The notes under the pieces: model-generated
What the model saw: only the letters and a program-made list of their open reading frames with translations
Database searches by the model: none
What the model was told of the DNA's origin: nothing
In this document: one piece after another, positions 1 to 64,000 of the stretch
How the letters are laid out: each line of letters begins with the position of its first letter
Position numbering within the stretch: position 1 is the stretch's first letter
DNA from: Kiritimatiellia bacterium
GTDB taxonomy: Bacteria > Verrucomicrobiota > Kiritimatiellia > RFP12 > UBA1067
Assembly (NCBI GenBank): GCA_018384485.1
Contig: JAHBAE010000064.1
Span: 2,015-66,014 of the forward strand
Direction: 5' to 3'
Length of the DNA: 64,000 nucleotides
Program-made: the position numbers and the translations under genes

Positions 1-396
1 AAGGAGCTTCTTGCCGATACTGCCTCGCAGGGCTCAGGAAGCTCGATGCTGAAAAAAGAGTTTTCATCGCTTTCAGGCTTCGGCTACACGGCGCAGGATT
101 GGTTCGGCGATGATTCTGCCGTTGCGAACGGGCCGCTTGTAAAGCTGCTTGACGATGTGCGCAATCATGGAAGGCAGGGGCTTTCCGTCTACCGCTTCAA
201 GGGCCTTGGTGAAATGGACGCGGCGGAGCTTTATGATACAACGATGAATCCTGAAAAACGCAGGATGCTCCGCGTTAAACTTGATGATGCCGTTAAGGCC
301 GACCAGATGTTCACGCTTCTTATGGGCGATGAAGTCGAGCCGCGCCGCAAATTCATCGAGGACAACGCTCTAAATGTCCGCAACCTTGATTTCTAA
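1..396 (+). CDS. gyrB: DNA gyrase subunit B, C-terminal end (5' part outside window)
   Basis: Frame 1 is open from nt 1. The tail [68 protein letters not shown] matches the conserved GyrB C-terminus. Confidence 0.9.
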
Positions 397-1660
397 GGCT
401 AAAGTGGCAGCGCAAAAAGAAAATCATCCCTCTCTCGCGCTCGTCTCTCTCGGGTGCGCCAAGAATGCCGCCGATCTTGAGGTGATCGCAGGGAACATGG
501 TCAAGGAAGGGTGGGTTCTCTCTCCAGATCCTGACCGCGCCGATTTAGTCATCGTAAACACCTGCTCCTTTATCGCATCGGCGCGTGAAGAGGCTGAGGC
601 GGAAATCCGCCGTGCGCTCGCGCTTAAAAAAAATGGCGCGTTCTCCCGCGTGGCAGTTACGGGGTGCTATCCTCAGCGCTATCCAGATGCGGTAAGCAAA
701 TTTCCTGGCGTCGACGAATGGAGGGGAATTCCGAAAAAGTGGGTCGAGCCTCAGTTGCCGGCGCTTCGCTTCACGGGCAAGGCATTCGCTTATTTAAAAA
801 TTGCGGAAGGGTGCAACCACCGTTGCTCTTACTGCGCGATCCCTTCCATCCGCGGCAAATATCGTTCGCGCCCCATAGATTCAATTCTTCGCGAGGCGCA
901 GGCGCTTATTCAGACTGGTTGCCGCGAGATCAATATTGTCGCGCAAGATCCGATGCTGTGGAAGAATTCAGGCTATCGGCTCGTTGATTTGCTGGAGGCG
1001 ATCGATTCCATCAAGGGCGATTTCTGGGTAAGAGTTCTTTACAGTTATCCTTCGGAAATAGATTCCGCCTTTCTCGACTGGATGGTCTCGTCGCCTCATG
1101 CCGTCAAGTATATTGATATGCCGGTCCAGCATACTGTTGCGGAAGTTCTTGAGCGGATGAACCGCGCCGCAACGATCGAAGCTGCAGTTCTCCTTCCTGA
1201 CGTAATCCGTTCTCTCGTTCCGGGCGTCACGCTGCGCACAACGGTGCTTACCGGCTTCCCGGGAGAGACTCCGCTCAGGTTTAAGAAATTGCTCTCTGAT
1301 TTAAGACGCCTGCAGTTCGATCATCTTGGGGCGTTTGCGTATTCTCCCGAAAAGGGAACGGCGGGCGCAACGATGGCTTCTCGCCCGTCGAAAGAAGTGG
1401 CGCTTGAGCGCGAGAAGCTTGTCATGGAGCAGCAGAAGGCAATTTGGGAATGCCGCTCCAAAAAGATGATAGGGTCGAAGTTCAAGGCGCTCGTTGTCGC
1501 GCCTGGAGTTGCGAGGATGGAATCGCAGGCCCCCGATGTCGATGGCGTTACTTTAGTAAAAGACGCTCTCGCAGAGGATATCGGCTCGTTTATTGATGTG
1601 AAGATAGTCAAGCGTAAAGGCTTTGATTTTATCGGCGAGAAAGCGGTGCGCGGCAAATGA
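374..1660 (+). CDS. rimO: Ribosomal protein S12 methylthiotransferase (MiaB/RimO family)
   Basis: MTTase N-domain ([23 protein letters not shown]), radical-SAM CxxxCxxC ([13 protein letters not shown]) and a C-terminal TRAM-like end. ATG 374 overlaps the gyrB stop; in-frame GTG 404 with AAGG upstream is an alternative start. Confidence 0.88.
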
Positions 1661-2268
1661 GCGCGAGCGATTCCTATCCGCTCGTCGAGATATTTGAGTC
1701 TCTTCAAGGTGAAGGGCGCAATACAGGCCGCCCTTGCGTGTTCGTGCGCTTTGCAGGCTGCAACCTCGCCTGCCCGTGGTGCGATACTGATTCAGCTGAA
1801 AAATTCAAGCTAACGCTTGAAGAATTAGTCGGCGAGATTACGTCTTTTCGTGCAAAGAGCGTTGTCTTTACGGGCGGAGAGCCTACGACAATCGCCGGGA
1901 TGGCGGAGCTTGTTGCCGCACTGAAGGAGAAGGGCTATTATCTCGCAGTTGAGACAAACGGCTTGAAGAGCCCCGACTGGCTCGCTTTTGTAGATTACGT
2001 AGCTTGCTCGCCGAAGGCGGAATTTGCCTCTCTTTATGATGAGGCCGATGCTCTCCGCGAGGCTGATGAGGTGAGAGTTGTCGCTTCATCAGAGAGCGTC
2101 GTAGAATTCTGTCGCTCAATCGCCAAGAAAATTTCCGCCACTGATTATTATGTTTCGCCGTGCGATCGCGGCGGAGAAATTGACTTTGCCACCGCGAAAT
2201 CCGTTCTTGCGGCGCTTGAAGGCTGGTCGCTTTCGGTGCAGCTGCACAAGATTCTCGGCTTTAGGTGA
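1657..2268 (+). CDS. queE: 7-carboxy-7-deazaguanine synthase
   Basis: ATGA overlap with the rimO stop. IFESLQGEGRNTGRPCVFVRFAGCNLACPWCDT gives the QueE N-terminal motif plus a radical-SAM Cys triad. Confidence 0.87.
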   Translation: MSASDSYPLVEIFESLQGEGRNTGRPCVFVRFAGCNLACPWCDTDSAEKFKLTLEELVGEITSFRAKSVVFTGGEPTTIAGMAELVAALKEKGYYLAVETNGLKSPDWLAFVDYVACSPKAEFASLYDEADALREADEVRVVASSESVVEFCRSIAKKISATDYYVSPCDRGGEIDFATAKSVLAALEGWSLSVQLHKILGFR

Positions 2269-2366
2269 TATTTTAGATTTTTTCGGAGCGTTTTGCCGCT
2301 TTCCCGGAATCCCTAAAACGGCAGATTTTCAGAATGTGGATTATCTTCTGCATTGATGATTGGCGG

Positions 2367-2395
2367 TTGATAAAATCAGGAAATAAAGGTATAAT
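2367..2395 (+). promoter_or_regulatory. Sigma70-type promoter TTGATA-17 nt-TATAAT for the sugar operon
   Basis: TTGATA at 2367-2372, a 17-nt spacer and TATAAT at 2390-2395. It lies in a 171-nt intergenic gap; AAGGAG at 2426-2431 precedes ATG 2440. Confidence 0.6.
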
Positions 2396-2439
2396 TCACG
2401 GAAGTAAAATCAAATAAACTTCAATAAGGAGATTTAATC

Positions 2440-3843
2440 ATGGCTTGTTCATGCGGGAAGAAAGGTTGCAACTGCGCCGACAATGATTTTCATGCGCCTA
2501 TGGCTGCGCTTTGGCAGGTCTATGATGGCATAACCTCAACGTCTTCGGCTGATATCGTTTCCATCGCCTGGGAGCGTGAAGAGGGCAAAGTGTTCAGGTA
2601 TGATCTTCCTATTCCTAAGCGTCTCTCTCCTGAGGCCGCCGCGTTCGTTTCGCATGTTGTCGACCGCATAACGAAGTTTGTCCTTTGGGCGGCAGGCGGC
2701 TGGAAGCTTTACCTCTCTGGTCCTGAAGCAGTTGTAGGGCCTGTAGCAAAGGCTTACACAAAGAAGGGCTCTCGCAAGTTCGATTACGATTTCTTCACCT
2801 CGATCTACGGCCACCCGGTTGAAGTTGCAATCGTGCCCGCCAAGAAGATGCCTGAGTTTTCGGAAAAGCTCCGTCAGGTGAAGACTGTTGCAGACGGCAA
2901 CCGTATCGGTTTCGATCTTGGCGCGTCAGATTTCAAGATTTCTGCGCTCAAGAAAGGGAAAGTCGTTTTCTCGAAGGAGTTTCCTTGGGATCCTCGCAAT
3001 AATGCAGACCCTGAGTATCACTATTCGATGCTTACCGTAGGCCTTAAGGAAGCGGCTGCCTCTTTGCCCAAGGTCGATGCGATCGGCGGCTCCACGGCCG
3101 GCGTGCTTGTCGGTCAGAAAATGGGCCTTGCTTCGCTCTTCCGCGCCGTCAAGGAAAAGAACCCCTCTAAATTCCCTGATGCGCAGAATATGTTCTACCG
3201 CATTGAAAAGGATTGGGGCGTTCCCTTCGCCGTCTACAACGATGGCGACGTTACTGCTCTTGCCGGCATGATTTCCATGGGCAAGAACGGCATTCTCGGC
3301 GTTGCGATGGGCTCCTCCGAAGCAGTCGGTTATGTTGATCCGAAGCGCCGCATGACAGGGCGCATCTGCGAGCTTGCGTTCGCTCCTGTAGACTTCAACC
3401 CCAACGCCCCCAAGGACGAGTGGTCTGGCGATTACGGCGTCGGCGCGATGGCATTCTCCCAGCAGGCCGTCAACTGGCTTGCGGAGAAGTACGGCTTTAA
3501 GTTCCCCAAGTCAATGAAGCTTCCTGAGCGTCTTAAAGTCGTTCAGGCGGCTATGGAGAAGGGCGACTCCAAGGCTCTTAAGGTCTATCTTGAGATCGGC
3601 CGCTTCCTCGCGCACGCGATGCCTTGGTACAACGAGTTCTTCGATTACGAGAACATGATGATTCTCGGCCGCGTCACGTCTGGTCTTGGCGGTGAAATCA
3701 TCCTTGAAACGGCCAAGCGTATTCTTGGCGATGTCTATCCTGAATGGGCGGAGAAGATCGATCTGTTTATGCCTGATGAAAAGGCTCGCAGGCTCGGTCA
3801 GTCCGTCGCTGCTGCGCAGATTCCTGTAATCAAGGGCAAGTAA
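2440..3843 (+). CDS. ROK/ASKHA-type sugar kinase-like protein with an unrecognised ~150-aa Cys-rich N-terminal extension
   Basis: The C-terminal ~320 aa carry ASKHA phosphate/adenosine motifs (RIGFDLGASDFK, AIGGSTAG, YNDGDVTALAG, GVAMGSSEAVG). The N-terminus is MACSCGKKGCNCADND. Confidence 0.6.
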   Translation: MACSCGKKGCNCADNDFHAPMAALWQVYDGITSTSSADIVSIAWEREEGKVFRYDLPIPKRLSPEAAAFVSHVVDRITKFVLWAAGGWKLYLSGPEAVVGPVAKAYTKKGSRKFDYDFFTSIYGHPVEVAIVPAKKMPEFSEKLRQVKTVADGNRIGFDLGASDFKISALKKGKVVFSKEFPWDPRNNADPEYHYSMLTVGLKEAAASLPKVDAIGGSTAGVLVGQKMGLASLFRAVKEKNPSKFPDAQNMFYRIEKDWGVPFAVYNDGDVTALAGMISMGKNGILGVAMGSSEAVGYVDPKRRMTGRICELAFAPVDFNPNAPKDEWSGDYGVGAMAFSQQAVNWLAEKYGFKFPKSMKLPERLKVVQAAMEKGDSKALKVYLEIGRFLAHAMPWYNEFFDYENMMILGRVTSGLGGEIILETAKRILGDVYPEWAEKIDLFMPDEKARRLGQSVAAAQIPVIKGK

Positions 3844-3844
3844 T

Positions 3845-4405
3845 TTGATGGTTGTTCAGGATACTGAAATCCCCGGCGTCAAGGTGGTGTTTCCCCAGTA
3901 CCACCGGGACGCAAGGGGATATTTTGCTGAAACCTATAATTATGAGCGCTATTTAGCGGCGGGCATCGACGCTCGGTTTGTCCAAGACAACGAGAGTTGC
4001 TCGTCACGCGGAGTGCTGCGCGGGCTACATTGGCAGAGCGGAGCGCATGCGCAAGCTAAACTCGTGCGCGTAGTGAGGGGAGCAGTCTGGGATGTCGCGG
4101 TTGACATAAGAAAAGGCTCGCCCACGTTCGGCAAATCGGTAAGTTGCGAACTTACCGCCGAGAATGGGCGGCAGTTTTTTATCCCGCGCGGGTTTGCACA
4201 CGGTTTCGTGGTGCTTGAGGATAACACCATTTTCGCTTACAAGTGCGACAACGTATATTGTCGCGAGGCTGAAAGAGGCCTTCAATTCAACGATCCCGCC
4301 CTTGGCATCGAATGGCCGTGGCCGGGCAGGGATTTTCTGCTTTCAGATAAAGATAAACAACATCCGATGTTGAAAGACATCGAACCATGGGAGGAAATAC
4401 AATGA
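3845..4405 (+). CDS. rfbC: dTDP-4-dehydrorhamnose 3,5-epimerase (RmlC cupin)
   Basis: FVQDNES..RGVLRGLHWQ, AQAKLVRVVRGAVWDVAVDIRKGSPTFGK, FIPRGFAHGF and FAYKCDNVY are colinear with E. coli RmlC, including the catalytic His and Tyr positions. Confidence 0.87.
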   Translation: MMVVQDTEIPGVKVVFPQYHRDARGYFAETYNYERYLAAGIDARFVQDNESCSSRGVLRGLHWQSGAHAQAKLVRVVRGAVWDVAVDIRKGSPTFGKSVSCELTAENGRQFFIPRGFAHGFVVLEDNTIFAYKCDNVYCREAERGLQFNDPALGIEWPWPGRDFLLSDKDKQHPMLKDIEPWEEIQ

Positions 4406-6183
4406 CGGTAAAAGGATACGCAAAATTCCTGCTCATCATGGCAGGCCTCGGCGGCCTCCTCTACGGAGTTGACGTAGGCGTTATAGCCGCGGCGCTTCCG
4501 TATATTGAGCGGACATCTACATTCAATCAGGATGAAATCGGCTGGATCGTCGGTATGGCGCTTTGGGGCTCGCTTCCCTCATCGATGATCGCAGGCCTTC
4601 TCGCTGAGTGGTTCGGCCGCAAGAAAATGATCGTCGCCTCGGCGCTTCTCTTCCTTATCTCCATTCCGGTCATTTGTGCGTCGGGCTTCTTCGACGGCGG
4701 AAACTTCTGGATGATGGTGGGAGGGCGCGCCATGCAGGGCGCGGCGGCGGGTCTCTTCGGAGTTATCGTTCCGATGTATCTTGCCGAGTGTCTCGACGCC
4801 GATTCGCGCGGCAAGGGCACGGGCATGTTCCAGCTGCTCCTCACGATCGGGCTTGTTTTCGTCGCGGTGATCGGCTTTATCATCACCTGTTTCTACGGTG
4901 ATGCAAAGAAGGTAGTCGATCCCAAGGCGGTCGAGAACGGAATCATCGAGTATGTCCAGAAAGTCGATGAGAACCGTAACCCCGTGTGGGCTGACGAGAA
5001 GGAGACGGTCCCCGTCTACGAGATGGACGAGCAGGGGCAGCCCAAGCCGAAACTCGACAAGGACGGCAAGAAAATCGCCAACATGAAGAAGGTTACGTTC
5101 GATATGATCAAGAGTTGGGTCGAGCCTGTGCAAATCGCTTCTTGGGTGCGCGCCTGGCAGATGATCTTCCTCCTCTCGTGCATCCCCGGGCTCATCCTCT
5201 TCATCGGCGCGTTCCGCCTCAAGGAGTCTTCGCGCTGGCTCTACAGGAAGAGCATTAAGTTTGCTGAAGAGGCAAAAGAGTTATTTAAGAAAGCAGAAAG
5301 TATTGGTAAATTTTTCGGCGACGATTCTTTTGTTGCACAAGCGGAAGCTTGTAGACTAGAGAAGAAGTCTAAAGAGTATCGTGAGTTGGCGGTCCTTTCG
5401 CTGGCAGGGAACAATGGTATTGACAAATCCTTTGAAATTTACTCTGAGATGCTTGCCGCCGACGAGGCCGCGGCCGCCGAAAAGGCGAAGAACGCCGCCG
5501 CGACGGATTCGCTCTTCCAGAAGAAGTACGTAATTCCCTTCATTCTCGCGGTCGTGATTCTTGCCTGCAACCAGACGACGGGCATTAACTCCGTTCTCAA
5601 CTACACGGTGACGATCTTCCAGAAGACGGGTATGGAAGGCGCTTTCGCGAACCTTTCCGACGTCGCCATCAAGATTGTCAACTGCGTGATGACGGTCGTC
5701 GCCTGCGCGCTTGTGGACAAGAGGGGCCGCAAGTTCCTTCTCAAGCTCGGCACGAGCGGCATCATCCTCGGGCTCTGCGGCGTCGGCACGATCTTCCTCG
5801 CGATCTCGAAGGGGTGGGTCGCTCCGACGATGGTGACTGGCGTTCTTGCGACGGTCTTCTTCTTCATGTTCATCGGCTTCTACGCGGTCGGCCCCGGCGT
5901 CTGCGTGTGGCTTGCTCTCACCGAGCTTATGCCTACGCGCATCCGCGCCAACGGCATGGCGATCGCGATGATCATCAACCAGGGCGTCTCCGCCGGTATT
6001 GCGACCGTCTTCCCGAAGTGGTGCGCGGCGACGAACGACAACGGTACGGTATTCTTCGTGCTTGCGGGCTTTACCGTCATTTACTTCATCACGGCGGCGT
6101 TCTTCCTCCCTGAGACAAAGGGCCGCACGCTTGAAGAGGTTGAGCAGTACTTCACCACGGGCAAGATGCCTGAGAAGAAGTAA
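4402..6183 (+). CDS. MFS sugar-porter family transporter with enlarged loops
   Basis: Signatures are GRKK after TM2, KESSRWLY (PESPRWL-like) after TM6 and a C-terminal PETKGRTLEEVEQYF. I moved the start to ATG 4402 (GGGAGGA 6 nt upstream, ATGA overlap with the rmlC stop). Confidence 0.85.
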   Translation: MTVKGYAKFLLIMAGLGGLLYGVDVGVIAAALPYIERTSTFNQDEIGWIVGMALWGSLPSSMIAGLLAEWFGRKKMIVASALLFLISIPVICASGFFDGGNFWMMVGGRAMQGAAAGLFGVIVPMYLAECLDADSRGKGTGMFQLLLTIGLVFVAVIGFIITCFYGDAKKVVDPKAVENGIIEYVQKVDENRNPVWADEKETVPVYEMDEQGQPKPKLDKDGKKIANMKKVTFDMIKSWVEPVQIASWVRAWQMIFLLSCIPGLILFIGAFRLKESSRWLYRKSIKFAEEAKELFKKAESIGKFFGDDSFVAQAEACRLEKKSKEYRELAVLSLAGNNGIDKSFEIYSEMLAADEAAAAEKAKNAAATDSLFQKKYVIPFILAVVILACNQTTGINSVLNYTVTIFQKTGMEGAFANLSDVAIKIVNCVMTVVACALVDKRGRKFLLKLGTSGIILGLCGVGTIFLAISKGWVAPTMVTGVLATVFFFMFIGFYAVGPGVCVWLALTELMPTRIRANGMAIAMIINQGVSAGIATVFPKWCAATNDNGTVFFVLAGFTVIYFITAAFFLPETKGRTLEEVEQYFTTGKMPEKK

Positions 6184-6221
6184 TAGTCAGTTTTATAAAT
6201 AAAAACTCATAGGAGAAGACA

Positions 6222-7460
6222 ATGAGCTACAATGAAGCAAAGAAAAAGTATGCGAAGATAGGCATCGATACGGAGAAGGCCATCAAAGATCTGGCGAAGA
6301 TCGCCATCTCTATGCATTGCTGGCAGGGTGATGATGTCGGAGGCTTTGAAACGACTGGCGGAGCGTCCGGCGGCATTCAGACGACAGGCAATTATCCTGG
6401 TAAGGCCCGCACCCCTGAAGAGCTGATGGGCGACATTGAGTTTGCTCTCAAGCTTATCCCGGGCTCTCACCGCGTCAATCTTCATGCCTGCTACGGCGTG
6501 CATACCGACAAGGTTGTCGACCGCAACAAGCTTGGGCCGAAGCAGTTTGAGCCGTGGGTAAAGTGGGCGAAGAAAGTCGGCGTAAAGCTTGACTTCAACC
6601 CCACCTTCTTCTCGCATCCTCTTGCTGCCGATTCTCTCACGCTTTCGAATCCCGATCCTTCGGTTCGCAAGTTCTGGGTTGAGCACGGCATCCGCTGCCT
6701 TGAGATTGCCGAGTATTTCGCAAAGGAGCTTAAGTCTCCCTGCTGCGTCAATTTCTGGTGTCCTGATGGGTGCAAGGACGAGCCTTCCGACAGGCTCGGG
6801 CCGCGCCAGCGCATGGCAGATTCTCTCAACAAGATCTTCAAGGCGCGCTACAACAAGAAGGCCGTCATCCCCACTCTCGAGTCTAAGCTTTTCGGCATCG
6901 GGCTTGAAAGCTACACCGTAAATTCGCACGAGTTCGTTATGGGCTATGCGATGAAAGCGGGCATTCTCGCGCTTCTTGATATGGGCCACTTCCATATCTC
7001 CGAGTCGGTAGCGGATAAGATCAGCTCCTTCCTCTACACCTTCGGCAAAGTCGCCTTCCACATCTCGCGCCCCGTGCGCTGGGATTCTGATCATGTCATC
7101 AGGCAGAATGACGACCTCAGAGCCGCCGCGCAGGAAATCGTGAAGATGGATCCTTCGAATTTCATCATCGCGCTCGATTACTTCGACGCCTCCATCAACC
7201 GCGTCGCGGCGTGGGTGCTCGGCATGCGCAATATGCAGAAGGAGCTTCTCAAGGCAATGCTTGTGCCTTGGAATTCTCTTAAGGCCATGCAGGATGCGCA
7301 GGAGTTTACGGTGCAGCTCGTCCTTCAGGAAGAATACAAGAATTATCCTTTTGAGGAGGTCTGGGCTGAGTTCTGCCGCCGCGCCGGCGTCCCCGCCGAC
7401 GAGGCGTGGCTCAAGACTGTTCAGAAATACGAAAAGGACGTTCTTCTCAAGCGAGTCTAA
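6222..7460 (+). CDS. rhaA: L-rhamnose isomerase
   Basis: ISMHCWQGDDVGGFE, GGIQTTGNYPGKAR, ESKLFGIGLESYTV, HISRPVRWDSDHV and DYFDASINRVAAWV are colinear with E. coli RhaA. SD AGGAGA lies upstream. Confidence 0.9.
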   Translation: MSYNEAKKKYAKIGIDTEKAIKDLAKIAISMHCWQGDDVGGFETTGGASGGIQTTGNYPGKARTPEELMGDIEFALKLIPGSHRVNLHACYGVHTDKVVDRNKLGPKQFEPWVKWAKKVGVKLDFNPTFFSHPLAADSLTLSNPDPSVRKFWVEHGIRCLEIAEYFAKELKSPCCVNFWCPDGCKDEPSDRLGPRQRMADSLNKIFKARYNKKAVIPTLESKLFGIGLESYTVNSHEFVMGYAMKAGILALLDMGHFHISESVADKISSFLYTFGKVAFHISRPVRWDSDHVIRQNDDLRAAAQEIVKMDPSNFIIALDYFDASINRVAAWVLGMRNMQKELLKAMLVPWNSLKAMQDAQEFTVQLVLQEEYKNYPFEEVWAEFCRRAGVPADEAWLKTVQKYEKDVLLKRV

Positions 7461-7478
7461 TCGTCAGGAACACGTAAT

Positions 7479-8657
7479 ATGAAACAAGGCTGGAGATGGT
7501 ATGGCGACGCCGACGCGATTTCTCTAAAGGAAATCCGTCAGGCGGGCGTTACTGATATTGTAGCTGCCCTCTACGAGCGCAAGCCCGGGGAAGTTTGGCC
7601 AATCAAGGAAATCAAGGCGCGTCAGAAGAAGGTGCGCGAGCACGGCATGACATGGAGCGTTGTGGAATCGGTGCCTGTCCATGAGGATATCAAAAAGCGC
7701 ACCGGTGACTATAGGCGTTACATCGAAAATTACAAGCGCACTCTCATAAATCTCGCCAAGTGCGGGATTAAAACGGTGTGCTATAATTTCATGCCAATCC
7801 TTGACTGGACGCGCAGCGATCTTGAGTATGTCCTTCCGGACGGATCTTCCTGCCTCGGCTACGACGAGTATGAAGTCGCCGCGTTCGATCTCTTTTCGCT
7901 CAAGCGCCCTGGCGCAGAGAAGGATTTCGATGCCAAGACGATCGCCCGCGCAAAGAAGCTTTGGGCTAAATATTCGCCGGCGAGAAGAAAGCGCGTTGAG
8001 AAGTCTATCTTGACTGGTCTCCCCGGAACGGTTGACGATTTGACCCCGGCTGAATTTCTCCGCCAGCTCAAGGCGTACGATGGAATTGACGACGCCAAGC
8101 TCAGGAGCAACATGTATGCGTTTCTGAACGAGATTTCTCCCGTTCTCGACGAATACGGAGTTGATATGTGCATTCACCCGGATGATCCCCCTCATCCGAT
8201 ATTCGGCTTGCCGCGCGTTCTTTCCACGGCCGCCGACATTCGTCAGATGGTTCGCGCATGCCCCTCGCCGCATATCGGCCTTACGCTTTGCACCGGCTCT
8301 CTCGGCGGCTCTCTCAAGAATGACGAAGTGGCGATTTTCAAGGAGTTTGCCAAGCGCATCTTCTTCTGCCATTACAGGAATCTTGAATACGAAGAGGACG
8401 GAGTGTTCCATGAATCTCGCTGTCACCTTGTGGGTAAGGCCGATATTCCGTCTCTCATGATTGAGCTGATCAAGGAGGAGAAGCGTCGCGGTGAAGAGAT
8501 TGTTGTCAGGCCTGACCACGGAAAGCTCATGGAAATTGATAAGAACCGCAAATGTTATTGCGGCTATTCCTACGGCGGCCGCCTTGTTGGCCTTGCGGAA
8601 TTAAGGGGCCTTGAAATCGGAATAAAATACATGCTTAAAAAGAAAGGAACGAAATGA
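7479..8657 (+). CDS. uxuA: D-mannonate dehydratase
   Basis: MKQGWRWYGDADAISLKEIRQAG, WSVVESVPVHEDIK and CYNFMPILDWTRSDLEYVLPDGS match E. coli UxuA motif for motif. Confidence 0.92.
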   Translation: MKQGWRWYGDADAISLKEIRQAGVTDIVAALYERKPGEVWPIKEIKARQKKVREHGMTWSVVESVPVHEDIKKRTGDYRRYIENYKRTLINLAKCGIKTVCYNFMPILDWTRSDLEYVLPDGSSCLGYDEYEVAAFDLFSLKRPGAEKDFDAKTIARAKKLWAKYSPARRKRVEKSILTGLPGTVDDLTPAEFLRQLKAYDGIDDAKLRSNMYAFLNEISPVLDEYGVDMCIHPDDPPHPIFGLPRVLSTAADIRQMVRACPSPHIGLTLCTGSLGGSLKNDEVAIFKEFAKRIFFCHYRNLEYEEDGVFHESRCHLVGKADIPSLMIELIKEEKRRGEEIVVRPDHGKLMEIDKNRKCYCGYSYGGRLVGLAELRGLEIGIKYMLKKKGTK

Positions 8658-10033
8658 AACAACTTAAACAATCAAGAAGGTCGTTCATCAAGGGCGCCGC
8701 ATCGATTGGTGCGTTCAACCTTGTTCCGGCCAAGGTTTTGTGGGGAGCGACCGCTCCGTCCAACCAGCTTACGCGTGCGTTGATAGGTTTCGGTAGCATC
8801 GCGCAGAGCCACAACCATCTTCCTTACAAGGGCTCTCGCCTTATCGGTCTTTGCGATCCTGATCAGCTTCACGTAGCTCAGGGTCTTGAAGCGGCCAAGA
8901 AGGAAGGTTGGGGTGATATCAAGGCGTATGCCGATTTCACCAAGCTTCTTGAAGATCCTTCCGTTGATATCGTCCATATCTGCACTCCGCCTCATTGGCA
9001 CGGCGTGCAGTCGGTCATGGCGGCCCGCGCAGGCAAGGATATCTGGTGCGAAAAGCCGATGACCCGCACAGTGGGCGAAGGCAAGCGCGTCATGGAATAC
9101 GTCAAGGCTAAGGGCAGAATGTTCCGCCTTAACACGTGGTTCCGTTTCTCGGGCGGCTTCTACGGCATGGGCACGACGGTAAAGCCCATCCGCCAGGTAG
9201 TTGAAAACGGGATTTTGGGCAAGGGCCCCATCAAGTGCGTCTTCGGCGCCGGTCAGGGTTTTAGCTGGAAGTTCTACTGGTCTGGTAAGATTAACCTCGC
9301 GCCGGAAGTCTGCCCCAAGACATTCGACTGGGATATGTGGCTCGGCCCTGCGCCGTGGAAGCCCTACAACAAGCACCGCACGCATGGTACGTTCCGCGGA
9401 TATTGGGATTATGACGCAGGCGGCCTCGGCGATATGGCTCAGCATTATCTCGACCCCGTGCAGTATCTTCTCTGCAAGGATGAGACAAGCCCCGTCAAGA
9501 TTGATTACGTCGGCCCGAAACAGCACCCCGAGTCCGTCGGCCGCTTCGACCGCATTACTCTTACATATGCGGACGGCACGGAAGTTATTCTCGACGGCGA
9601 CGAATCTCTCAAGAACGAGCCATTCCTCCGCGGTTCTAACGGCGTTACGCTCTGGCCCTTCGGCAAACTCGACGGCAAGGAGATCAACGGCGGCTGGACG
9701 AATGAAAGCGACGCTCAGAAGCAGCACTTCGGGCTTCTTGACGCCAACGGCAAGCGTATGGATACGGCGGCAATCCTCAAGGAGCTTCCCGAGCCTGCGC
9801 CCCAGCAGACCGACTTCATGGACAGCGTCCGCAACCGCAAGAAATTCGCGCTCAACGAAGAGAACGGTTTCCGCAGCTCGACGATGTTCAACCTCGCCAT
9901 TGCCGCGGAGCGTCTCGGCCATGGTTTCGAGTTCGACCCCGACAAGCTCGTGGCGAAGAACGATGAGGCGGCAAACCGTTTCCTCTATCAGGAACTTCGC
10001 GGAAGATGGTCTGATGAAATGTTCCGCGATTGA
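8654..10033 (+). CDS. Gfo/Idh/MocA-family oxidoreductase with twin-arginine signal
   Basis: TAT signal SRRSFIKGAASIGAF, an N-terminal Rossmann region and a CEKPM motif. ATGA overlap with the uxuA stop. Confidence 0.85.
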   Translation: MKQLKQSRRSFIKGAASIGAFNLVPAKVLWGATAPSNQLTRALIGFGSIAQSHNHLPYKGSRLIGLCDPDQLHVAQGLEAAKKEGWGDIKAYADFTKLLEDPSVDIVHICTPPHWHGVQSVMAARAGKDIWCEKPMTRTVGEGKRVMEYVKAKGRMFRLNTWFRFSGGFYGMGTTVKPIRQVVENGILGKGPIKCVFGAGQGFSWKFYWSGKINLAPEVCPKTFDWDMWLGPAPWKPYNKHRTHGTFRGYWDYDAGGLGDMAQHYLDPVQYLLCKDETSPVKIDYVGPKQHPESVGRFDRITLTYADGTEVILDGDESLKNEPFLRGSNGVTLWPFGKLDGKEINGGWTNESDAQKQHFGLLDANGKRMDTAAILKELPEPAPQQTDFMDSVRNRKKFALNEENGFRSSTMFNLAIAAERLGHGFEFDPDKLVAKNDEAANRFLYQELRGRWSDEMFRD

Positions 10034-10062
10034 TAACGGCGGCAACACGAAATAAAGAAAGG

Positions 10063-10617
10063 ATGAAAATGAAAACAAGATTTCTTACATCTGCGATTCT
10101 CGCCGCCGCCTTCGCGCTTTCAGTAAGCGCCAAGGACGTGTATGATATTCGCCCTGATGCGAACGTTCAAGGTGCGCCTACCGCTGCCGAATGGCAGGAG
10201 GTCAAGGAAAACGCTGCGGCGCTCGCGGCAGCAACGGCAGAAGACAAGCTTGCTGCGCACGTGGCGAGTGACGCATCTGCCGAGGCTCTCGCGGCGAAAG
10301 TATGCGGGGCATATTACATCAACGTGATCGACGCGCATGTCATTGCGGCCGTCACGCAGTATGTGATGATAGGCAACACCCCGTGGTGGAAGTTCTGGGC
10401 TCCTCAGGTTTCCGCCGAACGCGCGCGCTGGATTGCAGCTCTCGTGAAGACGGCGAAGAACGCTAAGGACGCCTACGTCGCACAGTTCTGCATCGATCAG
10501 CTCCGCTGGTGCGCCACCAAGGATCAGATCGCCGATATCAAGGCTATTGCCGCGAAGTTCTCCGACAAGGGTGTTTCCAGCATAGCGGAAATGGCAGTTA
10601 AGGAACTGGCCAGGTAA
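10063..10617 (+). CDS. Secreted Ala-rich helical protein, function unknown
   Basis: Start moved to ATG 10063 (AAAGGA upstream). Sec signal MKMKTRFLTSAILAAAFALSVSA|KD. I recognise no family. Confidence 0.55.
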   Translation: MKMKTRFLTSAILAAAFALSVSAKDVYDIRPDANVQGAPTAAEWQEVKENAAALAAATAEDKLAAHVASDASAEALAAKVCGAYYINVIDAHVIAAVTQYVMIGNTPWWKFWAPQVSAERARWIAALVKTAKNAKDAYVAQFCIDQLRWCATKDQIADIKAIAAKFSDKGVSSIAEMAVKELAR

Positions 10618-10618
10618 T

Positions 10619-11599
10619 ATGCGCGTCGTATTCATGGGTTCGTCGTCGGCTTCGGTCGAGTGCCTTCGCGCCATACTGCGCGAGAAGGAGCTGGAGGTTG
10701 TCGGCGTCGTAACCCAGCCGGACCGCCCCGCTGGGCGAGGCAAATCTCTTACCCCCTGTGCTCTTGCGCGTTTTGCGGAGGAGAGGGGGATAGAAGATGT
10801 AATAAAGCCCGAGCGGGTCAACGATCCTGAACCGATGGAATGGATTAAGGAGAAAAAGCCTGATGTGGTGGCGGTTGTAGCCTTTGGGCATATTTTGAAA
10901 AAGCCGCTTCTCGACCTTCCTCTGTTCGGTTGCATCAACTGCCATTTTTCTCTCCTCCCAAAGTACAGGGGCGCAGCCCCCGTTGTGGCGGCGCTTGAGG
11001 CAGGAGAGAGGCTTACCGGGGTTACGGTGATGCGTATGGGAGTTGGGCTTGACGACGGCCCTATTATGCTCCAGAGTTTTGAACCGATATATCCTGATAC
11101 AACGGGCGGCGAATTGATGGCCGATCTTTCCATTGCGGGCGGAGTTGCCCTTGCAAAGGTTCTCAAGCTATTGAACCGCAATGCTCTTCCAGTAGAAGTT
11201 GAGCAGGACGATAGCGCCGCAACGTATGTGAAGAAGTTGAAGAAGACGGATGGTCTTATTGATTGGGATCTTCCCGTCATTGTCATTGAAAGGCGTATTC
11301 GCGCCTACAACCCGTGGCCTTTTGCTTATACCTTCATGCCTCAGCGTTTCAGGCGCAAAGGAAACACAGGCAGGCTTTTGGTATTGAAGTCGAAGGTGGT
11401 GAAATTAGAGCCTGGGTGGGAAGCTTACGCTCCAGGCACTGTCGTCAAGATTGATAAAGCAGGGCCTGTCGTTAAATGTCATGATACGGCGCTTATCCTT
11501 CTTGAGCTTAAGCCTGAAGGTTCATCGGCTATGAGCGGCGCCGCCTTTGCGCGCGGGCGACAGCTTATTCCTTTCGAGGATGTGTTTCTCTCTTCTTGA
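10619..11599 (+). CDS. fmt: Methionyl-tRNA formyltransferase
   Basis: MRVVFMGSS, VVTQPDRPAGRGK and NCHFSLLPKYRGAAPV, plus the C-terminal Fmt domain. Confidence 0.92.
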   Translation: MRVVFMGSSSASVECLRAILREKELEVVGVVTQPDRPAGRGKSLTPCALARFAEERGIEDVIKPERVNDPEPMEWIKEKKPDVVAVVAFGHILKKPLLDLPLFGCINCHFSLLPKYRGAAPVVAALEAGERLTGVTVMRMGVGLDDGPIMLQSFEPIYPDTTGGELMADLSIAGGVALAKVLKLLNRNALPVEVEQDDSAATYVKKLKKTDGLIDWDLPVIVIERRIRAYNPWPFAYTFMPQRFRRKGNTGRLLVLKSKVVKLEPGWEAYAPGTVVKIDKAGPVVKCHDTALILLELKPEGSSAMSGAAFARGRQLIPFEDVFLSS

Positions 11600-11646
11600 T
11601 GCAGCGTAACGGCTCTGTCGCTTTTCCTTTTAAAGGGGTATGACTT

Positions 11647-12720
11647 ATGAAATTGACTGAAATAGGATGGAATGAATTCAAGGCGCTTTCTCTTGATGAG
11701 AAGCGCCCGTATCTTGAGCGTGAGGAGAAGGATTCTCTTCCGTACCACACGCTTTTTGCGCAGCAGTTCGATAGGGGAGTTCTTGAAAGGCTTTGCGCAC
11801 TGGCCAACCGCATCCGTTTCATAAACAAATCTCGCGAAGGAGCTCTTTATCTAAAAAGCATTCTCGCTCATAAGCGCGCGATGCTTTATTTCTCCCAGCC
11901 TTCCTCAAGAACGTTTCTTTCACATCTTGCGGCGTGCCAGATTCTCGGCGTAACAACCGGCTCCGTGAGAGACGCGGCGACATCGTCGGAATTTAAGGGC
12001 GAGTCGAAAGAAGATTCCATCCGCACGTTCTCATCCTATTTCGATATGATAATCATGCGCTCGCCTGAGCAGGGGCTTGCGGAGAAAATGGCGTGGGAGC
12101 TTTCAAATTCCTCGCGTTCTATCCCTATTATAAACGCAGGCTCGGGCAAGGATCAGCATCCGACGCAGGCGCTGCTTGATATCTATACGCTCGTAAGATC
12201 GTTTGAGAACAATGGCGGGCTTGACGGCAGAACTGTCGTTTTCTGCGGCGATCTTTTGCGCGGGCGCACGGTGCGCTCGCTCTCATATCTGCTTACTAGA
12301 TTTAAATCGGTAAAGCAGATTTTTGTTGCGCCAGATGAGTTGCAGGTTCCCTCCGATGTGACGGCGACGCTCGAGGAAAATTCAGTTGAGTTTGAAATTT
12401 CTTCCGATCTCAAGGATGCCGTCAAAAAGGCTGATGCCGTTTACATGACGCGCATACAGGACGAATGGGACGCATCTAAGGGCGCGTCGGCAAGAATTGA
12501 TACATCTGCCTTCAAGTTCAACGAGGAGCACTTGGCGCTCTTGAAAAAGGAAGGCTGCCTCCTTCATCCGCTTCCTCGCCGCGACGAGATTTCCACTTCG
12601 TGCGACCGCGACCCGCGCGCGATGTACTGGCGGCAGATGCGCAACGGAATGTGGATTAGAGCCGCTCTCATAGCTGCCACATTTGGATATGAGCGCGAGA
12701 TTATGACATGCGGCTACTAA
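11647..12720 (+). CDS. pyrB: Aspartate carbamoyltransferase catalytic chain-like
   Basis: HPTQALLDIYT, GDLLRGRTVRS, MTRIQDE and HPLPRRDEI are present. The carbamoyl-phosphate motif reads SSRTF instead of STRTR, and there is a ~40-aa N-terminal extension. Confidence 0.72.
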   Translation: MKLTEIGWNEFKALSLDEKRPYLEREEKDSLPYHTLFAQQFDRGVLERLCALANRIRFINKSREGALYLKSILAHKRAMLYFSQPSSRTFLSHLAACQILGVTTGSVRDAATSSEFKGESKEDSIRTFSSYFDMIIMRSPEQGLAEKMAWELSNSSRSIPIINAGSGKDQHPTQALLDIYTLVRSFENNGGLDGRTVVFCGDLLRGRTVRSLSYLLTRFKSVKQIFVAPDELQVPSDVTATLEENSVEFEISSDLKDAVKKADAVYMTRIQDEWDASKGASARIDTSAFKFNEEHLALLKKEGCLLHPLPRRDEISTSCDRDPRAMYWRQMRNGMWIRAALIAATFGYEREIMTCGY

Positions 12721-12776
12721 ATTTTCTTCGGCGGAAATTTTAAGAACAGGTAGATTTTAAAACTGATTGGGAATAT

Positions 12777-15128
12777 ATGATTGTGAACTCATCTTTGTCT
12801 CATATTTGGGGCTGCACCTTGATGGCGCTTGCATTCTTTGCTTCGCTTGACATTTCAGCTGCGGAAAATTCGACTCCGATGTTGCGCTCCGCCGTCGAGG
12901 CTCTTAGAGATGGAGAAACTCTTTCCTTGCCGACGGCTACTTATCGCCTCTCTGTCAAAGGCGCGCGTGAAATAGAACTTGCCCCTTCGAATAACCGCAC
13001 AGGCCTTAAATCTGTGGCATTCCCGATTTTCGGGAAGAAGAATGTGACTATCGATGGCAATGGTTCTACGTTCGTCTGCGAGTTTGGAGTATCTCCTTTT
13101 GCTTCACTGAGCAGCCAAGGCGTCACACTGAAGAATTTTACGATTACGATGCCTTATAAGCCGGTCGTCGCTTTTAAAGTGATGGAGAAGAACGATAAAT
13201 TCTTCCGCATAAAGCTTGAGAAGGGGTGCTGCCAGGTGCGCATTAAAGGCGATGAAATTATAATTGATGCTGGCGAGCGGATTTGCTCTTCAAAGGAGGG
13301 GCGGCTTTCGATGCATCCCGAGAAGCGTCAATTGACGCACATTATTATGACGCCTTCATCCCCGGGAAATAAAGACGAGTTCCCATCTCCCTTCTGTTCA
13401 GTTCTTCCAAAGGCGGTCGGCGAAGACGAAATCATTTTCACTTACGTTCCCGATTCGCACAAGAAATGCTGCGCTCTTCCGTATGAAGTGAATGAGCGCG
13501 TGAACATTCTTCTCGACCAGACCCGTTCCACACTCGCGTTCTTTTTTCAGGATTCAACAGACATCTGCCTTGAGAATGTGACGTTGCGCCGCTTCCCTGG
13601 CATGGGGCTCGTTGCGCAGCGCTGCGAGAATATTACCGTAAGAGGCCTTACCGCCGCCCCGTGCAAAAACGAGGATGTTTCGCTTACCGCCGACATCATG
13701 CAGTTTATCAACTGCGGAAAATCTGTGCGCGTGGAACAATGCTTCTGCGCCAATTCGGCCGACGATATCATAAACGTCCATGGCAATTACATGAGTGTGG
13801 TGTCCGTTTCAGGAAACAAGGCAGTTCTCTCTTTGCATCACGAATCCCATCGCGGTTTCTTTCCGTACAGAGCAGGCGATAAGGTCGAGTTTTCCGATTT
13901 CTACTCGCATGAAATCCTCGGCTCGGCGAAGGTGGTTTCTCTTCAGGCAAATCCCACGAACGCCTATTCCTGCACTGTGGTTTTTGATTCTTCTCTTCCA
14001 TCCTTCAAGAAGGGTACTTTAGTTGAGAATGTGACGCTCTCCCCCGATGTCACACTCAAGGGGAATAAATTTTTCAATTATTCGCATATCAGAATCTCAG
14101 GGCGCGGAAAGATTCTCGTCGAGAACAACAGGTTTGAGCATTGCCAGGGGCTTATCTTTATGGATCTGGCGGGTTACTGGATGGAGTCCGGGCGCATTTC
14201 CGATGTTACGATACGGAACAACGACTTTGTCAACTGCAATGCCAGAGGAGGCAACTCTTTCGTGACTATCGGCATAGAAAACCGCCGCCACGATGACGCG
14301 AATGTTCCGCTTATCCACGGGCGCGTCCTTTTTGAAGGCAATCGCTATTCTGGCATCAAAGCCAATAAGTATGTCGCGTGGGGAGTGCGCGAGGTGATTG
14401 ATCGCGATAAGAAGATGAAAAGGGTTCTCATTCTCGGAGATTCCATATCCGACAAATGTCATGTCGGGTGCACGAAGAACTATTGGGGCTTTCTTGCGGA
14501 GAACCTCTTTTTTACGCCTTACGTATATGCGGTGAACGGTGCGCAGATGTTGCGCCTTCCGGGGCAGCTCAAGGCGTTCGCAAAGGATCACAAGTTCGCG
14601 CCGGATGTCGTGTTAGCCTTTGCAGGTACAAATGACTATAATGCAAACATTCCGCTCGGTGAGTGGTACAGCGTGAAGGACGCTACCGTCAACAGAAACG
14701 GGAGGAAAGCGAATGTGAAGAAGCGTTCTTTCAATTTTGACGAGTCTACGTTCCGCGGCAGAATAAATATTCTCATGAAGCTTATCAAAGAAACGTATCC
14801 CAATGCTAAGGTGTTGGTAGTAACTCCATTGCACCGCGGCTACGCATGGTTCGGAGACGCAAATGTTCAGCCCGATGAATCGTACTCCAACGAGAGGGGG
14901 CTCTTTATCGATGATTACGCTTCAGTCATCAGGGAGGCTGGCGGAGTGTGGTCGGTGAAGGTGGTCGACCTTTTTGCAGACAGTGGCATCCTTCCCAACC
15001 TTCGTTCTCAAGATCCGTTTATACACAATGTCAATTCCGACAGGTTGCATCCGTCTGCCAAGGGGCATAAGATTGTAGCTGATGCAGTCGAGCTGTCGGT
15101 CGGCAAATGGCTTGAGCCTGGCGAATGA
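12777..15128 (+). CDS. Secreted two-domain protein: right-handed beta-helix glycosidase-like N-domain + SGNH/GDSL hydrolase C-domain
   Basis: Signal-like N-terminus. The long region shows beta-helix turn periodicity (NVTIDGNGSTF, VTLKNFTI, ICLENVTLRRF, ITVRGLTA, VTIRNNDFVNC). The C-terminal SGNH blocks are VLILGDSISD, AGTNDYN and DRLHPS. Confidence 0.7.
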   Translation: MIVNSSLSHIWGCTLMALAFFASLDISAAENSTPMLRSAVEALRDGETLSLPTATYRLSVKGAREIELAPSNNRTGLKSVAFPIFGKKNVTIDGNGSTFVCEFGVSPFASLSSQGVTLKNFTITMPYKPVVAFKVMEKNDKFFRIKLEKGCCQVRIKGDEIIIDAGERICSSKEGRLSMHPEKRQLTHIIMTPSSPGNKDEFPSPFCSVLPKAVGEDEIIFTYVPDSHKKCCALPYEVNERVNILLDQTRSTLAFFFQDSTDICLENVTLRRFPGMGLVAQRCENITVRGLTAAPCKNEDVSLTADIMQFINCGKSVRVEQCFCANSADDIINVHGNYMSVVSVSGNKAVLSLHHESHRGFFPYRAGDKVEFSDFYSHEILGSAKVVSLQANPTNAYSCTVVFDSSLPSFKKGTLVENVTLSPDVTLKGNKFFNYSHIRISGRGKILVENNRFEHCQGLIFMDLAGYWMESGRISDVTIRNNDFVNCNARGGNSFVTIGIENRRHDDANVPLIHGRVLFEGNRYSGIKANKYVAWGVREVIDRDKKMKRVLILGDSISDKCHVGCTKNYWGFLAENLFFTPYVYAVNGAQMLRLPGQLKAFAKDHKFAPDVVLAFAGTNDYNANIPLGEWYSVKDATVNRNGRKANVKKRSFNFDESTFRGRINILMKLIKETYPNAKVLVVTPLHRGYAWFGDANVQPDESYSNERGLFIDDYASVIREAGGVWSVKVVDLFADSGILPNLRSQDPFIHNVNSDRLHPSAKGHKIVADAVELSVGKWLEPGE

Positions 15129-15173
15129 CGATAGCGAATTGCCTCGCGCGCGATTTTAAACAGAAAGGGAAAA

Positions 15174-17288
15174 ATGAAAACGATAATGAAAAAATCCATC
15201 CTTGCGGTGGCGATGGCCGCTCTCGCGGGCGCCTGTCAAATGAAAAACCAAGAGCCTGAGAAGCGTCCGGTAAGAACGATAACGCTTAATCTCAACGCCA
15301 AGCCCATACGCGATATCTCGCAGTCGTCGAGTTCGCCGATTCTCGGCTATGCTGGCGCCGGCGTTGGTGGCGGAGAAGATTCGAAATGGCTTTTTGAAAC
15401 GCACCGCAAAGAGGCGGCCGCCGTGTTCCGCAAATGCGGTGCGAGGTTTGTTCGTCAGTGGGACGCCGTCCGCCTGTGGCAACGCGGCGCGGGATCGTAT
15501 TTTTTTCTCGACAGTAAAACTGGCAAGGCAAAGAACAGGTTTCCTCACATGACAACTGACATGTATAATGCATTTTCCTTCTACAAGGAGTATGGCATTA
15601 AAGTCGTGTTGACGCTTGAGAATTACGGATCGATCACAAACTTTGAAACGCTCGCCTCAACACCTGACATCAATTATGTTAAGAAAGACATTTGTGATTA
15701 CGTCAAATGGATTGTAGACAATGGCTTTAAAGAGGTTGTTGCAGGTTTCGAACTCGGCAATGAGCCGTATTGGGCAGGTAATGAGATGTATACCAATCCG
15801 AACTGCAGCCCCGAGCGCTATGCCGAGCGCTGGTGCGCAATCATTCCTGAAATTAAGAAAATATTCCCTGAGTGCAAAATCGGTATGCCGATTGCAGAAT
15901 ATTTCAGCGCCGATCCAGATATCGCAGCTGTCCGCGCGAGAACTGAACAGGCCGAAAAGCTTGAAGCCAAGGGTTATTTCGATGCAAACAGCATGAATCA
16001 GTGGTCTGCGAGATTTATCAAGGCGATGGAGAGTCAGCTTCACAATGTATCTCATGTTATTTATCATACCTACGGCGCGGACGCCCCATTTTCCGCAACG
16101 TATTGGGGGATTCGCCGCTATCGCCTCTTTACAGATGCATACCCCCAGCTTAAAGGTAAGAAATTCTGGATAACGGAATGGCGCGATCGCTCCGACGAGG
16201 AAGTTCCCTCACACATGCGCTTCCGCGAGACGCTCAACAAGTCCGCATTCATGCTTATGATGATTGCACAGCCTGAAATCGACGGAATGAATCTTCATGA
16301 GTTCCGCTGCCAAACGGGTTCTCTCGCTTGGTCGTTCTGGAACGATAAGGACAAGACGGGCAACTGGTCGGTGCAGTGGATGAACGGCGGGCCTGATCGC
16401 CCCGATTACGATTCTGTCGGCGAGAGCCGCGTTCATATCGGGAGTATGGGGCCTGCTATGCAGCTTATGGTTGAATCGCTCCGCAGGAATCCGCTTGTTA
16501 TGGATTTCGGAAGCGACAACTACGGCGCATATTCCGAGGGATGCTCGAACGCCGTCTGGGCGTGCTCTGATTACTACGCAAGCGTCATAGACTATCGCCA
16601 GGGGATTCGCAAAGGGCTTCCGCCTGAAAAGATGCCCAAGATCAAGGGCGATTGCCAGTATCTTGTCACGTGCGATAAGTCAAAAAACATCTGGGCGCTG
16701 CATTACGTAAACATGAATCCCGAGGATGTTGAGTTTGATATCGTTTTCAACGGTCACTGCGACCCTGGCGCCCCTGATATTCGCGTCACCTGCTGTGATG
16801 AGCGTTTTGCAGATGCGCATGAAATCGCTGGCTTTGGGCGTCTTTCCCGCGAATACGCTTATCAGCCTTACGCAGTTGAAGCCGGCAAGTATCGCATCAA
16901 GATACCTGGCAATTCAGTTACGACCGTCACCATTCCCGTGCGCCGCGGCTGGATGTATAATTCTGCTCACAGGCTTCTTGAAGCGGCCGCCATCCATGAC
17001 GAGCCGTTCCCTCAGCGCCCTAAATGCGGAGCCGAGCAGAAGGCGGAGGATTTCCGCTATTACGGGGCGCTTGATCGCTATGCGAAACTCAAGGTTGTCA
17101 AGAACGGAGGACTCGTCTGCAATGTGTCTGTCGGGAATCTCACCGACGGGGCTGCTATTAAAGTGTTCAAGGGTGAAGATGCAAAGGAAAATAAGCAGGC
17201 CACTCTTGTCACCGATATTGAGAACCCTGAAATTTTAGAGAATCTCAGGAAGGATGCAGGCAAGCTTTGCGGAGTAGAGCTTCGCTGA
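15174..17288 (+). CDS. Lipoprotein, putative clan GH-A glycoside hydrolase
   Basis: Lipobox AALAGAC. FELGNEPYW (acid/base NEP) and KFWITEW (nucleophile) form the usual (beta/alpha)8 clan-A motif pair. I cannot assign a family by eye. Confidence 0.6.
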   Translation: MKTIMKKSILAVAMAALAGACQMKNQEPEKRPVRTITLNLNAKPIRDISQSSSSPILGYAGAGVGGGEDSKWLFETHRKEAAAVFRKCGARFVRQWDAVRLWQRGAGSYFFLDSKTGKAKNRFPHMTTDMYNAFSFYKEYGIKVVLTLENYGSITNFETLASTPDINYVKKDICDYVKWIVDNGFKEVVAGFELGNEPYWAGNEMYTNPNCSPERYAERWCAIIPEIKKIFPECKIGMPIAEYFSADPDIAAVRARTEQAEKLEAKGYFDANSMNQWSARFIKAMESQLHNVSHVIYHTYGADAPFSATYWGIRRYRLFTDAYPQLKGKKFWITEWRDRSDEEVPSHMRFRETLNKSAFMLMMIAQPEIDGMNLHEFRCQTGSLAWSFWNDKDKTGNWSVQWMNGGPDRPDYDSVGESRVHIGSMGPAMQLMVESLRRNPLVMDFGSDNYGAYSEGCSNAVWACSDYYASVIDYRQGIRKGLPPEKMPKIKGDCQYLVTCDKSKNIWALHYVNMNPEDVEFDIVFNGHCDPGAPDIRVTCCDERFADAHEIAGFGRLSREYAYQPYAVEAGKYRIKIPGNSVTTVTIPVRRGWMYNSAHRLLEAAAIHDEPFPQRPKCGAEQKAEDFRYYGALDRYAKLKVVKNGGLVCNVSVGNLTDGAAIKVFKGEDAKENKQATLVTDIENPEILENLRKDAGKLCGVELR

Positions 17289-17293
17289 TCGAG

Positions 17294-17593
17294 ATGGCCG
17301 GGATGCCAGATGTATTTTCAAGTGCGCCGGGCGGTACGATAGTTACCGTCCGCGCGTCTCCGCGCTCTTCAAAGAGCGGCATCGATGGAATTTTCGGGGA
17401 TGCTCTGCGAGTGAGGATACGTTGCGCGCCCGTTGATGGGAAGGCCAATAAAGAATTGATTGAGACGCTTGCCGACGCGTTCTCCATTCCGAAAAGCCGC
17501 GTGAAACTCGTAGGCGGCGAAACTTCGAAGAACAAGCGCGTTCTTCTCGCGGGAGTGCCTCTTGAAGAAGCGAAGAAGGTGATTGATGAGTGA
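17294..17593 (+). CDS. DUF167/YggU family protein
   Basis: APVDGKANKELIETLADAFSIPKSRVKLVGGETSKNKRVLL is the YggU signature. Start placed at ATG 17294, after the upstream stop at 17288. Confidence 0.8.
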   Translation: MAGMPDVFSSAPGGTIVTVRASPRSSKSGIDGIFGDALRVRIRCAPVDGKANKELIETLADAFSIPKSRVKLVGGETSKNKRVLLAGVPLEEAKKVIDE

Positions 17594-18260
17594 GATGACT
17601 TTAGATGGGCTTATTGCAGAATTGAAGGCGGGATCTCGTGTGGCGCTGCAGCTTCGCCATGCGGAGCGCCCGAAGCTTGATCCGAACGATCCTTCCTTTG
17701 GCGATATGCTCCCGCTTACAAAGGAAGGCGTGCGAACGGCTCTTCAGTTAGGTTCACGCCTTTCTGAATTCAAGGATGTGGTAAGTTTCGTTTCAAGCCC
17801 CCTTAAGCGCACGCGGATGACGGCGGCGTCAGTTGCCGAAGGGATGGGTTTGGATGTGGCGGAGATTCCCACGGACGAACTTCTTGGCAACGGTTCGTTT
17901 TACTACACCGATCCTGAGAAGGTGCTTGAGGTGATGAATGCGCGGGAGTTTTTTTCAGCGTGCACTGAATATTTCAGGAGTGGGATTCTTCCTGGTTTTG
18001 CTCCTCTTGGTAAAGCGGCAGATTCATGTGAAAGATGGCTTCTTGAAAAACTAGATAAGCAGCTTCTTGTGGCAACGACGCATGATGTCTACATTGCCGC
18101 GTTCCTTGTGGCGCGAGGGGTAGTTGAGAGTTTTTCCCGCGATAATTGGCCATGCTTTCTTGATGCAGCGGCAATAATTATCAGACCCGACGGTTCATGC
18201 CGCTATGAATTTGTGCGCACAGGCTTTTCAACGGGCATAGTTGGGGTGGCCGAGGAATAA
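17583..18260 (+). CDS. Histidine phosphatase (PGM-like) family protein
   Basis: The N-terminal LQLRHAERP is an RHG-type catalytic motif, and there is a downstream His in ATTHDVYI. Confidence 0.62.
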   Translation: MMSEMTLDGLIAELKAGSRVALQLRHAERPKLDPNDPSFGDMLPLTKEGVRTALQLGSRLSEFKDVVSFVSSPLKRTRMTAASVAEGMGLDVAEIPTDELLGNGSFYYTDPEKVLEVMNAREFFSACTEYFRSGILPGFAPLGKAADSCERWLLEKLDKQLLVATTHDVYIAAFLVARGVVESFSRDNWPCFLDAAAIIIRPDGSCRYEFVRTGFSTGIVGVAEE

Positions 18261-18266
18261 GACTGA

Positions 18267-19577
18267 GTGGGAGAATATCTCAAGATTGCGCGCCTCGTTT
18301 GGCCGCTTGCTCTTGGCATGATGAATAATGCCATCATGCAATTTGTCGACCGCGCCTATCTTTCCGGCTATTCGCTTTCTGCGCTTGAAGCGGTGCTTCC
18401 CGCTGGGATGCTCATGTGGATTTTCGCAGGCTTCTTCCAGGCGGTAGTGGGATATTCTTCCGTTTTTGTGGGCTTAAGCCACGGGGCTGGCGACAAGCGA
18501 GGGTCTACAACGGCTTACCGCGCTGCACTTTGGCTTGCTCTTGCGGCATCTATCGTTTCAATTCCTCTAATTCCCGTGGGCGAATGGGCGTTATCATTCT
18601 CCTCAATATCAGGCGAGGGTCTTGCCTTCGCGAAGGATTATTACGCCATTGTGATGGGCGGCACATTTGCAATTTACGGGCAGATGGCGGCCTCTGCGTA
18701 TTTTACGGGGCTTGGGCGCACGAGAGTTGTTTTATGGGTGAATGTTCTCGGAAATATTTTCAACATAGCTCTCGATCCCATTTTAATTTTTGTTTTAGAT
18801 ATGGGTATAGCGGGCGCTGCGTGGGCGACAGTCGTTGCGGCTGTGATGCAAATGCTATTTCTCTACGGTTTAGCGGAGTTTGATGTACGCAAGCGCGGCA
18901 GAGGTTCAATCGGCTGCAAGGCGGTCATGGTAAAGATTCTTCGTTTTGGCACTCCTTCTGGGCTTTATTCCGTAGTCAACTGCCTTTCCTTCACGATATT
19001 CGTATTTGTCACTGGCGGAGTCGGTGAGTTTGAGCTTGCGGTGTCGAACGCGTGTTTTACGGTAAATTATTTTCTTTTCGCTCCGATGGAAGGCTTTGCG
19101 CTTGGAGCATCTACGCTCGTTGCGCAGGCGATAGGAGCTAAGGACATACCGCTTGCGCGGCGTTCAGCGAGAAAGACGGTCTTTATGGGCGTTGCGTTGG
19201 CGGCCATCTGTTCGCTCGCCGCCGTCGTTTTCGCCCATCCCATCCTTTCTGTTTTCGCAATGAAAGCGGGCGAGCGCGCAGAGGATTTCATTGCGCTTGG
19301 CAAGGTCCTTTTTCTGGTGATGGCGGCATGGCAGATTTTTGACGCGGCGGACATTGTTCTTTCAGGCGCGCTGAAAGGAGCGGGTGATACGAAATTTGTC
19401 ATGGGATGGATGTGCGTATGCGTCCTTCTGTGGCTGCCGATGGTTTTTGTCGTAAAGCAAGTTCATAACACGATGCCTGCCCTTTGGTCTACACAGATAG
19501 TGTACGTTGTTCTCATCTTCGTAGGCTCCCTTGTCAGGTGGCATCGCGGCTCGTGGGAACGGCGTTTGACAGGTTGA
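18267..19577 (+). CDS. MATE family efflux transporter
   Basis: About 12 hydrophobic segments and a MATE-like N-terminus (WPLALGMMNNAIMQFVDRAYLS). GTG start with GAGGAA 9 nt upstream. Confidence 0.8.
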   Translation: MGEYLKIARLVWPLALGMMNNAIMQFVDRAYLSGYSLSALEAVLPAGMLMWIFAGFFQAVVGYSSVFVGLSHGAGDKRGSTTAYRAALWLALAASIVSIPLIPVGEWALSFSSISGEGLAFAKDYYAIVMGGTFAIYGQMAASAYFTGLGRTRVVLWVNVLGNIFNIALDPILIFVLDMGIAGAAWATVVAAVMQMLFLYGLAEFDVRKRGRGSIGCKAVMVKILRFGTPSGLYSVVNCLSFTIFVFVTGGVGEFELAVSNACFTVNYFLFAPMEGFALGASTLVAQAIGAKDIPLARRSARKTVFMGVALAAICSLAAVVFAHPILSVFAMKAGERAEDFIALGKVLFLVMAAWQIFDAADIVLSGALKGAGDTKFVMGWMCVCVLLWLPMVFVVKQVHNTMPALWSTQIVYVVLIFVGSLVRWHRGSWERRLTG

Positions 19578-19581
19578 TTTT

Positions 19582-19590
19582 TGATATAAT
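19582..19590 (+). promoter_or_regulatory. Extended -10 promoter TGATATAAT (near-leaderless parE-like mRNA)
   Basis: TGATATAATACG; the -10 ends 11 nt before ATG 19602, with no SD in between. Confidence 0.55.
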
Positions 19591-19601
19591 ACGCAACAAT
19601 T

Positions 19602-21446
19602 ATGGCTAAAGCATACGGAGAGAAAGATATAGTAACCCTTGACCCGGTGGCTCACATCCGGATGAGGCCTGGCATGTACGTGGGTGAGCCGGGCACGGGG
19701 GCGATGTACCATGACTGCATTTACATCCTTCTGAAGGAGGTAATCGATAATTCCATCGATGAATTTGTGATGGGCGAAGGCAAGCGCATCGATGTTTCTG
19801 TAGATTATGCGACAGGCGAGACGAGTGTTCGCGATTACGGGCGCGGCATCCCGCTTGGCAAAGTCGTCGAATGCGTAAGCGAAATGAATACAGGCGGCAA
19901 GTTCGATTCCGATGCATTCCAGTTTTCTGCCGGTATGAACGGAGTAGGAACGAAAGCCGTCAATGCGCTTTCCGAATTTTTCGAGGTAAGGTCGGTTCGC
20001 GACGGAGAGTTTTCCGAGGCTAAATTCGTTGAAGGGCGCTTTAAATCAAAAAAGCGCGGCAAGGCGACGTCCTCCGAGCAGCGCGGTACATTCATCCGCT
20101 ATAAACCCGATGTTAAGGTGTTGAAGAATTTCAAGGTCCGCGAGGATCATGTTCTAAGGCGCATGAAGATGTATTGCTATGTCAATGCAGGCCTTACCAT
20201 AACCCTTAACGGTCAGGAGATACGTTCTTCAAAGGGGCTTGAAGATTTGATTGCAGACGAAGCCCAGTTTGAAAAGCTTTACCGCCCGTTCCATCTCAAG
20301 ACAAAAGATTTCGAAATAATCTTTACCCACACTAACAGATTTGGCGAGGAATATTATTCATTCGTCAACGGCCAGTACACGACAGACGGCGGCACACATC
20401 TGACTGCGTTCAAGGAAGCGCTTACGAAAGCGCTCAACGAGTACGACACGAAAAAGAAATTCGATGGCGACGATATCCGCGATGGCCTTGTGGGGGCGGT
20501 GTCGCTGAGGATAATGAATCCCGTATTCGAAGGGCAGACGAAAATCAAGCTTGTGATGAACGATATCCGTGCAGATCTCGTCCAACAAATGAAGAAGGAG
20601 ATTCTTGCAACTCTTCACAGGTCTCCGTCTGAAACGGAAAAGCTCATTTCAAAGATTGAGGAAACGGGTAAAATCCGTTCGCAGCTTAATACCATCAAAA
20701 AGCAGGCGAGGGAGAGGACGCAAGCCGTATCGGTGCGCGTTCCTCAGCTGAAGGATTCGAAGAACCATCTGAGGCTTGATAAGATTTCAAAGAAGACGGG
20801 CAAGCCGGAAGGCTCCGATACGATGATTTTTCTTACGGAGGGAAAATCCGCAGGAGGTACTCTCGGCAACGCGCGTGACGCTTTGAATCAGGCCGTGTTC
20901 TTCTTGCGCGGCAAGCCGCTAAACACGTGTGGTCTCAACAAAGATGTTCTTTATAAGAACGAAGAGTTCTTCAATCTCATAAAGACTCTTGATGTGGATG
21001 AGTCTCTTGAAAGGCTGCGTTACGGTAAAATCATTTTTGCGACCGATGCCGATGTTGATGGTCTTCATATCCGCATGTTGCTTTCCACGTTCTTTATGCG
21101 TTTTTATCGTCAGCTCATCATTGATGGACGGGTATTCATTCTAGAAACACCACTTTACCGCGTGAGAAACAAGAAGGAGCAGCACTACTGCTTCACGGAG
21201 GAGGAGCGTGAAAAGGCAATTCGCGCCTGTGGTCCCCGTTGTGAGATTACTCGTTTCAAGGGGCTTGGTGAGCTTAATGCAAAGGAGTTTAAGGATTTCA
21301 TTGGTCCCGATATGCGTCTTACGCCAGTGACGTGCACTGATGATACGGATGTAGAGAAGACTATAAAATTCTATATGGGCGCCAACACTCCCGAACGAAA
21401 GAATTACATAATGGATTCTCTCGTTTGTGACGCGAGTGATTTCTAA
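19602..21446 (+). CDS. parE: Type IIA topoisomerase B subunit, short ParE-like form
   Basis: GHKL motifs EVIDNSIDE, DYGRGIP and GGKF..SAGMNGVGTKAVNALS. Toprim EGKSAGG and DADVDGLHI. At 614 aa it lacks a GyrB-type insertion, and a separate gyrB lies at nt 1-396. Confidence 0.82.
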   Translation: MAKAYGEKDIVTLDPVAHIRMRPGMYVGEPGTGAMYHDCIYILLKEVIDNSIDEFVMGEGKRIDVSVDYATGETSVRDYGRGIPLGKVVECVSEMNTGGKFDSDAFQFSAGMNGVGTKAVNALSEFFEVRSVRDGEFSEAKFVEGRFKSKKRGKATSSEQRGTFIRYKPDVKVLKNFKVREDHVLRRMKMYCYVNAGLTITLNGQEIRSSKGLEDLIADEAQFEKLYRPFHLKTKDFEIIFTHTNRFGEEYYSFVNGQYTTDGGTHLTAFKEALTKALNEYDTKKKFDGDDIRDGLVGAVSLRIMNPVFEGQTKIKLVMNDIRADLVQQMKKEILATLHRSPSETEKLISKIEETGKIRSQLNTIKKQARERTQAVSVRVPQLKDSKNHLRLDKISKKTGKPEGSDTMIFLTEGKSAGGTLGNARDALNQAVFFLRGKPLNTCGLNKDVLYKNEEFFNLIKTLDVDESLERLRYGKIIFATDADVDGLHIRMLLSTFFMRFYRQLIIDGRVFILETPLYRVRNKKEQHYCFTEEEREKAIRACGPRCEITRFKGLGELNAKEFKDFIGPDMRLTPVTCTDDTDVEKTIKFYMGANTPERKNYIMDSLVCDASDF

Positions 21447-21507
21447 GATAGTAGCCGCGTAATTTTTTATTCTCTCTAATTCTTTTTTGAAGATGCGCCC
21501 GTTCGAA

Positions 21508-21593
21508 AATGGGTAAGGGTGTGATTTTTCCGAATTTTGAAATCCTTAAAGGGGAGTGGATGTTACACGGAAGAATCACACCCAATGGGTAAG
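21508..21593. repeat. 66-bp inverted-repeat element flanked by 10-bp direct repeats (MITE-like or operator-like)
   Basis: AATGGGTAAG occurs at 21508-21517 and 21584-21593. GGGTGTGATT (21517-21526) is the reverse complement of AATCACACCC (21574-21583), and the stem is extended by TCCG/CGGA (21529-32 / 21568-71). Confidence 0.5.
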
Positions 21594-21630
21594 CTCTAGA
21601 CTTTAGTGCGTTGTGCCACGGACTGATTTT

Positions 21631-21639
21631 TGATACAAT
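21631..21639 (+). promoter_or_regulatory. Extended -10 promoter TGATACAAT (leaderless MFS mRNA)
   Basis: The -10 TACAAT ends 7 nt before ATG 21647; there is no SD. Confidence 0.5.
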
Positions 21640-21646
21640 ACTTATT

Positions 21647-23113
21647 ATGAAAAAATCAACAAACTTCCGTTGGATTATCTGTTCGTTGCTTTTCTTTGCA
21701 ACAACGGTAAATTACCTTGATCGTCAAGTCCTTTCTCTTACTTATAAGGACTTTATAGCTCCGGTGTTTGGATGGACCGATAATGATTACGGCACGATTA
21801 CTGGAGTCTTTTCCATTATATATGCGCTGAGCAATCTTTTTGCCGGTAGGTTCATAGATTGGCTCGGCACGAGGAAGGGGTATCTTTGGGCGATTTTCAT
21901 CTGGTCGCTCGGCGCGTGTCTTCATGCGGCGTGCGGAGCTGGCTCTTCCGCGCTTGCGGCTGTTGGCTTCCTCGGCATGATGGGCATGACCACTTCCGTA
22001 TGGCTCTTCCTCGCTTGCCGCTCAGTCCTTGCCGTCGGTGAGGCGGGCAACTTCCCTGCGGCAATTAAGGTGACGGCCGAATACTTCCCCAAGAAGGATC
22101 GCGCTTTTGCCACCTCGATTTTTAATTCAGGCTCTTCCGTCGGTGCGCTTGCCGCTCCTCTTACCATTCCGCTTATTGCGAAGTTCTGGGGCTGGGAGAT
22201 GTCGTTTATCATCGTTGGCGCAGCAGGCTTTGTGTGGATGGGCTTTTGGATGTGGCTTTACAAAAAGCCTTCCGTCAACCCTCACGTCAATGCGGCGGAA
22301 CTTGAGTATATCAACAGCGATGAAGATGCCTCTGATGCCTCGGCGGCGGTGAAGGAGGATGAAGGGCCGAAAATCAACTATCTCAAGGCCTTTTCGCTTC
22401 GTCAGACATGGGCGCTTGTTCTCGGGCGTTTCCTTACAGACGGCGTTTGGTGGTTCTTCCTCTTTTGGACACCCGTCTATCTTTCCGATCAGTTTGGTTA
22501 CAAGACTTCCGACGGAATGGGGATGGCGCTTATCTTCACTCTCTACGCGATCGTGACGTTCGTTTCTATCTACCTTTGCAAGATTCCCACCTTCATGGTC
22601 GATAAGCGCGGCATGAATCCTTACGAGGGGCGCATGATTGCGATGTTCCTCTTTGCCTGCTTCCCGCTTCTTGCTCTCGGCGCGCAGCCCCTCGGCGCGT
22701 ATTCGGCGTGGTTCCCGGCCGTTCTCATCGGCCTTGCCTGCGCAGGCCATCAGGCGTGGAGCGCAAATATTTATTCTGTAGTCGGCGATATGTTCCCGAA
22801 GTCCACAATCGGCACTTTGACGGGCATCGCGCAATTCGCCGCCGGTTGCGGAAGCTTTATCGTAAACAAGGGAGCCGGCAAGCTTTTCTCGTATGCTGCG
22901 GGCACAACGTTTGTTGACGGCAAGGAAGTTGAAATGACAAAAGAGCTTCTTGAAAAGGGCGCTGAATACGCTACTCCCGCGCTTGAGTTTTTGGGCTATA
23001 CGGGCAAGCCCGCAGGCTACTCAATCGTGTTCGGCTACTGCGCCGTTGCCTACCTTGTAGGCTGGCTTTGCATGAAAACGCTCGTTCCGAAGTATAAAAA
23101 AGTGGAGCTTTAA
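21647..23113 (+). CDS. MFS transporter, ACS/hexuronate (ExuT-like) type
   Basis: MKKSTNFRWIICSLLFFATTVNYLDRQVLS is a typical N-terminus, and there are about 12 TM segments. Start moved from the track's 21611 to ATG 21647. Confidence 0.78.
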   Translation: MKKSTNFRWIICSLLFFATTVNYLDRQVLSLTYKDFIAPVFGWTDNDYGTITGVFSIIYALSNLFAGRFIDWLGTRKGYLWAIFIWSLGACLHAACGAGSSALAAVGFLGMMGMTTSVWLFLACRSVLAVGEAGNFPAAIKVTAEYFPKKDRAFATSIFNSGSSVGALAAPLTIPLIAKFWGWEMSFIIVGAAGFVWMGFWMWLYKKPSVNPHVNAAELEYINSDEDASDASAAVKEDEGPKINYLKAFSLRQTWALVLGRFLTDGVWWFFLFWTPVYLSDQFGYKTSDGMGMALIFTLYAIVTFVSIYLCKIPTFMVDKRGMNPYEGRMIAMFLFACFPLLALGAQPLGAYSAWFPAVLIGLACAGHQAWSANIYSVVGDMFPKSTIGTLTGIAQFAAGCGSFIVNKGAGKLFSYAAGTTFVDGKEVEMTKELLEKGAEYATPALEFLGYTGKPAGYSIVFGYCAVAYLVGWLCMKTLVPKYKKVEL

Positions 23114-23115
23114 GA

Positions 23116-24702
23116 ATGAAACTTAATCTTGATTCAATCAGAAATGAAAAGGCCGCCTGGGAAAAGGCCAATGTAAAACTGCCCACATTCGATATAGCTG
23201 CCGTACGCGAGCGCACGGCAGCGCATCCTGAATGGGTTCATTTCGGCGCGGGCAATATCTTTCGCGGGTTTATCGGGTCGCTCAATCAGCGTCTTCTTGA
23301 AAAAGGGCTTGTCGATACGGGCATCGTTGCCTGCGATACTTTCGACTACGAGGTGATTGAGAAGATTTACGATGCGCATGATTCTTTGACGTTAAATGTT
23401 CTTCTTAATCCCGACGGCACGACGACGCGAGAGGTGCTCGCAGGTGTTGCGGAAGGCGTCAAAGTTGATTTCTCCTCTGCCGAATCCGCCGCGAAAATGC
23501 GCTCTCTTTTTACCGCGCAGTCGTTGAAGCTCGTTTCGTTTACGATTACCGAGAAGGGCTATCGCCTGCGTTCACCCGACGGCGAGTATCTGCCTGTTGT
23601 CGCTTCCGACATTAAGGCTGGGCCTTCCGCCCCGTGCCACGTGATGTCGATCGTCGCGTCGCTCCTCCTTGAGCGTTTTAAAGCCAACGCCGCGCCCATC
23701 GCCGTAGTTTCAATGGATAACTGTGCGCATAACGGCGATAAGCTGCGCGAGAGCGTTGTTGAAATTGCCCACGCATGGGTCGAGAATTCTTTTGCTCCTT
23801 CGGAATTTCTCAATTACATAGAGGATGAGAAGAAAGTCTCCTTCCCGTGGACGATGATAGATAAGATAACTCCCCGCCCTCACCCGCAGGTGCGCAAGTC
23901 GCTGGAGGATGACGGCATAGAGGGAATGGAGCCAATCATAACTTCAAGGAAGACTTTTATTGCGGCATTCGTCAATGCAGAAAAGCCGCAGTATCTCGTT
24001 GTGGAGGATTCGTTCCCGAATGGGAGGCCTCAGCTTGAAGAATCTGGGGTTGTTTTCTGCGACCGCGAAAGCGTTGACAAGTGCGAGAAGATGAAGGTTA
24101 CCACATGCCTTAATCCTCTTCACACGGCGATGTCGATGTACGGTTGCCTCCTCGGCTACACGCTTATTTGCGAAGAGATGAAGGATGAGGATATCGTCCG
24201 CCTCATTCGCACTCTCGGGTACAAGGAGGGGTTGCCCGTGGTTGTTGACCCGGGCATCATCTCGCCTAAGGCATTCATCGACGAGGTCGTTTGCGAGCGC
24301 CTGCCCAATCCGTTCATGCCTGATGATCCTCGCAGAATCGCCACCGACACATCGCAGAAACTTGGGCCGCGTTTCGGAGAAACGATCAAAAGCTATATTC
24401 GGAAGGGCCTCTCTCTCGATTCTCTCGTCGCCATCCCCATGGCCATTGCAGGTTGGCTTCGTTATCTTCAAGGAACTTTTGACGACGGAACGCCGATGGA
24501 GGTTTCTCCCGATCCTCTCAAGGACGAGTTGATGGCGAAGGTTGCCGCAGGTGAAATCAGAAGCATACTTTCAAATGCGTCGATTTTCGGGCTTGATCTT
24601 ACTCAAACATCTCTTGCCTCAAGGATTGAAGGGTATTACGAGCGTCTTTCCGCGGGGGCCGGTTCTGTAAGAAAGTTCTTGAAGGAAGAGCTGGAAGGGT
24701 GA
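23116..24702 (+). CDS. Mannitol dehydrogenase-family oxidoreductase (mannonate/altronate oxidoreductase-like)
   Basis: Rossmann start WVHFGAGNIFRGF, about 528 aa, directly coupled to the hexuronate-type transporter. I am not sure whether it is UxuB or UxaB. Confidence 0.72.
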   Translation: MKLNLDSIRNEKAAWEKANVKLPTFDIAAVRERTAAHPEWVHFGAGNIFRGFIGSLNQRLLEKGLVDTGIVACDTFDYEVIEKIYDAHDSLTLNVLLNPDGTTTREVLAGVAEGVKVDFSSAESAAKMRSLFTAQSLKLVSFTITEKGYRLRSPDGEYLPVVASDIKAGPSAPCHVMSIVASLLLERFKANAAPIAVVSMDNCAHNGDKLRESVVEIAHAWVENSFAPSEFLNYIEDEKKVSFPWTMIDKITPRPHPQVRKSLEDDGIEGMEPIITSRKTFIAAFVNAEKPQYLVVEDSFPNGRPQLEESGVVFCDRESVDKCEKMKVTTCLNPLHTAMSMYGCLLGYTLICEEMKDEDIVRLIRTLGYKEGLPVVVDPGIISPKAFIDEVVCERLPNPFMPDDPRRIATDTSQKLGPRFGETIKSYIRKGLSLDSLVAIPMAIAGWLRYLQGTFDDGTPMEVSPDPLKDELMAKVAAGEIRSILSNASIFGLDLTQTSLASRIEGYYERLSAGAGSVRKFLKEELEG

Positions 24703-24712
24703 GTTTGGGCAG

Positions 24713-27700
24713 ATGAAGCAAAGTCCGGCACCTGGGGAGTATCTTCTTAAATGGCGCGGTGATTTTATTGAAGTTACATTGGCTCTTCCTTCGCCGCGCA
24801 AGGGAAGGGCTCTTTTGCGCACCGATATCGGCGGCGCAAAAGAGCGGCGCGCAGAAATTATCGCGGAGGCGGAGCAGGATATATCTCCCCAGTCCATAGG
24901 CTGGAGAGATATTCCTCTTAAAGAAGTTTCTCCTGGAGTTTTTTCCTCTTCTATCGCGCTTGACGAGATAGGTGTTTTTTCAGGGAAGGTATGTTTCTTC
25001 CCTGAGGGAGTGGATGTTCCCGAATGGCCGGAAGGCGATAATTTCCGCATAAAGGTTCAAAGCTCGCAGACGAGGGCGAGCAATTCGATATATACCGTTT
25101 TCCCGCGTCAGTTCGGCTCGTTCCGCGAGGTTGTTCGCCGGCTTGACCATATTATGGGAAATATGGGTTTTAAAATAATCCAGACTCTTCCGCCTTTCCC
25201 TGTGCCTACGACTTATGCCGTGATGGGTGAATACGGTTGCCCATTCGCGGCGACTGATTTCTATTCTGTCGACCCTGCGATGGCGGAGTTTGATTCCGCG
25301 ACGACTCCTCTTGATCAATATGAGGAACTTATCGGAGCTGTGCATGCCCGAGGCGGGCTTTTGTTTCTCGACCTTCCCGCGAATCATACAGGCTGGGGTT
25401 CGACGTTGCAGTTGCATCATCCTGAATGGTTTAAAAGAGAAGCGGACGGCAAGTTCAAGTCTCCTGGAGCGTGGGGCGTTGTCTGGGAAGATCTTGTGGA
25501 GTTGGATTACTCCCATAAAGAGCTTTGGCATTATATGGCCGATGTATTCCTTTACTGGTGCCGCCGCGGTGTTGACGGTTTTAGGTGCGACGCGGGGTAT
25601 ATGATTCCAGAAAAAGTGTGGGCGTACATCGTTTCGAAAGTGCGCGAGGAACATCCCGACACCGTATTTATGCTTGAAGGTCTTGGCGGCGATCTTGCTG
25701 TCACGGATAATCTTCTTTCGCGCGCAGGGATAGATTGGGCGTATTCCGAGCTTTTTCAGACATATGACCGCGGTGCCTTCGAATGGTATCTGCCGCAGGC
25801 CGACACCCGTGCGGCTAAATTCGGCGCACTCGTTCATTTCGCCGAGACGCACGACAATTCCAGGCTTGCCGAGAAAGGTCAGACGTATGCCCGGCTTAGA
25901 GTGATTCTTTCCTCGCTTCTTTCGTGGCAGGGCGCGTGGGGGATTACGAACGGAGTTGAGTTTTTTGCATCGGAAAAAATCGATGTGCACGGCAAGAACG
26001 ATCTTAATTGGGGCGCCACTCCAAATATGGTCGATCTTATCTCTCGCCTTAATTTGATATTGAAGAATGAGCCTCTTTTTAGAGGGTGCTCGTCTGTTTC
26101 GCCGATAACCAGAGGCGATGGCAATACTCTTGCCGTACTTAAATATAAGGCGTCGAGCGGAAACCTTCCCGAAAGAAAACTTCTCGTTCTCGCAAACCTC
26201 GATTGCGCCTCTTCTGCTGAAATTGATTGGGACAGGAATAAGTTTGCGCATACTGAAGCTTTCGATCTTCTTACGGAGCGCAAGGTTTCTCTCGCAGGGC
26301 GCGTACATCTCGAGCCTGGGCAGGTTATGTGCCTTTCAGCATCTCCTGCGCCGGCTGTCGAGAAGAGAAAAGAGAGCCTTGAGATAGCCGCGTTCAATAT
26401 AGATCTTTCGTCAGATTTTACACGCGATGTTGTGATCCCCGCAGGCGTTGCGGTTGAAGTTTCAGATTCAGGCGAATTTAATCTCCGCGTTTCATGCAGA
26501 AAAACGAATCGCACGCTATCTGCCGTAAGAAGCGAGAAATGCAGGGGAAGAATGTTTTCGCCTCCTTATGAAGGCGACGGAACGCATTGCGCTTTCTATG
26601 ATGTTTCCGCCGAGCGTTACAGCGGCGGCAGTGTGAAGAGGGTGAAGTTCTCGCTCGCAGTTCCTCCTCCGTGGGAGAAGGCGGCTTTTCAGCTTCAGTT
26701 TGAAGGCGCTAAGGTGCGCAAGGAGCCGCTGTGGAGAAGTATTCTCGCAAATGGCGCAGGAGCGGTGGCGCAGATGCGCCTCGGCTGGGGACGTATAGCG
26801 TCGCAATACGATGCGCTTTTATCGGCGAATCCCGATAAGGAAGTTCCGTCTGACCGCATCAATGTATGGGCGCGCATGAGGTGCTGGTTGCAGTGCGAAG
26901 GGTACGTCAGGGAGTTTGACGAGAAATACGTAACGCTCTTTCAAGCCGATCCCGCCGGCCGTTTCGCCAAGTGGAGTTTCTCCGTTCCTTGCGGCATGGG
27001 GCGCAGAGCGGATTTTGTTTTTACGCATCGTCTCGTGCCTGGCGAGAATACAGCCGTTCTTACCGTCGAGCGTGTCAGTGCGAGAGGAAGCTCGTTCTCT
27101 GGCGAGGTGCGCCTTGTTTTCAGGCCTGATATCGAATGGCGCAGTTTCCACACTCCGATGAAAGCCTTCCTCGGCGCGGAAAAAGCGTTTCCGGCGGCGG
27201 TCAAGAAAATTTCAGACGAGCATGGCGAAGGCTTTGATTTCACTCCTGAAAAAGGCGCGTTCTCAATGCGTGTAAAGGGAGGAAGCTATCATAGCGAACC
27301 CGAGTGGGCGTACAACATCGCCCATTCCGAGGAAGCCGAGCGCGGCCTTGATCCTTCAGGCGATTTATTCTCGCCAGGGTGGATTTCCGCAGATTTCGCA
27401 ATTGGCTCGTCCGTCGAGGTTATCGGCGCATATCTGCGGCAAGGTGAAAAGTTTTCTTCGCCGCTTCCCGCTACCGAGGAGGAGAGAGCTGCGCTGATGC
27501 CGCTTGAGCAGGCGCTTCCAGAAGCGATGAGGCTTTTTATCGTAAAGCGCAACGAGCTTAAAACTGTCATTGCCGGCTACCCATGGTTTCTCGACTGGGG
27601 GCGCGATACGTTCATCTTTATGCGTGGTATGATTGCCGCGGGAATGATGAAAGAGTCAGTTGAGATATTGCGCGCTTTCGCGGCGTTTGAAGAAAACGGC

Positions 27701-28579
27701 ACGCTTCCGAACATAATTTACGGCTCCACGGCAGGAAATCGCGATACGACCGACGCTCAGCTTTGGTTTATCCGCTGCGTCATGGAGGCGGAGGAAAAAG
27801 GGATAGACGCTTCAAGTTTGAAGTTTCTTAAGAAGACTTGCCGCTCGATCGTTGAAAATTACATCAAGGGTACGCCCAATTCAATCCGTATGGACGAAGA
27901 GAGCGCTCTTGTTTGGTCGCCTTCGCATTTTACGTGGATGGATACGAATTATCCTGCATGCACGCCGCGTGAGGGCTATCCTGTTGAGATACAGGCTCTC
28001 TGGATTTCCGCTCTTAAGTATCTTGGATTGGCGGAGTTGGCCGAAAAGGCGCTTAAGTCTCTCAAAGAGCTTTTCAAAACTTCTTGCGGGTACGCAGATT
28101 GTCTTTCGGCTCCAAAGGGGGTAAGCGCTTGCAATGCCGTAAAGGATGAGGCAGTTCGCCCAAACCAGCTCTTTCTTCTGACGCTCGGCGTGGTGGACGA
28201 TACATCCATTCTGCGCGCGACGGAGAAGCTTCTCATTCCAGGAGGTGTGCGCTCTCTTTCGCCCGTCCATCCGTTGTACCGCGGCGTTTACACGGGTGAC
28301 GAGAACACGTCGCGCAAGCAATCGTATCATAATGGAACTGCGTGGATGTGGCCGTTCCCGCTTTATGCGGAATCGCTCTTTTTGACGCGTTCCGCCTCGC
28401 GCAAGGAAGCTCTTTCGCTTCTCGCCTCAGCGGTTGAAAATATCAACGCCGGCTGCGTGTGCCACATGAGTGAAATAGCCGATGGCGACGCACCTCATTC
28501 GCAGAAGGGGTGCGCGGCGCAGGCGTGGAGCATTTCAGAGCTCTTTAGAGTATATTTGAGGCTCAAGGAGGGGCAATGA
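24713..28579 (+). CDS. Bifunctional-type glycogen debranching enzyme: GH13 domain + amylo-alpha-1,6-glucosidase (GDE_C) domain
   Basis: GH13 regions are I FLDLPANHTG, II VDGFRCDAGYM (Asp293), III FMLEGLG (Glu322) and IV FAETHDN. The C-terminal AGYPWFLDWGRDTFIFMRG (nt ~27575-27610) is the GDE_C hallmark. Confidence 0.83.
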   Translation: MKQSPAPGEYLLKWRGDFIEVTLALPSPRKGRALLRTDIGGAKERRAEIIAEAEQDISPQSIGWRDIPLKEVSPGVFSSSIALDEIGVFSGKVCFFPEGVDVPEWPEGDNFRIKVQSSQTRASNSIYTVFPRQFGSFREVVRRLDHIMGNMGFKIIQTLPPFPVPTTYAVMGEYGCPFAATDFYSVDPAMAEFDSATTPLDQYEELIGAVHARGGLLFLDLPANHTGWGSTLQLHHPEWFKREADGKFKSPGAWGVVWEDLVELDYSHKELWHYMADVFLYWCRRGVDGFRCDAGYMIPEKVWAYIVSKVREEHPDTVFMLEGLGGDLAVTDNLLSRAGIDWAYSELFQTYDRGAFEWYLPQADTRAAKFGALVHFAETHDNSRLAEKGQTYARLRVILSSLLSWQGAWGITNGVEFFASEKIDVHGKNDLNWGATPNMVDLISRLNLILKNEPLFRGCSSVSPITRGDGNTLAVLKYKASSGNLPERKLLVLANLDCASSAEIDWDRNKFAHTEAFDLLTERKVSLAGRVHLEPGQVMCLSASPAPAVEKRKESLEIAAFNIDLSSDFTRDVVIPAGVAVEVSDSGEFNLRVSCRKTNRTLSAVRSEKCRGRMFSPPYEGDGTHCAFYDVSAERYSGGSVKRVKFSLAVPPPWEKAAFQLQFEGAKVRKEPLWRSILANGAGAVAQMRLGWGRIASQYDALLSANPDKEVPSDRINVWARMRCWLQCEGYVREFDEKYVTLFQADPAGRFAKWSFSVPCGMGRRADFVFTHRLVPGENTAVLTVERVSARGSSFSGEVRLVFRPDIEWRSFHTPMKAFLGAEKAFPAAVKKISDEHGEGFDFTPEKGAFSMRVKGGSYHSEPEWAYNIAHSEEAERGLDPSGDLFSPGWISADFAIGSSVEVIGAYLRQGEKFSSPLPATEEERAALMPLEQALPEAMRLFIVKRNELKTVIAGYPWFLDWGRDTFIFMRGMIAAGMMKESVEILRAFAAFEENGTLPNIIYGSTAGNRDTTDAQLWFIRCVMEAEEKGIDASSLKFLKKTCRSIVENYIKGTPNSIRMDEESALVWSPSHFTWMDTNYPACTPREGYPVEIQALWISALKYLGLAELAEKALKSLKELFKTSCGYADCLSAPKGVSACNAVKDEAVRPNQLFLLTLGVVDDTSILRATEKLLIPGGVRSLSPVHPLYRGVYTGDENTSRKQSYHNGTAWMWPFPLYAESLFLTRSASRKEALSLLASAVENINAGCVCHMSEIADGDAPHSQKGCAAQAWSISELFRVYLRLKEGQ

Positions 28580-29667
28580 AGAAATCGAAGATGAGGATCG
28601 CGCTTCTCGGTGCGGGCGGAATGGCGCGTTATCACATCGAGGGCTTTCGTGAAGGCGGCGCGGATGTCGTTGCCGTCTGCGATGTAAATCCTGACGCGGC
28701 GGAAAAATGCGCCAGCGACTTTTCCATTCCTGCCGTCTATTCTTCGGCCGATGAAATGATCGCCGCAGAAAAGCTTGATGCAGTTTCAGTTATCGTGCCA
28801 AACGCTTTTCACGCGCCGTTGGCTCTCAAGGCGTTGAAAAATTCTCTTCACGTCTATTGCGAAAAGCCGCCCGCACTCAACGCGCGTGAGACTATGGCAA
28901 TGGCAAAGGCTGCGGAGCGCGCCAAAAAGCGTCTAATGTTCGGCTTCTGCAACCGTGCGCGTCCTGAGGCTGCGGCGCTTCGCAAGGAGATCAGATCCGG
29001 GCGATTTGGAAAGATAGATTCAGCGCAGGCCATGTGGATTCGCAGAACGGGAATCCCTGGCTACGGCGGGTGGTTCACAACGAAAGCAGTTTCAGGGGGA
29101 GGGCCGTTGATAGATCTTCTTCACGGAGTGGATCTTGCGCTTTGGTTTATGGGCTATCCGAAGGGAGAATATGCCCTTGCGCGAACGTTCGATACTCTTG
29201 TTAGAGATAAGAAATTCCGCGGCCCGTGGGGGATGCCGACATTCAAGGATGGGACTTGCGATGTGGAGTCGGCGGCTCACGCATTTGTTACGCTCGAGGG
29301 CGGAGCGTGTCTTTCTCTGCGCTGTTCGTGGGCGGAGATGGTTGAGCGCGAGATGATGTCGGTCTCGCTTCAAGGCGCCAAAGAGGGTGCGGATATCACG
29401 CGGAAGTTCGGTGTCGATGGCGATGACGCAACGGCAGAGGATTCGTGCGGCCTTTACAGTATGTCTTCTTCAGGCAAGCGGATTGATAAGCCTCTTACGG
29501 ATAAGCGCGATGAAAAGATGGGACGAGTCAGATGCGCCGCGAATTTCGTGAGAACCGTCCTCGGCAAAGAAGAGCCGCTCTCGACTCCGGAGGAGGCGGT
29601 TGAGCTTATGAAGATAATCGACGCGGTGTATAAATCTGCGCGGACGGGGGCTCCCGTAAAAATTTGA
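28576..29667 (+). CDS. Gfo/Idh/MocA-family oxidoreductase (cytoplasmic)
   Basis: MRIALLGAGGMARYH Rossmann start and a YCEKPPAL motif. ATGA overlap with the upstream stop. Confidence 0.85.
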   Translation: MKKSKMRIALLGAGGMARYHIEGFREGGADVVAVCDVNPDAAEKCASDFSIPAVYSSADEMIAAEKLDAVSVIVPNAFHAPLALKALKNSLHVYCEKPPALNARETMAMAKAAERAKKRLMFGFCNRARPEAAALRKEIRSGRFGKIDSAQAMWIRRTGIPGYGGWFTTKAVSGGGPLIDLLHGVDLALWFMGYPKGEYALARTFDTLVRDKKFRGPWGMPTFKDGTCDVESAAHAFVTLEGGACLSLRCSWAEMVEREMMSVSLQGAKEGADITRKFGVDGDDATAEDSCGLYSMSSSGKRIDKPLTDKRDEKMGRVRCAANFVRTVLGKEEPLSTPEEAVELMKIIDAVYKSARTGAPVKI

Positions 29668-29714
29668 AATGGCAACGAAGAAAACATCTCAACGGATAAA
29701 AAGGTAAAACAAAA

Positions 29715-31685
29715 ATGAAGTATATTTTTTCAGCGGCATCGCTTCTTATCTACGCCTTCTCGACATTCGCAAAGGAGATTCCGAAGGAGATTGCCATCTC
29801 ATCTCCCGATAGGCGTGTTAGCTGCGTTTTCTCACTGGAAGACGGAGTGCCGCTTGCAGAAGTCGCTTTTGAGAATAAGAGAGTGTTTACGTCGCACCTC
29901 GGAAGAGTGTGCGAAAAGGGGAAAGTGTCCGACTTTAAAATAACTTCCGTCAATAGAGAATGGAAACCTGTTTGGGGTTTTAAGGAGAAGTATCCGGAGA
30001 ATTACACTCAACTTGAGGTTGTTCTTGTAAGAGACCAGGCTAAAGATTCTGAGCGTTCGCTGCAGACGCTTCTTCTGCGCTGCTACAATGAGGGCTTTGC
30101 AGTTCGCTCAAAATTCATGATGGAGCCGTATGGGCTTACGGCATTCTCGAAAGAGCGTACGGATTGGAGATTTGAGAAGGGGACGGCCGCCTGGCCGATA
30201 GAATGGGCTGAATCAACATTCCCTGCGGACCCCATCCCTCTTGAGAAGCTTTCGCCAGAGCCCGCGTGGAGAATGCCGCTTACAATGCGCGTCGCAAACG
30301 ACTGCTATGCAAGCCTTTTCGAGGCGCATGCCGAAAATTACCCGCGCAGTTTTCTCCAAGCGGAAGGAGGAGTTCTTTCGCCGCGTTTCGCTGTCGGCGT
30401 AAAGGAAGGGCGCGGCGAGATTTTTACTCCGTGGCGGGCCGTTGCGCTTGCGTCGTCTCCGGCAGAGCTTATCGAGAGGGCGTATTTTGTCGAGAACTTA
30501 AATCCTCCGTGCGCGATTGCCGACACATCCTGGATCAAGCCCGGGTATTGCATTTCAGATCACGGGAATTTCAAGCTCAAGACGGATGATGTCATATCTT
30601 CGGCGAAGTATGCAAAAGCGATAGGAGTAAAATATATTCAGATAGACTGGGGCTGGTACGGCACGGAGTATGAATGGACGGATGAGGATCGCGCTTCATA
30701 TCTTTCGCGTCATCCCGAGCTTAAAAACGAAAAGACATGGATTGAAAACACGAAGGCCAATCCTTACACCACGGCGTTTGGTGTAGTGCCGTATCATCCT
30801 TACTGGCCGTATTCCGGGCATAGCCATGTGGAGTTGGATATTCCAGCCATCGTCGCCGAATTCAGAAAGCATGATATCGGGCTCTGTCTTTATATCCACG
30901 GCAGCATTTTGGAGAAGTATGATATGGATGAGCTTTTTGCAACTTATGCCAAGTGGGGAGTCGTTGGGCTTAAGCCTGGCTTTGTCGCGTACGGCTCTCA
31001 GGCGTCAACCGATTTTATCCGCAAGTTGTGCGCGACCGCCGCGAAGCACCGTCTTTGGCTCGATATCCACGATGCGTACGTTCCTGACGGCATGGAACGC
31101 ACATGGCCTAATCTTATGATTTCAGAGGGCGGCGGCGGCGAGGAGGGGAATCATCCTGTCCGTCAGGATGTCGCGCTTCCTTTTACGCGTTGCCTCGTAG
31201 GCCCGTTTGATTATACTCCAGGCCTTTTCTATTATCGCAAGGCACGTGCGACGAAACTTCATAAGGCGGCGATGCTTTTAGCTTATCCTGGGCCCACCGC
31301 CATCATGCGCGGCTCGGCGAAGGAGCTTGTGGAGAAAAACGCTTCGATTGTGGAATTTCTTTCAGCGCTTCCATGGAATTACGACGACACTCGCGTTTAC
31401 GATGCCGAGATTTCGCGGCATTTGACGGTAGTGAGAAGGAAGGGGCGGGATTATTTCATCGCGTCTCTTACTGGAGATGAAGCGCATGAGACATCACTCT
31501 CTCTTTCGTTTTTGGAGGAAAACAAAAAATATAAACTCACTCTCTGGAGAGATGATGAGAAATGTGCCGGCACGCCGCGCGGTTTCGTCAGAGAGGAAAG
31601 ATTTGTCACGAAGGGCGGCGTTCTTAAGATCGCGATGTCCGCCTCGGGTGGTTTTTGCGCTCTTGTGCGCGAGGAAAAAGAATAA
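29715..31685 (+). CDS. GH97-like glycoside hydrolase (secreted)
   Basis: Signal MKYIFSAASLLIYAFSTFA. VKYIQIDWGWYG, WGVVGLKPGFV and IHDAYVPDGMERTWPNLMISEGGGGEE resemble GH97 catalytic-domain motifs. Confidence 0.7.
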   Translation: MKYIFSAASLLIYAFSTFAKEIPKEIAISSPDRRVSCVFSLEDGVPLAEVAFENKRVFTSHLGRVCEKGKVSDFKITSVNREWKPVWGFKEKYPENYTQLEVVLVRDQAKDSERSLQTLLLRCYNEGFAVRSKFMMEPYGLTAFSKERTDWRFEKGTAAWPIEWAESTFPADPIPLEKLSPEPAWRMPLTMRVANDCYASLFEAHAENYPRSFLQAEGGVLSPRFAVGVKEGRGEIFTPWRAVALASSPAELIERAYFVENLNPPCAIADTSWIKPGYCISDHGNFKLKTDDVISSAKYAKAIGVKYIQIDWGWYGTEYEWTDEDRASYLSRHPELKNEKTWIENTKANPYTTAFGVVPYHPYWPYSGHSHVELDIPAIVAEFRKHDIGLCLYIHGSILEKYDMDELFATYAKWGVVGLKPGFVAYGSQASTDFIRKLCATAAKHRLWLDIHDAYVPDGMERTWPNLMISEGGGGEEGNHPVRQDVALPFTRCLVGPFDYTPGLFYYRKARATKLHKAAMLLAYPGPTAIMRGSAKELVEKNASIVEFLSALPWNYDDTRVYDAEISRHLTVVRRKGRDYFIASLTGDEAHETSLSLSFLEENKKYKLTLWRDDEKCAGTPRGFVREERFVTKGGVLKIAMSASGGFCALVREEKE

Positions 31686-31690
31686 AAAAT

Positions 31691-32092
31691 ATGAAGAAAA
31701 TTACGATGGAATACCGCGTTCCGTACGCGGATACCGATATGATGGGGGTTGTTTATTACGCCAACTATCTCGTCTTTTTCGAACGTGCGCGCAATGAGCT
31801 GATGCGCTCGTGCGGTTATGCGTATAAGCAATGCGAAAGCGAAGGGTGGGGGTTGCCCGTAACCCATGCCGAATTGAGTTACCGCGGCAGCGCAAAGTAT
31901 GATGACCTTCTTGAGATAACGGCGTATGTTCAATCGCACAAGGGGGTGCGCATTGAAATCGCATGCGAAATCCGCAGAAAGGGCGAAGAGAAAATTCTCG
32001 TCAGCGGTTTTACGCGCCATGCTTTTATCGATTTGAAAACATTTCGCCCGTGTCCTCCTCCCGAGCGGTTCATAGAGATGCTCTCAGAATGA
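31691..32092 (+). CDS. Acyl-CoA thioesterase, 4HBT/YbgC hot-dog family
   Basis: VPYADTDMMGVVYYANYLVFFERAR carries the catalytic Asp motif. Start moved to ATG 31691, after the GH97 stop. Confidence 0.8.
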   Translation: MKKITMEYRVPYADTDMMGVVYYANYLVFFERARNELMRSCGYAYKQCESEGWGLPVTHAELSYRGSAKYDDLLEITAYVQSHKGVRIEIACEIRRKGEEKILVSGFTRHAFIDLKTFRPCPPPERFIEMLSE

Positions 32093-32121
32093 GAAACTCC
32101 TCTTAATTCATAAAAGTTATA

Positions 32122-32130
32122 TGCTATAAT
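32122..32130 (+). promoter_or_regulatory. Extended -10 promoter TGCTATAAT (near-leaderless argH mRNA)
   Basis: TGCTATAATACG; the -10 ends 9 nt before ATG 32140; there is no SD. Confidence 0.55.
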
Positions 32131-32139
32131 ACGAAAACA

Positions 32140-33513
32140 ATGAAGGCTAAAAATTCGAAAAAGACGATCACTGATTCGACAGTCGATCAGGATGTTTTAA
32201 CTTATACGGTAGGCGAAGACACAATCCTCGACAAAGCTCTTATTAAGTGGGATTGTATGGGGACCGCGGCGCATGTGACGATGCTCAGTGAAATAAAAGG
32301 TCTTAAAAGGCCCATTGTCACAAAGAAGGAAAGCGCACTTGTGCGCAAGGAGCTGGCGAGAGTCGTCTCCCTCGCGGAAAAAGGCGCTTTTACGATTCGC
32401 GAAGACGACCAGGATGTCCACATGGCCGTTGAAAGGGCGCTCACCGAACGCCTTGGCGATCTCGGAAAGAAGATTCACACTGGCCGCTCCCGCAACGATC
32501 AAGTTGCTGTAGATGTAAGGCTTCACATTAAAAGCGAGATTCTTTCTCTTGAAAAGGAATTGTGCGCGCTTTCCGCCGCGCTCTGCTCGTTCGGGGCGAA
32601 GGCCGGAGCCGTTCCTCTCGTAGGGCGTACGCATCTGCAGCCCGCTATGCCCTCGACGGTTGAAATGTGGGCCACGGGGCATGCTGAAATGGTGCTTGAT
32701 CAGCTTGAGAATTTCGAGGCGGCGTATCGCCTTGCCGATTTAAACCCATTGGGTTCCGCAGCCGGCTACGGAGTTCCTCTTCCGCTCGATCGCTCGCGTA
32801 CAACAGAGCTTCTCGGTTTTTCGCGCACGATCCACAATTGCTTCGGCGCTTCGATGGCGCGCGGCGAATGTGAAGCTTCGTTTCTTTCCGCTCTCGCCCA
32901 GCTGATGTGCGTCCTGTCGCGTCTTGCCGAGGATATGATAATTTTCTCAATGCCTGAATTTGCATATTTCCGCCTTCCCCGCGAATACTGCACAGGCTCG
33001 TCGATCATGCCGCAGAAATATAATCCCGACGTCCTTGAATTGGTTCGCGGCAAAACTGCGCAGGTGGTGGGATGGCAGACGGCGGCGCTTACGCTTCTCC
33101 ACGCGATGCCCGGAGGCTACAACCGCGATTTGCAGGATGCGAAGCTTCTTTATATGAAGGGGCTTGAGACGGTGCGCACCACTCTGCGCATTCTTGCGAA
33201 ACTCGTCGCCGGGATGACGGTAGATGCCGATGCTTGCCGCGCCGCGTTTTCGCCCGGTGTGTTCGCAACCGACGTTGCCCTTCGCAAGGTTGCCGCGGGA
33301 GTTCCGTGGCGCGATGCATACCATGACGTGCGCGACCATCTTGAGATGCTGGAAAGCGAGGATGCCGATGCGGCAGTGAAGGCGAAGAGCCACGAAGGAA
33401 CTTGCCTCGGCATCGATCTTGGAATTTATCTCAAGCGTATTTCTGATGCAACGGCGTCGGCTGAAAAGCGCCTTGATGCGCTTGAAGGCTGCTGCAGAAA
33501 ATTGCTGCGATAA
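32140..33513 (+). CDS. argH: Argininosuccinate lyase
   Basis: TGRSRNDQVA and the fumarate-lyase signature GSSIMPQKYNPD. Confidence 0.93.
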   Translation: MKAKNSKKTITDSTVDQDVLTYTVGEDTILDKALIKWDCMGTAAHVTMLSEIKGLKRPIVTKKESALVRKELARVVSLAEKGAFTIREDDQDVHMAVERALTERLGDLGKKIHTGRSRNDQVAVDVRLHIKSEILSLEKELCALSAALCSFGAKAGAVPLVGRTHLQPAMPSTVEMWATGHAEMVLDQLENFEAAYRLADLNPLGSAAGYGVPLPLDRSRTTELLGFSRTIHNCFGASMARGECEASFLSALAQLMCVLSRLAEDMIIFSMPEFAYFRLPREYCTGSSIMPQKYNPDVLELVRGKTAQVVGWQTAALTLLHAMPGGYNRDLQDAKLLYMKGLETVRTTLRILAKLVAGMTVDADACRAAFSPGVFATDVALRKVAAGVPWRDAYHDVRDHLEMLESEDADAAVKAKSHEGTCLGIDLGIYLKRISDATASAEKRLDALEGCCRKLLR

Positions 33514-33650
33514 GCCAAAGTGAAAAGGGATTGCAGAGCAGGAATGTGAACTAGCCCAAACGCTGCACGCATAGGGTGCAAGGCGACATTTGATGTAAGG
33601 GAAACGCGAAGTTATTGCAGGGGGGAAGGTGTTCAGGGGCTATAAGTTTG

Positions 33651-33659
33651 TGGTATAAT
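33651..33659 (+). promoter_or_regulatory. Extended -10 promoter TGGTATAAT (leaderless ftsB mRNA)
   Basis: The -10 ends 7 nt before ATG 33667; there is no SD. Confidence 0.55.
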
Positions 33660-33666
33660 ATTCAGT

Positions 33667-33954
33667 ATGAAGGAAGATTTTCGTAAAACTTTAATGTTAT
33701 GGTTCACAGTCATAGCGGTAGTATCCGTTATTGGCGTGGGGGTTTTTACTCTCGTGCCGCAGTGCGAACGTAGAAGTTTCTTTCGTAAAAAAGAGGCGGA
33801 GCTTAGAGCGCAAATAGAAGCAAAGAAGCGCGAAATTGCCAAGCTTTCGGAAAATCAGCGGCGGTTTCGCGAAGATTCTGATTTTGTAGAGTCTATTGCA
33901 AGGCAGAATCGGCGAGTGTTTCCCGGCGAGCTTGTGTTCATTTTTGAAGACTAA
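33667..33954 (+). CDS. ftsB: Septum formation initiator (FtsB/DivIC family)
   Basis: One N-terminal TM, a coiled coil (EAELRAQIEAKKREIAKLSENQRR) and a C-terminal DSDFVESIARQNRRVFPGELVF motif. Confidence 0.75.
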   Translation: MKEDFRKTLMLWFTVIAVVSVIGVGVFTLVPQCERRSFFRKKEAELRAQIEAKKREIAKLSENQRRFREDSDFVESIARQNRRVFPGELVFIFED

Positions 33955-34655
33955 TGGCTGCATTCCTGAGATTTCTCCTTGGCGTCTGTCTGCTCCCAAT
34001 GTGCTGGGCGTTTCTGCGCGTTTTTCTCGATGCGGTAAGCATTGCTGGTGAAACGAGCGCGTTTAGCGCGGAGGTCATCGCGCTCCTCGGGGGAATCGCC
34101 GCGTTTATTTTATGCTGGGCTGCGATAACGCGGCCCGTAAGGGCGTATGTTCTTGGACATGAGCTTACTCACGCACTGTGGGGGCTTGTATTCGGGGCTC
34201 GTCCGAGCGATTTGAAAGTAGGCGCAAATGGAGGCAGCGTCAGGCTTACAAAGACGAATGTCCTCATAACTTTAGCTCCGTATTTCTTTCCTTTTTACAC
34301 GTTTATTGTTATTGTGGTCGGGCTTATAACGTACGCTTTTCTGCGTCCTCTGCCATACCTGCCTTTGTGGATGTTTCTCATTGGCTTTACATGGGCGTTT
34401 CATATCCTCTTTACGATGCAGACTCTCTGTGAGCGCCAGCCTGATGTGAAAATTTACGGCCGCGTTTTTTCATGGAGTATAATTTTTCTCGCCAATCTCA
34501 TTATTGTTCTCGTATGGCTCGCATGCGCCACTTCTTATACGTTCAGCGCGATGTATTCCTCGTCGATTTCACACATCTCAAATTCGTACGTATGCGTCGG
34601 CTCTTCGATATGGAGCGCGGTTAAATTCATTTATATAAAAATCAAAGGAGAATGA
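33954..34655 (+). CDS. Polytopic membrane protein with HExxH, M50B-like putative metalloprotease
   Basis: LGHELTHALWGLVFGARPSDLKVGANGGSV follows the M50B-like pattern HExxH...G...G.G. There are several TM helices. TAATG overlap with ftsB. Confidence 0.5.
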   Translation: MAAFLRFLLGVCLLPMCWAFLRVFLDAVSIAGETSAFSAEVIALLGGIAAFILCWAAITRPVRAYVLGHELTHALWGLVFGARPSDLKVGANGGSVRLTKTNVLITLAPYFFPFYTFIVIVVGLITYAFLRPLPYLPLWMFLIGFTWAFHILFTMQTLCERQPDVKIYGRVFSWSIIFLANLIIVLVWLACATSYTFSAMYSSSISHISNSYVCVGSSIWSAVKFIYIKIKGE

Positions 34656-34659
34656 AATT

Positions 34660-37600
34660 ATGAATATTGCGATATTGGCGGCGGCAGCCGTTGCGGCGGC
34701 ATCGCCAAACTGGGAAAATCTTGCCGTAAATTCAGAAGGCAGAATGCCTCCGCGCACATACTCGGTGCCGTTAGCGGACGAGCAGGCGGCCTTTTCGAAA
34801 GAGTTGCGCATTCCTTCTCCTTATGTTAAATCTCTCAATGGCAAATGGAAAATCTCGTGGGTGGGCGATCCCGCGCAGAGAGTGATGGATTTTTGGAAGA
34901 ACGGTTACGACGATTCCGATTGGCTTGAGGTCAACGTTCCCGGATGTGTCGAGCTGCAAGGCTTTGGCTCGCCAGGTTACGTGAATATCCGTTACCCCCA
35001 CGCTTGGGATCCTAAGCGCGATATCGCCAATCCAACCATCCGCAACCGCGATACCGACAAGCCCGACTACAACCCGGTGTCGAGCTACCGCACTTCCTTT
35101 ACCGTCCCGGCTGACTGGAAGGGGCGCGATGTATTCATCCGTTTCGACGGCGTCTATTCAGCCTACACGCTTTGGGTGAACGGAGTTAAGGTAGGCTATG
35201 CGGAAGATTCTAAGCTTCCGAGCGAATTTAATATTTCAGACTACATTAACGCTGATTTATCGCGCCCGAACGTCTTGGCGGTTGAAGTCTTCCGCTGGTG
35301 TGACGGCAGCTTCTTAGAAGATCAGGATATGTTCAGATATTCCGGCATTTTCCGCGATGTTACAATCTGGTCCATGCCGAAGGGCGGCGTCTGGGATTTC
35401 CACGTCGCGACTGAGCTTAAGGACGACTATAAGAATGCGATTTTGTCTGTTACTGGTTGCGATGGCGCAGAGGCGCGTCTTTACGATGCAAGCGGCTCGC
35501 TCGTAGGCGCTTTTACCGCAGGTCCCGTAGCGCTGGAGGTTAAGAACGTGCGTCTCTGGTCTGCCGAAGATCCGTACCTCTATACGCTCGTTCTTAAAAA
35601 AGGCGGCGATATCCGCTCAAAGAAAATCGGCTTCAAGGAGCAGAAGATTGTAGGCAATACGTTTTTCGTAAACGGTAAGGCCATCAAACTCAAAGGCGTA
35701 AATCGCCACGAATGCAGTGTTGATGGTGGCCGCACGGTTTCGCTCGCCGATATGATTGCCGATATTGAACTGTTTAAGAAATACAACATCAATACCGTCC
35801 GCACAAGTCACTACCCCAATCATCATCTTTGGTACGACCTTTGCGATCTCTACGGCGTTTATGTCGTAGCGGAGGCTAATGTCGAGGGTCATGAGCCGGG
35901 GTACGACAAAGATGGCCTTGGCCGTCATCCTGAGTGGGATCATTCAATTATTGAGCGGAATGAGCGCCATGTTGTTTTCTACCGCAATAACGTTTCTGTG
36001 ACGCTTTGGTCTCTTGGCAATGAAACTGGCCACGGCAACGGCTTTCGCCGCGCAGCTGCCGCCGTCCGCGCGGCAGACCCCACCCGTCCGATTCACTGGG
36101 AGCGCGGCAATGAAGATGTTGATGTAGATTCTTCAATGTATCCGGGAGTTGAATGGCTTATCCAACGCGGCAAACTCGGCAATGAAAAGCCAGGCGCTAA
36201 GGGCGGACTTAAAAGCGAGGCGGGCGGCCTTGGTTTCGCGATTTCTGGGCATACTGCCGGCAAGCCGTTCTTCCTCTGCGAATACGCTCACGCGATGGGG
36301 AATGCCGTTGGCAACCTTCAGGAGTATTGGGATGTATTCTATGAATATCCTTCGCTTATCGGCGGATGCATCTGGGACTGGGTTGACCAGGCCGTCTGGA
36401 AGTATTCCGGCCGGGTTGATCCTGTCACAGGCAAGAAGGAGCGTTTCCTTGCCTACGGCGGAGATTGGGATGAAGAGCCAAATGACGGCCCGTTCTGCTG
36501 CAACGGTGTTGTCGATCCGTTTCGCAATGTAAGCGCGAAGCTTATTGAGGTGGGGCATGTCTACCGCAATATCGTTGTGTCGCGTTCAAAGGATGAAAAA
36601 GATAATCCTCATGCAGTCGTCCTTGAGCTTTGGAACAGGTTCGGCTTTACATCTCCTTCCTCCTTTGATGGGCTTTGGCGCCTTCGCGTCGATGGAGTCG
36701 TGAGCGCCACCGGCGCGTTCGTGCCTCCTGCGCTTGCTCCCTTGAGCCGTTGCAGGTTCACGATTCCTGGGCTTGCGGAGGCTCTCTCGCGCACATCCGC
36801 CGATTCCGAGGTTTATCTGGAAGTTGAATTCCTTACTAAGGCGGATACAATCTGGGCTAAGAAGGGTTGGGCTGTTTCGCGCAACCAGATTGATCTTTCG
36901 GCTAAAGGCGTGAAGTCGTTTCTTGCCGAGGCGAAGGAGCCTTTCATGCCTAAGATCACAGAGTCTTCAAGAAGCGTCACTGTTGTTGCAGGCACTACAA
37001 AGGCGGAGTTTTGCAGGAAGAGCGGCACCTTGAGCTCCCTTGAAATGGACGGGCGTGTGATTCTTCGCGATCCTATTCCCGGTGTAGTAAGAGGCCCTCG
37101 CCTTACTTGCGCCCGCGCATTTACGGATAACGACCGTAGGATGAGAGACGGCGGTTCATGGCGCGACCGCAGGCATGGAGGCTTTTATTCAAAGGGTCTC
37201 TCCCAGCTTTCCTATCATGCAAGGCCTATCAAAATCGAAGGCGGCAAGATTAAGACGGTTGTGGAGGTTACGGGCTCTAAGTCGGCAGGCTTTACCCACG
37301 AGGCAGTCTGGAGTTTTACGGCCGAGGGGGCGATTATTGTTGAAAACAAGTCTCTTCCCCATGGTGATTTCCCACACAACATCCCGCGCATAGGTCTTTC
37401 GCTCGTTCTCGATCCCGCGCTTGAGCGCATGGCATATTACGGGCGCGGCCCGAGGGAGAACTACATCGACCGCTGCACAGGCTCGTTCCTTGGCCTTTGG
37501 GAGTCTACTGTGACTGAGCAGTACGAGCCTTATGTAAGGCCGCAGGATAACGGCGGAAAGACGGCTGTAAGATATGTCGACTTCAAAGATGGCGCAGGCC

Positions 37601-37872
37601 GCGGCGTGCGTTTTGCCGCATCCGAGCCGATGTCAGTCCAGGCGCTTCACTGCTGCTGGGAAGATCTTGAGTTTGCGCGTCACCGCAACAATCAGAAGCG
37701 TTTCCGTTCCATCGTGGCGGCAAGAGATGAGGTTTATCTCAATCTCGATGTGCGCCAGGTTGGCCTTGGCGGCGGGAGCTGCGGACCGGATCCGATGAAA
37801 AAATATCTCTTCGATCCCAAGTCTCCCGTCAGTTGGACGCTCTCAATCGCGCCTCTTAACGCGGGGAAATGA
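34660..37872 (+). CDS. lacZ: Beta-galactosidase, GH2
   Basis: GH2 layout: NRHE, WSLGNETG (acid/base), FLCEYAHAMGN (nucleophile region) and a C-terminal small-chain domain (GRGPRENYIDR). SD AAAGGAG upstream. Confidence 0.9.
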   Translation: MNIAILAAAAVAAASPNWENLAVNSEGRMPPRTYSVPLADEQAAFSKELRIPSPYVKSLNGKWKISWVGDPAQRVMDFWKNGYDDSDWLEVNVPGCVELQGFGSPGYVNIRYPHAWDPKRDIANPTIRNRDTDKPDYNPVSSYRTSFTVPADWKGRDVFIRFDGVYSAYTLWVNGVKVGYAEDSKLPSEFNISDYINADLSRPNVLAVEVFRWCDGSFLEDQDMFRYSGIFRDVTIWSMPKGGVWDFHVATELKDDYKNAILSVTGCDGAEARLYDASGSLVGAFTAGPVALEVKNVRLWSAEDPYLYTLVLKKGGDIRSKKIGFKEQKIVGNTFFVNGKAIKLKGVNRHECSVDGGRTVSLADMIADIELFKKYNINTVRTSHYPNHHLWYDLCDLYGVYVVAEANVEGHEPGYDKDGLGRHPEWDHSIIERNERHVVFYRNNVSVTLWSLGNETGHGNGFRRAAAAVRAADPTRPIHWERGNEDVDVDSSMYPGVEWLIQRGKLGNEKPGAKGGLKSEAGGLGFAISGHTAGKPFFLCEYAHAMGNAVGNLQEYWDVFYEYPSLIGGCIWDWVDQAVWKYSGRVDPVTGKKERFLAYGGDWDEEPNDGPFCCNGVVDPFRNVSAKLIEVGHVYRNIVVSRSKDEKDNPHAVVLELWNRFGFTSPSSFDGLWRLRVDGVVSATGAFVPPALAPLSRCRFTIPGLAEALSRTSADSEVYLEVEFLTKADTIWAKKGWAVSRNQIDLSAKGVKSFLAEAKEPFMPKITESSRSVTVVAGTTKAEFCRKSGTLSSLEMDGRVILRDPIPGVVRGPRLTCARAFTDNDRRMRDGGSWRDRRHGGFYSKGLSQLSYHARPIKIEGGKIKTVVEVTGSKSAGFTHEAVWSFTAEGAIIVENKSLPHGDFPHNIPRIGLSLVLDPALERMAYYGRGPRENYIDRCTGSFLGLWESTVTEQYEPYVRPQDNGGKTAVRYVDFKDGAGRGVRFAASEPMSVQALHCCWEDLEFARHRNNQKRFRSIVAARDEVYLNLDVRQVGLGGGSCGPDPMKKYLFDPKSPVSWTLSIAPLNAGK

Positions 37873-37878
37873 TATAAT
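37870..37878 (+). promoter_or_regulatory. Extended -10 promoter TGATATAAT (near-leaderless tyrS mRNA)
   Basis: TGATATAATACG; the -10 ends 8 nt before ATG 37887. The TG is part of the lacZ stop codon TGA (37870-37872). Confidence 0.55.
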
Positions 37879-37886
37879 ACGCATTT

Positions 37887-39128
37887 ATGAATCTTATAGA
37901 AGAACTTAAGGCAAGAGGCCTTGTAGAAGCGTTGACCGACCCTGAGGTTGAAAAATCTCTTGAAAAGCTTTCTACTGTCTATTGTGGTTTTGATCCGAGT
38001 GCCAAGTCTCTTCAGGCGGGCAATCTCGTTTCCATAATGGTTTTACGCCGCTTTCAGCTTGCAGGCCACAAAGTGATCGCCCTCGTCGGGGGTGCTACGG
38101 GGCTTATTGGCGATCCGTCCGGCAAATCGGCAGAGCGCAATATGCTTACAGTCGCTCAAGTTGAGGAGAATAAGCGCGGCATCCGTGAAAACCTTTCGAG
38201 AATTCTCGATTTCGAAGGTCCTAACGCGGCAGTCCTCGTCGACAACTACGATTGGTATCGCAACACTTCTGCGATCGAGTTTCTGCGTGATATCGCCGTA
38301 AACTTCCGAGTCCCTCAGATGCTTGCGAAGGAGTCGGTGAAGAAGCGTCTTGAAGCGAGCGACGGAGCGCTTACATTCACGGAATTTTCGTATCAGATTC
38401 TTCAAGGCAACGACTTCCTGCATCTCTACGACAATTTCGGCTGCACGGTCGAGGTCGGCGGGGCAGACCAGTGGGGCAACATTACGGCAGGAACAGATCT
38501 TGTCCACCGCATGAGGGGTAAGTCGGTCTACGGCCTCACGTTCCCGCTTCTTCTCGATTCCTCCGGGCGCAAGTTCGGAAAAAGCGAAGGCAATGCGCTC
38601 TATCTTGATTCGTCGATGACTTCCGTCTTCGACTGGTATCAGTACTTCCTCCGCACGCCTGATGCGGATGTCATCAGGTATCTTAAAGTTTTCTCAATGA
38701 AATCTCTCGAGGAGATTAAAGCGCTTGAAGAGGAAATGAAGGCAAAGCCCGAGTCACGCATTCCGCAGCGCGCTCTCGCCGAGGAAATTACGCTTCTCGT
38801 TCACGGTGAGGAGGCTCTCCGCAAGGCTCAGGAGGCTACGGAGGCTCTCTATGCGAAAAAGACGGCCGCCGATGTCGCCAAGGCCGAGAATGTGCCGAGC
38901 GCAAGCGCCGTTCTTTCCGAGTGCGTCGGCAAGCCTGTTTTCGCAGTCGCATCTCAAGCCGGAATGTTTAAATCCAACGGCGAGGCCAGGCGCATGGCCC
39001 AGCAGGGTGGGCTTTCCATCAATGATGAAAAGGCGGGGCCTGATAGAATTTTTGCCGAGAGCGATGTTCGCGATTCTGTCGTCGTTCTTCGCTCGGGCAA
39101 GAAGAATTACTTCGTTCTGAAATTCTGA
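37887..39128 (+). CDS. tyrS: Tyrosyl-tRNA synthetase (noncanonical HIGH signature)
   Basis: VYCGFDPSAKSLQAGNL, LVGGATGLIGDPSGKSAERN, a KMSKS equivalent KFGKSEGN and a C-terminal S4 domain, all colinear with E. coli TyrS. Confidence 0.9.
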   Translation: MNLIEELKARGLVEALTDPEVEKSLEKLSTVYCGFDPSAKSLQAGNLVSIMVLRRFQLAGHKVIALVGGATGLIGDPSGKSAERNMLTVAQVEENKRGIRENLSRILDFEGPNAAVLVDNYDWYRNTSAIEFLRDIAVNFRVPQMLAKESVKKRLEASDGALTFTEFSYQILQGNDFLHLYDNFGCTVEVGGADQWGNITAGTDLVHRMRGKSVYGLTFPLLLDSSGRKFGKSEGNALYLDSSMTSVFDWYQYFLRTPDADVIRYLKVFSMKSLEEIKALEEEMKAKPESRIPQRALAEEITLLVHGEEALRKAQEATEALYAKKTAADVAKAENVPSASAVLSECVGKPVFAVASQAGMFKSNGEARRMAQQGGLSINDEKAGPDRIFAESDVRDSVVVLRSGKKNYFVLKF

Positions 39129-39174
39129 GGCGGCAGATTCTTATGCGGAATAAAGCTACAACGGAGACGAGAGC

Positions 39175-40302
39175 GTGAAGACGATCGAACGCTATGTTTT
39201 CGGCTCGTTTCTTTCGAGCTTTATTCTCGCATTTGTCGTGCTTTCGTTCGTGCTGACGATTGGGCTTCTCGTTCAGATCGTCGGCTTTATCATGGACGGC
39301 GTTCCTATGTCGCTGGTTGGCGAGTTCTGCATGGTTTCTCTTCCCGAAACTTTGCAATGGTCGGTGCCGCTTGCGCTTTTGGTAAGTTCCGTTCTTGTTT
39401 TTTCGCGTCTTAGCGCCGATAGTGAAATTGCCGCGATGCGCGCATGCGGAGTGAATCTCTTCACGGTCGTGAAGTGGCCGATTGTTTTCGCTTTTCTTTG
39501 CACGCTCCTCGGCTTTTATGTGAACAATGAGGTTGTGACGAGAGGTCATGAGATCCGACGCACGCTTAAAACGCGCGTTTCCGTAGGGGCGGGGCTGAGT
39601 GTTCTTGAGCCCGGGCGAGTGATTGACGAGTTTCCGAAGGTGAAACTTTACATTGGGTCGAAGGAAGGCAATTGGCTCTACGACTTCGTGGCTTTAGATC
39701 AGTCAAACACGAATCTTTCCCGCATGATCACCGCCGACAAGGCTCTTGTTACGCAGCGCGGGCGAGATGTCAATCTTGAGCTCTATGGCATGACGGTAGA
39801 CCCTCTCGATGAAAAACATCCGGGAATGGCGCGCTTCAGCCGCTTTTCGTATGTGCTTGAGGATGTATTGAAAGATTCCAAGTACCGCCGCCGTCCGAAG
39901 GATTACAGTTTCTTCCAGATGATGCGCCATATCGCCGACTGCGAAAAGGAAGTGGACGAGATTATTGCGCGCTCAGGTAAAGATAAAAAGGGGCTGGAGA
40001 TGGCGAAAAAGATGCGCCGCTTCTGCAGCTCTCTTAAAGTTGAGTTTATGAAGCGTTTCGCTTTTGCTCTCGCATCCGTCTGTTTTGTTCTTGTGGGCGT
40101 GCCGCTTGGCATTCGTTCCCACCGGAAGGAAAGTTCCATCGGCATGGCAATATCGCTCGCAGTTGCTCTCGGCTACTACATGGTCATCATCCTTATGCTT
40201 TCCTGCGATGAACTGTATGCGATTCGTCCGGAGCTGCTGATTTTCGCTCCCGCGCTCGTATGCTGTGCTTTTGGATGCTGGCTTTTGCGTCGCAACACGT
40301 GA
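39175..40302 (+). CDS. LptF/LptG (YjgP/YjgQ) family permease
   Basis: MKTIERYVFGSFLSSFILAF N-terminus, and 3+3 TM segments around a large periplasmic loop. GTG start with GGAGA upstream. Confidence 0.78.
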   Translation: MKTIERYVFGSFLSSFILAFVVLSFVLTIGLLVQIVGFIMDGVPMSLVGEFCMVSLPETLQWSVPLALLVSSVLVFSRLSADSEIAAMRACGVNLFTVVKWPIVFAFLCTLLGFYVNNEVVTRGHEIRRTLKTRVSVGAGLSVLEPGRVIDEFPKVKLYIGSKEGNWLYDFVALDQSNTNLSRMITADKALVTQRGRDVNLELYGMTVDPLDEKHPGMARFSRFSYVLEDVLKDSKYRRRPKDYSFFQMMRHIADCEKEVDEIIARSGKDKKGLEMAKKMRRFCSSLKVEFMKRFAFALASVCFVLVGVPLGIRSHRKESSIGMAISLAVALGYYMVIILMLSCDELYAIRPELLIFAPALVCCAFGCWLLRRNT

Positions 40303-40318
40303 GAGAAAGGGGGAAGAA

Positions 40319-41335
40319 GTGAGGTTTGCAGAGCCTGTCTTTCTTGTTTTTGCGGCATTAGTTCCCTTCGCAGGTGTTTTCTGGGCGTTTCTCCGCGCCC
40401 GCAGGGAGAAGGCTCTCGAGCGCATGGTAGCTCCGCCTTTGAAGGCGAATCTTATTCCTTCATCTTACGGTTTTAGTTCTATTCAGGCGTGGTGCATTAC
40501 GCTTGGTCTTTTTCTTGCTCTTTTTTCCGCCGCCCGTCCTCAGTGGGGCAAGGTGACTGAAAAATACATAGAGCGCAGCCGCAATGTCGTTGTGGCGGTG
40601 GATGTGTCGCGCTCAATGCTTGCGGAGGATGTGCGCCCTAACAGGCTTGAGCGCACAAAGGCGGACGTGGCGGATTTGATAGACTCTCTTGCGGGCGACC
40701 GCTGCGCGCTCGTCGCGTTTCGCCGCACTGGCGTTGCCGTATGTCCGTTGACTTCAGATCATGCGTTTTTGAGAAGTTCTCTTGAGCAGCTTGGGCCTGA
40801 TTCCGCCCCTCGCGGCGAGACTGACCTTGGCTCCGCAATACGCGCTTCGCTCGACGCGCTCGACCCTGCCGCCGACGATCACAATGCAATAATTCTTATT
40901 TCAGACGGTGGAGATTTGCGCGGCGAGGCGTTGCAGAATGCGGAGCTTGCAAAGAAGCGCGGAGTGCCTATTTTCACTGTCGGCATAGGAGACCCAAAGC
41001 GTGGCGCGGAGATACCTTCCGCCGATGGGCGCGGCAGCGAGAAATATAAAGGCGAGAAGGTGCTGGTGAAGCTTGAGGAGGATGCGCTTAAGGCAATTGC
41101 CCGCGCATCAAACGGGAGATATGTTCCGCTCGCCACCGCAGGCACCGTCGAGACGACGCTCGGGGCGATTTACAGAAATTTTCTGAGGCATGTTGCGGCG
41201 AAGGAACAGAATGAGGCGGCAGAGCGCACAGCCGACCGCTATCAAGTATTTCTCATTCCGTCGCTTGTGCTGCTCATTGCGGGAGCGTGCCTTTCGAGAG
41301 GCCGTTTCGCCGCCCGCGGGAAGGGGAAGGCGTGA
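40319..41335 (+). CDS. VWA domain protein, BatA-like
   Basis: N-terminal TMs, MIDAS VVVAVDVSRSM and a C-terminal TM. GTG 40319 preceded by GGGGGAAG. Confidence 0.72.
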   Translation: MRFAEPVFLVFAALVPFAGVFWAFLRARREKALERMVAPPLKANLIPSSYGFSSIQAWCITLGLFLALFSAARPQWGKVTEKYIERSRNVVVAVDVSRSMLAEDVRPNRLERTKADVADLIDSLAGDRCALVAFRRTGVAVCPLTSDHAFLRSSLEQLGPDSAPRGETDLGSAIRASLDALDPAADDHNAIILISDGGDLRGEALQNAELAKKRGVPIFTVGIGDPKRGAEIPSADGRGSEKYKGEKVLVKLEEDALKAIARASNGRYVPLATAGTVETTLGAIYRNFLRHVAAKEQNEAAERTADRYQVFLIPSLVLLIAGACLSRGRFAARGKGKA

Positions 41336-41736
41336 TCTCGCCAGAGACAATCGCAAGGATTGTCTCTCTTATGAACGAGGCTTCCGTTTTTGAGGAAGAT
41401 CTCGAAGAGACTTTTATCCTTGGCGGCGGGCCGGGAGGCCAGAAAACCAACAAGACATCAAATGTCGTAAGGCTCATTCACTTGCCGAGCGGCATTCAGA
41501 TGCGTTGCGGAGAGACGCGAAGCCGCGAAACAAACCGTTGGATCGCCCGTAGAATGATAGCCGAGACGATCTTGGAAAACGAGCACAAGCGCAAGTCGTC
41601 GGCTCGTGCGGCGGCAGAGAAGATCCGCCGTCAGAAACGCCGTAGGAGCAGGAGACAAAAGCAGAAGATGCTTGCGGAAAAGCACGCTCATTCCGAGATT
41701 AAAGCGATGCGCAGGAAAGTGACTGTCGATGAGTGA
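41332..41736 (+). CDS. RF-1-domain GGQ protein (ArfB/peptidyl-tRNA hydrolase-like)
   Basis: GGPGGQKTNKTSNVVRLIHLPSG plus a basic C-terminal tail (RRQKRRRSRRQKQK). GTG 41332 overlaps the upstream stop (GTGA). Confidence 0.72.
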   Translation: MISPETIARIVSLMNEASVFEEDLEETFILGGGPGGQKTNKTSNVVRLIHLPSGIQMRCGETRSRETNRWIARRMIAETILENEHKRKSSARAAAEKIRRQKRRRSRRQKQKMLAEKHAHSEIKAMRRKVTVDE

Positions 41737-42277
41737 ACAGAGCAAGGAAGAATCGGTAGCCCTTCATACTTGCTGCGGGCCTTGCGCGTCGGCTTGCGTG
41801 CCGAGGCTTCTGGAATGTGCAGATAAGGTTGTGATGGTCTTCGCCAATTCGAACATTGATTCCGCCGAGGAGTTCGAGCGCCGGCGTGCCGCCGCGCAAA
41901 AGCTCGCTGAGAGAGATGGAGTTGATTTTGTGGCGATTGAATACAATCATGAAGAGTGGCTCTCAGAGGTTGCTTCAGGGTTTGAAGGCGAAGCGGAGGG
42001 GGGAGCTCGCTGTGAAAGATGCTTTCTGTATTCGCTCAGGAAAACGGCGGAATATGCAGCGGCGGTGGGAATAAAAAAGTTCACTTCCTCGCTGACCGTC
42101 TCGCCTCACAAGAATTCAAAGAAGGTTTTTGCGGCAGGGGCTGCGGCAGGGGAGGGTTTTCTTGAGATGGACTTTAAGAAGAAAGACGGTTTTCTTCTTT
42201 CGGTGCGCAGGGCCGCCGAACTTGGGCTTTACAGGCAGAACTATTGCGGGTGCGAGTTCTCGAGGAATATGGTATAA
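41729..42277 (+). CDS. queH: Epoxyqueuosine reductase QueH (DUF208)
   Basis: HTCCGPCAS, ARCERCF and YRQNYCGCEFS Cys motifs. Confidence 0.85.
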   Translation: MSEQSKEESVALHTCCGPCASACVPRLLECADKVVMVFANSNIDSAEEFERRRAAAQKLAERDGVDFVAIEYNHEEWLSEVASGFEGEAEGGARCERCFLYSLRKTAEYAAAVGIKKFTSSLTVSPHKNSKKVFAAGAAAGEGFLEMDFKKKDGFLLSVRRAAELGLYRQNYCGCEFSRNMV

Positions 42278-42278
42278 T
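42270..42278 (+). promoter_or_regulatory. Extended -10 promoter TGGTATAAT for tatA-uvrC, embedded in the last codons of queH
   Basis: TGGTATAATACG; the queH stop TAA (42275-42277) lies inside the TATAAT. The 34-nt leader carries AAGGAGA. Confidence 0.55.
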
Positions 42279-42312
42279 ACGTTCATTAGAAGTCGTAATA
42301 AGGAGAAAATAA

Positions 42313-42516
42313 ATGAGACCTGGACTTTGGCAGATATTAATCGTAGTCGCTATAATCGCGATTCTTTTCGGCGCTAAGAAGATTCCTGAGCTGGCCCGTT
42401 CAATCGGCAAGGCTAAGGGAGAGTTCAAGAAAGGCCTTGTTGAAGGCGAGCAGGAAGAGGCTGCCGCTGAAAAAGAGCAGGAGAAAAAGGAAGAACCCGC
42501 CAAGGAAATCGCTTGA
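42313..42516 (+). CDS. tatA: Twin-arginine translocase subunit TatA/E
   Basis: WQILIVVAIIAILFGAKKIPELARSIGKAKGEFKKG. Confidence 0.88.
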   Translation: MRPGLWQILIVVAIIAILFGAKKIPELARSIGKAKGEFKKGLVEGEQEEAAAEKEQEKKEEPAKEIA

Positions 42517-43976
42517 CGGACCTTATCAGACAGCGGCTTAAGACCGTTCCTGACCGCCCCGGTTGTTATCTCATGCGAGATCGCCGGGGTACGATTATTT
42601 ATATAGGCAAGGCGAAAAATCTCCGTAAAAGAGTTCAGTCGTATTTTCGCCCTGGCGCAAAGCATGCGCCGAAAGTGCGCTCGATGGTGCGTCTCGTTTA
42701 TGACTTCGAGTTTATGACGGTCAAGAACGAGGCTGAATCTCTTCTGACGGAGTCGGCGCTCATAAAGCGTTATAAGCCTCACTTTAATATTTTGATGCGC
42801 GATGATAAACGCTATCTTTCATTGCGTGCCGATGGAGCGGAGAAGTGGCCGCGCTTTACATGTTGTCGGATTGTCCGTGATGATGGAGCGCGTTATTTCG
42901 GACCGTTTCCTTCGGCTCCTGTGGTGCGAGCCGCAAAGGATTTTGTCGAGAAGCGTTGGGGAATACGTGAATGCAAATGTATCATTCCCGATGAGCGTGC
43001 GCATAAACATTGCCTTGCAAATGTGATTCGTCGCTGCAGTGCGCCGTGTCTTGGGAAGATTTCAGAGGAGGATTACCGCGCGAATTTTGAGAAGGCATGC
43101 GCATTCCTTGATGGCAAGGCGCCTGAAGCGCTTGAGGAAGTTGAGCGGCAGATGCGTGAAAAGGCGGCGGCGGGAGATTACGAGGAAGCTGCGCGCTTAA
43201 GAGATACAGTTTCTGCTTTGAAGCAGATGACAAAAGCGCATTTCGTCAGAAAGACGCCGCAGATGCGTAGGGAGAGCGCCGAGAAGGCTCTTGAAGAGCT
43301 TGCGGAGGCAGTGGGGCTTAAGGCGCCGCCGCGCATTATTGAGTGCGTTGATATTTCAAATCTTTTCGGAGAGCATAATGTTGCCTCGCTCGTCGTGGCG
43401 CGTGACGGCCTTCCCGACGGCAGGCTTTACAGGCATTTTAAGATAAAGTCGTTTTCCGGAGCTGACGATCCCCGTGCGATGGCGGAGATTGTTATGCGCA
43501 GGTATTCTCCCGAATCGTCTATCTCCGCGTCTCTTCCGCGGGCAGATCTTTTTGTATGCGACGGCGGAATTACTCAGCTGCGTGCGGCCCGTGAGGTTTT
43601 TGCCTCGCTGGGCCTAAGCGATATTCCGACGATTGCGCTTGCGGAGAAGCAGGAAGAGATAGTGTTTGATGATGGCAGAGAGAATCTTCTACTTCCGCGG
43701 GATTCTGAGGCGCTGTTTGTGTTGACGCGCCTAAGGGACGAGGCTCATCGTTTTGCGCTCTCGTACCACAGGAAGCTGCGGCAGAAAGCGATACGCGAGT
43801 CGGTGCTTGACGAGGTGCCTGGAATAGGTGAGGCTAAGAAGTTGAAACTTCTGCGACGTTTTCGTTCAGTCCGTGGGATAGCGCGCGCTTCTGTGGATGA
43901 GATTGCTGAATGCGCCGGCGTTTCATCTGAAATTGCAGAAGAGGTTAGAAAGCGATGCTCGCCGCTACCGCTATGA
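42513..43976 (+). CDS. uvrC: Excinuclease ABC subunit C (short, 487 aa)
   Basis: GIY-YIG (PGCYLMRDRRGTIIYIGKAKNLRKRVQSYF), a UVR domain (YEEAARLRDTVSALKQ), an endonuclease domain (IECVDISN) and a C-terminal (HhH)2 (VPGIGEAKKLKLL). TTG start overlaps the tatA stop. Confidence 0.86.
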   Translation: MTDLIRQRLKTVPDRPGCYLMRDRRGTIIYIGKAKNLRKRVQSYFRPGAKHAPKVRSMVRLVYDFEFMTVKNEAESLLTESALIKRYKPHFNILMRDDKRYLSLRADGAEKWPRFTCCRIVRDDGARYFGPFPSAPVVRAAKDFVEKRWGIRECKCIIPDERAHKHCLANVIRRCSAPCLGKISEEDYRANFEKACAFLDGKAPEALEEVERQMREKAAAGDYEEAARLRDTVSALKQMTKAHFVRKTPQMRRESAEKALEELAEAVGLKAPPRIIECVDISNLFGEHNVASLVVARDGLPDGRLYRHFKIKSFSGADDPRAMAEIVMRRYSPESSISASLPRADLFVCDGGITQLRAAREVFASLGLSDIPTIALAEKQEEIVFDDGRENLLLPRDSEALFVLTRLRDEAHRFALSYHRKLRQKAIRESVLDEVPGIGEAKKLKLLRRFRSVRGIARASVDEIAECAGVSSEIAEEVRKRCSPLPL

Positions 43977-44083
43977 ACATCCACGCGCATCTCGTCTCTG
44001 CGTGAGACATTCAACTGCCGAATCTAGGTTAAACATCGGGGGAGATAGATATCTCAATAAACGCATGGATGAAAAATTGCGAT

Positions 44084-44123
44084 GCGCCAAGTCAAAGAAA
44101 ATGGCCGCAAGTCAAAGAAAAGA
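44084..44123. repeat. Tandem 20-bp direct repeat upstream of the lysC promoter
   Basis: GCGCCAAGTCAAAGAAAATG | GCCGCAAGTCAAAGAAAAGA (16/20 identical; the core CAAGTCAAAGAAAA is exact). It ends 34 nt before the -10. Confidence 0.6.
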
Positions 44124-44154
44124 GGGCTTATGCGTGAGTGTGGAAGGTGAATTA

Positions 44155-44163
44155 TGGTATAAT
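44155..44163 (+). promoter_or_regulatory. Extended -10 promoter TGGTATAAT for lysC-thiD
   Basis: TGGTATAATACG with a 28-nt purine-rich leader to ATG 44192. Confidence 0.55.
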
Positions 44164-44191
44164 ACGCGCCTGAAAAACAGGAAAAAAGAAG

Positions 44192-45556
44192 ATGAAAGTC
44201 TGCAAATTCGGAGGTTCGTCGCTTGCTGACGCGACGCAGTTGAACAAAGTCATGGATATCGTTCTGGCCGATCCCGCCAGAAGGATTGTTGTGGTGTCGG
44301 CTCCAGGCAAACGCCATTCGGGAGATACTAAGGTTACGGATCTTCTTATAACGCTTGCACAAAAGGCTATTGACGGAGAAAATACCGATCTTGCGTTCGG
44401 AGATGTCGTTGAGCGTTACGCTTCTATAGCGGACGAACTTAAGTTGGGTGATGGAATAACTAAAAAAATCGAGGCCGATCTTAAAGAGCGTCTTCAGCAA
44501 GTCTCCGCACTTGCAAACGAAGAGTTTCTCGATCTTATGAAAGCCGCAGGCGAGGATAACAACGCAAAGTTAGTTGCCGAGGCTTTTGCAGCGCGCGGCA
44601 AGGCGTCGCGATATGTTTCGCCGAAAGATACGGGGCTTGTTCTCAAGGGCGGTTTTGGCGATGCGCAGCTTGATCCCGATAGCTACGCACGTCTTTCTAG
44701 GGCGTTCTCCAATTTCGAGGGGCTCGTTATCTACCCTGGCTTTTTCGGCTATACGAAGGAAGGTAAGGTTGCCACGTTCCCGCGCGGAGGCTCCGATATC
44801 ACAGGCTCGATTCTCGCAGCAGCAGTTTGCGCTGATGTGTATGAAAACTTTACCGATGTTGATTCAGTCTATCCTTGCGATCCGCGCATTGTAGAAGATG
44901 TTAAGAAGGGTGAAGGCATCCCCACGATGACTTATCGTGAAATGCGCGAGCTTTCGTATGCCGGCTTCGGTGTCTTTAATGATGATGCCGTAATCCCGGC
45001 CGTTAAAGCGCGTATCCCGATTAATATTCGCAACACTAACCATCCGAGCGCGCCGGGCACTATGATTCAGCAGTCGCGCCGCGTCATTCCCGGCACGGTT
45101 GTGGGCATTGCTTCCGCCGACGGTTTTTGCAATATCGTCGTTGAGAAATATTTGATGAATCGCCAGATCGGCTTTGGCCGCAGGCTTCTTCAGGTTCTTG
45201 AAAATGAAGGCATTTCCTATGAACATATGCCTTCCGGCGTAGATTCGCAATGTGTCGTTGTGAAGGAACAGTTCCTTCCAAAGGAGAAAGAGCACAAGAT
45301 TATTCAGCATCTCCGTAAGGAGCTCGAGCCTGATTACATTACAATCGAGCGCGATCTTACGATGCTGATGGTAGTGGGCGAGGGCATGTGCTATACGCCG
45401 GGAATGCTTGCAAAAGCATGCTTGGCCCTTGCCTCTGCCGGCATTTCCATGTCGATGGTCAATCAAGGCTCTTCGGAAGTGTCGTTTATGATAGCCATCC
45501 GCAAGCAAGATAGAGACGCTGCGGTAAAAGCGCTGTATAAGGTGTTTTTCGGCTGA
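44192..45556 (+). CDS. lysC: Aspartate kinase (monofunctional, ~450-aa class)
   Basis: MKVCKFGGSSLADATQLNKV, VVVSAPGK and C-terminal ACT repeats (LTMLMVVGEGM). Confidence 0.9.
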   Translation: MKVCKFGGSSLADATQLNKVMDIVLADPARRIVVVSAPGKRHSGDTKVTDLLITLAQKAIDGENTDLAFGDVVERYASIADELKLGDGITKKIEADLKERLQQVSALANEEFLDLMKAAGEDNNAKLVAEAFAARGKASRYVSPKDTGLVLKGGFGDAQLDPDSYARLSRAFSNFEGLVIYPGFFGYTKEGKVATFPRGGSDITGSILAAAVCADVYENFTDVDSVYPCDPRIVEDVKKGEGIPTMTYREMRELSYAGFGVFNDDAVIPAVKARIPINIRNTNHPSAPGTMIQQSRRVIPGTVVGIASADGFCNIVVEKYLMNRQIGFGRRLLQVLENEGISYEHMPSGVDSQCVVVKEQFLPKEKEHKIIQHLRKELEPDYITIERDLTMLMVVGEGMCYTPGMLAKACLALASAGISMSMVNQGSSEVSFMIAIRKQDRDAAVKALYKVFFG

Positions 45557-45576
45557 AGGATGCGGCGTCAATTTTA

Positions 45577-46377
45577 ATGCGTAAAACTATGGACGGCATG
45601 CGCTCGTGTTGTTTGACGATTGCGGGCAGCGACAGCGGCGGAAACGCTGGAGTGCAGGCCGACCTGCGCACCTTTCATGCTTATTCTTTGCATGGGTGCA
45701 CTGTCTTTACCGCGCTCACAGCGCAGAATCCAAACGGAGTTTATGCGATAGAGCAAATTCCGGCTGATTTTGTCGCCGCCCAGTTGGATGCCGTTTTGGG
45801 AACTTATAAGATAGCGGCTTTGAAAACTGGTATGCTCGGCTCCGCCGAAGTCGTTTACGCCGTTGCTGAGAAAATAAAGGGCTACGGCGCAATCGCGAAG
45901 GTTGTGGATCCAGTTATGATTGCGACGAGCGGCGCTCCACTCGCGGGCGAAGAGACTCGTCAAGCGATGGAAAAGGTTCTGCTTCCGCTTGCAACTCTGA
46001 TAACGCCGAATATTCCTGAAGCAGAAGTGCTCGCCGGAATACAGATAAGAACTTTGGATGATATGCGCCGCGCCGCGAAATATCTGCATGGAAAGTTTGG
46101 TGCGGCAGTCCTTATAAAAGGCGGGCATCAGGCGAGGAATGCGTCTGAGGCGGAAGATATCCTTTTTGACGGCGTGGAATATTCGTCGTTTGTTCTCCCG
46201 TGGATTGAGAAGCCAGTTTCAACTCATGGAACTGGTTGCACGCTTTCTGCGGCAATCGCATCGGAGCTTGCGCTCGGGCGCAGTTTGAAAGAAGCGGTAA
46301 AAGGAGCGAAGGAATATGTCCACAAGGCGATTTCAAATTCATATCTCGTAGGAGTCGATTGTGGAGTTTTGAAATAG
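45577..46377 (+). CDS. thiD: Hydroxymethylpyrimidine/phosphomethylpyrimidine kinase
   Basis: LTIAGSDSGGNAGVQADLRTF, DPVMIATSGAPL and THGTGCTLSAAIA. Confidence 0.9.
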   Translation: MRKTMDGMRSCCLTIAGSDSGGNAGVQADLRTFHAYSLHGCTVFTALTAQNPNGVYAIEQIPADFVAAQLDAVLGTYKIAALKTGMLGSAEVVYAVAEKIKGYGAIAKVVDPVMIATSGAPLAGEETRQAMEKVLLPLATLITPNIPEAEVLAGIQIRTLDDMRRAAKYLHGKFGAAVLIKGGHQARNASEAEDILFDGVEYSSFVLPWIEKPVSTHGTGCTLSAAIASELALGRSLKEAVKGAKEYVHKAISNSYLVGVDCGVLK

Positions 46378-46497
46378 GCCGTAGCGCCGTAACGATCTTC
46401 TCAAAAAGCCGGAATAAGCAGGTCAAGACGAAAATGCGCTTAAGAGAAAGGAAGGCGTATTAAGGCGGCAGCGAAGAGCGGACCGGGCGGGCGGTTC

Positions 46498-48231
46498 TTG
46501 CCGGTTACGGGAGAGGAGATGCGCAAGCTCGGCTGGAGCCAGGCGGATATTATTCTCGTAAGTGGTGATGCGTACATCGATTCTCCGTATTCTGGCGTGG
46601 CAGTCATCGGGCAGGTGCTATCTCGCGCTGGATATCGCGTAGCGATTTTAAGTCAGCCTGATATGACGGATCCGGATTCCTTTCGTTTGCTTGGTGAGCC
46701 TTCGCTTTTTGGGGGAATCAGTCCTGGATGTGTTGATTCTATGGTCGCCAATTATACGGCATTGGGGAAAAGAAGGCGTCAGGACGATTTTACTCCTGGA
46801 GGAGAAAACAATCGCCGCCCCGATAGGGCTGCTATAGCCTATGCCAATGCAATCCGCGCATCTTGGAAGGCGACGCGGCCGATAATTCTCGGTGGTATCG
46901 AAGCGAGCTTAAGACGAATATCGCATTATGATTTTTGGAGCGACAAGGTTCGCAGGCCCATTGTCTGCGACGCAAAGGCTGATGCGCTTTGTTACGGGAT
47001 GGGTGAGCGAACGATGCTGGCGTTTGCAGAGGCGCTGGAAAAAGGCGAAGATTGGCGAAACATTCCCGGGCTTTGCTGGATGGCGGGTGAAAAGAATTTT
47101 GTTCCGCCGAAGGGGGCGATTGAGCTTCCATCGTATGCCGCGGTTAGTGCTAAGACTGCAGAAGGTAAAAAGGCTTTTACGGAAGCGTTCCTGCAATTTT
47201 ACCGTAATCAGGATTATGTAACTGCCCGTCCGCTTGTTCAGAAGGTCGATAATCGCTACCTTGTGCATAATCCGCCGGCAGCTCCGCTTGAGCGAGACGA
47301 GTTAGATTCTGTTCATTCCATAAAATGGATGCTTGATGCGCCTCCGTCCATCCGTGCGCTCGGAAAGATTCGTGCGCTTGATACAATTCGTTTCGGCGTC
47401 ACAACCCATCGAGGGTGCTACGGCGAATGCAGGTTTTGCGCGATTGCAGTTCATCAGGGGCGGCGGATTGTAAGCCGCTCGCAAGAGAGCGTCGTCAATG
47501 AAGTTGAGGGTTTTTTAAGTCATCCTCTTTTTCGCGGAGTCGTTTCCGATGTGGGTGGCCCCACTGCGAATATGTATGGGTTTGATTGCGCGAGAAAATC
47601 TTCTTCTGGGGCATGTCGCGAGCGCAGCTGCCTTTTCCCGAGCCTTTGCCCCGCGCTCAAGCCCGATCACCGGCCGCAGCTTAATCTTTTGCGCCGTCTC
47701 AGGTCGTTATCAGGCGTTAAACATGTTTTCGTTGCGAGCGGGATAAGGCCCGATATTGTTTCGGCGGACAAGTCATGTGGAGACGAGTATATTTCCACCA
47801 TTGCCAGGCACCACGTTTCTGGACAGCCGAAGCTCGCGCCCGAGCATGTGGTAGGGCATGTTCTTGAGTGTATGGGCAAGCCGAGCGTAAAAAGTCTTCT
47901 TGAGTTCAAGAGGAAGTTCGACGCCGCAAGCCAAAAATGTGCGAAGAAGCAGTTTCTTACGTATTACTTTATCGCGGCGCATCCGGGCTGCAGCGAAGCA
48001 GATATGCGTGAGCTTAAGGTTTTCGCCGAGCGCAGTTTGAATTTGCGCCCTGAGCAGGTCCAAATTTTCACGCCTACTCCTATGACGGCTGCTACATGTA
48101 TGTATTATACGGGAATCGATCCTTTCACAGGGAAAAACGTTTATGTAGCGCGCGGACTTGGTGAAAAGCAGCGCCAAAAAGACATTCTAATGAAGCGCTA
48201 TGCAAGTGTCGCATCGCGGAAAATAAAGTGA
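46498..48231 (+). CDS. ygiQ: YgiQ family radical SAM protein (UPF0313)
   Basis: EEMRKLGWSQADIILVSGDAYIDSPYSGVAVIG resembles the E. coli YgiQ N-terminus, and CYGECRFCAI is the radical-SAM motif. The start is uncertain (TTG 46498 or ATG 46519; see findings). Confidence 0.83.
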   Translation: MPVTGEEMRKLGWSQADIILVSGDAYIDSPYSGVAVIGQVLSRAGYRVAILSQPDMTDPDSFRLLGEPSLFGGISPGCVDSMVANYTALGKRRRQDDFTPGGENNRRPDRAAIAYANAIRASWKATRPIILGGIEASLRRISHYDFWSDKVRRPIVCDAKADALCYGMGERTMLAFAEALEKGEDWRNIPGLCWMAGEKNFVPPKGAIELPSYAAVSAKTAEGKKAFTEAFLQFYRNQDYVTARPLVQKVDNRYLVHNPPAAPLERDELDSVHSIKWMLDAPPSIRALGKIRALDTIRFGVTTHRGCYGECRFCAIAVHQGRRIVSRSQESVVNEVEGFLSHPLFRGVVSDVGGPTANMYGFDCARKSSSGACRERSCLFPSLCPALKPDHRPQLNLLRRLRSLSGVKHVFVASGIRPDIVSADKSCGDEYISTIARHHVSGQPKLAPEHVVGHVLECMGKPSVKSLLEFKRKFDAASQKCAKKQFLTYYFIAAHPGCSEADMRELKVFAERSLNLRPEQVQIFTPTPMTAATCMYYTGIDPFTGKNVYVARGLGEKQRQKDILMKRYASVASRKIK

Positions 48232-48261
48232 TTTTTATCTTCACACAAAATGTGTGGAATA

Positions 48262-48270
48262 TGTTATAAT
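48262..48270 (+). promoter_or_regulatory. Extended -10 promoter TGTTATAAT with 140-nt leader
   Basis: It is the only promoter-like box in the 179-nt gap. The palindrome CACACAaaaTGTGTG (48242-48256) sits at the -35 position. Confidence 0.45.
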
Positions 48271-48410
48271 AAACTTGTGATTCAGATGAGGATGTATGAG
48301 AGGTTGATTAAATATCCCATATGAGGGTAAAAATTTTAAATCGGTAACACGGAGCAAGAATGCGCCCTATTCTTGTGACGTGAAAATTAATAAGGGCAAA
48401 AAAAGGAACA

Positions 48411-48929
48411 ATGAAAATGAAAAAGTTATTGATTGGAATGGTTATTGCAGCTGTTGGCGCAGGATGTATCACTGCTAACAAGAATGACGGTGGCAATAGC
48501 TCTCTTAAGCCTGAACAGATTAAGGATGCTCTTCACCTCAAGTATGCTGTTGAAAAGAATACGGTTTCTGCTAAGGACCAGATGCATTGCCTCTTCGGCT
48601 TTATCTGCTGGGGCAGCACGGCTTCTCACGCGGCTGACCAGGGTGAGGCAGGCCTTTCCCTCCTTAGCAAGGTCAAGAACGGTGCATACGCTAATGCTTG
48701 CGAAGCGGCAAATTGCGATCAGATTGCTGCCGCACGTTATAAAGTAACTACCAAGGATTATTTCGTATATCAGAAGAGTCAGGCTGAAATCACGGGTTAT
48801 CCTGTTAAGGTTGTTGACGTAGAGACTGTTGATGTAATCAAGAATCCTACGTTTTACGCCCCTGATGCTGGCGCGTCCATGGGTGCAGCCGCCGATCCTT
48901 TTGGTGCGATAAAAGGGCTCCTTAAGTAA
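48411..48929 (+). CDS. Lipoprotein, function unknown (possibly TRL-like)
   Basis: Signal plus lipobox MKMKKLLIGMVIAAVGAGC, and SD AAAGGAAC. The family call is only a weak impression. Confidence 0.6.
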   Translation: MKMKKLLIGMVIAAVGAGCITANKNDGGNSSLKPEQIKDALHLKYAVEKNTVSAKDQMHCLFGFICWGSTASHAADQGEAGLSLLSKVKNGAYANACEAANCDQIAAARYKVTTKDYFVYQKSQAEITGYPVKVVDVETVDVIKNPTFYAPDAGASMGAAADPFGAIKGLLK

Positions 48930-48952
48930 TTCGAGCTTCTTTTAATTAAAAA

Positions 48953-48990
48953 GTGCCTTCCGTAAGGAGGGCACTTTTAGTTTTATTTTT
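48953..48990 (+). terminator. Rho-independent terminator
   Basis: GTGCCTTCC-GTAA-GGAGGGCAC (9-bp stem, one G.U) followed by TTTTAGTTTTATTTTT. Confidence 0.75.
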
Positions 48991-48997
48991 AGCCTAG

Positions 48998-49027
48998 TTG
49001 ATTTTAAACAGGCAATTTTGGTATACT
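48998..49027 (+). promoter_or_regulatory. rpsT promoter TTGATT-18 nt-(TG)G-TATACT
   Basis: TTGATT at 48998-49003 and TGGTATACT at 49019-49027, with a 42-nt leader. Confidence 0.6.
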
Positions 49028-49069
49028 ATGCGCCGAACATTCCCATAAACAGTTCAAGGATTAAAGAAA

Positions 49070-49345
49070 ATGGCTAATATCAAGGGCGGCCGCGCCGCCA
49101 GAAAACGCGATCGCCAGAACGAAAAGGCTCGCAAGCGCAACTCCGTGTGCAAGGCTAAATTGCACGACGCACATAAGAAGCTCTTCAAGAACGCCGATGC
49201 AGGCAAGCGTGAAGATGCTGAGAAGAAATTCAAAGAATTTGTCTCTGGTCTCGATAAGGCCGTTAAGAAGGGGATCATCTCGAAGAACACGGCTGACCGC
49301 AAGAAATCTCGCGCTCAGCTCAAGCTCAACAAGATGGCCAAGTAA
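49070..49345 (+). CDS. rpsT: 30S ribosomal protein S20
   Basis: MANIKGGRAARKRDRQNEKARKRN..., a basic helical 91-aa protein. Confidence 0.9.
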   Translation: MANIKGGRAARKRDRQNEKARKRNSVCKAKLHDAHKKLFKNADAGKREDAEKKFKEFVSGLDKAVKKGIISKNTADRKKSRAQLKLNKMAK

Positions 49346-49376
49346 CAAAAGGGCGGATTCGGGAATGTGAAGTGCT

Positions 49377-49413
49377 AAGGGGCATCGGAATGTAGGGCAT
49401 TCTGGTGCCCCTT
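49377..49413 (+). other. Extended stem-loop between rpsT and pgk (terminator or processing site?)
   Basis: AAGGGGCA...TGCCCCTT forms the outer stem and GGAATG/CATTCT an inner stem. No U-tract follows directly. Confidence 0.3.
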
Positions 49414-49452
49414 GCGACAATAAAAAAACGATTTTTACGAAAGGATAAAAAA

Positions 49453-50766
49453 ATGGATAAGAAAACTCTTCGTGATGTTGATTTGGCGGGCAAGCGCGTT
49501 CTTATGCGCGTAGATTTCAACGTGCCCATGGCGAAGGATGGCAGCGGCAAGATTACTGACGATACGCGTATCGTTGCGGCTCTTCCTTCGATCAAGTATG
49601 TGCTCGAGCAGGGCGGTTCGCTTGTTCTTATGAGCCACCTTGGCCGCCCGAAAGGCGTCAAGCTCGGCGCAGAGGCGAATCCCGACAATGCGGCATTCAC
49701 GCTTAAGCCTGTTGCCGAAGCTCTCTCCGAGAAGCTTGGCATCAAGGTGAAGTTCGTTGCCGACTGCATGGCCGCCGACGATGTTGTTTCCGCTCTTAAG
49801 CCCGGCGAAGTGGCGCTTCTTGAAAATACCCGTTTCTACAAGGCTGAAGATGGCAAGGTTAAGAAGGATGACGAGAAGAAGGGCATCCATCTTACCGATG
49901 AAGAATTTGCTGAGAAGAAGGCGGAGCTTAAAAAGAGCCGTCAGGAAATGGCCAAGAAGCTCGCCTCCTACGGCGAGATCTACTGCAATGACGCATTCGG
50001 CACGGCCCACCGCGCTCACGCCTCGACGGCAGTCGTGGCCGATTATATTCAGCCTGCCGTCTCTGGCTTCCTCCTTGAAAAGGAAATTCAGTTCCTCGGC
50101 GACGCCGTTGAAAAGCCTGTTCGTCCGTTTGTCGCCATTCTCGGTGGCGCGAAGGTCTCCGACAAGCTCGCGGTTGTCAAGGCGCTTCTCGACAAGGTCG
50201 ACACTCTTATCATCGGCGGCGGCATGGCCTACACATTCAAGAAGGCTCAGGGCATGAAGATCGGCGCCTCTCTTTGCGAGGACGATCAGGTTGCTTACTG
50301 CGCCGAAATGCTTGCTGCGGCCGCGGCGAAGGGCATTAAGATCCTTCTCCCCGTTGACAATGTCATCGCCGACAAGTTCCCTGCCACGAAGGATGCTTCC
50401 GATGTCGAGCTTAAGACGATCGAGGGCGATATCCCCGACGGCTGGATGGGGCTTGATATCGGGCCTAAGTCGGTCGCGCTCTTCGCCGAGGCACTTCGCG
50501 ATGCGAAGACGGTTGTCTGGAACGGGCCTATGGGCTGCTTTGAGTTCGCTCCTCTTTCGAAGGGCACTTACGGCGTTTGCGATGCAGTTGCCAGGGTCAA
50601 GGCCGCGGGCGGCATCTCGATTATCGGCGGCGGAGACTCTGTCAGCGCCGTTAAGAAGTCTGGCAAGGCTGGCGAAATGAGCCACGTCTCCACAGGCGGC
50701 GGCGCTTCGCTCGAGTTCCTCGAAGGCAAGACGCTTCCTGGCGTTGCCGCACTTACCGACAAGTAA
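49453..50766 (+). CDS. pgk: Phosphoglycerate kinase (long form with Lys/Glu-rich insertion)
   Basis: [25 protein letters not shown] and [15 protein letters not shown]. Start moved to ATG 49453 (GAAAGGA upstream) rather than the track's 49405. Confidence 0.92.
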
Positions 50767-50787
50767 TACTTTGCGGTAAGCGTGAAG

Positions 50788-50848
50788 AGGGGGTGTTTTA
50801 CGGAGAAAATTCCGCAAAATACCCCCTTGCGCGTTAAGGCGCATTTTT
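50788..50848 (+). terminator. Tandem-hairpin terminator after pgk
   Basis: AGGGGGTGTTTT (50788-99) pairs with AAAATACCCCCT (50816-27). It is followed by TGCGC-gttaag-GCGCA (50828-43) and TTTTT. Confidence 0.6.
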
Positions 50849-50856
50849 GATATACT
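50848..50856 (+). promoter_or_regulatory. Extended -10 promoter TGATATACT of the S10 operon
   Basis: It lies immediately after the pgk terminator. The leader to rpsJ ATG 51154 is 297 nt. Confidence 0.5.
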
Positions 50857-50882
50857 ACACATAATTCTCTCAAGAGAAGGGT

Positions 50883-50968
50883 CGCGATACGGGCAGGTAA
50901 ATCCCGTCGCGTCGTGACCGCAAAGCTAGAAATGCTCGCGGTCATGATGATGGCCGCGTGATTTTTTT
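50883..50968 (+). promoter_or_regulatory. S10-operon leader attenuator (three alternative hairpins + U7)
   Basis: Terminator: CGCGGTCAT-GATG-ATGGCCGCG (50937-50958), then TGATTTTTTT. Antiterminator: 50911-50921 pairs with 50938-50948. Upstream hairpin: 50883-50911. Confidence 0.55.
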
Positions 50969-51153
50969 GAGAGAACTGCTGGGCCGGAACCCAGTTGCGA
51001 GCGAGGTGCCAAAGGGGCCTCCCGCGCCAACGCCAAAAGCCGCAAATGCGGCGGGCGAACGCGGATGTCGCAACCGTCGAGGCACAGGAAACTGAGGGAT
51101 GACGGAGTTAAAACACTCCTGAATCGAAACGAAAAAGTAAGGAAATAAGACAA

Positions 51154-51462
51154 ATGCAGCAGCAAAGAGTCCGCATCCGCCTTCAGGCATACGATCATCG
51201 TGTGCTCGATCAGGCCGTCGGTGGTATTATCGACACGGCCAGAGGGACGGGTGCGCAGGTTGTGGGGCCCATCCCCCTGCCTACGCGTGTCGAGCGTTTT
51301 ACGGTGAACCGTTCACCGAACGTCGACAAGAAGTCCATGGATCAGTTCGAGATGCGCACACATAAGCGCCTTCTCGATATCGTCAACCCGACGGCTCAGA
51401 CGATCGACGAGCTCAAGAAGCTCAATCTTCCAGCTGGCGTAGACATCACCATCAAGGTCTGA
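51154..51462 (+). CDS. rpsJ: 30S ribosomal protein S10
   Basis: [17 protein letters not shown]...GPIPLPT; first gene of the conserved S10 cluster. Confidence 0.95.
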
Positions 51463-51472
51463 GGAGGGTGCT

Positions 51473-52135
51473 ATGGAAGGTTTGATAGGTAAGAAGGTTG
51501 GAATGACCCAGGTGTACGACTCCGAGGGCAACCGTACCTGCGTGACCGTTATTGAGTGCGGTCCGTGCCCCGTTGTTCAGCTCAAGACCCTTGAAAAGGA
51601 TGGTTATGAGGCCGCCCAGCTCGGTTTCGGTCCTCAGAAGCCCCAGCGCCTTGCTAAGGCCCAGCGCGTCCGTTTTGAGAAGGCTGGCGTCGGCGCAGTC
51701 AAGGTTCTCAAGGAATTTGCTCTTGACGAGGGCGAGAAGCTTGAAGTCGGCCAGGCTTTGACGGTTTCGAATTTCGAAGGCGTCAAGTACGTCGATGTTT
51801 CCGGTATGACCAAAGGTAAGGGTTTTGCCGGCGTTATCAAGAAGTGGGGTTTTGCCGGCGGCAACATGACGCACGGCGGCCACTCCAAGCGTCGTACAGG
51901 CGGCCTCGCCGCGCGTGACCTCCCCGGTTGGATCGAAAAGGGCAAGAAGATGCCTGGAGATATGGGTGATGTCAGCCGCAAGGCCATGAACCTCGAGGTT
52001 GTTGCGATTCGTCCCGAAGACAATGCGCTTCTCGTCAAGGGTTCCGTCCCTGGCGCGCGCAACGGGATCGTTATAATCCGCAAGTCCCTCAAGAACAACG
52101 CGCTCGCTTACAAGGCGGCTCAGGGAGGGAAGTAA
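51473..52135 (+). CDS. rplC: 50S ribosomal protein L3
   Basis: GLIGKKVGMTQVYD...; conserved order. Confidence 0.95.
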   Translation: MEGLIGKKVGMTQVYDSEGNRTCVTVIECGPCPVVQLKTLEKDGYEAAQLGFGPQKPQRLAKAQRVRFEKAGVGAVKVLKEFALDEGEKLEVGQALTVSNFEGVKYVDVSGMTKGKGFAGVIKKWGFAGGNMTHGGHSKRRTGGLAARDLPGWIEKGKKMPGDMGDVSRKAMNLEVVAIRPEDNALLVKGSVPGARNGIVIIRKSLKNNALAYKAAQGGK

Positions 52136-52138
52136 GCC

Positions 52139-52732
52139 ATGCAGAAGATAGAAATTACGTTTGACGAATCGCAGTTGACGCTCGACAAGGGCGAACAGGC
52201 GGTTAAGGACGCTGTCACTGCCATCCGCAACGCTTTGCGCGCAGGCACCGCTTGCACGAAGGGCAAGGGTGAAGTGGCCGGCTCCAACAAGAAGCCCTGG
52301 AAGCAGAAGGGTACAGGCAATGCTCGCGCCGGTTTTCGTCAGTCGCCCGTGTGGCGCGGCGGTGGCGTAGTCCACGGTCCGAAGCCTCGCAGCTATGAGC
52401 AGAAGATTAACAAGAAGGTGATGAAGCTCGCTTTCGCGCGCGCATTCTCCGACAAGCTCAAAGCCGGCGATGTCATCGTCGTCGACGAGTTCAAGTTCGA
52501 GGCGCCCAAGACGAAGCTTATGGCCGGCTTCCTCAAGACTCTCGGCATTGATCGCACCGCCGTCGTCGTCCAGAAGGATGTTGATGATACGGTCGTTTTG
52601 GTCACGTCCAACCTGCCTCGCATTGATTACTCAACTGCGCAGGCTCTTGACGTCTACACCGTTCTTGCCAACCGCAAGCTCGTTTGTGACAAGGCCGCAT
52701 TCGAGGCTCTCATGGCCAGGATCGCCAAGTAA
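52139..52732 (+). CDS. rplD: 50S ribosomal protein L4
   Basis: KKPWKQKGTGNARAGFRQSPVWRGGGVVHGPKPR. Confidence 0.95.
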   Translation: MQKIEITFDESQLTLDKGEQAVKDAVTAIRNALRAGTACTKGKGEVAGSNKKPWKQKGTGNARAGFRQSPVWRGGGVVHGPKPRSYEQKINKKVMKLAFARAFSDKLKAGDVIVVDEFKFEAPKTKLMAGFLKTLGIDRTAVVVQKDVDDTVVLVTSNLPRIDYSTAQALDVYTVLANRKLVCDKAAFEALMARIAK

Positions 52733-52746
52733 GGAGACTTAAAGTC

Positions 52747-53049
52747 ATGACGAAGAAAGAACTTAAGGAAAAGACAGGCGGCGTCATTCTTGACGTGCTT
52801 ATCACCGAGAAGAGCTCAATGCTTTCCGTTGAGAACCGCTATGCGCTCAAGGTTGCGCGTGATGCTCGCAAGCCGCAGATTGCCAAGATGGCGGAAGCCG
52901 CTTTTGGCGTGCACGTTCTCGCTGTGCGTACAGCCAACATGAAGGGCGGGCTTAGGTACATCCGCGGCACGCGCCGCGTTGAGACGGAAGCTACCTGGAA
53001 GAAGGCGATCGTTACCGTTAAGGCCGGCGAGCGCGTTGAACTCGCGTAA
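52747..53049 (+). CDS. rplW: 50S ribosomal protein L23
   Basis: Size and position between L4 and L2; ITEKS...KVARDARKPQI. Confidence 0.9.
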   Translation: MTKKELKEKTGGVILDVLITEKSSMLSVENRYALKVARDARKPQIAKMAEAAFGVHVLAVRTANMKGGLRYIRGTRRVETEATWKKAIVTVKAGERVELA

Positions 53050-53063
53050 GGAGATCTAAAACT

Positions 53064-53888
53064 ATGGCACTTAAAAAGTATAAAGCCCGTTCGTGCGGCA
53101 TGCGCTTCCGCGAGTCCGTCACGTTCGAGGAAATCACCGAGAAAAAGCCGGTGAAGAGCCTGACGCGTGCGGTTCGCAAGACTGCAGGCCGCAACAACCA
53201 GGGCCGTATCACCACTCGTCATCACGGCGGTGGCGTCAAGCAGCGTTTGAGAATCGTTGATTTCAAGCGTCGCAAAGAGGGTGTCGAGGCTACTGTTCTC
53301 GATATCGCTTACGATCCTACCCGTAGCGCCTACCTCGCGCTTCTCGAGTATGCCGATGGAGTCAAGAGCTATGTTCTCGCTCCTGAAGGGCTCAAGCAGG
53401 GTATGAAGGTTATGAACGGTCCGACGGCCGAGGCTACGGTTGGCAACTGCCTCCCCCTCGCGCAGATTCCTCTCGGAATGTCGGTTCACGCGATCGAACT
53501 CGTTCCCGGTCAGGGCGCCAAGATTGGCCGCAGCGCCGGTAATGCTTGCCAGGTAATGGCTCGTGACGGCAACCGCGTCACATTGAAGATGCCTTCTGGC
53601 GAAGTTCGTATTTTCGACGGCCGTTGCCGTGCGTGCATCGGATCTGTAGGAAACAAGGATTGGGGTTCAATCAAGCTCGGTAAGGCCGGACGCAAGCGTC
53701 TCATGGGCGTTCGTCCTACTGTTCGCGGTGTTGCTATGAACCCTGTAGACCACCCGATGGGCGGCGGTGAAGGCCGTACGTCCGGCGGCAGCCATCCGCG
53801 TTCGCCTTGGGGTCAGCTCGCAAAGGGCGGCAAGACCCGCGCGAAGAGGAAGGCGTCCAACAAGGTTATCGTCAAGAGGAGGAAATAA
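53064..53888 (+). CDS. rplB: 50S ribosomal protein L2
   Basis: GRNNQGRITTRHHGGG, VRGVAMNPVDHPMGGGEG. Confidence 0.96.
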   Translation: MALKKYKARSCGMRFRESVTFEEITEKKPVKSLTRAVRKTAGRNNQGRITTRHHGGGVKQRLRIVDFKRRKEGVEATVLDIAYDPTRSAYLALLEYADGVKSYVLAPEGLKQGMKVMNGPTAEATVGNCLPLAQIPLGMSVHAIELVPGQGAKIGRSAGNACQVMARDGNRVTLKMPSGEVRIFDGRCRACIGSVGNKDWGSIKLGKAGRKRLMGVRPTVRGVAMNPVDHPMGGGEGRTSGGSHPRSPWGQLAKGGKTRAKRKASNKVIVKRRK

Positions 53889-53891
53889 GCC

Positions 53892-54167
53892 ATGAGTCGT
53901 TCTCTCAAGAAGGGGCCTTATGTCGAGGAAAGCCTCCTCCGCAAGGTCGAAAAGATGCAGGCGAGCGGTAAGAAGCAGCCGATTAAAACGTGGAGCCGTC
54001 GTTCGATGGTCCTCCCCGATTTCGTCGGTCTGACGTTCGCGATTCACAATGGCCGTCAGCATATGCCGGTCTTCATCACGGAAAACATGGTCGGTCACAG
54101 ACTCGGTGAGTTCGCCCCCACGCGTACGTTCAAGTCGCACGGCAACTCCGCCAAGGCCGACAAGTAA
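53892..54167 (+). CDS. rpsS: 30S ribosomal protein S19
   Basis: [15 protein letters not shown]...IKTWSRRS...[13 protein letters not shown]. Confidence 0.95.
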
Positions 54168-54179
54168 GGGAGCTGAAAG

Positions 54180-54530
54180 ATGGAAGTGACAGCCATTACC
54201 CGCAACGCGCGTATGTCGGCATTCAAGGGCCGTCCCTTGGCGCGCGCATGTCAGGGGTTGAAGGCCTCTGAAGCGCTTAAGGTGGTCGAGTTCTCGCCTA
54301 AGAAGGCGGCGATCATCATCAAGAAGACGCTTCTTTCCGCCATTGCCAACGCCAAGAACAACAACGGTGTTGAGCAGCCTGGCGAAATGACGGTCAAGCT
54401 TTGCGTTCTCGACGAGTCCGTCAGAATGCGTCGCTATTGGCCCACCGCTCGTGGATCGGCCCATCCGATCGCACGCCGCATGTGCCATTGCAAGGTGGTT
54501 CTTACGGACGATAAGAAGGGAGCTAAGTAA
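54180..54530 (+). CDS. rplV: 50S ribosomal protein L22
   Basis: Position and size; [19 protein letters not shown]. Confidence 0.92.
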
Positions 54531-54531
54531 T

Positions 54532-55227
54532 ATGGGACAGAAAGTCAATCCTATCGGCTTCCGTGTCGGCGTAAACCACGCCTGGGGCAGCCGTTGGTTC
54601 GCGCCTAAGAAAACGTTCAGCGCGTTCCTTATTGAGGATCAGAAGATCCGTGAGGTTTGCAAGAAGAAACTCGCAGAAGCGGGCATTTCTAGCATCCTCA
54701 TCGAGCGCTACGCCAGCAGCGTTCGCGTGACGCTCTTCACCGCCCGTCCGGGAGTCGTTCTCGGCCGCAAGGGCGATGATGTTGAAGCGATCCGCCTCAG
54801 CCTCGAGAAGATGACCAAGAAGGAAGTCTATCTTGATGTTAAGGAAGTTCAGGGCGCCGACGCCGATGCGCAGCTCGTCGCTGAGTCTATCGCTCAGCAG
54901 CTCGAGCGCCGCATCATGCTTAAGCGTGCGATGAAGCGCGCTCAGAAGGTCGCCATGGATATGGGTGTTGAAGGAATCAAGATTCACGCCGGCGGCCGTA
55001 TCAACGGCGCTGAAATCGCCCGCGTTGAGTGGTCCCGCGAGGGCAAGGTTCCGCTTCACACTCTCAGAGCGAATATTGATTACGGTTTTGCGGAAGCCAA
55101 CACCACTGCTGGAAAGATCGGCATCAAGGTTTGGATCTGCAAGAAGGAAGGTTTCCAGGTTAAGGCACCCCGCAACGAAGGTCGCGGCGGCCGTCGTGAG
55201 CGTGGAGACCGCAAGGAGAGGAGCTAA
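54532..55227 (+). CDS. rpsC: 30S ribosomal protein S3
   Basis: [23 protein letters not shown]; start moved to ATG 54532 (GGGAG upstream). Confidence 0.95.
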
Positions 55228-55230
55228 GTC

Positions 55231-55653
55231 ATGCCGCTGATGCCCAAAAGAGTAAAATTCCGCAAGGTTTCGAAGGGTAACCGCGCAGGTTACGCTACAT
55301 CCGGTGCGGAGCTCGCTTACGGCGAGTTCGGTCTCAAGGCGCTTACACGCGGTCTTCTCACGGCCACGCAGATTGAAGCTTGCCGCGTCGCGATCAACCG
55401 CGAAATGAAGCGTAAAGGTAAGCTTTGGATCCGCGTGTTCCCCGATAAGCCCGTCACCCGTAAGCCTATCGAAGTGCGTATGGGAGGAGGAAAGGGTAAC
55501 CCCGAATTCTGGGCTGCCGTCATTCTTCCCGGCAAGGTCCTTTTCGAGGTTGGCGGTGTCAGCGAGGAGGTCGCTAAGGAGTGCCTCCGTCTCGCCGCTA
55601 CCAAGATTGGCATTCACACGAAGTTTATCACCCGCGCAGGAGTCAAGATCTAA
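55231..55653 (+). CDS. rplP: 50S ribosomal protein L16
   Basis: [12 protein letters not shown]...; [12 protein letters not shown]. Confidence 0.95.
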
Positions 55654-55904
55654 TGAGCACGGAAAACACAAAACGCGGTGCCCGTAAGGCAAGGAAAGGC
55701 GTCGTCGTCTCCAAGTCCGGAGCGAAGACTGTCAAGGTCGCGGTTTCGTACCGCGAGCGCCATCCCGTGTACGGCAAGACCGTCACCCGCACCAAGAATT
55801 ACCACGTGCATGACGAAGCGGACACGGCAAAGGTCGGCGATGTCGTCGCCATAATGGAAACGCGTCCGCTCTCCGCGACAAAGCGTTGGCGGATCGTGAA
55901 GTAA
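55653..55904 (+). CDS. rpsQ: 30S ribosomal protein S17
   Basis: ATG 55653 overlaps the L16 stop (TAATG). KGVVVSKSGAKTVKVAV...YHVHDE...GDVVAIMETRPLSATKRW. Confidence 0.93.
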   Translation: MSTENTKRGARKARKGVVVSKSGAKTVKVAVSYRERHPVYGKTVTRTKNYHVHDEADTAKVGDVVAIMETRPLSATKRWRIVK

Positions 55905-55915
55905 GGAGTCAGGCC

Positions 55916-56281
55916 ATGTTGCAGGAACTGTCTAATCTCGTAGTTGCGGATAACACCGGCGCCAAGCGCGCCATGTGCTTCCGCATCCTGAAACAGCGCA
56001 AGGAATATGCGCACCTCGGCGACATCATCCGTGTCGCCATCAAGGAAGCGTCGCCCACTTCTTCAATCAAGAAGGGGTCCGTCGCTACGGCCGTCATCGT
56101 CCGCACCGGCAATCCTATTCGCCGCGCCGATGGCTCGACCGTCCACTTCGACCAGAATGCATGCGTTCTCGTCGACTCGAAGCTCAATCCTATCGGCACC
56201 CGCGTCTTCGGGCCGGTTGCTCGTGAGCTGCGCGACAGGAACTACATGAAGATCCTCTCGATGGCCCCGGAAGTGGTCTGA
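55916..56281 (+). CDS. rplN: 50S ribosomal protein L14
   Basis: MLQELSNLVVADNTGAK; start at ATG 55916 (AAGGAG upstream). Confidence 0.95.
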   Translation: MLQELSNLVVADNTGAKRAMCFRILKQRKEYAHLGDIIRVAIKEASPTSSIKKGSVATAVIVRTGNPIRRADGSTVHFDQNACVLVDSKLNPIGTRVFGPVARELRDRNYMKILSMAPEVV

Positions 56282-56298
56282 GGCAAAGGAGCTGAAAA

Positions 56299-56610
56299 AT
56301 GTCTATCGCAAGAATCAAAAAGAATGATACCGTAATCGTTACCTGCGGCGTTGACGCAGGTAAGACGGGCACGGTTCTCAAGGTAGACCCCAAGAAGGGG
56401 GTTGCTGTTGTCGGTAAGCTCAACATGCACACCAAGGCGATGCGTCGCACGGAGAAAACTCCCGGCGGTCTCGTCAAGATTGAGCTTCCGATCCGTCTTT
56501 CCAAGTTGATGCCCTATGATGCCGACAAGAAGTGCGGCACGCGCGTCAAGACTGGCGAGAAAGACGGAAAGAAGGCCCGCGTATCCGTCAAGAGCGGAAA
56601 GGCTCTCTAA
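56299..56610 (+). CDS. rplX: 50S ribosomal protein L24
   Basis: IKKNDTVIVTCGVDAGKTGTVLKV (KOW motif). Confidence 0.93.
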   Translation: MSIARIKKNDTVIVTCGVDAGKTGTVLKVDPKKGVAVVGKLNMHTKAMRRTEKTPGGLVKIELPIRLSKLMPYDADKKCGTRVKTGEKDGKKARVSVKSGKAL

Positions 56611-56627
56611 GGAAGGGAACATAAAAC

Positions 56628-57161
56628 ATGTCAAGACTCAAAGATGAATATGTGAGCCGCATGGTTCCCGAGCTGGAGAAGAAGCTCGGAACGACGAACA
56701 AGATGCTTGTTCCGCGTCTCCAGAAAATCGTCCTCAATATGGGTTTCGGCATCGTCTCTAAGGACGAGCAGAAGACTCTTGTCGACGATCTCACCGCCAT
56801 TACCGGCCAGAAGCCCATGCTTTGCCGCGCTAAGAAGTCCATCTCGAACTTCAAGCTCCGCGAAGGAATGGTAATTGGAGCTAAGGTTACTCTCCGCGGC
56901 GAGCGTATGTGGGAATTTACGGACAGGCTCATTTCTGCAGCCCTCCCCCGTATCCGCGACTTCCGCGGCGTTCCCAATCGCGGCTTCGACGGTGCAGGCA
57001 ACTACACCCTCGGCGTCAAGGAACATACAATCTTCCCCGAACTCATCGATTCTTCCGCCCATTCCGGGATGGATATCACGTTCGTGACGAGTTCGAAAGA
57101 CAACAAGGCTTGCAAGGAGCTTCTCGTCTCTCTCGGCATGCCGTTCGCAGGAAGGAACTAA
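56628..57161 (+). CDS. rplE: 50S ribosomal protein L5
   Basis: MSRLKDEY...VPRLQKIVLNMG...RGERMWEF. Confidence 0.95.
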   Translation: MSRLKDEYVSRMVPELEKKLGTTNKMLVPRLQKIVLNMGFGIVSKDEQKTLVDDLTAITGQKPMLCRAKKSISNFKLREGMVIGAKVTLRGERMWEFTDRLISAALPRIRDFRGVPNRGFDGAGNYTLGVKEHTIFPELIDSSAHSGMDITFVTSSKDNKACKELLVSLGMPFAGRN

Positions 57162-57164
57162 GCT

Positions 57165-57350
57165 ATGGCTAAACAGTGTCTTATCGAAAAGCAGAAGAGG
57201 ACGCCCAAGTTCAAGGTGCGCGCCTACAACCGCTGCCAGCGTTGCGGCCGCAGGCACGCGTATCTGCGTAAGTTTGGAGTTTGCCGTCTTTGCTTCCGCG
57301 AATTGGCTGTCGCCGGCTTGATCCCCGGTGTGACAAAGGCTTCGTGGTAA
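57165..57350 (+). CDS. rpsN: 30S ribosomal protein S14, short Zn-ribbon (type Z) form
   Basis: 61 aa with CQRCGR...CRLCFRE. Confidence 0.93.
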
Positions 57351-57372
57351 CGAAAGGAAAGGAATCGACAAA

Positions 57373-57765
57373 ATGACTATGGATCCCATTTCCGATATGC
57401 TCACGACGATCCGCAACGGTCTGAAGGCGCGCCTTTATTCCGTCGAGACCCCGGCGAGCAATCTCAAGGGCGAAATCGCCCGCGTCATGAAGGAAGCCGG
57501 TTACATTACCGACGCCGTCACGACAACGGAGTTCCCGAAGAAACTCGTGATTACGCTCAAGTACACCGCGAAGGCGAAACCCGCCATTACGGAGCTCAAG
57601 CGCATCTCGAAGCCCGGGCTTCGCCAGTATGTTAACACCGCTAAGATTCCCGCCGTTCTCGGTGGTATGGGTCTTGCAATCCTCTCCACCTCGCGCGGAG
57701 TTATGTCTGGCGTGCAGGCGAAGAAGGAGAAGCTCGGCGGCGAAGTCATTTGCACTGTTGCTTAA
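57373..57765 (+). CDS. rpsH: 30S ribosomal protein S8
   Basis: DPISDMLTTIRNG... Confidence 0.95.
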   Translation: MTMDPISDMLTTIRNGLKARLYSVETPASNLKGEIARVMKEAGYITDAVTTTEFPKKLVITLKYTAKAKPAITELKRISKPGLRQYVNTAKIPAVLGGMGLAILSTSRGVMSGVQAKKEKLGGEVICTVA

Positions 57766-57781
57766 TCAGGAGTGAAAGACA

Positions 57782-58318
57782 ATGTCTCGAATCGGTAAAG
57801 AACCAGTCAAACTCGCAGAAGGCGTAACAGCCGCCTTCGCGGGCCAGACGATTACGGTAAAGGGTGCGCTCGGGGAGCTCTCGCACACGATGCATGAAGG
57901 CATCTCTGCGGAGGTTAAAGAGGGCAACATCATCGTCTCCTGTGCTGACGACAAGGCTTTCGGAGCTTTTCACGGGTTGTCCCGTTCTCTGATCAACAAT
58001 ATGGTGATCGGCGTTTCCAAGGGCTTCCAGAAGCAGCTTTCAATCGAGGGAACCGGTTTCAAGGCCGTTCTCAAGGGTTCGGAGCTTTTGCTTTCGCTCG
58101 GTTTCGCATCTCCCAAGGTGTATGTCATTCCTGCTGGATTGACGGTCACCGTTGAGAACGACGGGCTTCAGGTTACGATTAAAGGCTGCGATAAGCAGAT
58201 GGTAGGCGAGGCTGCCGCCCGCATTCGTTCGTACTATCCTGCCGAACCCTACAAGGGCAAGGGCATCAAGTACGTCGGCGAGCACATCCGTCGCAAACAG
58301 GGCAAGAAGGTCGCCTAA
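57782..58318 (+). CDS. rplF: 50S ribosomal protein L6
   Basis: MSRIGKEPVKL...EPYKGKGIKY. Confidence 0.95.
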   Translation: MSRIGKEPVKLAEGVTAAFAGQTITVKGALGELSHTMHEGISAEVKEGNIIVSCADDKAFGAFHGLSRSLINNMVIGVSKGFQKQLSIEGTGFKAVLKGSELLLSLGFASPKVYVIPAGLTVTVENDGLQVTIKGCDKQMVGEAAARIRSYYPAEPYKGKGIKYVGEHIRRKQGKKVA

Positions 58319-58342
58319 TCGCGCCGTTAAGGAGAGCAACTT

Positions 58343-58702
58343 ATGTTCAATCGGAAGGTACAGCGTCAGAAGAGGCATCTTCGCCTCCGTCAGCGCATCA
58401 TCGGCACGGCGGCTCGTCCGCGCATGTCCATTTGCGTCACGAACAAGAATATCTACGTTCAGTTCATCGACGACGACGCAGGTAAAACTCTCGCCCAGGC
58501 CAACACACTCAAGGACGAGAAGATCAATATCGAAACGGCGAAGGCTCTCGGAGCCAAGGCTGCGGAAGCGGCCAAGAGCGCCGGCATTTCTCTCGTGGTC
58601 GTCGACCGCGGTGGAAACAAATACACCGGTCGCGTAGCAGCAGTCGTCGAGGCTGTTGTCGCCGGCGGCGTGGCTATCTCTGTCAAGAAGGAGGAGAACT
58701 AA
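58343..58702 (+). CDS. rplR: 50S ribosomal protein L18
   Basis: RLRQRIIGTAARPRMSICVTNKNIYVQFIDD. Confidence 0.94.
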   Translation: MFNRKVQRQKRHLRLRQRIIGTAARPRMSICVTNKNIYVQFIDDDAGKTLAQANTLKDEKINIETAKALGAKAAEAAKSAGISLVVVDRGGNKYTGRVAAVVEAVVAGGVAISVKKEEN

Positions 58703-58705
58703 GTC

Positions 58706-59194
58706 ATGGCATACAATCGTGACAAGCGTCAGGAACAGGAAGATACGCTCGACGAGCACACAGTCTTCGTAAACCGTTGCGCCAAGACCGTCAAGGGCGG
58801 TCGTCGCATGAGCTTTTCCGCCGTCATCGTGGTTGGTGACAAGGAAGGCCAGGTTGGCGTTGGTTTTGGCAAGGCTAACGAGGTTGCTGATGCAATCCGT
58901 AAGGGCGGTGAAGCCGCCCGCAAGTCGATGCACAAGATTGTCATGAAGGACACGACTATCCCGCACGAGGTTGAGGGCGTCTGCGACGGCGGCCGCATCA
59001 TCCTCAAGCCGGCTCCCGCTGGTACGGGCCTTATCGTCGGCGGCGGCATGCGCCCCGTCCTCGAGGCCGCGGGCATCCGTGATGCTGTCGGCAAGTCTCT
59101 CGGCTCCAAGAATCGTCTTAATGTGGTCAAGGCCACGCTCAATGCGCTTGCTAAGCTCCGCTCCGCGGAAGAGCTTGCTGCGATCAGGGCTTAA
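58706..59194 (+). CDS. rpsE: 30S ribosomal protein S5
   Basis: VNRCAKTVKGGRRMSFSAVIVVGD..GQVGVGFGKA. Confidence 0.95.
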   Translation: MAYNRDKRQEQEDTLDEHTVFVNRCAKTVKGGRRMSFSAVIVVGDKEGQVGVGFGKANEVADAIRKGGEAARKSMHKIVMKDTTIPHEVEGVCDGGRIILKPAPAGTGLIVGGGMRPVLEAAGIRDAVGKSLGSKNRLNVVKATLNALAKLRSAEELAAIRA

Positions 59195-59223
59195 TGTGGC
59201 AAGAAGCATCGGAAGGAGTTATC

Positions 59224-59664
59224 ATGGAACTGAGCAATCTTACCAATACACCTGGAGCGCGTGAGCGCCGTAAGCGTGTCGGCCGCGGCTGCGGCTCCGG
59301 CATGGGCAAGACTTCCTGCAAGGGCCAGAAGGGTCAGCAGAGCCGTAAGGGTCATAAGCACAAACTCGTGTTCGAAGGCGGTCAGATGCCTCTCGTTCGC
59401 CGTTTGCCGAAGCGTGGCTTTAACAATGCCGCCTTCAATGCCAAGGCTCTCGGCGTGAATCTCTCCTCGCTCGAGGCGAAGTTCGAGAATGGCGCAGAGA
59501 TTACCGTCTCCGCTCTTGCAAAGGCTGGCTTCAGCGACAACAAGCGTCCGAAAATCAAAATCCTCGGCGTCGGTGAAGTTACCAAGAAGTTCACGATCAA
59601 GGGCATTCCTTGCTCGGCCACCGCGAAGCAGAAAATCGAGGCGGCCGGCGGTTCTGTCGCTTGA
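59224..59664 (+). CDS. rplO: 50S ribosomal protein L15
   Basis: MELSNL...RKRVGRGCGSGMGKTSCKGQKGQ; start ATG 59224 (GGAAGGAG upstream). Confidence 0.94.
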   Translation: MELSNLTNTPGARERRKRVGRGCGSGMGKTSCKGQKGQQSRKGHKHKLVFEGGQMPLVRRLPKRGFNNAAFNAKALGVNLSSLEAKFENGAEITVSALAKAGFSDNKRPKIKILGVGEVTKKFTIKGIPCSATAKQKIEAAGGSVA

Positions 59665-59688
59665 GATTTATCTTCAGCATGAAAAGGT

Positions 59689-59723
59689 ATGCCGCATCCG
59701 AAAAGATGCGGCATTCTTTTTTT
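59689..59723 (+). terminator. Strong Rho-independent terminator ending the ribosomal protein cluster
   Basis: ATGCCGCATC-cgaaaa-GATGCGGCAT (perfect 10-bp stem), then TC and TTTTTTT. Confidence 0.85.
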
Positions 59724-59888
59724 GTTCGCTGGAGTTTACCCTTTTTTTTGAACGTGAAAGCGCATTTTATCCCGATAAATAAAAGTGAAGTGTATCTTGC
59801 GAAGTGTATTTTATGGTTTTACATTTATGAAAGGCTATCCGTAGCGTCATCTCCTGTCCTTACGATCCTTGACCGTGAAGAGCGGTTT

Positions 59889-59897
59889 TGATATATT
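59889..59897 (+). promoter_or_regulatory. Candidate extended -10 promoter TGATATATT for the glycine-rich protein gene
   Basis: It lies in an AT-rich 380-nt spacer. The 147-nt leader contains the hairpin GGGTGA...TCACCC. Confidence 0.4.
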
Positions 59898-60044
59898 ACT
59901 TCAGCATATGAGGAAAGGGTTCGGGCAATTGGACTTTGAATCGACCGTTGGCGTGGCCAATGGCCTGATGGGTGATAACTTTGGATTCACCCCCTCGCTG
60001 ATTTCACTCACATACCACAATATAACTCAAGAAAGGTCAATACC

Positions 60045-63000
60045 ATGAGCGCATGGCGTAAGGTCTGTTGTTGTCTCACAATGGTCGCGGGGCTTTCGTT
60101 TGGGGCGTCGGCGGCGCTGACGATCGGTACGACGGACGATCCGAAGGCGACAGAGGTTGACCTCGGCAACGACGTCTACCTGCTTGAGTTCAAGAACGGC
60201 AACGCGGAGCCGTGGACGTTCACGCCGATGGCTCCGGTGCGCGTCGAGAAGATGCTGGTCGTGGGCGGCGGCGGCTCGGGCGGCTGCGATTGCGGCGCGG
60301 GTGGCGGCGGCGGCGCGGTGCTGTACACGAACTACACCGAACTTGCCGAGGCGGACCGTCCGATGCTCAGTGAACCCGTGTCCATCCTCGTCGGCGCGGG
60401 CGGGATTGCGGCGACTAGCACGTCCAGAAGCGGCAAGCTTGGCGGAATGTCCGAGATCACGGTCGGCGGCGTGACCTTCTCCGCTTACGGCGGCGGTGGC
60501 GGCGGACATTGGAGCGGGCCCGGTTCGCTGGCCGCCGAAGAGGGAAAGATCGCGTCCGGCGGCGGCAAGGGCAACGGTGGTTTCGCCAATTTCCAGACGG
60601 ACGGCAAGGGTTATAATTCGCTTTACGGACACAAGGGCGGGACTAATTTCGATGCCTTGAATGCGGGTGGCGGCGGCGGCGCGGGCGGCGACGGAGAGGA
60701 CGGGGCGGATGCGCTTGGCGGCAAGGGCGGCATTGGTTTTTCGTGCGACATTACGGGGGAGCCGCATCTCTATGGTTCGGGTGGTTGCGCGGCGCGCGAG
60801 AATCCGAAGGAGCCCTACGAAGGCGGCGGCAGCCGTGCGGCGGGTTACAGCATGAACGGCACGGACGGGCTTGGCGGCGGCGGCTCGGGCAGTTACTCGA
60901 GCACGAGCAGCAGTGGTGCGGGTGGCTGCGGTACGGTCATTCTCGTCGTCAAGTACATCGGTGACGGCAAGATCCATGCGGAGATCGATAAGGTGTTTTC
61001 GGCATATGACGGGGCCTCGCATACCAATACGCTGACGGTTTACTCGCGCGGCGTGACAGTGAAATGGGCTCTTGCGGAGGACGGGCCGTTCGACCTTGAT
61101 GAGCAGCCGGGCTTCACCGAGATCGGTATCCATTCCTGCTGGTGCCGGCTGACGGCATCGGACTGCGAACCGGTGGTCCTGAAGGGCATGGTGTACATCC
61201 GCGGCGATGCGGAGCCCTTGAGCGTTGGCGTCGCGGACGATCCGGGAGTGGTGCAGTATTCCTTTGGAGATGGCCATTATGTGCTCGGATTCACCAATTT
61301 TGAAATGGCGGCGATTTCCGTTTCGCCTCTCTCCTGCCTGCGTATTGAGCGGATGCTGGTCGTGGGGGGCGGCGGTTCGGGCGGCAACAACTGCGGTGGC
61401 GGCGGCGGTGGTGGCGGCGTGATCTGGCAGGACTACCGCTCGTTGCCCGAGGCGGAGCGTCCGACGATCACCAATGAATTTGGCGTGACAATCGGGCGCG
61501 GCGGCAGTTCCGCGCTGAAGCAGGGGGTCGGGCAGAACGGCAATCCGACGACGCTTACCGTCGAAGGCGTGTCGACCTCGGCCTGGGGCGGTGGAGGCGG
61601 CGGCTCGTTCACGACGGTTCCCGCGGTTGCCGCGGTCACGGGTCAGATTGGCTCGGGCGGTGGCGCGAGCTTTAAGGGCGGCGGCAGTATGGGCATTGAC
61701 GGCATAGGCTACAATTCGAAGCAAGGTAAGATGGGTGGCGCGATGAACGGTGCCCAGGGTGCGGGCGGTGGTGGCGCGGGATCTGTCGGCGGCGCTGCTT
61801 CGGCGACGGCTGCGGGACGTGGCGGCGATGGCTTTGCATGCAAAATCACGGGCGAAACGCATCTTTACGGTTCAGGCGGCGGTGGCGGCAACGGAACGAT
61901 TCCTGATCCGCCGGAAGGCGGCGGGCGCGGCGGAAACGGTTCGATCGCCGTGACCGGCGGCACGGACGGTCTGGGTGGCGGTGGCGGTGGCTCGAAGGGC
62001 GGAACGGGCGACTGGCCGTCCGGTTCGGGCGGTGCGGGCTGCGTCTACCTGCATGTCACCGCGATTGAGAATCCTTATGTCAGTGCGGTCCTGTCCGACT
62101 GCTGGGGCTCCACGGCCGGCGAGGCGCATTCAAACGAACTGATCGTCGCGACGGCGGGGGTGACGACGAAGTGGTCTCTGACGGGCGCGGAGGGTCCGTT
62201 CGACCTCGACGTGCAGCCGAGCTTTGCGACGCCGGGTATTTACACCAACTGGTGCGAGCTGACGGCCGCCGGCAAGGAGACGCTGGTCCTACGGGGCATC
62301 GTCGGACTTCGCGCGGCGGACGGCGACTATTATGTCGCGGCGGACGGCGATGACAAGACCGGGCTTGGTACGGCGGACCGTCCGTTCGCGACGCCGGAAA
62401 AGGCGCTGGCGAATGTCCGCGACGGTTATGGGGTCCGAATCGGCGCGGGCAAGTACAAGACGTTCGGTCTTGTCCTTGACCGCGCCGTTGCGCTGGTCGG
62501 TGACGAGTCGGATCCGTCGCGCGTCGTGCTAGATGCGGGGCAGCTTGGTCGGACGCTGAAGATTGCCGACGAAGCGGTGCGCGTCAGCGGCGTGACGATA
62601 AAGGGCGGATTCGCGTCCAGCGGCGCAAACGTCTATATGACGGCCGGCGTCGTCTCGAACTGCGTGCTGACTGGCGGCAACGGATCCGACAATGGCGGCA
62701 ACGCCTATGTCGGCGGCGGACAGATCGTCGATTCGCAGATCTTGAACGGCTCGGCGCGTCGCGGCGGCGGTGCGGCGGTGTCTGGCCGCGGCCGGATTTT
62801 GCGCTGTCTCTTCAAGGGCAACAGCGTCACCGATTCCGGCGGCGGCGTGTCAATAAACGGCAACGGCGTGGTGGAGAACTCCCTCTTCACTGGCAACAGC
62901 GGAAGGTACGGCAGCGGTGTGCAGTTGGATTCGATGGACGCCTGGCTGGTCAACTGCACGGTTGCCGGCAATGCGGCAGGATATGGTAGCGCTTCCCAAG

Positions 63001-63356
63001 TCTGGAACGAGACTAATGGCGGCAATGCGCTCAACTGCGTTGTGCTTGGCGGCTATTACATCAAGAAGGGTACGATCTCGTACTGTGCGCTTGATCTGAC
63101 GCCCAGGGAGGAGACCACGGGCACGAAGTTCTACGATCACAACGTTACCGTCGATTCGAGCATCTTCGAGGACACGACGGCCTATCGTCCGAAGAAGGGC
63201 ACTGATCTTCAGGGCAAGGGGTCCAACCTGGGCTATTCCGCGCATGCGGTCTCAACAACCGACTACGAGGGCAGTCCGCGTCGGCAGGGAGCTCGCATCG
63301 ACATCGGCCACATCGAGCTGCCGCCGAAGGACGGCACGCTACTGTTCGTCAGGTAA
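60045..63356 (+). CDS. Secreted 1103-aa protein: 2 tandem poly-glycine modules + C-terminal right-handed parallel beta-helix
   Basis: Sec signal MSAWRKVCCCLTMVAGLSFGASA|A and SD-like GAAAGG upstream. The frame stays open through GGC-rich sequence. The C-terminus has DYYVAADGDD..RPFATPEKAL plus PbH1-like turns (VSNCVLTGGNG, IVDSQILNGSA, ILRCLFKGNS, VENSLFTGNSG, LVNCTVAGNAA). Confidence 0.8.
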   Translation: MSAWRKVCCCLTMVAGLSFGASAALTIGTTDDPKATEVDLGNDVYLLEFKNGNAEPWTFTPMAPVRVEKMLVVGGGGSGGCDCGAGGGGGAVLYTNYTELAEADRPMLSEPVSILVGAGGIAATSTSRSGKLGGMSEITVGGVTFSAYGGGGGGHWSGPGSLAAEEGKIASGGGKGNGGFANFQTDGKGYNSLYGHKGGTNFDALNAGGGGGAGGDGEDGADALGGKGGIGFSCDITGEPHLYGSGGCAARENPKEPYEGGGSRAAGYSMNGTDGLGGGGSGSYSSTSSSGAGGCGTVILVVKYIGDGKIHAEIDKVFSAYDGASHTNTLTVYSRGVTVKWALAEDGPFDLDEQPGFTEIGIHSCWCRLTASDCEPVVLKGMVYIRGDAEPLSVGVADDPGVVQYSFGDGHYVLGFTNFEMAAISVSPLSCLRIERMLVVGGGGSGGNNCGGGGGGGGVIWQDYRSLPEAERPTITNEFGVTIGRGGSSALKQGVGQNGNPTTLTVEGVSTSAWGGGGGGSFTTVPAVAAVTGQIGSGGGASFKGGGSMGIDGIGYNSKQGKMGGAMNGAQGAGGGGAGSVGGAASATAAGRGGDGFACKITGETHLYGSGGGGGNGTIPDPPEGGGRGGNGSIAVTGGTDGLGGGGGGSKGGTGDWPSGSGGAGCVYLHVTAIENPYVSAVLSDCWGSTAGEAHSNELIVATAGVTTKWSLTGAEGPFDLDVQPSFATPGIYTNWCELTAAGKETLVLRGIVGLRAADGDYYVAADGDDKTGLGTADRPFATPEKALANVRDGYGVRIGAGKYKTFGLVLDRAVALVGDESDPSRVVLDAGQLGRTLKIADEAVRVSGVTIKGGFASSGANVYMTAGVVSNCVLTGGNGSDNGGNAYVGGGQIVDSQILNGSARRGGGAAVSGRGRILRCLFKGNSVTDSGGGVSINGNGVVENSLFTGNSGRYGSGVQLDSMDAWLVNCTVAGNAAGYGSASQVWNETNGGNALNCVVLGGYYIKKGTISYCALDLTPREETTGTKFYDHNVTVDSSIFEDTTAYRPKKGTDLQGKGSNLGYSAHAVSTTDYEGSPRRQGARIDIGHIELPPKDGTLLFVR
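60117..62312 (+). repeat. Intragenic tandem duplication: two ~365-codon modules (60117-61208 and 61218-62312)
   Basis: The same ordered motifs recur ~367 aa apart: MLVVGGGGSGG (aa 70/437), HLYGSGG (241/606), GTDGLGGGG (272/639) and GPFDLD (347/717). Confidence 0.85.
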
Positions 63357-63385
63357 TGTGGCGGGCGGGCAACAGCCCGGCATTT

Positions 63386-63394
63386 TGGTATAAT
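63386..63394 (+). promoter_or_regulatory. Extended -10 promoter TGGTATAAT (leaderless GH78-like mRNA)
   Basis: The -10 ends 7 nt before ATG 63402; there is no SD. Confidence 0.5.
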
Positions 63395-63401
63395 ATCGGC
63401 T

Positions 63402-64000
63402 ATGAGATACCAGACAATTCTGCTGGCGGCGGCCGTCGGGCTCCTCGCCTTTGAAACTGGCGCCACGGCCAGATGGATTTCGGATCGCGCCGACGGGGGA
63501 GTTGACGTGGCGCGGCCGATGGTCGGGGTCGGCGTCGCGGCGACGCTGCCGAAAGACGTCATCGCCGTGCGCAAGCGCTTCGTGCTGAAGGACGCGCCGG
63601 CCTCCGCGCACGCGAAGGTCACGGGTCTCGGCTTCTACCGTCTGGTCGTCAACGGCGTGGATGTCGATCCGACGCGGATGATGATGCCCGGGTGGACGAA
63701 TCCGGGGTGGAGGGTCCTTTACGACGAATACGACGTGGCGCGGTGGCTGCGGGAGGGGACGAACGAGGTACGCATCCTCCTCGCGCCCGGGTATGCGGAT
63801 GACATGAATCCGTGGACGTGGCGGTGGATGCGCCCCAAGCGCGCGTGGATGGAGATGGAGGTCGCGGACGGCGACGCGCCGCGACGGATCGTGACGGACG
63901 GTACATGGGAGTTCACAGACGACCTGCCGTTCGTCTCGGCTTCGATCTACCACGGCGAGACGTACGATGCGACGCGCGGCGGAAACGCGCGGTGGCGTCC
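63402..64000 (+). CDS. Alpha-L-rhamnosidase (GH78)-like protein, N-terminal part (runs off the window; not in the ORF track)
   Basis: My own translation gives MRYQTILLAAAVGLLAFETGATA (signal), then RKRFVLKDAPASAHAKVTGLGFYRLVVNGVDVDPTRMMMPGWTNPGWRVLYDEYDVARWLREGTNEVRILLAPGY. This is the pattern of the bacterial rhamnosidase N-terminal domain. Confidence 0.68.
   Translation, partial: MRYQTILLAAAVGLLAFETGATARWISDRADGGVDVARPMVGVGVAATLPKDVIAVRKRFVLKDAPASAHAKVTGLGFYRLVVNGVDVDPTRMMMPGWTNPGWRVLYDEYDVARWLREGTNEVRILLAPGYADDMNPWTWRWMRPKRAWMEMEVADGDAPRRIVTDGTWEFTDDLPFVSASIYHGETYDATRGGNARWR

Follow-up and report, generated by a model that had tools for sequence, protein, structure and literature searches.

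A GC-rich two-gene block, most likely acquired horizontally, adjoins a ribosomal-protein cluster that ends at rplO in a Kiritimatiellia bacterium

Features at the 3' end of the window

The window (the whole stretch of DNA that was analysed, 64,000 nucleotides) ends with the last gene of a ribosomal-protein cluster, its terminator, a spacer and a pair of GC-rich genes, hereafter the island:

59224..59664, plus strand: rplO (L15), Pfam Ribosomal_L27A; last gene of the S10-spc ribosomal-protein cluster in the clade
59689..59722, plus strand: intrinsic terminator at the operon end; perfect 10-bp stem, 6-nt loop, T-run
59723..60044, plus strand: AT-rich spacer, 322 nt, GC 0.422
60045..63356, plus strand: first island gene, 1103 aa; two Gly_rich_2 (PF21722) modules and a C-terminal beta-helix-like region; predicted to be secreted
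63357..63401, plus strand: intergenic stretch inside the island, 45 nt; weak hairpin at 63362-63379 and extended -10 box TGGTATAAT at 63386-63394
63402..64000, continuing to C70:67722 (window-equivalent 65711), plus strand: second island gene, GH78 alpha-L-rhamnosidase, 769 aa

The rplO product shared 75-86% identity with its congener counterparts over residues 1-146, and the exact protein was carried by 116 public contigs. The arms of the terminator stem, ATGCCGCATC and GATGCGGCAT, span 59689-59714 with the loop between them and are followed by TCTTTTTTTG. The first-pass annotation had described a perfect 10-bp-stem terminator after rplO, an AT-rich spacer of about 320 nt, and then a glycine-rich gene and a GH78-like gene; all of these were found in their places, the two genes with Pfam support. 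The spacer had no second copy anywhere in the genome and was the most polymorphic part of the region among strains (pi 0.021), and a promoter scan detected a promoter-like site in it (TTGACC-17-TATATT with an upstream TG, 59869-59897). Neither the spacer nor the island nor its right flank had a credible match in Rfam.

The Gly_rich_2 model matched two stretches of the first island protein with 95.7 bits, against a gathering cut-off of 24.3, and a weak NosD-like match was obtained for residues 786-857. An exact look-up of this protein returned no record, and a 98% cluster representative was found by homology. For the second gene, the part lying in the window matched Bac_rhamnosid_N (83.9 bits), and the full 769-aa record contained Bac_rhamnosid_N, Bac_rhamnosid, Bac_rhamnosid6H and Bac_rhamnosid_C in this order, together with an N-terminal signal-like segment, which makes the protein similar to the GH78 alpha-L-rhamnosidases; among 8000 candidates scored, 605 were homologues at E <= 0.001. 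In contrast, it fell far under the cut-offs of the NCBIfam rhamnosidase equivalogs (254 vs 1720 bits and 220 vs 1800), and it represents a short form without PF25788, an extra domain carried by the GH78 proteins of most family-level relatives. Judging from its domains, the protein most likely adds a rhamnose-releasing glycan-degradation function.

The promoter-like TGGTATAAT box that had been proposed at 63386 was confirmed. Since it ends 7 nt upstream of the GH78 ATG, the GH78 mRNA may be leaderless. Four copies of TGGTATAAT were present in the window, against 0.05 expected, all of them on the plus strand and upstream of genes; a box of the same type was also located upstream of the native secY, and a TGGTATACT variant upstream of rpmJ. 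The island genes are presumably expressed from such host-type promoters.

Base composition of the island

The GC content was 0.529 over positions 1-59664 and 0.650 over 60045-64000, and the contig tail supplied the top 4-kb GC windows of the 1.82-Mb genome (0.66 vs a mean of 0.514, sd 0.028). The single-line counts that had first drawn attention to the segment were exact (0.417, 0.467 and 0.533 in housekeeping genes vs 0.633 and 0.783). The GC-rich block consists of two coding sequences, 5.7 kb in all, and its sharp borders coincide with both. The Gly-rich gene had a GC content of 0.647 and a four-fold GC of 0.784, and the GH78 gene had values of 0.677 and 0.893, whereas the four-fold GC of nine ribosomal genes was 0.57-0.74 and that of the 1168 long ORFs of the genome 0.556 ± 0.081, with only three of the 1168 reaching 0.88 or more. 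The jump was not an effect of glycine codons, since four-fold GC remained high without them (0.827 in the Gly-rich gene, 0.90 in the GH78 gene); the atypical composition is independent of amino-acid content, and the profile without glycine codons was far from flat, so the foreign composition stands. The segment is compositionally foreign, and its transfer is the most likely explanation of that composition.

The remaining high-GC3 genes of the genome are of the kind usual in accessory or mobile DNA: they encode SASA and GDSL esterases, DDE and IS200-like transposases, a DNA methylase and a melibiase-like enzyme. The genome is small (about 2 Mb) and lower in GC, and about a dozen GC3-rich imports, the island among them, have entered it.

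Integrity of the junction

Besides acquired DNA, the first-pass annotation had considered a mis-join, in which the ribosomal cluster of an organism of GC 0.51 would have been joined to the DNA of a co-occurring GC-rich relative. Such a chimera finds some room in the assembly: the genome is a metagenome bin of 117 contigs with an estimated contamination of 2%, the GC-rich block sits near a contig end, GC-rich congeners exist, and contig C96 is contaminant-like, carrying a second secY-map-rpsM-rpsK-rpsD-rpoA set that is 39-55% identical to the native genes. However, the order rplO, Gly_rich_2 (1103 aa), GH78 was recovered in 10/10 independent metagenome assemblies, which came from several studies and different assemblers (MEGAHIT k141 and k127, SPAdes, scaffolds) and each aligned to the window as a single piece with 99.2-99.35% identity. 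Three of them (L067-L069) passed through the far side of the block into DNA of GC 0.41-0.50 that corresponds to contig C84 of the same bin at 98.6%. A repeat-driven false join was discarded because the left spacer is unique in the genome, leaving no shared repeat to cause it. Synonymous diversity at the strain level was equal on both sides of the junction, the segregating synonymous sites per synonymous site being 0.054 and 0.051 in the island genes and 0.03-0.05 in the ribosomal genes. The TGGTATAAT box, which had been put forward as an argument against a chimera, did not discriminate between the scenarios because congeners use the same box. With the same junction in ten assemblies, a chimeric origin is extremely improbable; the contig is sound, and it is C96, with its duplicate of the region from secY to rpoA, that was flagged as contaminant-like. 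An assembly-graph branch in which the end of the secY contig (C10) overlapped the rplO spacer was also considered and rejected, the longest shared word being 15 nt and lying elsewhere in the contig.

All the sampled strains had an identical arrangement, and pN/pS among strains was 0.30 for the Gly-rich gene and 0.22 for the GH78 gene. The island is fixed, inherited vertically and kept under purifying selection.

End of the ribosomal cluster and position of secY across the clade

The linkage of spc, secY and alpha is otherwise very stable. In the window, the canonical S10-spc-alpha arrangement was interrupted at rplO: as had been observed at first reading, no secY followed, and the native secY was found on a different contig (C10) as a stand-alone gene with its own promoter, flanked by an SDR gene and a BNR sialidase-like gene in four independent assemblies. 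Contig C114 carried the alpha cluster, which includes rpmJ and has a promoter of its own, and map was located on C61.

Immediately 3' of rplO, secY was present in nine genomes from other families of the order and in 6/10 genomes of genus g14. It was absent from this position in about 20 of the 21 species of the bacterium's own genus and in all the species of its sister genus, g16 (n = 9/9). Within the bacterium's own genus (g1), six species had no secY within 12 kb of rplO and others had none within 1.5-9.5 kb, with the exception of one genome (G012) in which secY lay 900 bp downstream of rplO with one small gene between them. Most of the species inspected had a hairpin and T-run right after rplO, followed by differing genes, and the downstream neighbour of rplO was different in every congener checked. 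The proposal that the island had been inserted into, or had broken, the spc/alpha junction was not sustained, because about 30 species of the two genera lack the rplO-secY link and end the cluster at rplO regardless, with different neighbours. The missing secY is unrelated to the GC-rich block, and the distribution indicates that the common ancestor of at least two genera had already lost the link.

A survey of 204 genomes of Proteobacteria, Acidobacteria, Firmicutes and Tenericutes found secY outside spc only in Bacillus selenitireducens, and operon disconnection was described there as beginning with a few genes that invade the inter-operon space (PMC8046335). The present case is similar in that the break lies at an operon border and secY has moved out of spc, and the G012 genome, with its single small gene between rplO and secY, looks like the early stage. 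In contrast to the one occurrence in that survey, the relocation of secY is common here to two whole genera (about 30 species checked), and map and the alpha operon are dispersed too. A whole clade of gut bacteria, probably Kiritimatiellae to judge from two named distant homologues of the island proteins, took apart the spc-secY-alpha linkage, and the rearrangement point after rplO should help synteny-based annotation and work on how operons evolve.

Distribution and origin of the island

A synteny comparison with related genomes revealed that relatives do not share the rplO-to-Gly-rich junction. No orthologue of the Gly-rich gene was detected among 30 relatives, no GH78 above 48% identity was present among 221 genomes of the family, and the best GH78 among the matches listed for GTDB species representatives in a pattern scan was 45% identical; a donor search over these sets (both proteins for the 30 relatives) yielded nothing closer than 45-48%. 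The nearest homologues were 59, 50 and 52% identical for the Gly-rich protein and 60, 56 and 53% for GH78, on GC-rich contigs where every gene had a four-fold GC of 0.74-0.95. A neighbour gene on one of these contigs was 68% identical to proteins of the family, including one from the bacterium's own genome, suggesting that this contig probably comes from the same family; the donor was probably a GC-rich organism of the same family or order. A conserved Gly-rich plus GH78 cassette was not found elsewhere, the nearest homologues of each gene having other neighbours, and since the two genes are not adjacent on any homologue-bearing contig they may have come in as separate acquisitions or been brought together in this genome.

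The block resembles the horizontally acquired genomic islands known from the exchange of glycan-utilisation genes in the gut: its GC and GC3 are sharply off those of the host, it is confined to one species, it encodes a secreted glycoside hydrolase along with a surface protein, and repeats adjoin it where synteny breaks, while transposases and a methylase are found in several other islands of like composition in the genome. It differs from them in having two genes only and in lacking an integrase, conjugation genes and direct repeats. The block was bracketed by neither direct nor inverted repeats, no mobility genes were seen among its own ORFs and called genes or those of its flanks, and, of the mobility signatures of a genomic island, only dispersed repeats were present, on the right side. 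Unlike strain-variable islands, the block is fixed in all sampled strains, with diversity at the level of core genes.

We consider it likely that the locus reflects two independent events of different age, a clade-wide end of the operon and a species-specific horizontal gain. In the older one, the S10-spc cluster would have become a closed unit ending at the rplO terminator in the ancestor of the genus and its sister genus, with secY turned into a stand-alone gene under its own TGGTATAAT promoter and map moved elsewhere; from then on, the DNA past the terminator would have served as a free rearrangement point, nearly every species having a different neighbour there. In the younger one, the 5.7-kb block would have been gained horizontally in the lineage of this species, probably one of the gut Kiritimatiellae, bringing the genes for a GH78 alpha-L-rhamnosidase and for a secreted surface protein of the Gly_rich_2/beta-helix type to a site that is now bounded by the rplO terminator on one side and by a patch of species-specific octamer-repeat elements on the other. 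Of the explanations first proposed, horizontal acquisition of foreign DNA is supported as the most likely, whereas insertion into the spc/alpha junction and a mis-join did not stand.

The genes could instead be native, descended vertically in an ancestrally GC-rich genus, with gene-specific forces (codon selection, or GC-biased conversion or repair) keeping their GC3 high against a drift to lower GC in the remainder of the genome. Most congeners are indeed GC-rich (0.58-0.67 around rplO), so that the compositional argument depends on the low GC of this species being long-standing; in addition, GH78 matches at E <= 1e-100 occurred in 37/221 family genomes, Gly_rich_2 matches were many in the family, and the block has a host-type promoter box inside it and no flanking mobility gene. 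Several results were contrary to native descent. No congener had an orthologue, and the best family GH78 was only 48% identical, against the values of 75-86% for rplO within the genus; rplO's downstream neighbour differed in every species; and the gene borders were exactly where GC3 dropped from 0.89 to the level of the host. Expression-linked codon selection is insufficient to give 0.89, because the highly expressed ribosomal genes reached only 0.57-0.74, and the same GC3 class holds transposases and a DNA methylase. Native descent was consequently regarded as improbable.

A further variant of acquisition is that the block, or its single genes, entered elsewhere and was later moved beside rplO by intragenomic rearrangement, possibly through recombination between dispersed octamer-repeat copies. 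The site after rplO is a rearrangement point clade-wide, the right flank is built from repeats that are scattered over more than 30 contigs, its border is partly shared with another GC3-rich block (described below), and the two genes are unlinked on the homologue-bearing contigs. However, nothing separates relocation from direct insertion, the genome contained neither a second copy nor an empty site, and a single arrangement was found in all sampled strains; we rate a two-step route as very improbable. Under the preferred reading, a horizontal gain that followed the closure of the operon, this is ordinary gene transfer that would not surprise a specialist: the species takes up glycan-degrading and surface genes from GC-rich relatives, and these become fixed. 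The only possibly new lead is offered by the border repeat elements.

Octamer-repeat elements at the right border

The right border of the island is a species-specific octamer-repeat element, composed of (GAATGTTN)n and related short-period arrays. The island and a block on contig C46 (7130-10551), which is bracketed by inverted arrays, are the two most GC3-rich blocks of the genome, and their right borders have in common a 69-nt segment (94% identity) and the same arrays. Genes of extreme GC3 adjoined arrays far more often than other genes (5/13 vs 35/1155). On these associations it is a long shot that octamer-array elements flag the places where foreign gene cassettes are captured, or even bring the capture about; if so, they would represent a novel type of system, either for acquiring cassettes at repeat borders or as a recombination hot spot. 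A link of the repeats to an IS200-like/RAYT-type transposase on C99 was examined and dropped, as C99 did not match the right-flank repeat or the octamer pattern.

The array copies beside the island have a conserved core of about 330 nt with a strong hairpin. On contig C74, an inverted pair of (GAATGTTN)n arrays encloses a 23S_rRNA_IVP gene (four-helix-bundle; 77.5 bits), whereas the island flank has the same arrays without an IVP gene. Of the other four IVP matches in the genome, the one on C88 had no arrays, those on C32 and C83 had tandem arrays on one side, and the one on C112 lay between inverted arrays of a tandem repeat with a different sequence.

The junction between the ribosomal cluster and the GC-rich block

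The window genome (1.82 Mb in 117 contigs, GC 0.511, ~90% complete and ~2% contaminated) carries the window at positions 2015-66014 of C70, a contig of 68,155 bp. Two distant homologues with named sources suggest a gut Kiritimatiellae. The following features were located at the end of the ribosomal cluster and behind it:

59224-59664, + strand: rplO (Pfam Ribosomal_L27A)
59689-59714: intrinsic terminator, a stem-loop with a perfect 10-bp stem, then a T-run
3' of the terminator: AT-rich spacer of 322 nt, GC 0.42
60045-63356, + strand: gene for a 1103-aa protein with two Gly_rich_2 modules (Pfam), hereafter the Gly-rich gene
63402 to window-equivalent 65711 (C70:67722), + strand: GH78 gene (Pfam)

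All of them lie where the first-pass annotation had placed them, and its GC counts for single lines of sequence were exact when recomputed.

The same annotation had considered a mis-join in the assembly. Searched by exact match in public contigs, the rplO protein was located at 10 places in 10 different assemblies, obtained in several studies with MEGAHIT k141, MEGAHIT k127 or SPAdes, or deposited as scaffolds. In all ten, the complete S10-spc cluster is followed by the gene for the 1103-aa Gly_rich_2 protein and this in turn by GH78, and each aligned with the window without a break over 13-15 kb, with an identity of 99.2-99.35%. Three of these public contigs (L067-L069) run through the block into low-GC DNA, which matches another contig of the bin, C84, at 98.6%. 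The left spacer occurs as a single copy in the window genome, so that no repeat is available to produce a false join. A chimeric contig is thus considered excluded.

Base composition of the block and other GC-rich genes

The GC content rises from 0.529 in window positions 1-59664 to 0.650 in 60045-64000, and the tail of C70 holds the most GC-rich 4-kb windows genome-wide (0.66 vs a mean of 0.514, sd 0.028). At four-fold degenerate codon sites, GC was 0.784 in the Gly-rich gene, 0.893 in GH78, 0.57-0.74 in the nine ribosomal-protein genes just upstream of the block and 0.556 ± 0.081 in the 1168 long ORFs of the genome, among which only three reach 0.88 or more. With glycine codons left out, the value for the Gly-rich gene was 0.827, indicating that the GC step is not a glycine-codon effect. 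In the longer public contigs, GC drops from 0.67 to 0.41 within 500 bp beyond the GH78 stop; the elevated GC is limited to the two coding sequences, which delimits a block of 5.7 kb, from window position 60045 to window-equivalent 65711. Across species of the same genus, GC around rplO spans about 0.42-0.67, unusually wide within one genus, and the window species is, with a few others, among its low-GC members.

Genome-wide, a four-fold GC of at least 0.78 was reached by fifteen ORFs (200 aa or longer), and about a dozen genes besides the island reach at least 0.80, against the genome mean of 0.556. The GC3-rich loci (high by this measure) are C46:7130-10551, C102:1-2346, C71:6370-8049, C111:4991-6877, C79:10665-11930, C99:1435-2952, C91:70-1302, C91:19579-26145, C64:7930-9711 and C83:5685-7118, and many of these ORFs sit at contig ends. 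SASA and GDSL esterases, a melibiase-like hydrolase and a 2189-aa surface protein are among their products, as are two transposases (one DDE, one IS200-like) and a DNA methylase; a few are housekeeping-type candidates named by eye (thiC-, thiH-, ilvC- and metY-like). The set suggests that DNA from GC-rich donors has been imported repeatedly, and its make-up, usual for imported DNA, supports an imported origin of the block.

secY and the end of the ribosomal operon

Two secY matches were found in the window genome, on C10 and C96. The copy on C10 is the native one and 73% identical to secY of a congener; it is preceded by a hairpin and then its own TTTTTGGTATAAT box, and in four independent assemblies it sits well away from the ribosomal operons, with an SDR gene on one side and a BNR sialidase-like gene on the other. 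The ribosomal cluster stops at rplO without secY, as had been noticed from the sequence. C96 (4451 bp) carries the canonical run secY(partial)-map-rpsM-rpsK-rpsD-rpoA, with secY heading the contig; the run is only 39-55% identical to its native counterparts on C10, C61 and C114. Because single-copy markers are duplicated, C96 is best regarded as a probable contaminant of the bin, possibly Bacteroidota-like.

Among 204 genomes of Proteobacteria, Acidobacteria, Firmicutes and Tenericutes, secY lies outside spc in only one species (PMC8046335). Among relatives of the window species, secY is found directly 3' of rplO in nine genomes from other families of the order and in 6/10 genomes of another genus (g14). 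In the window species' own genus, six species were without secY within 12 kb of rplO and another dozen without it within 1.5-9.5 kb; in one congener it lies 900 bp downstream, with one small gene between. It was absent after rplO in all nine species of the sister genus (g16). In the species inspected, a terminator hairpin mostly comes after rplO, and the gene behind it differs per species, for example rpsT, rpsP, an EF-G-like gene, genes for large secreted proteins, an xseA-like gene, a MATE transporter or an ECF sigma factor. The absence of secY directly behind rplO across both genera and the varying next genes indicate that the operon end at rplO is an old, clade-wide trait, unrelated to the GC-rich block, and that the site behind rplO is a recurrent synteny break point. 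The proposal that an island had been inserted into, and had broken, the spc/alpha junction is not borne out, since the link had already been lost in the clade's ancestor.

Origin of the block

No orthologues of either island gene were found in the relatives compared. When the Gly-rich protein and the first 199 aa of GH78 were used as queries against 30 relatives, only domain-level matches (at most 45% identity) came up; for full-length GH78, the best match was 48% among 221 genomes of the family and 45% among the listed matches of a pattern scan of GTDB species representatives. The closest non-self GH78s in a large collection of metagenome proteins were 60, 56 and 53% identical, and the nearest Gly-rich proteins 59, 50 and 52%. 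The contigs bearing these homologues are uniformly GC-rich (GC 0.60-0.68; four-fold GC 0.74-0.95 in every gene). There, as in the island, the Gly-rich gene is somewhat lower in GC3 than its neighbours, indicating that the difference within the island (0.78 vs 0.89) is intrinsic to the gene. A neighbour of the 60% GH78 homologue on its contig encodes a product 68% identical to proteins of the window family, the window genome's own included, and the lineage with the closest GH78 is thus probably a member of that family or of its order. The accessions of several contigs with homologues are adjacent to those of assemblies holding the window species; these contigs and assemblies may come from the same project.

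By its composition and the lack of orthologues in the relatives compared, the block is foreign DNA, most likely acquired horizontally from a GC-rich relative; this part of the earlier proposal stands, although the insert did not break the junction. The adjacency of the two genes was found on none of the homologue-bearing contigs, and they may therefore not have travelled as a pair.

Borders of the block

No integrase or transposase was seen among the genes of the block and its flanks, nor was a repeat bracketing the block found. The block is a small, fixed island without mobility genes, beside a lineage-specific operon end. Its left border is the unique spacer. On the right, C70 runs out in a dispersed repeat; the border region there comprises 1.3 kb without coding sequence, in which (GAATGTTN)n octamer arrays and 9-mer arrays accompany a conserved ~330-nt core with a strong hairpin. 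This patch (C70:67723-68155 = L067:16488-17813) lies beyond the window, and further array copies were located at C46:6915-6954, C46:10585-10689 and C74:23515-24038.

The octamer arrays were counted at 46 or more places spread over 32 contigs, which they often terminate, and are species-specific (92 pattern matches in the window genome vs 0 in 30 relatives). They adjoin GC3-extreme genes (threshold 0.75) more often than others (5/13 vs 35/1155, Fisher p = 2e-4). A second block, C46:7130-10551, which together with the island is the most GC3-rich of the genome, has inverted arrays on either side, and its right border shares with that of the island a 69-nt segment (94% identity) present nowhere else in the genome. 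At C74:23515-24038, a 23S_rRNA_IVP (four-helix-bundle) gene (77.5 bits) lies between an inverted pair of the island-border arrays. Of the four further IVP matches, three are flanked by tandem-repeat arrays with a different sequence, inverted and on both sides on C112, on one side only on C32 and C83; none were found around the match on C88. Given its repeat make-up and the link to IVP genes, the right flank resembles a cluster of small, degenerate selfish elements. Between these repeats and the next low-GC gene lies a 97-aa ORF (L067:17414-17707) with a weak nitroreductase match only, which may be a gene remnant.

Expression signals and within-species history

A putative promoter, TTGACC-17-TATATT with an upstream TG, was recognized 150 nt before the Gly-rich ATG. 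The TGGTATAAT box occurs four times in the window (33651, 42270, 44155 and 63386, + strand) vs 0.05 expected, always upstream of + strand genes. Between the end of the copy at 63386 and the GH78 ATG there are 7 nt, so that the GH78 mRNA may be leaderless. The native secY likewise has a TGGTATAAT-type box in front of it, and rpmJ a TGGTATACT variant. The host-style box noted before GH78 is present, but it cannot separate native from imported DNA, since congeners use the same box.

Ten strains were aligned and segregating sites counted. Segregating synonymous sites per synonymous site amounted to 0.054 in the Gly-rich gene (pN/pS 0.30), 0.051 in GH78 (pN/pS 0.22) and 0.03-0.05 in the ribosomal genes (pN/pS mostly at most 0.11, with the exception of rplF, 1.27 on 5 sites). 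The block has been inherited vertically since its acquisition, under purifying selection. In one of the ten strains, ~246 bp of GH78 (window-equivalent 64596-64842) are swapped for ~100 bp (L076:13796-13895), splitting the gene, and several strains carry a 739-aa form of GH78 in place of the 769-aa form.

Follow-up and report, generated by a model that had tools for sequence, protein, structure and literature searches.

The gene at positions 60045-63356 of the window (the whole 64,000-nucleotide stretch of Kiritimatiellia DNA that was analyzed) encodes a protein of 1103 aa with a modular architecture: a signal peptide, two copies of a module made of a lead-in, a Gly_rich_2 domain and an Ig-like spacer, a beta-helix with a choice-of-anchor-Q-like cap, and a 7-residue C-terminal tag. 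By analogy with phage and receptor proteins of similar fold, we consider it on balance likely that this is a Sec-exported, probably surface-displayed binding protein whose rigid glycine scaffold carries variable loops. The features of the locus are as follows.

59689..59714, + strand: intrinsic terminator after rplO, with a 10-bp stem (6 GC pairs) followed by TCTTTTTTTG
59869..59897, + strand: sigma-70-like promoter candidate, TTGACC-17-TATATT with an extended -10 TG; consensus match only
60045..63356, + strand: coding sequence of the 1103-aa protein, from the ATG start with the stop codon included; intact in assembly L001
60045..60113, + strand: predicted Sec-type signal peptide, aa 1-23, cleavage predicted after A-S-A
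60117..61208, + strand: module 1, aa 25-388, in which a beta-strand lead-in precedes a Gly_rich_2 core of about 12-13 Gly-rich motifs, followed by an Ig-like unit
60213..60947, + strand: the part of module 1 that matches PF21722 Gly_rich_2 best, aa 57-301 (E 5.5e-27, 95.7 bits)
60405..60440, + strand: variable loop that separates two Gly-rich motifs, aa 121-132; hotspot of strain-level amino acid change
60933..61208, + strand: Ig-like spacer of module 1, a beta-sandwich at aa ~297-388 (AF2 model with seven strands; Foldseek)
61218..62312, + strand: module 2, aa 392-756, with its parts ordered as in module 1; holds the second Pfam and PHROG stretch
62313..63230, + strand: right-handed parallel beta-helix, aa 757-1062 (AF2; Foldseek), with a DUF1565-like N-terminal cap, YYVAADGDD..GT..RPFATPEKAL
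63231..63317, + strand: choice-of-anchor-Q-like C-terminal cap, aa 1063-1091, with conserved D1073, R1079, D1086 and E1091
63333..63353, + strand: C-terminal tag, G-T-L-L-F-V-R-COOH, which may serve in sorting or anchoring; recurrent tail in homologues
63402..64000, + strand: start of a GH78 alpha-L-rhamnosidase gene (PF08531, E 1.6e-23), context outside the protein

The gene is genuine and chromosomal, and it belongs to an uncultured Kiritimatiellae bacterium of gut type. A Shine-Dalgarno-like run, AAGAAAGG, lies 8 nt 5' of the ATG. The last gene of the upstream ribosomal-protein operon is rplO (L15; 59224-59664), and the terminator that follows it ends that operon and so sets the 1103-aa gene apart. 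The promoter candidate matches the consensus at 10 of 12 positions; five such sites were found in the region, compared with 0.9 expected. An independent Logan assembly (L001) matches window positions 59361-64000 with 98.7% of nucleotides identical; its genes stand in the same order, and the downstream GH78 gene is complete in it (769 aa). Codon comparison of the protein with its L001 counterpart revealed 21 synonymous and 19 nonsynonymous differences (dN/dS ~0.31). Together with the intact reading frame in L001 and a 98% cluster of 43 member sequences, this disposes of the assembly artifact that the earlier note had wanted checked. An antisense ORF of 611 aa (60027..61862) was rejected as a gene, being an Arg/Ala-rich shadow of the Gly/Ala codons. 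The scanned ORFs of the window were housekeeping and CAZyme genes only, the latter dense throughout the region, and no conserved gene neighborhood was found around the orthologues. The gene thus stands as a single-gene unit, as had been proposed, and not as part of a multigene system.

Alignment of the two modules by BLASTP with composition-based statistics revealed that they match end to end with 41% identity and 57% positives (E 2e-41), and an HMM built from both copies recovered module 1 and module 2 at E values of 1e-204 and 5e-197, respectively. All of the motifs from which a duplicated module had originally been recognized were present in both copies in the same order. Module 1 was 53-62% identical to module 1 of the orthologues P0002-P0004 and 44-46% identical to any module 2; because it is nearer to the orthologous first modules than to any second module, the duplication is older than the orthologues. 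Pfam analysis assigned two stretches of the protein to PF21722 (Gly_rich_2), at 95.7 bits against a gathering threshold of 24.3 bits, with the best stretch spanning profile positions 6-224 of 226. PF21722 was the only family reported at E<=1; PF12810, which the earlier note had guessed, gave no match to the protein at that limit. PHROG 2295 matched module 1 at aa 69-300 (E 1.8e-33), and a weak match to a tail-protein PHROG was also present. The Ig-like piece recognized at the outset was borne out as a seven-strand unit in the AF2 model, which matched PKD, Rib and cadherin-type domains in Foldseek (85-100 columns, E 0.03-0.1, prob ~1.0). This unit is limited to the closest homologues, P0001-5 and P0017.

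The AF2 model of module 1 has a pLDDT of 91.3 and a pTM of 0.85. The Gly runs, about 12-13 motifs per module, are modeled with a pLDDT of >90 and are assigned neither helix nor strand (DSSP '-'). The modules are therefore predicted to be ordered, and matches to proteins with polyglycine-II bundles were found, so the possibility of disorder that had been raised against the proposal did not materialize. Multiple ordered, non-alpha, non-beta Gly-rich segments of at least 5-6 residues are one hallmark of the polyglycine-II bundle class; another is a glycine scaffold that stays conserved while the loops connecting it vary, and the modules show both. Across 48 modules, the Gly runs are 90-100% conserved; variability and indels lie in the segments in between. 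Of the 19 nonsynonymous changes relative to L001, 5 fall in the 12-residue loop at aa 121-132, where about 0.2 would be expected (an estimate from counts), and this loop also has low family-level conservation and an indel.

Foldseek searches of the PDB with the module placed the Bxb1 tail tip (9d93) best, at E 4.5e-6, followed by Pam3 gp24 (7ypx) at E 8.5e-5 and, in fourth place, ALK residues 673-986 (7mzy) at E 8e-3. All three are described as polyglycine/PPII bundles (PMC9608196; PMC13243192), and the three best PDB matches, like ALK, are bundles of this class whose structures were solved by experiment. In BFVD, 191 viral "glycine-rich domain" models were matched at E<=1e-3 with a TMq of ~0.55, the best at E 1.8e-16. 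That the modules form a polyglycine-II lattice, as read from the confident "coil" and the Foldseek neighbors, with modest TM-scores of 0.25-0.49 against the PDB, is in our view probably largely right. The earlier note had likened the Gly runs to both phage adhesins and ALK/LTK; the phage part of the comparison held up (BFVD E 1e-16, PHROG 2295 E 2e-33), and the ALK part proved weak and confined to the level of fold.

The tail fiber gp24 of cyanophage Pam3, a protein with a TNF-like and a glycine-rich domain, is one of the three best solved matches (285 columns, TMt 0.49). Its lattice has four layers and 12 Gly-rich motifs; the stem is conserved, and the distal tips vary (PMC9608196). The window module, with its similar number of runs, likewise combines conserved runs with variable loops, at 18% sequence identity. 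Unlike the window protein, gp24 is a trimeric virion fiber whose N-terminal part forms a helical shaft and which has a dedicated chaperone; in the window protein there is no helical shaft, no chaperone gene lies nearby, and a signal peptide is present. In the adhesin gp38 of Salmonella phage S16 and in gp33/gp29 of mycobacteriophage Bxb1, polyglycine/PPII bundles serve as platforms for variable receptor-recognition loops (PMC13243192; 10.1101/2023.11.25.568672). The Bxb1 chains (9D93) were the top PDB matches with low TM-scores (0.25-0.41), and S16 gp38 (6F45) was absent among the 50 PDB matches listed by Foldseek; these proteins are phage tail components, whereas the window protein is cellular and exported. 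The ALK/LTK structures (7MZY, 7N00, 7NX1) have a glycine-run lattice within a beta-sandwich as an extracellular ligand-binding domain, and the ALK match had a prob of 0.47 and a TM-score of ~0.2. Searches of the PDB by phmmer and with a 48-sequence module profile returned no ALK/LTK chain at E<=10, their matches being scFv GGGGS linkers only. Members of PF21722/PHROG 2295 share the order of the Gly-rich motifs, and their viral AF2 models superpose on the module (TMq ~0.55, E down to 1.8e-16). The window domain differs in its setting: it lies in a Sec-exported cellular protein, is duplicated and is joined to Ig-like units, a beta-helix and the tag.

The 347 residues that follow the modules (aa 757-1103) were modeled by AF2 with a pLDDT of 92.8 and a pTM of 0.91 and show periodic short strands. 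Foldseek gave 26 PDB beta-helix matches at E<=1e-3, the nearest being Rhombotarget A of Acinetobacter (9CDV; E 3e-8) and the PL9 pectate lyase Pel9A (1RU4; E 3e-7, TMq 0.63), with TMq values of 0.59-0.63 for the pair. The beta-helix had been described as a DUF1565/PbH1 domain spanning aa ~761-1090. The fold was upheld, but the family assignment was not, as the window copy matched no Pfam family at E<=0.01, neither Beta_helix nor DUF1565; NCBIfam gave only a weak NosD N-terminal match. Among the 22 aligned relatives, DUF1565 matched five and Beta_helix three. When the catalytic constellation of PL9 and PL6 lyases (a Ca-binding Asp cluster with a Lys/Arg base) or of CE8 enzymes (an Asp/Asp/Gln/Arg set) was sought in this alignment, by conservation as a proxy and not by structural superposition, no acidic or basic column of the helix body reached 90% group conservation; the best were E944 (82% D/E) and R836 (68%). 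The Ca-binding Asp cluster and catalytic Lys of PL9 have no conserved counterpart, and the polar residues that are conserved in the helix body form structural Asn ladders, with no conserved acid/base cluster. The earlier description of the domain as carbohydrate-active is therefore unproven. At the C-terminal end of the helix, NF041518 scored the cap (aa 1063-1091) at 17.2 bits and E 0.004, below its curated cutoff of 25 bits. The same model matched 13 of the 22 relatives (best E 5.5e-11), and the motif D..G..R......D.G..E is kept in their alignment. The NCBI name "choice-of-anchor" denotes domains that precede differing sorting signals.

Both ends of the protein bear on export. In the N terminus, MSAWRKVCCCLTMVAGLSFGASA/A, basic residues at positions 5-6 are followed by a hydrophobic core (7-19) and then an A-S-A site (21-23); the Kyte-Doolittle value is 1.9 over 19 residues (hydrophobic window, 7-25). 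The signal peptide was judged by eye from the sequence, in agreement with the earlier call of a Sec signal, and homologues carry similar leaders. At the other end, the 7-residue tag directly follows the choice-of-anchor-Q-like domain. Similar tails, made of about five hydrophobic residues and a final R/K, are found in 81 of 120 homologues, and 73 of the 81 have Gly at -7. The tag also occurs on a protein upstream of P0004, whose sole Pfam match is Beta_helix, and is missing from neighboring secreted CAZymes; this distribution was counted in favor of export and display. Known C-terminal sorting signals (PEP-CTERM, GlyGly-CTERM, LPXTG and the T9SS CTD, among others) consist of a signature motif with a transmembrane helix and a basic tail or, for T9SS, of a CTD of ~80 aa; no NCBIfam CTERM model matched at E<=1. 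Rhombotarget A is a secreted beta-helix protein with a C-terminal GlyGly-CTERM sorting signal; by comparison, the tail of the window protein, at 7 residues, is too short for a transmembrane helix and includes no sorting domain of that type. The G-(5 hydrophobic)-R/K tag, for which no match to a described sorting signal was found, could instead be a structural strand.

We weighed four other explanations. Possible, though unlikely, is a carbohydrate-active enzyme in which the beta-helix would act as a lyase, esterase or hydrolase on pectin-type glycans and the Gly modules would be substrate-targeting accessories. Among the Foldseek neighbors of the helix are GH136, PL6 and CE8 enzymes and the PL9 rhamnogalacturonan lyase 5olq, as well as Pel9A (E 3e-7, TMq 0.63). 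The family profile also weakly matches 5olq by sequence (E 0.0023), but that match is limited to chain residues 3-207, where the N-terminal cap and the first coils lie, and the top structural neighbor is Rhombotarget A, for which the titles and abstracts found give no function. The next gene encodes a GH78 rhamnosidase and a relative of the protein sits between GH2 and GH28 genes; such adjacency is weak evidence because CAZymes are dense throughout this part of the genome, and the neighborhood differs among orthologues. With only Asn ladders conserved in the helix body, no Asp cluster or Lys/Arg base, and no Pfam lyase, esterase or Beta_helix match of the window copy, the beta-helix is not obviously catalytic. 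Rather improbable is a structural protein of the envelope or coat, similar to an S-layer or part of a matrix, in which the glycine lattice would provide rigidity and not specific recognition. Large paralogous families with 2-21 modules, a tag suggestive of envelope attachment and the rigidity of polyglycine-II bundles as scaffolds (10.1101/2023.11.25.568672) would suit it; variability focused on loops, however, is expected of recognition surfaces and not of a lattice-forming coat, the module is found joined to ECF sigma domains as well (6 of the 10 such ORFs have a confirmed transmembrane helix), and nothing points to high expression or self-assembly.

The match to PHROG 2295, the weak tail-protein PHROG and the phage tail proteins and viral models among the best structural relatives might suggest a receptor-binding protein of a prophage, tailocin or other phage origin, which we regard as very improbable. 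The protein has a Sec signal peptide, its gene lies between a ribosomal-protein operon and GH78 with no phage-type Pfam match in the 20 large ORFs scanned, the same locus was recovered from an independent sample, and there are dozens of cellular paralogues with leaders and C-terminal tags. Assignment to the class of phage receptor-binding proteins, marked by a phage gene cluster and no leader, was accordingly rejected for a gene flanked by rplO and GH78 that encodes a Sec-type leader. Glycine makes up 22% of the protein, and GC rises to 0.65 inside the gene from about 0.55 upstream, features that could indicate a low-complexity, disordered or misassembled ORF with no folded product. That this is so is scarcely credible given the pLDDT of 91-93 for both predicted parts, position-specific conservation across the 48 modules, the independent assembly and purifying selection, and a GC3 of 0.76 that falls inside the range of neighboring genes (0.51-0.84).

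For the preferred reading, an exported binding protein, the mechanism that we infer is modeled on phage S16 gp38, Pam3 gp24 and Bxb1 gp33 and on ALK. Each module would hold about a dozen Gly runs as polyglycine-II helices, packed into a rigid lattice by hydrogen bonds between backbones, and the non-glycine loops that join the runs would form a variable, ligand-contacting surface, so that the two diverged modules may each present a different face for binding. The beta-helix and the Ig-like units would be spacers or a stalk, or the helix may be a noncatalytic glycan-binding surface, and the C-terminal tag would direct the protein to the cell envelope or hold it there. Candidate ligands are a gut glycan or particle surface or a surface protein of another cell.

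Members of PF21722 occur in tailed phages, prasinoviruses and many bacteria, and the module profile matched 14,539 clusters at 50% identity (E<=1e-10), in proteins of up to 7,335 aa, with paralogous families of 2-21 modules. The protein had been singled out as a giant; within so large a family it is of ordinary size. The suggestion that bacterial members are uncharacterized fared better: no paper mentioning PF21722 was found, the clusters are without names, and a literature search for cellular Gly_rich_2 members found no experimental or functional study. With more than 14,000 clusters of the domain, the window protein belongs to an already catalogued, functionally uncharacterized family. Ten distinct ORFs fuse an ECF sigma domain to Gly_rich_2 modules, with a transmembrane helix found between them in six, which suggests that the module is used in ligand sensing elsewhere.

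The protein of 1103 aa is encoded by an ORF that lies downstream of a ribosomal-protein operon, identified from translations as S3 to L15 with rplO as its last gene. No secY follows rplO, and a scan of 20 large ORFs in the rest of the window gave no match to it. Between the rplO terminator and the gene is a 380-bp AT-rich spacer, which contains a promoter-like site and, ahead of the gene, the ribosome-binding run AAGAAAGG. A GH78 alpha-L-rhamnosidase gene begins 45 bp past the stop codon. The features of the locus are as follows.

59224-59714, end region of the ribosomal-protein operon
59689-59714, strong intrinsic terminator after rplO
59869-59897, good sigma-70-like site in the spacer, TTGACC-17-TATATT with an extended -10 TG
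60045..63356 (+), the gene under study

GC content rises from about 0.55 to 0.65 on entering the gene. Its GC3 of 0.76 is inside the range of the neighbouring genes (0.51-0.84), so the rise is mostly due to Gly and Ala codons, and horizontal transfer is unsupported. A 611-aa antisense ORF (60027-61862, reverse strand) was dismissed as a gene; it is Arg/Ala/Thr-rich, of low complexity, and is the reverse-complement shadow of the Gly/Ala codons.

The same locus was present in L001, a contig from an independent Logan assembly, which was 98.7% identical to window positions 59361-64000; there, the genes lie in the same order and the ORF is intact. The two alleles differ by 21 synonymous and 19 nonsynonymous codon changes, giving a dN/dS of ~0.31 (851 synonymous and 2458 nonsynonymous sites). 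This ratio and the intact second copy indicate that the gene is under purifying selection and rule out an assembly artefact or frameshift, which the earlier note had named as something that would refute its reading.

Module 1 (aa 25-388) and module 2 (aa 392-756) align from end to end with 41% identity (E 2e-41, composition-based statistics), and all of the motifs described in the earlier note occur in both copies in the same order, which confirms that the gene and its duplicated modules are real. The duplication is old: the identity of module 1 to its counterpart in the orthologues P0002-P0004 is 53-62%, against only 44-46% to any module 2. According to a module HMM, the beta-rich lead-in and the glycine-rich part are repeated two to four times in nearly all of the 120 homologues retrieved, and only the closest relatives have the Ig-like tail.

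Pfam analysis revealed a single family, PF21722 (Gly_rich_2), which matched two stretches at 95.7 bits against a cut-off of 24.3. Two stretches also matched phrog_2295 of PHROGs, whose function is not annotated (E 1.8e-33). PF12810, the ALK/LTK family that the earlier note had suggested looking for, gave no match in the Pfam scan. A phmmer search of the PDB with the whole protein returned no match, and a PDB search with a 48-sequence module profile did not find ALK, LTK, or gp38; the only PDB matches of the profile were scFv (GGGGS)n linkers, rejected as spurious low-complexity hits. Among representatives of 50%-identity clusters, the profile matched 1,376 at E<=1e-30, 14,539 at E<=1e-10, and 27,153 at E<=1e-3, the last tier perhaps being inflated by glycine-rich composition. 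Even so, the family is very large. Members are up to 7,335 aa long, with up to 21 matched stretches. Many of the top scorers of the global library (P0139, P0146, P0181, P0183, P0186, P0191, P0199, and others) are very long, Asn/Ile-rich proteins that have no signal peptide, begin with MDIIQG.IE.GNAG.SG, and finish in TSN-type repeats. In appearance these are proteins of giant viruses or associated with eukaryotes, not bacterial surface proteins.

A literature search for PF21722/Gly_rich_2 found no relevant paper, and the sequence clusters are named "hypothetical protein" at most. The kind is therefore catalogued and its cellular members are unstudied, as had been supposed for the bacterial ones. 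The protein is thus a typical member of a known, very large, functionally uncharacterised family and no novel kind of system.

The polyglycine-II lattice is a rare third way of building a folded protein; to our knowledge, work on it has been limited to a few antifreeze proteins, Obg, two carboxylases, the ALK/LTK receptors, and some phage tail tips, few in number. The AlphaFold2 model of module 1, built on a 48-sequence alignment, had a mean pLDDT of 91.3 and a pTM of 0.85, so the disorder that would have told against such a fold was not seen. Inspection of the model revealed long stretches with confidence above 90 that are neither helix nor strand, flanked and interleaved by beta strands. Confident stretches of this type are the DSSP signature expected of polyglycine-II/PPII helices, the backbone angles and lattice spacing being inferred from the model's assignment and structural neighbours rather than from coordinates. 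The best PDB matches in Foldseek were two chains of the mycobacteriophage Bxb1 tail tip (9d93; E 4.5e-6 and 1.2e-5), followed by the cyanophage Pam3 fibre gp24 (7ypx; E 8.5e-5) and, in fourth place and weaker, an ALK ectodomain fragment (7mzy; E 8e-3, prob 0.47). The glycine-rich structure of gp24 has been likened to S16 gp38 and ALK (PMC9608196), and PPII bundles resembling gp38 are present in Bxb1 gp33 and gp29 and in the Pam3 fibre (PMC13243192). In a review preprint on PPII-bundle domains, the examples are limited to antifreeze proteins, Obg, two carboxylases, phage gp38, and ALK/LTK (10.1101/2023.11.25.568672). Among predicted viral structures there were 191 matches at E<=1e-3 (best E 1.8e-16, TMq ~0.55), nearly all named "Glycine-rich domain-containing protein" and drawn from tailed phages, cyanophages, prasinoviruses, and one haloarchaeal phage. 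The family, the model, and the phage polyglycine-II-bundle neighbours together bear out the structural core of the earlier reading; the closeness to ALK that it suggested is not supported, with no ALK chain in the PDB sequence searches and a weaker Foldseek match in fourth place.

Each module contains about 12-13 Gly-rich motifs. Across the 48 aligned modules, the Gly runs and their immediate flanks are 90-100% conserved, whereas the segments between runs are poorly conserved and are where insertions and deletions sit. This matches the arrangement in gp38 and gp24, in which a constant glycine platform bears variable recognition loops (PMC9608196; 10.1101/2023.11.25.568672). Of the 19 amino acid differences between the window protein and its L001 allele, 5 fall in aa 121-132 (60405-60440), a loop between two Gly runs of module 1 in which about 0.2 would be expected if changes were evenly spread (our own estimate from the counts), and 3 more fall at aa 673-676 (62061-62072), between two Gly-rich motifs of module 2. 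This clustering suggests that the loops diversify at the strain level. The Ig-like piece of module 1 (aa ~297-388) was modelled as a seven-strand unit and matched PKD, Rib, cadherin, and SGBP-type Ig-like domains in Foldseek.

The model of the C-terminal region (aa 757-1103; 22-sequence alignment) had a pLDDT of 92.8 and a pTM of 0.91, and its strands are short and regular, as in a beta-helix. Foldseek matches included Rhombotarget A (9cdv; E 3e-8), PL9 Pel9A (1ru4; E 3e-7, TMq 0.63), GH136 lacto-N-biosidases, chondroitinase B, pectin methylesterases, PL6 lyases, and the PL9 rhamnogalacturonan lyase 5olq. In a literature search on Rhombotarget A, no function was described for it in the titles and abstracts retrieved. 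The model and these matches confirm the predicted beta-helix fold. Of the Pfam models suggested for it, none matched the window copy, and DUF1565 and Beta_helix matched 5/22 and 3/22 relatives, respectively. The C-terminal cap is assigned to the NCBIfam choice-of-anchor Q domain in 13/22 relatives, with the window copy below threshold. The conserved polar residues of the helix body form asparagine ladders (N872, N945, N951, N970, and N997), and the sole strongly conserved charged cluster (D1073, R1079, D1086, and E1091) is in the cap. A family profile matched 5olq at E 0.0023. These ladders, the position of the charged cluster, and the weak sequence matches provide no evidence for a catalytic site, and "carbohydrate-active", the other half of the earlier description, is at present a possibility and not a finding. 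A second beta-helix protein in the window (12777-15128, forward strand, 783 aa) has its Beta_helix region fused to a GDSL esterase domain and carries neither a Gly_rich_2 domain nor the C-terminal tag described below.

The protein terminates in a short tag that recurs among its relatives. Five mostly hydrophobic residues followed by R/K end 81 of the 120 homologues, with Gly at -7 in 73 of the 81 and usually Pro/Ser ahead of the Gly; the tag was also present in 32/130 further representatives. It was located at the following positions.

63333-63353 of the window (aa 1097-1103), GTLLFVR
L004:3034-3054
L007:13976-13996 and 16100-16120, two relatives on one contig
L008:4462-4482

Among the 120 homologues the tag is independent of which domain precedes it, and a protein upstream of P0004, with Beta_helix as its sole Pfam match, carries it as well. 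The adjacent secreted CAZymes lack it. The tag has too few residues for a transmembrane helix, NCBIfam sorting-signal (CTERM) models did not match it, and a literature search for a C-terminal sorting signal in Kiritimatiellae found no description of it. The NCBI name "choice-of-anchor" denotes domains that precede differing sorting signals; the tag follows such a domain, a position that would fit a sorting signal. The tag may be a lineage-specific sorting or anchoring signal.

In ten distinct ORFs (P0043, P0071, P0091, P0096, P0104, P0114, P0208, P0235, P0239, and P0249; one locus is L008:1642-4485), an N-terminal ECF sigma domain (regions 2 and/or 4) is joined to Gly_rich_2 modules, and nine of the ten terminate in the tag or a close variant. 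Six of them (P0043, P0071, P0091, P0096, P0104, and P0114) were inspected, and in these a transmembrane helix, a linker of 40-60 aa, and an internal Met with a leader-like stretch separate the sigma domain from the modules. As read from sequence, these ORFs would either encode sigma factors tethered to the membrane and bearing a glycine-lattice ectodomain, or represent neighbouring genes in the same frame; in the first case, they support a role of the module in ligand sensing.

The window is chromosomal, with genes for a type IIA topoisomerase B subunit, uvrC, pgk, tyrS, and the ribosomal operon, together with GH97, GH2, a glycogen-debranching enzyme, the beta-helix-GDSL esterase, sugar transporters, and dehydrogenases. 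No Pfam family was matched at E<=1e-3 by the ORFs at 15174-17288 (forward strand, 704 aa) and 2440-3843 (forward strand, 467 aa). The topoisomerase subunit shares 84-86% identity with proteins from Kiritimatiellae MAGs. Relatives of the protein occur in a yak-caecum Kiritimatiellae MAG and in Candidatus Colisoma, a genus-level group of Kiritimatiellota. Scans of genome contigs with single-protein patterns confirmed no relative, and a scan with the alignment pattern L[VL]VGGGG[ASG]GG gave one confirmed locus among the matches listed, in the yak-caecum MAG; these scans weigh little on taxonomic spread. Gene neighbourhoods differ among orthologues and paralogues: P0004 lies between Beta_helix proteins, P0002 beside DUF3990, and P0046 between GH2 and GH28. 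A conserved operon was therefore rejected, in agreement with the initial view that this is a single protein rather than a multi-gene system. The P0046 locus, on a 180-kb contig, is

L007:8229-17626, on one strand, GH2, a 1332-aa Gly_rich_2 protein (P0046), a 693-aa Gly_rich_2 protein, and GH28

and both of its Gly_rich_2 proteins carry the tag. CAZyme genes are often found next to family members. Together with GH78 beside the window gene, GH2 and GH28 beside P0046 hint at a loose association with pectin-type CAZymes, adjacency being weak evidence in a CAZyme-dense genome.

The architecture is very probably a signal peptide (cleaved after ASA23, by eye), two units of beta lead-in, Gly_rich_2, and Ig-like piece, a beta-helix, its cap, and the 7-residue tail. 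Our preferred explanation, somewhat better than evenly supported, is an exported modular binding protein; that it binds at the cell surface, argued by analogy, is an evenly balanced proposition. Each Gly_rich_2 domain would form a rigid polyglycine-II lattice with the inter-run loops as binding surface, and the two diverged copies could confer two specificities. The Ig-like units and beta-helix may project the modules from the cell, or the helix may bind glycan noncatalytically, and the tail may target the protein to the envelope or hold it there.

The main competing explanation is a beta-helix enzyme that uses the glycine-rich modules for targeting, for which the lyases and esterases among the Foldseek neighbours and the GH78, GH2, and GH28 genes adjoining members can be cited. 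The conserved polar residues being Asn ladders, and the 5olq match being limited to the N-terminal cap and first coils, we consider it unlikely. A purely structural coat protein seems less probable still. Prophage origin is effectively excluded by the signal peptide and the setting among housekeeping and CAZyme genes, with no phage-type Pfam match in the 20 large ORFs scanned in the window, and the independent copy does the same for an artefact. Such novelty as there may be lies in the tag and in the use of the module as a sensor, not in the window gene itself.

A broader reading, which we regard as doubtful, takes both together: the tag as an undescribed Kiritimatiellae sorting or anchoring signal and the Gly_rich_2 lattice as a general bacterial extracellular recognition module. 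Many surface proteins of the Gly_rich_2 and beta-helix types would then bear the tag as their mark, and the module would serve adhesion in the window protein and, in ECF sigma factors tethered to the membrane, act as the ectodomain that senses. If so, the module would be a bacterial equivalent of the ALK/LTK ectodomain, and phage receptor-binding domains would probably be drawn from it.

What emerges is a polyglycine-II-type module that exported proteins of gut Kiritimatiellae use in tandem and with variable loops. As the module profile recovers over 14,000 clusters from public sequence data, the cellular members constitute a very large class of proteins that are presumed to act in recognition and are experimentally untouched. 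Should the binding model be true, these proteins would help to explain the attachment of glycan-degrading PVC bacteria to particles, mucus, or other cells, would provide a natural, loop-programmable rigid scaffold, and would connect the receptor-binding domains of phages with a pool of cellular genes.
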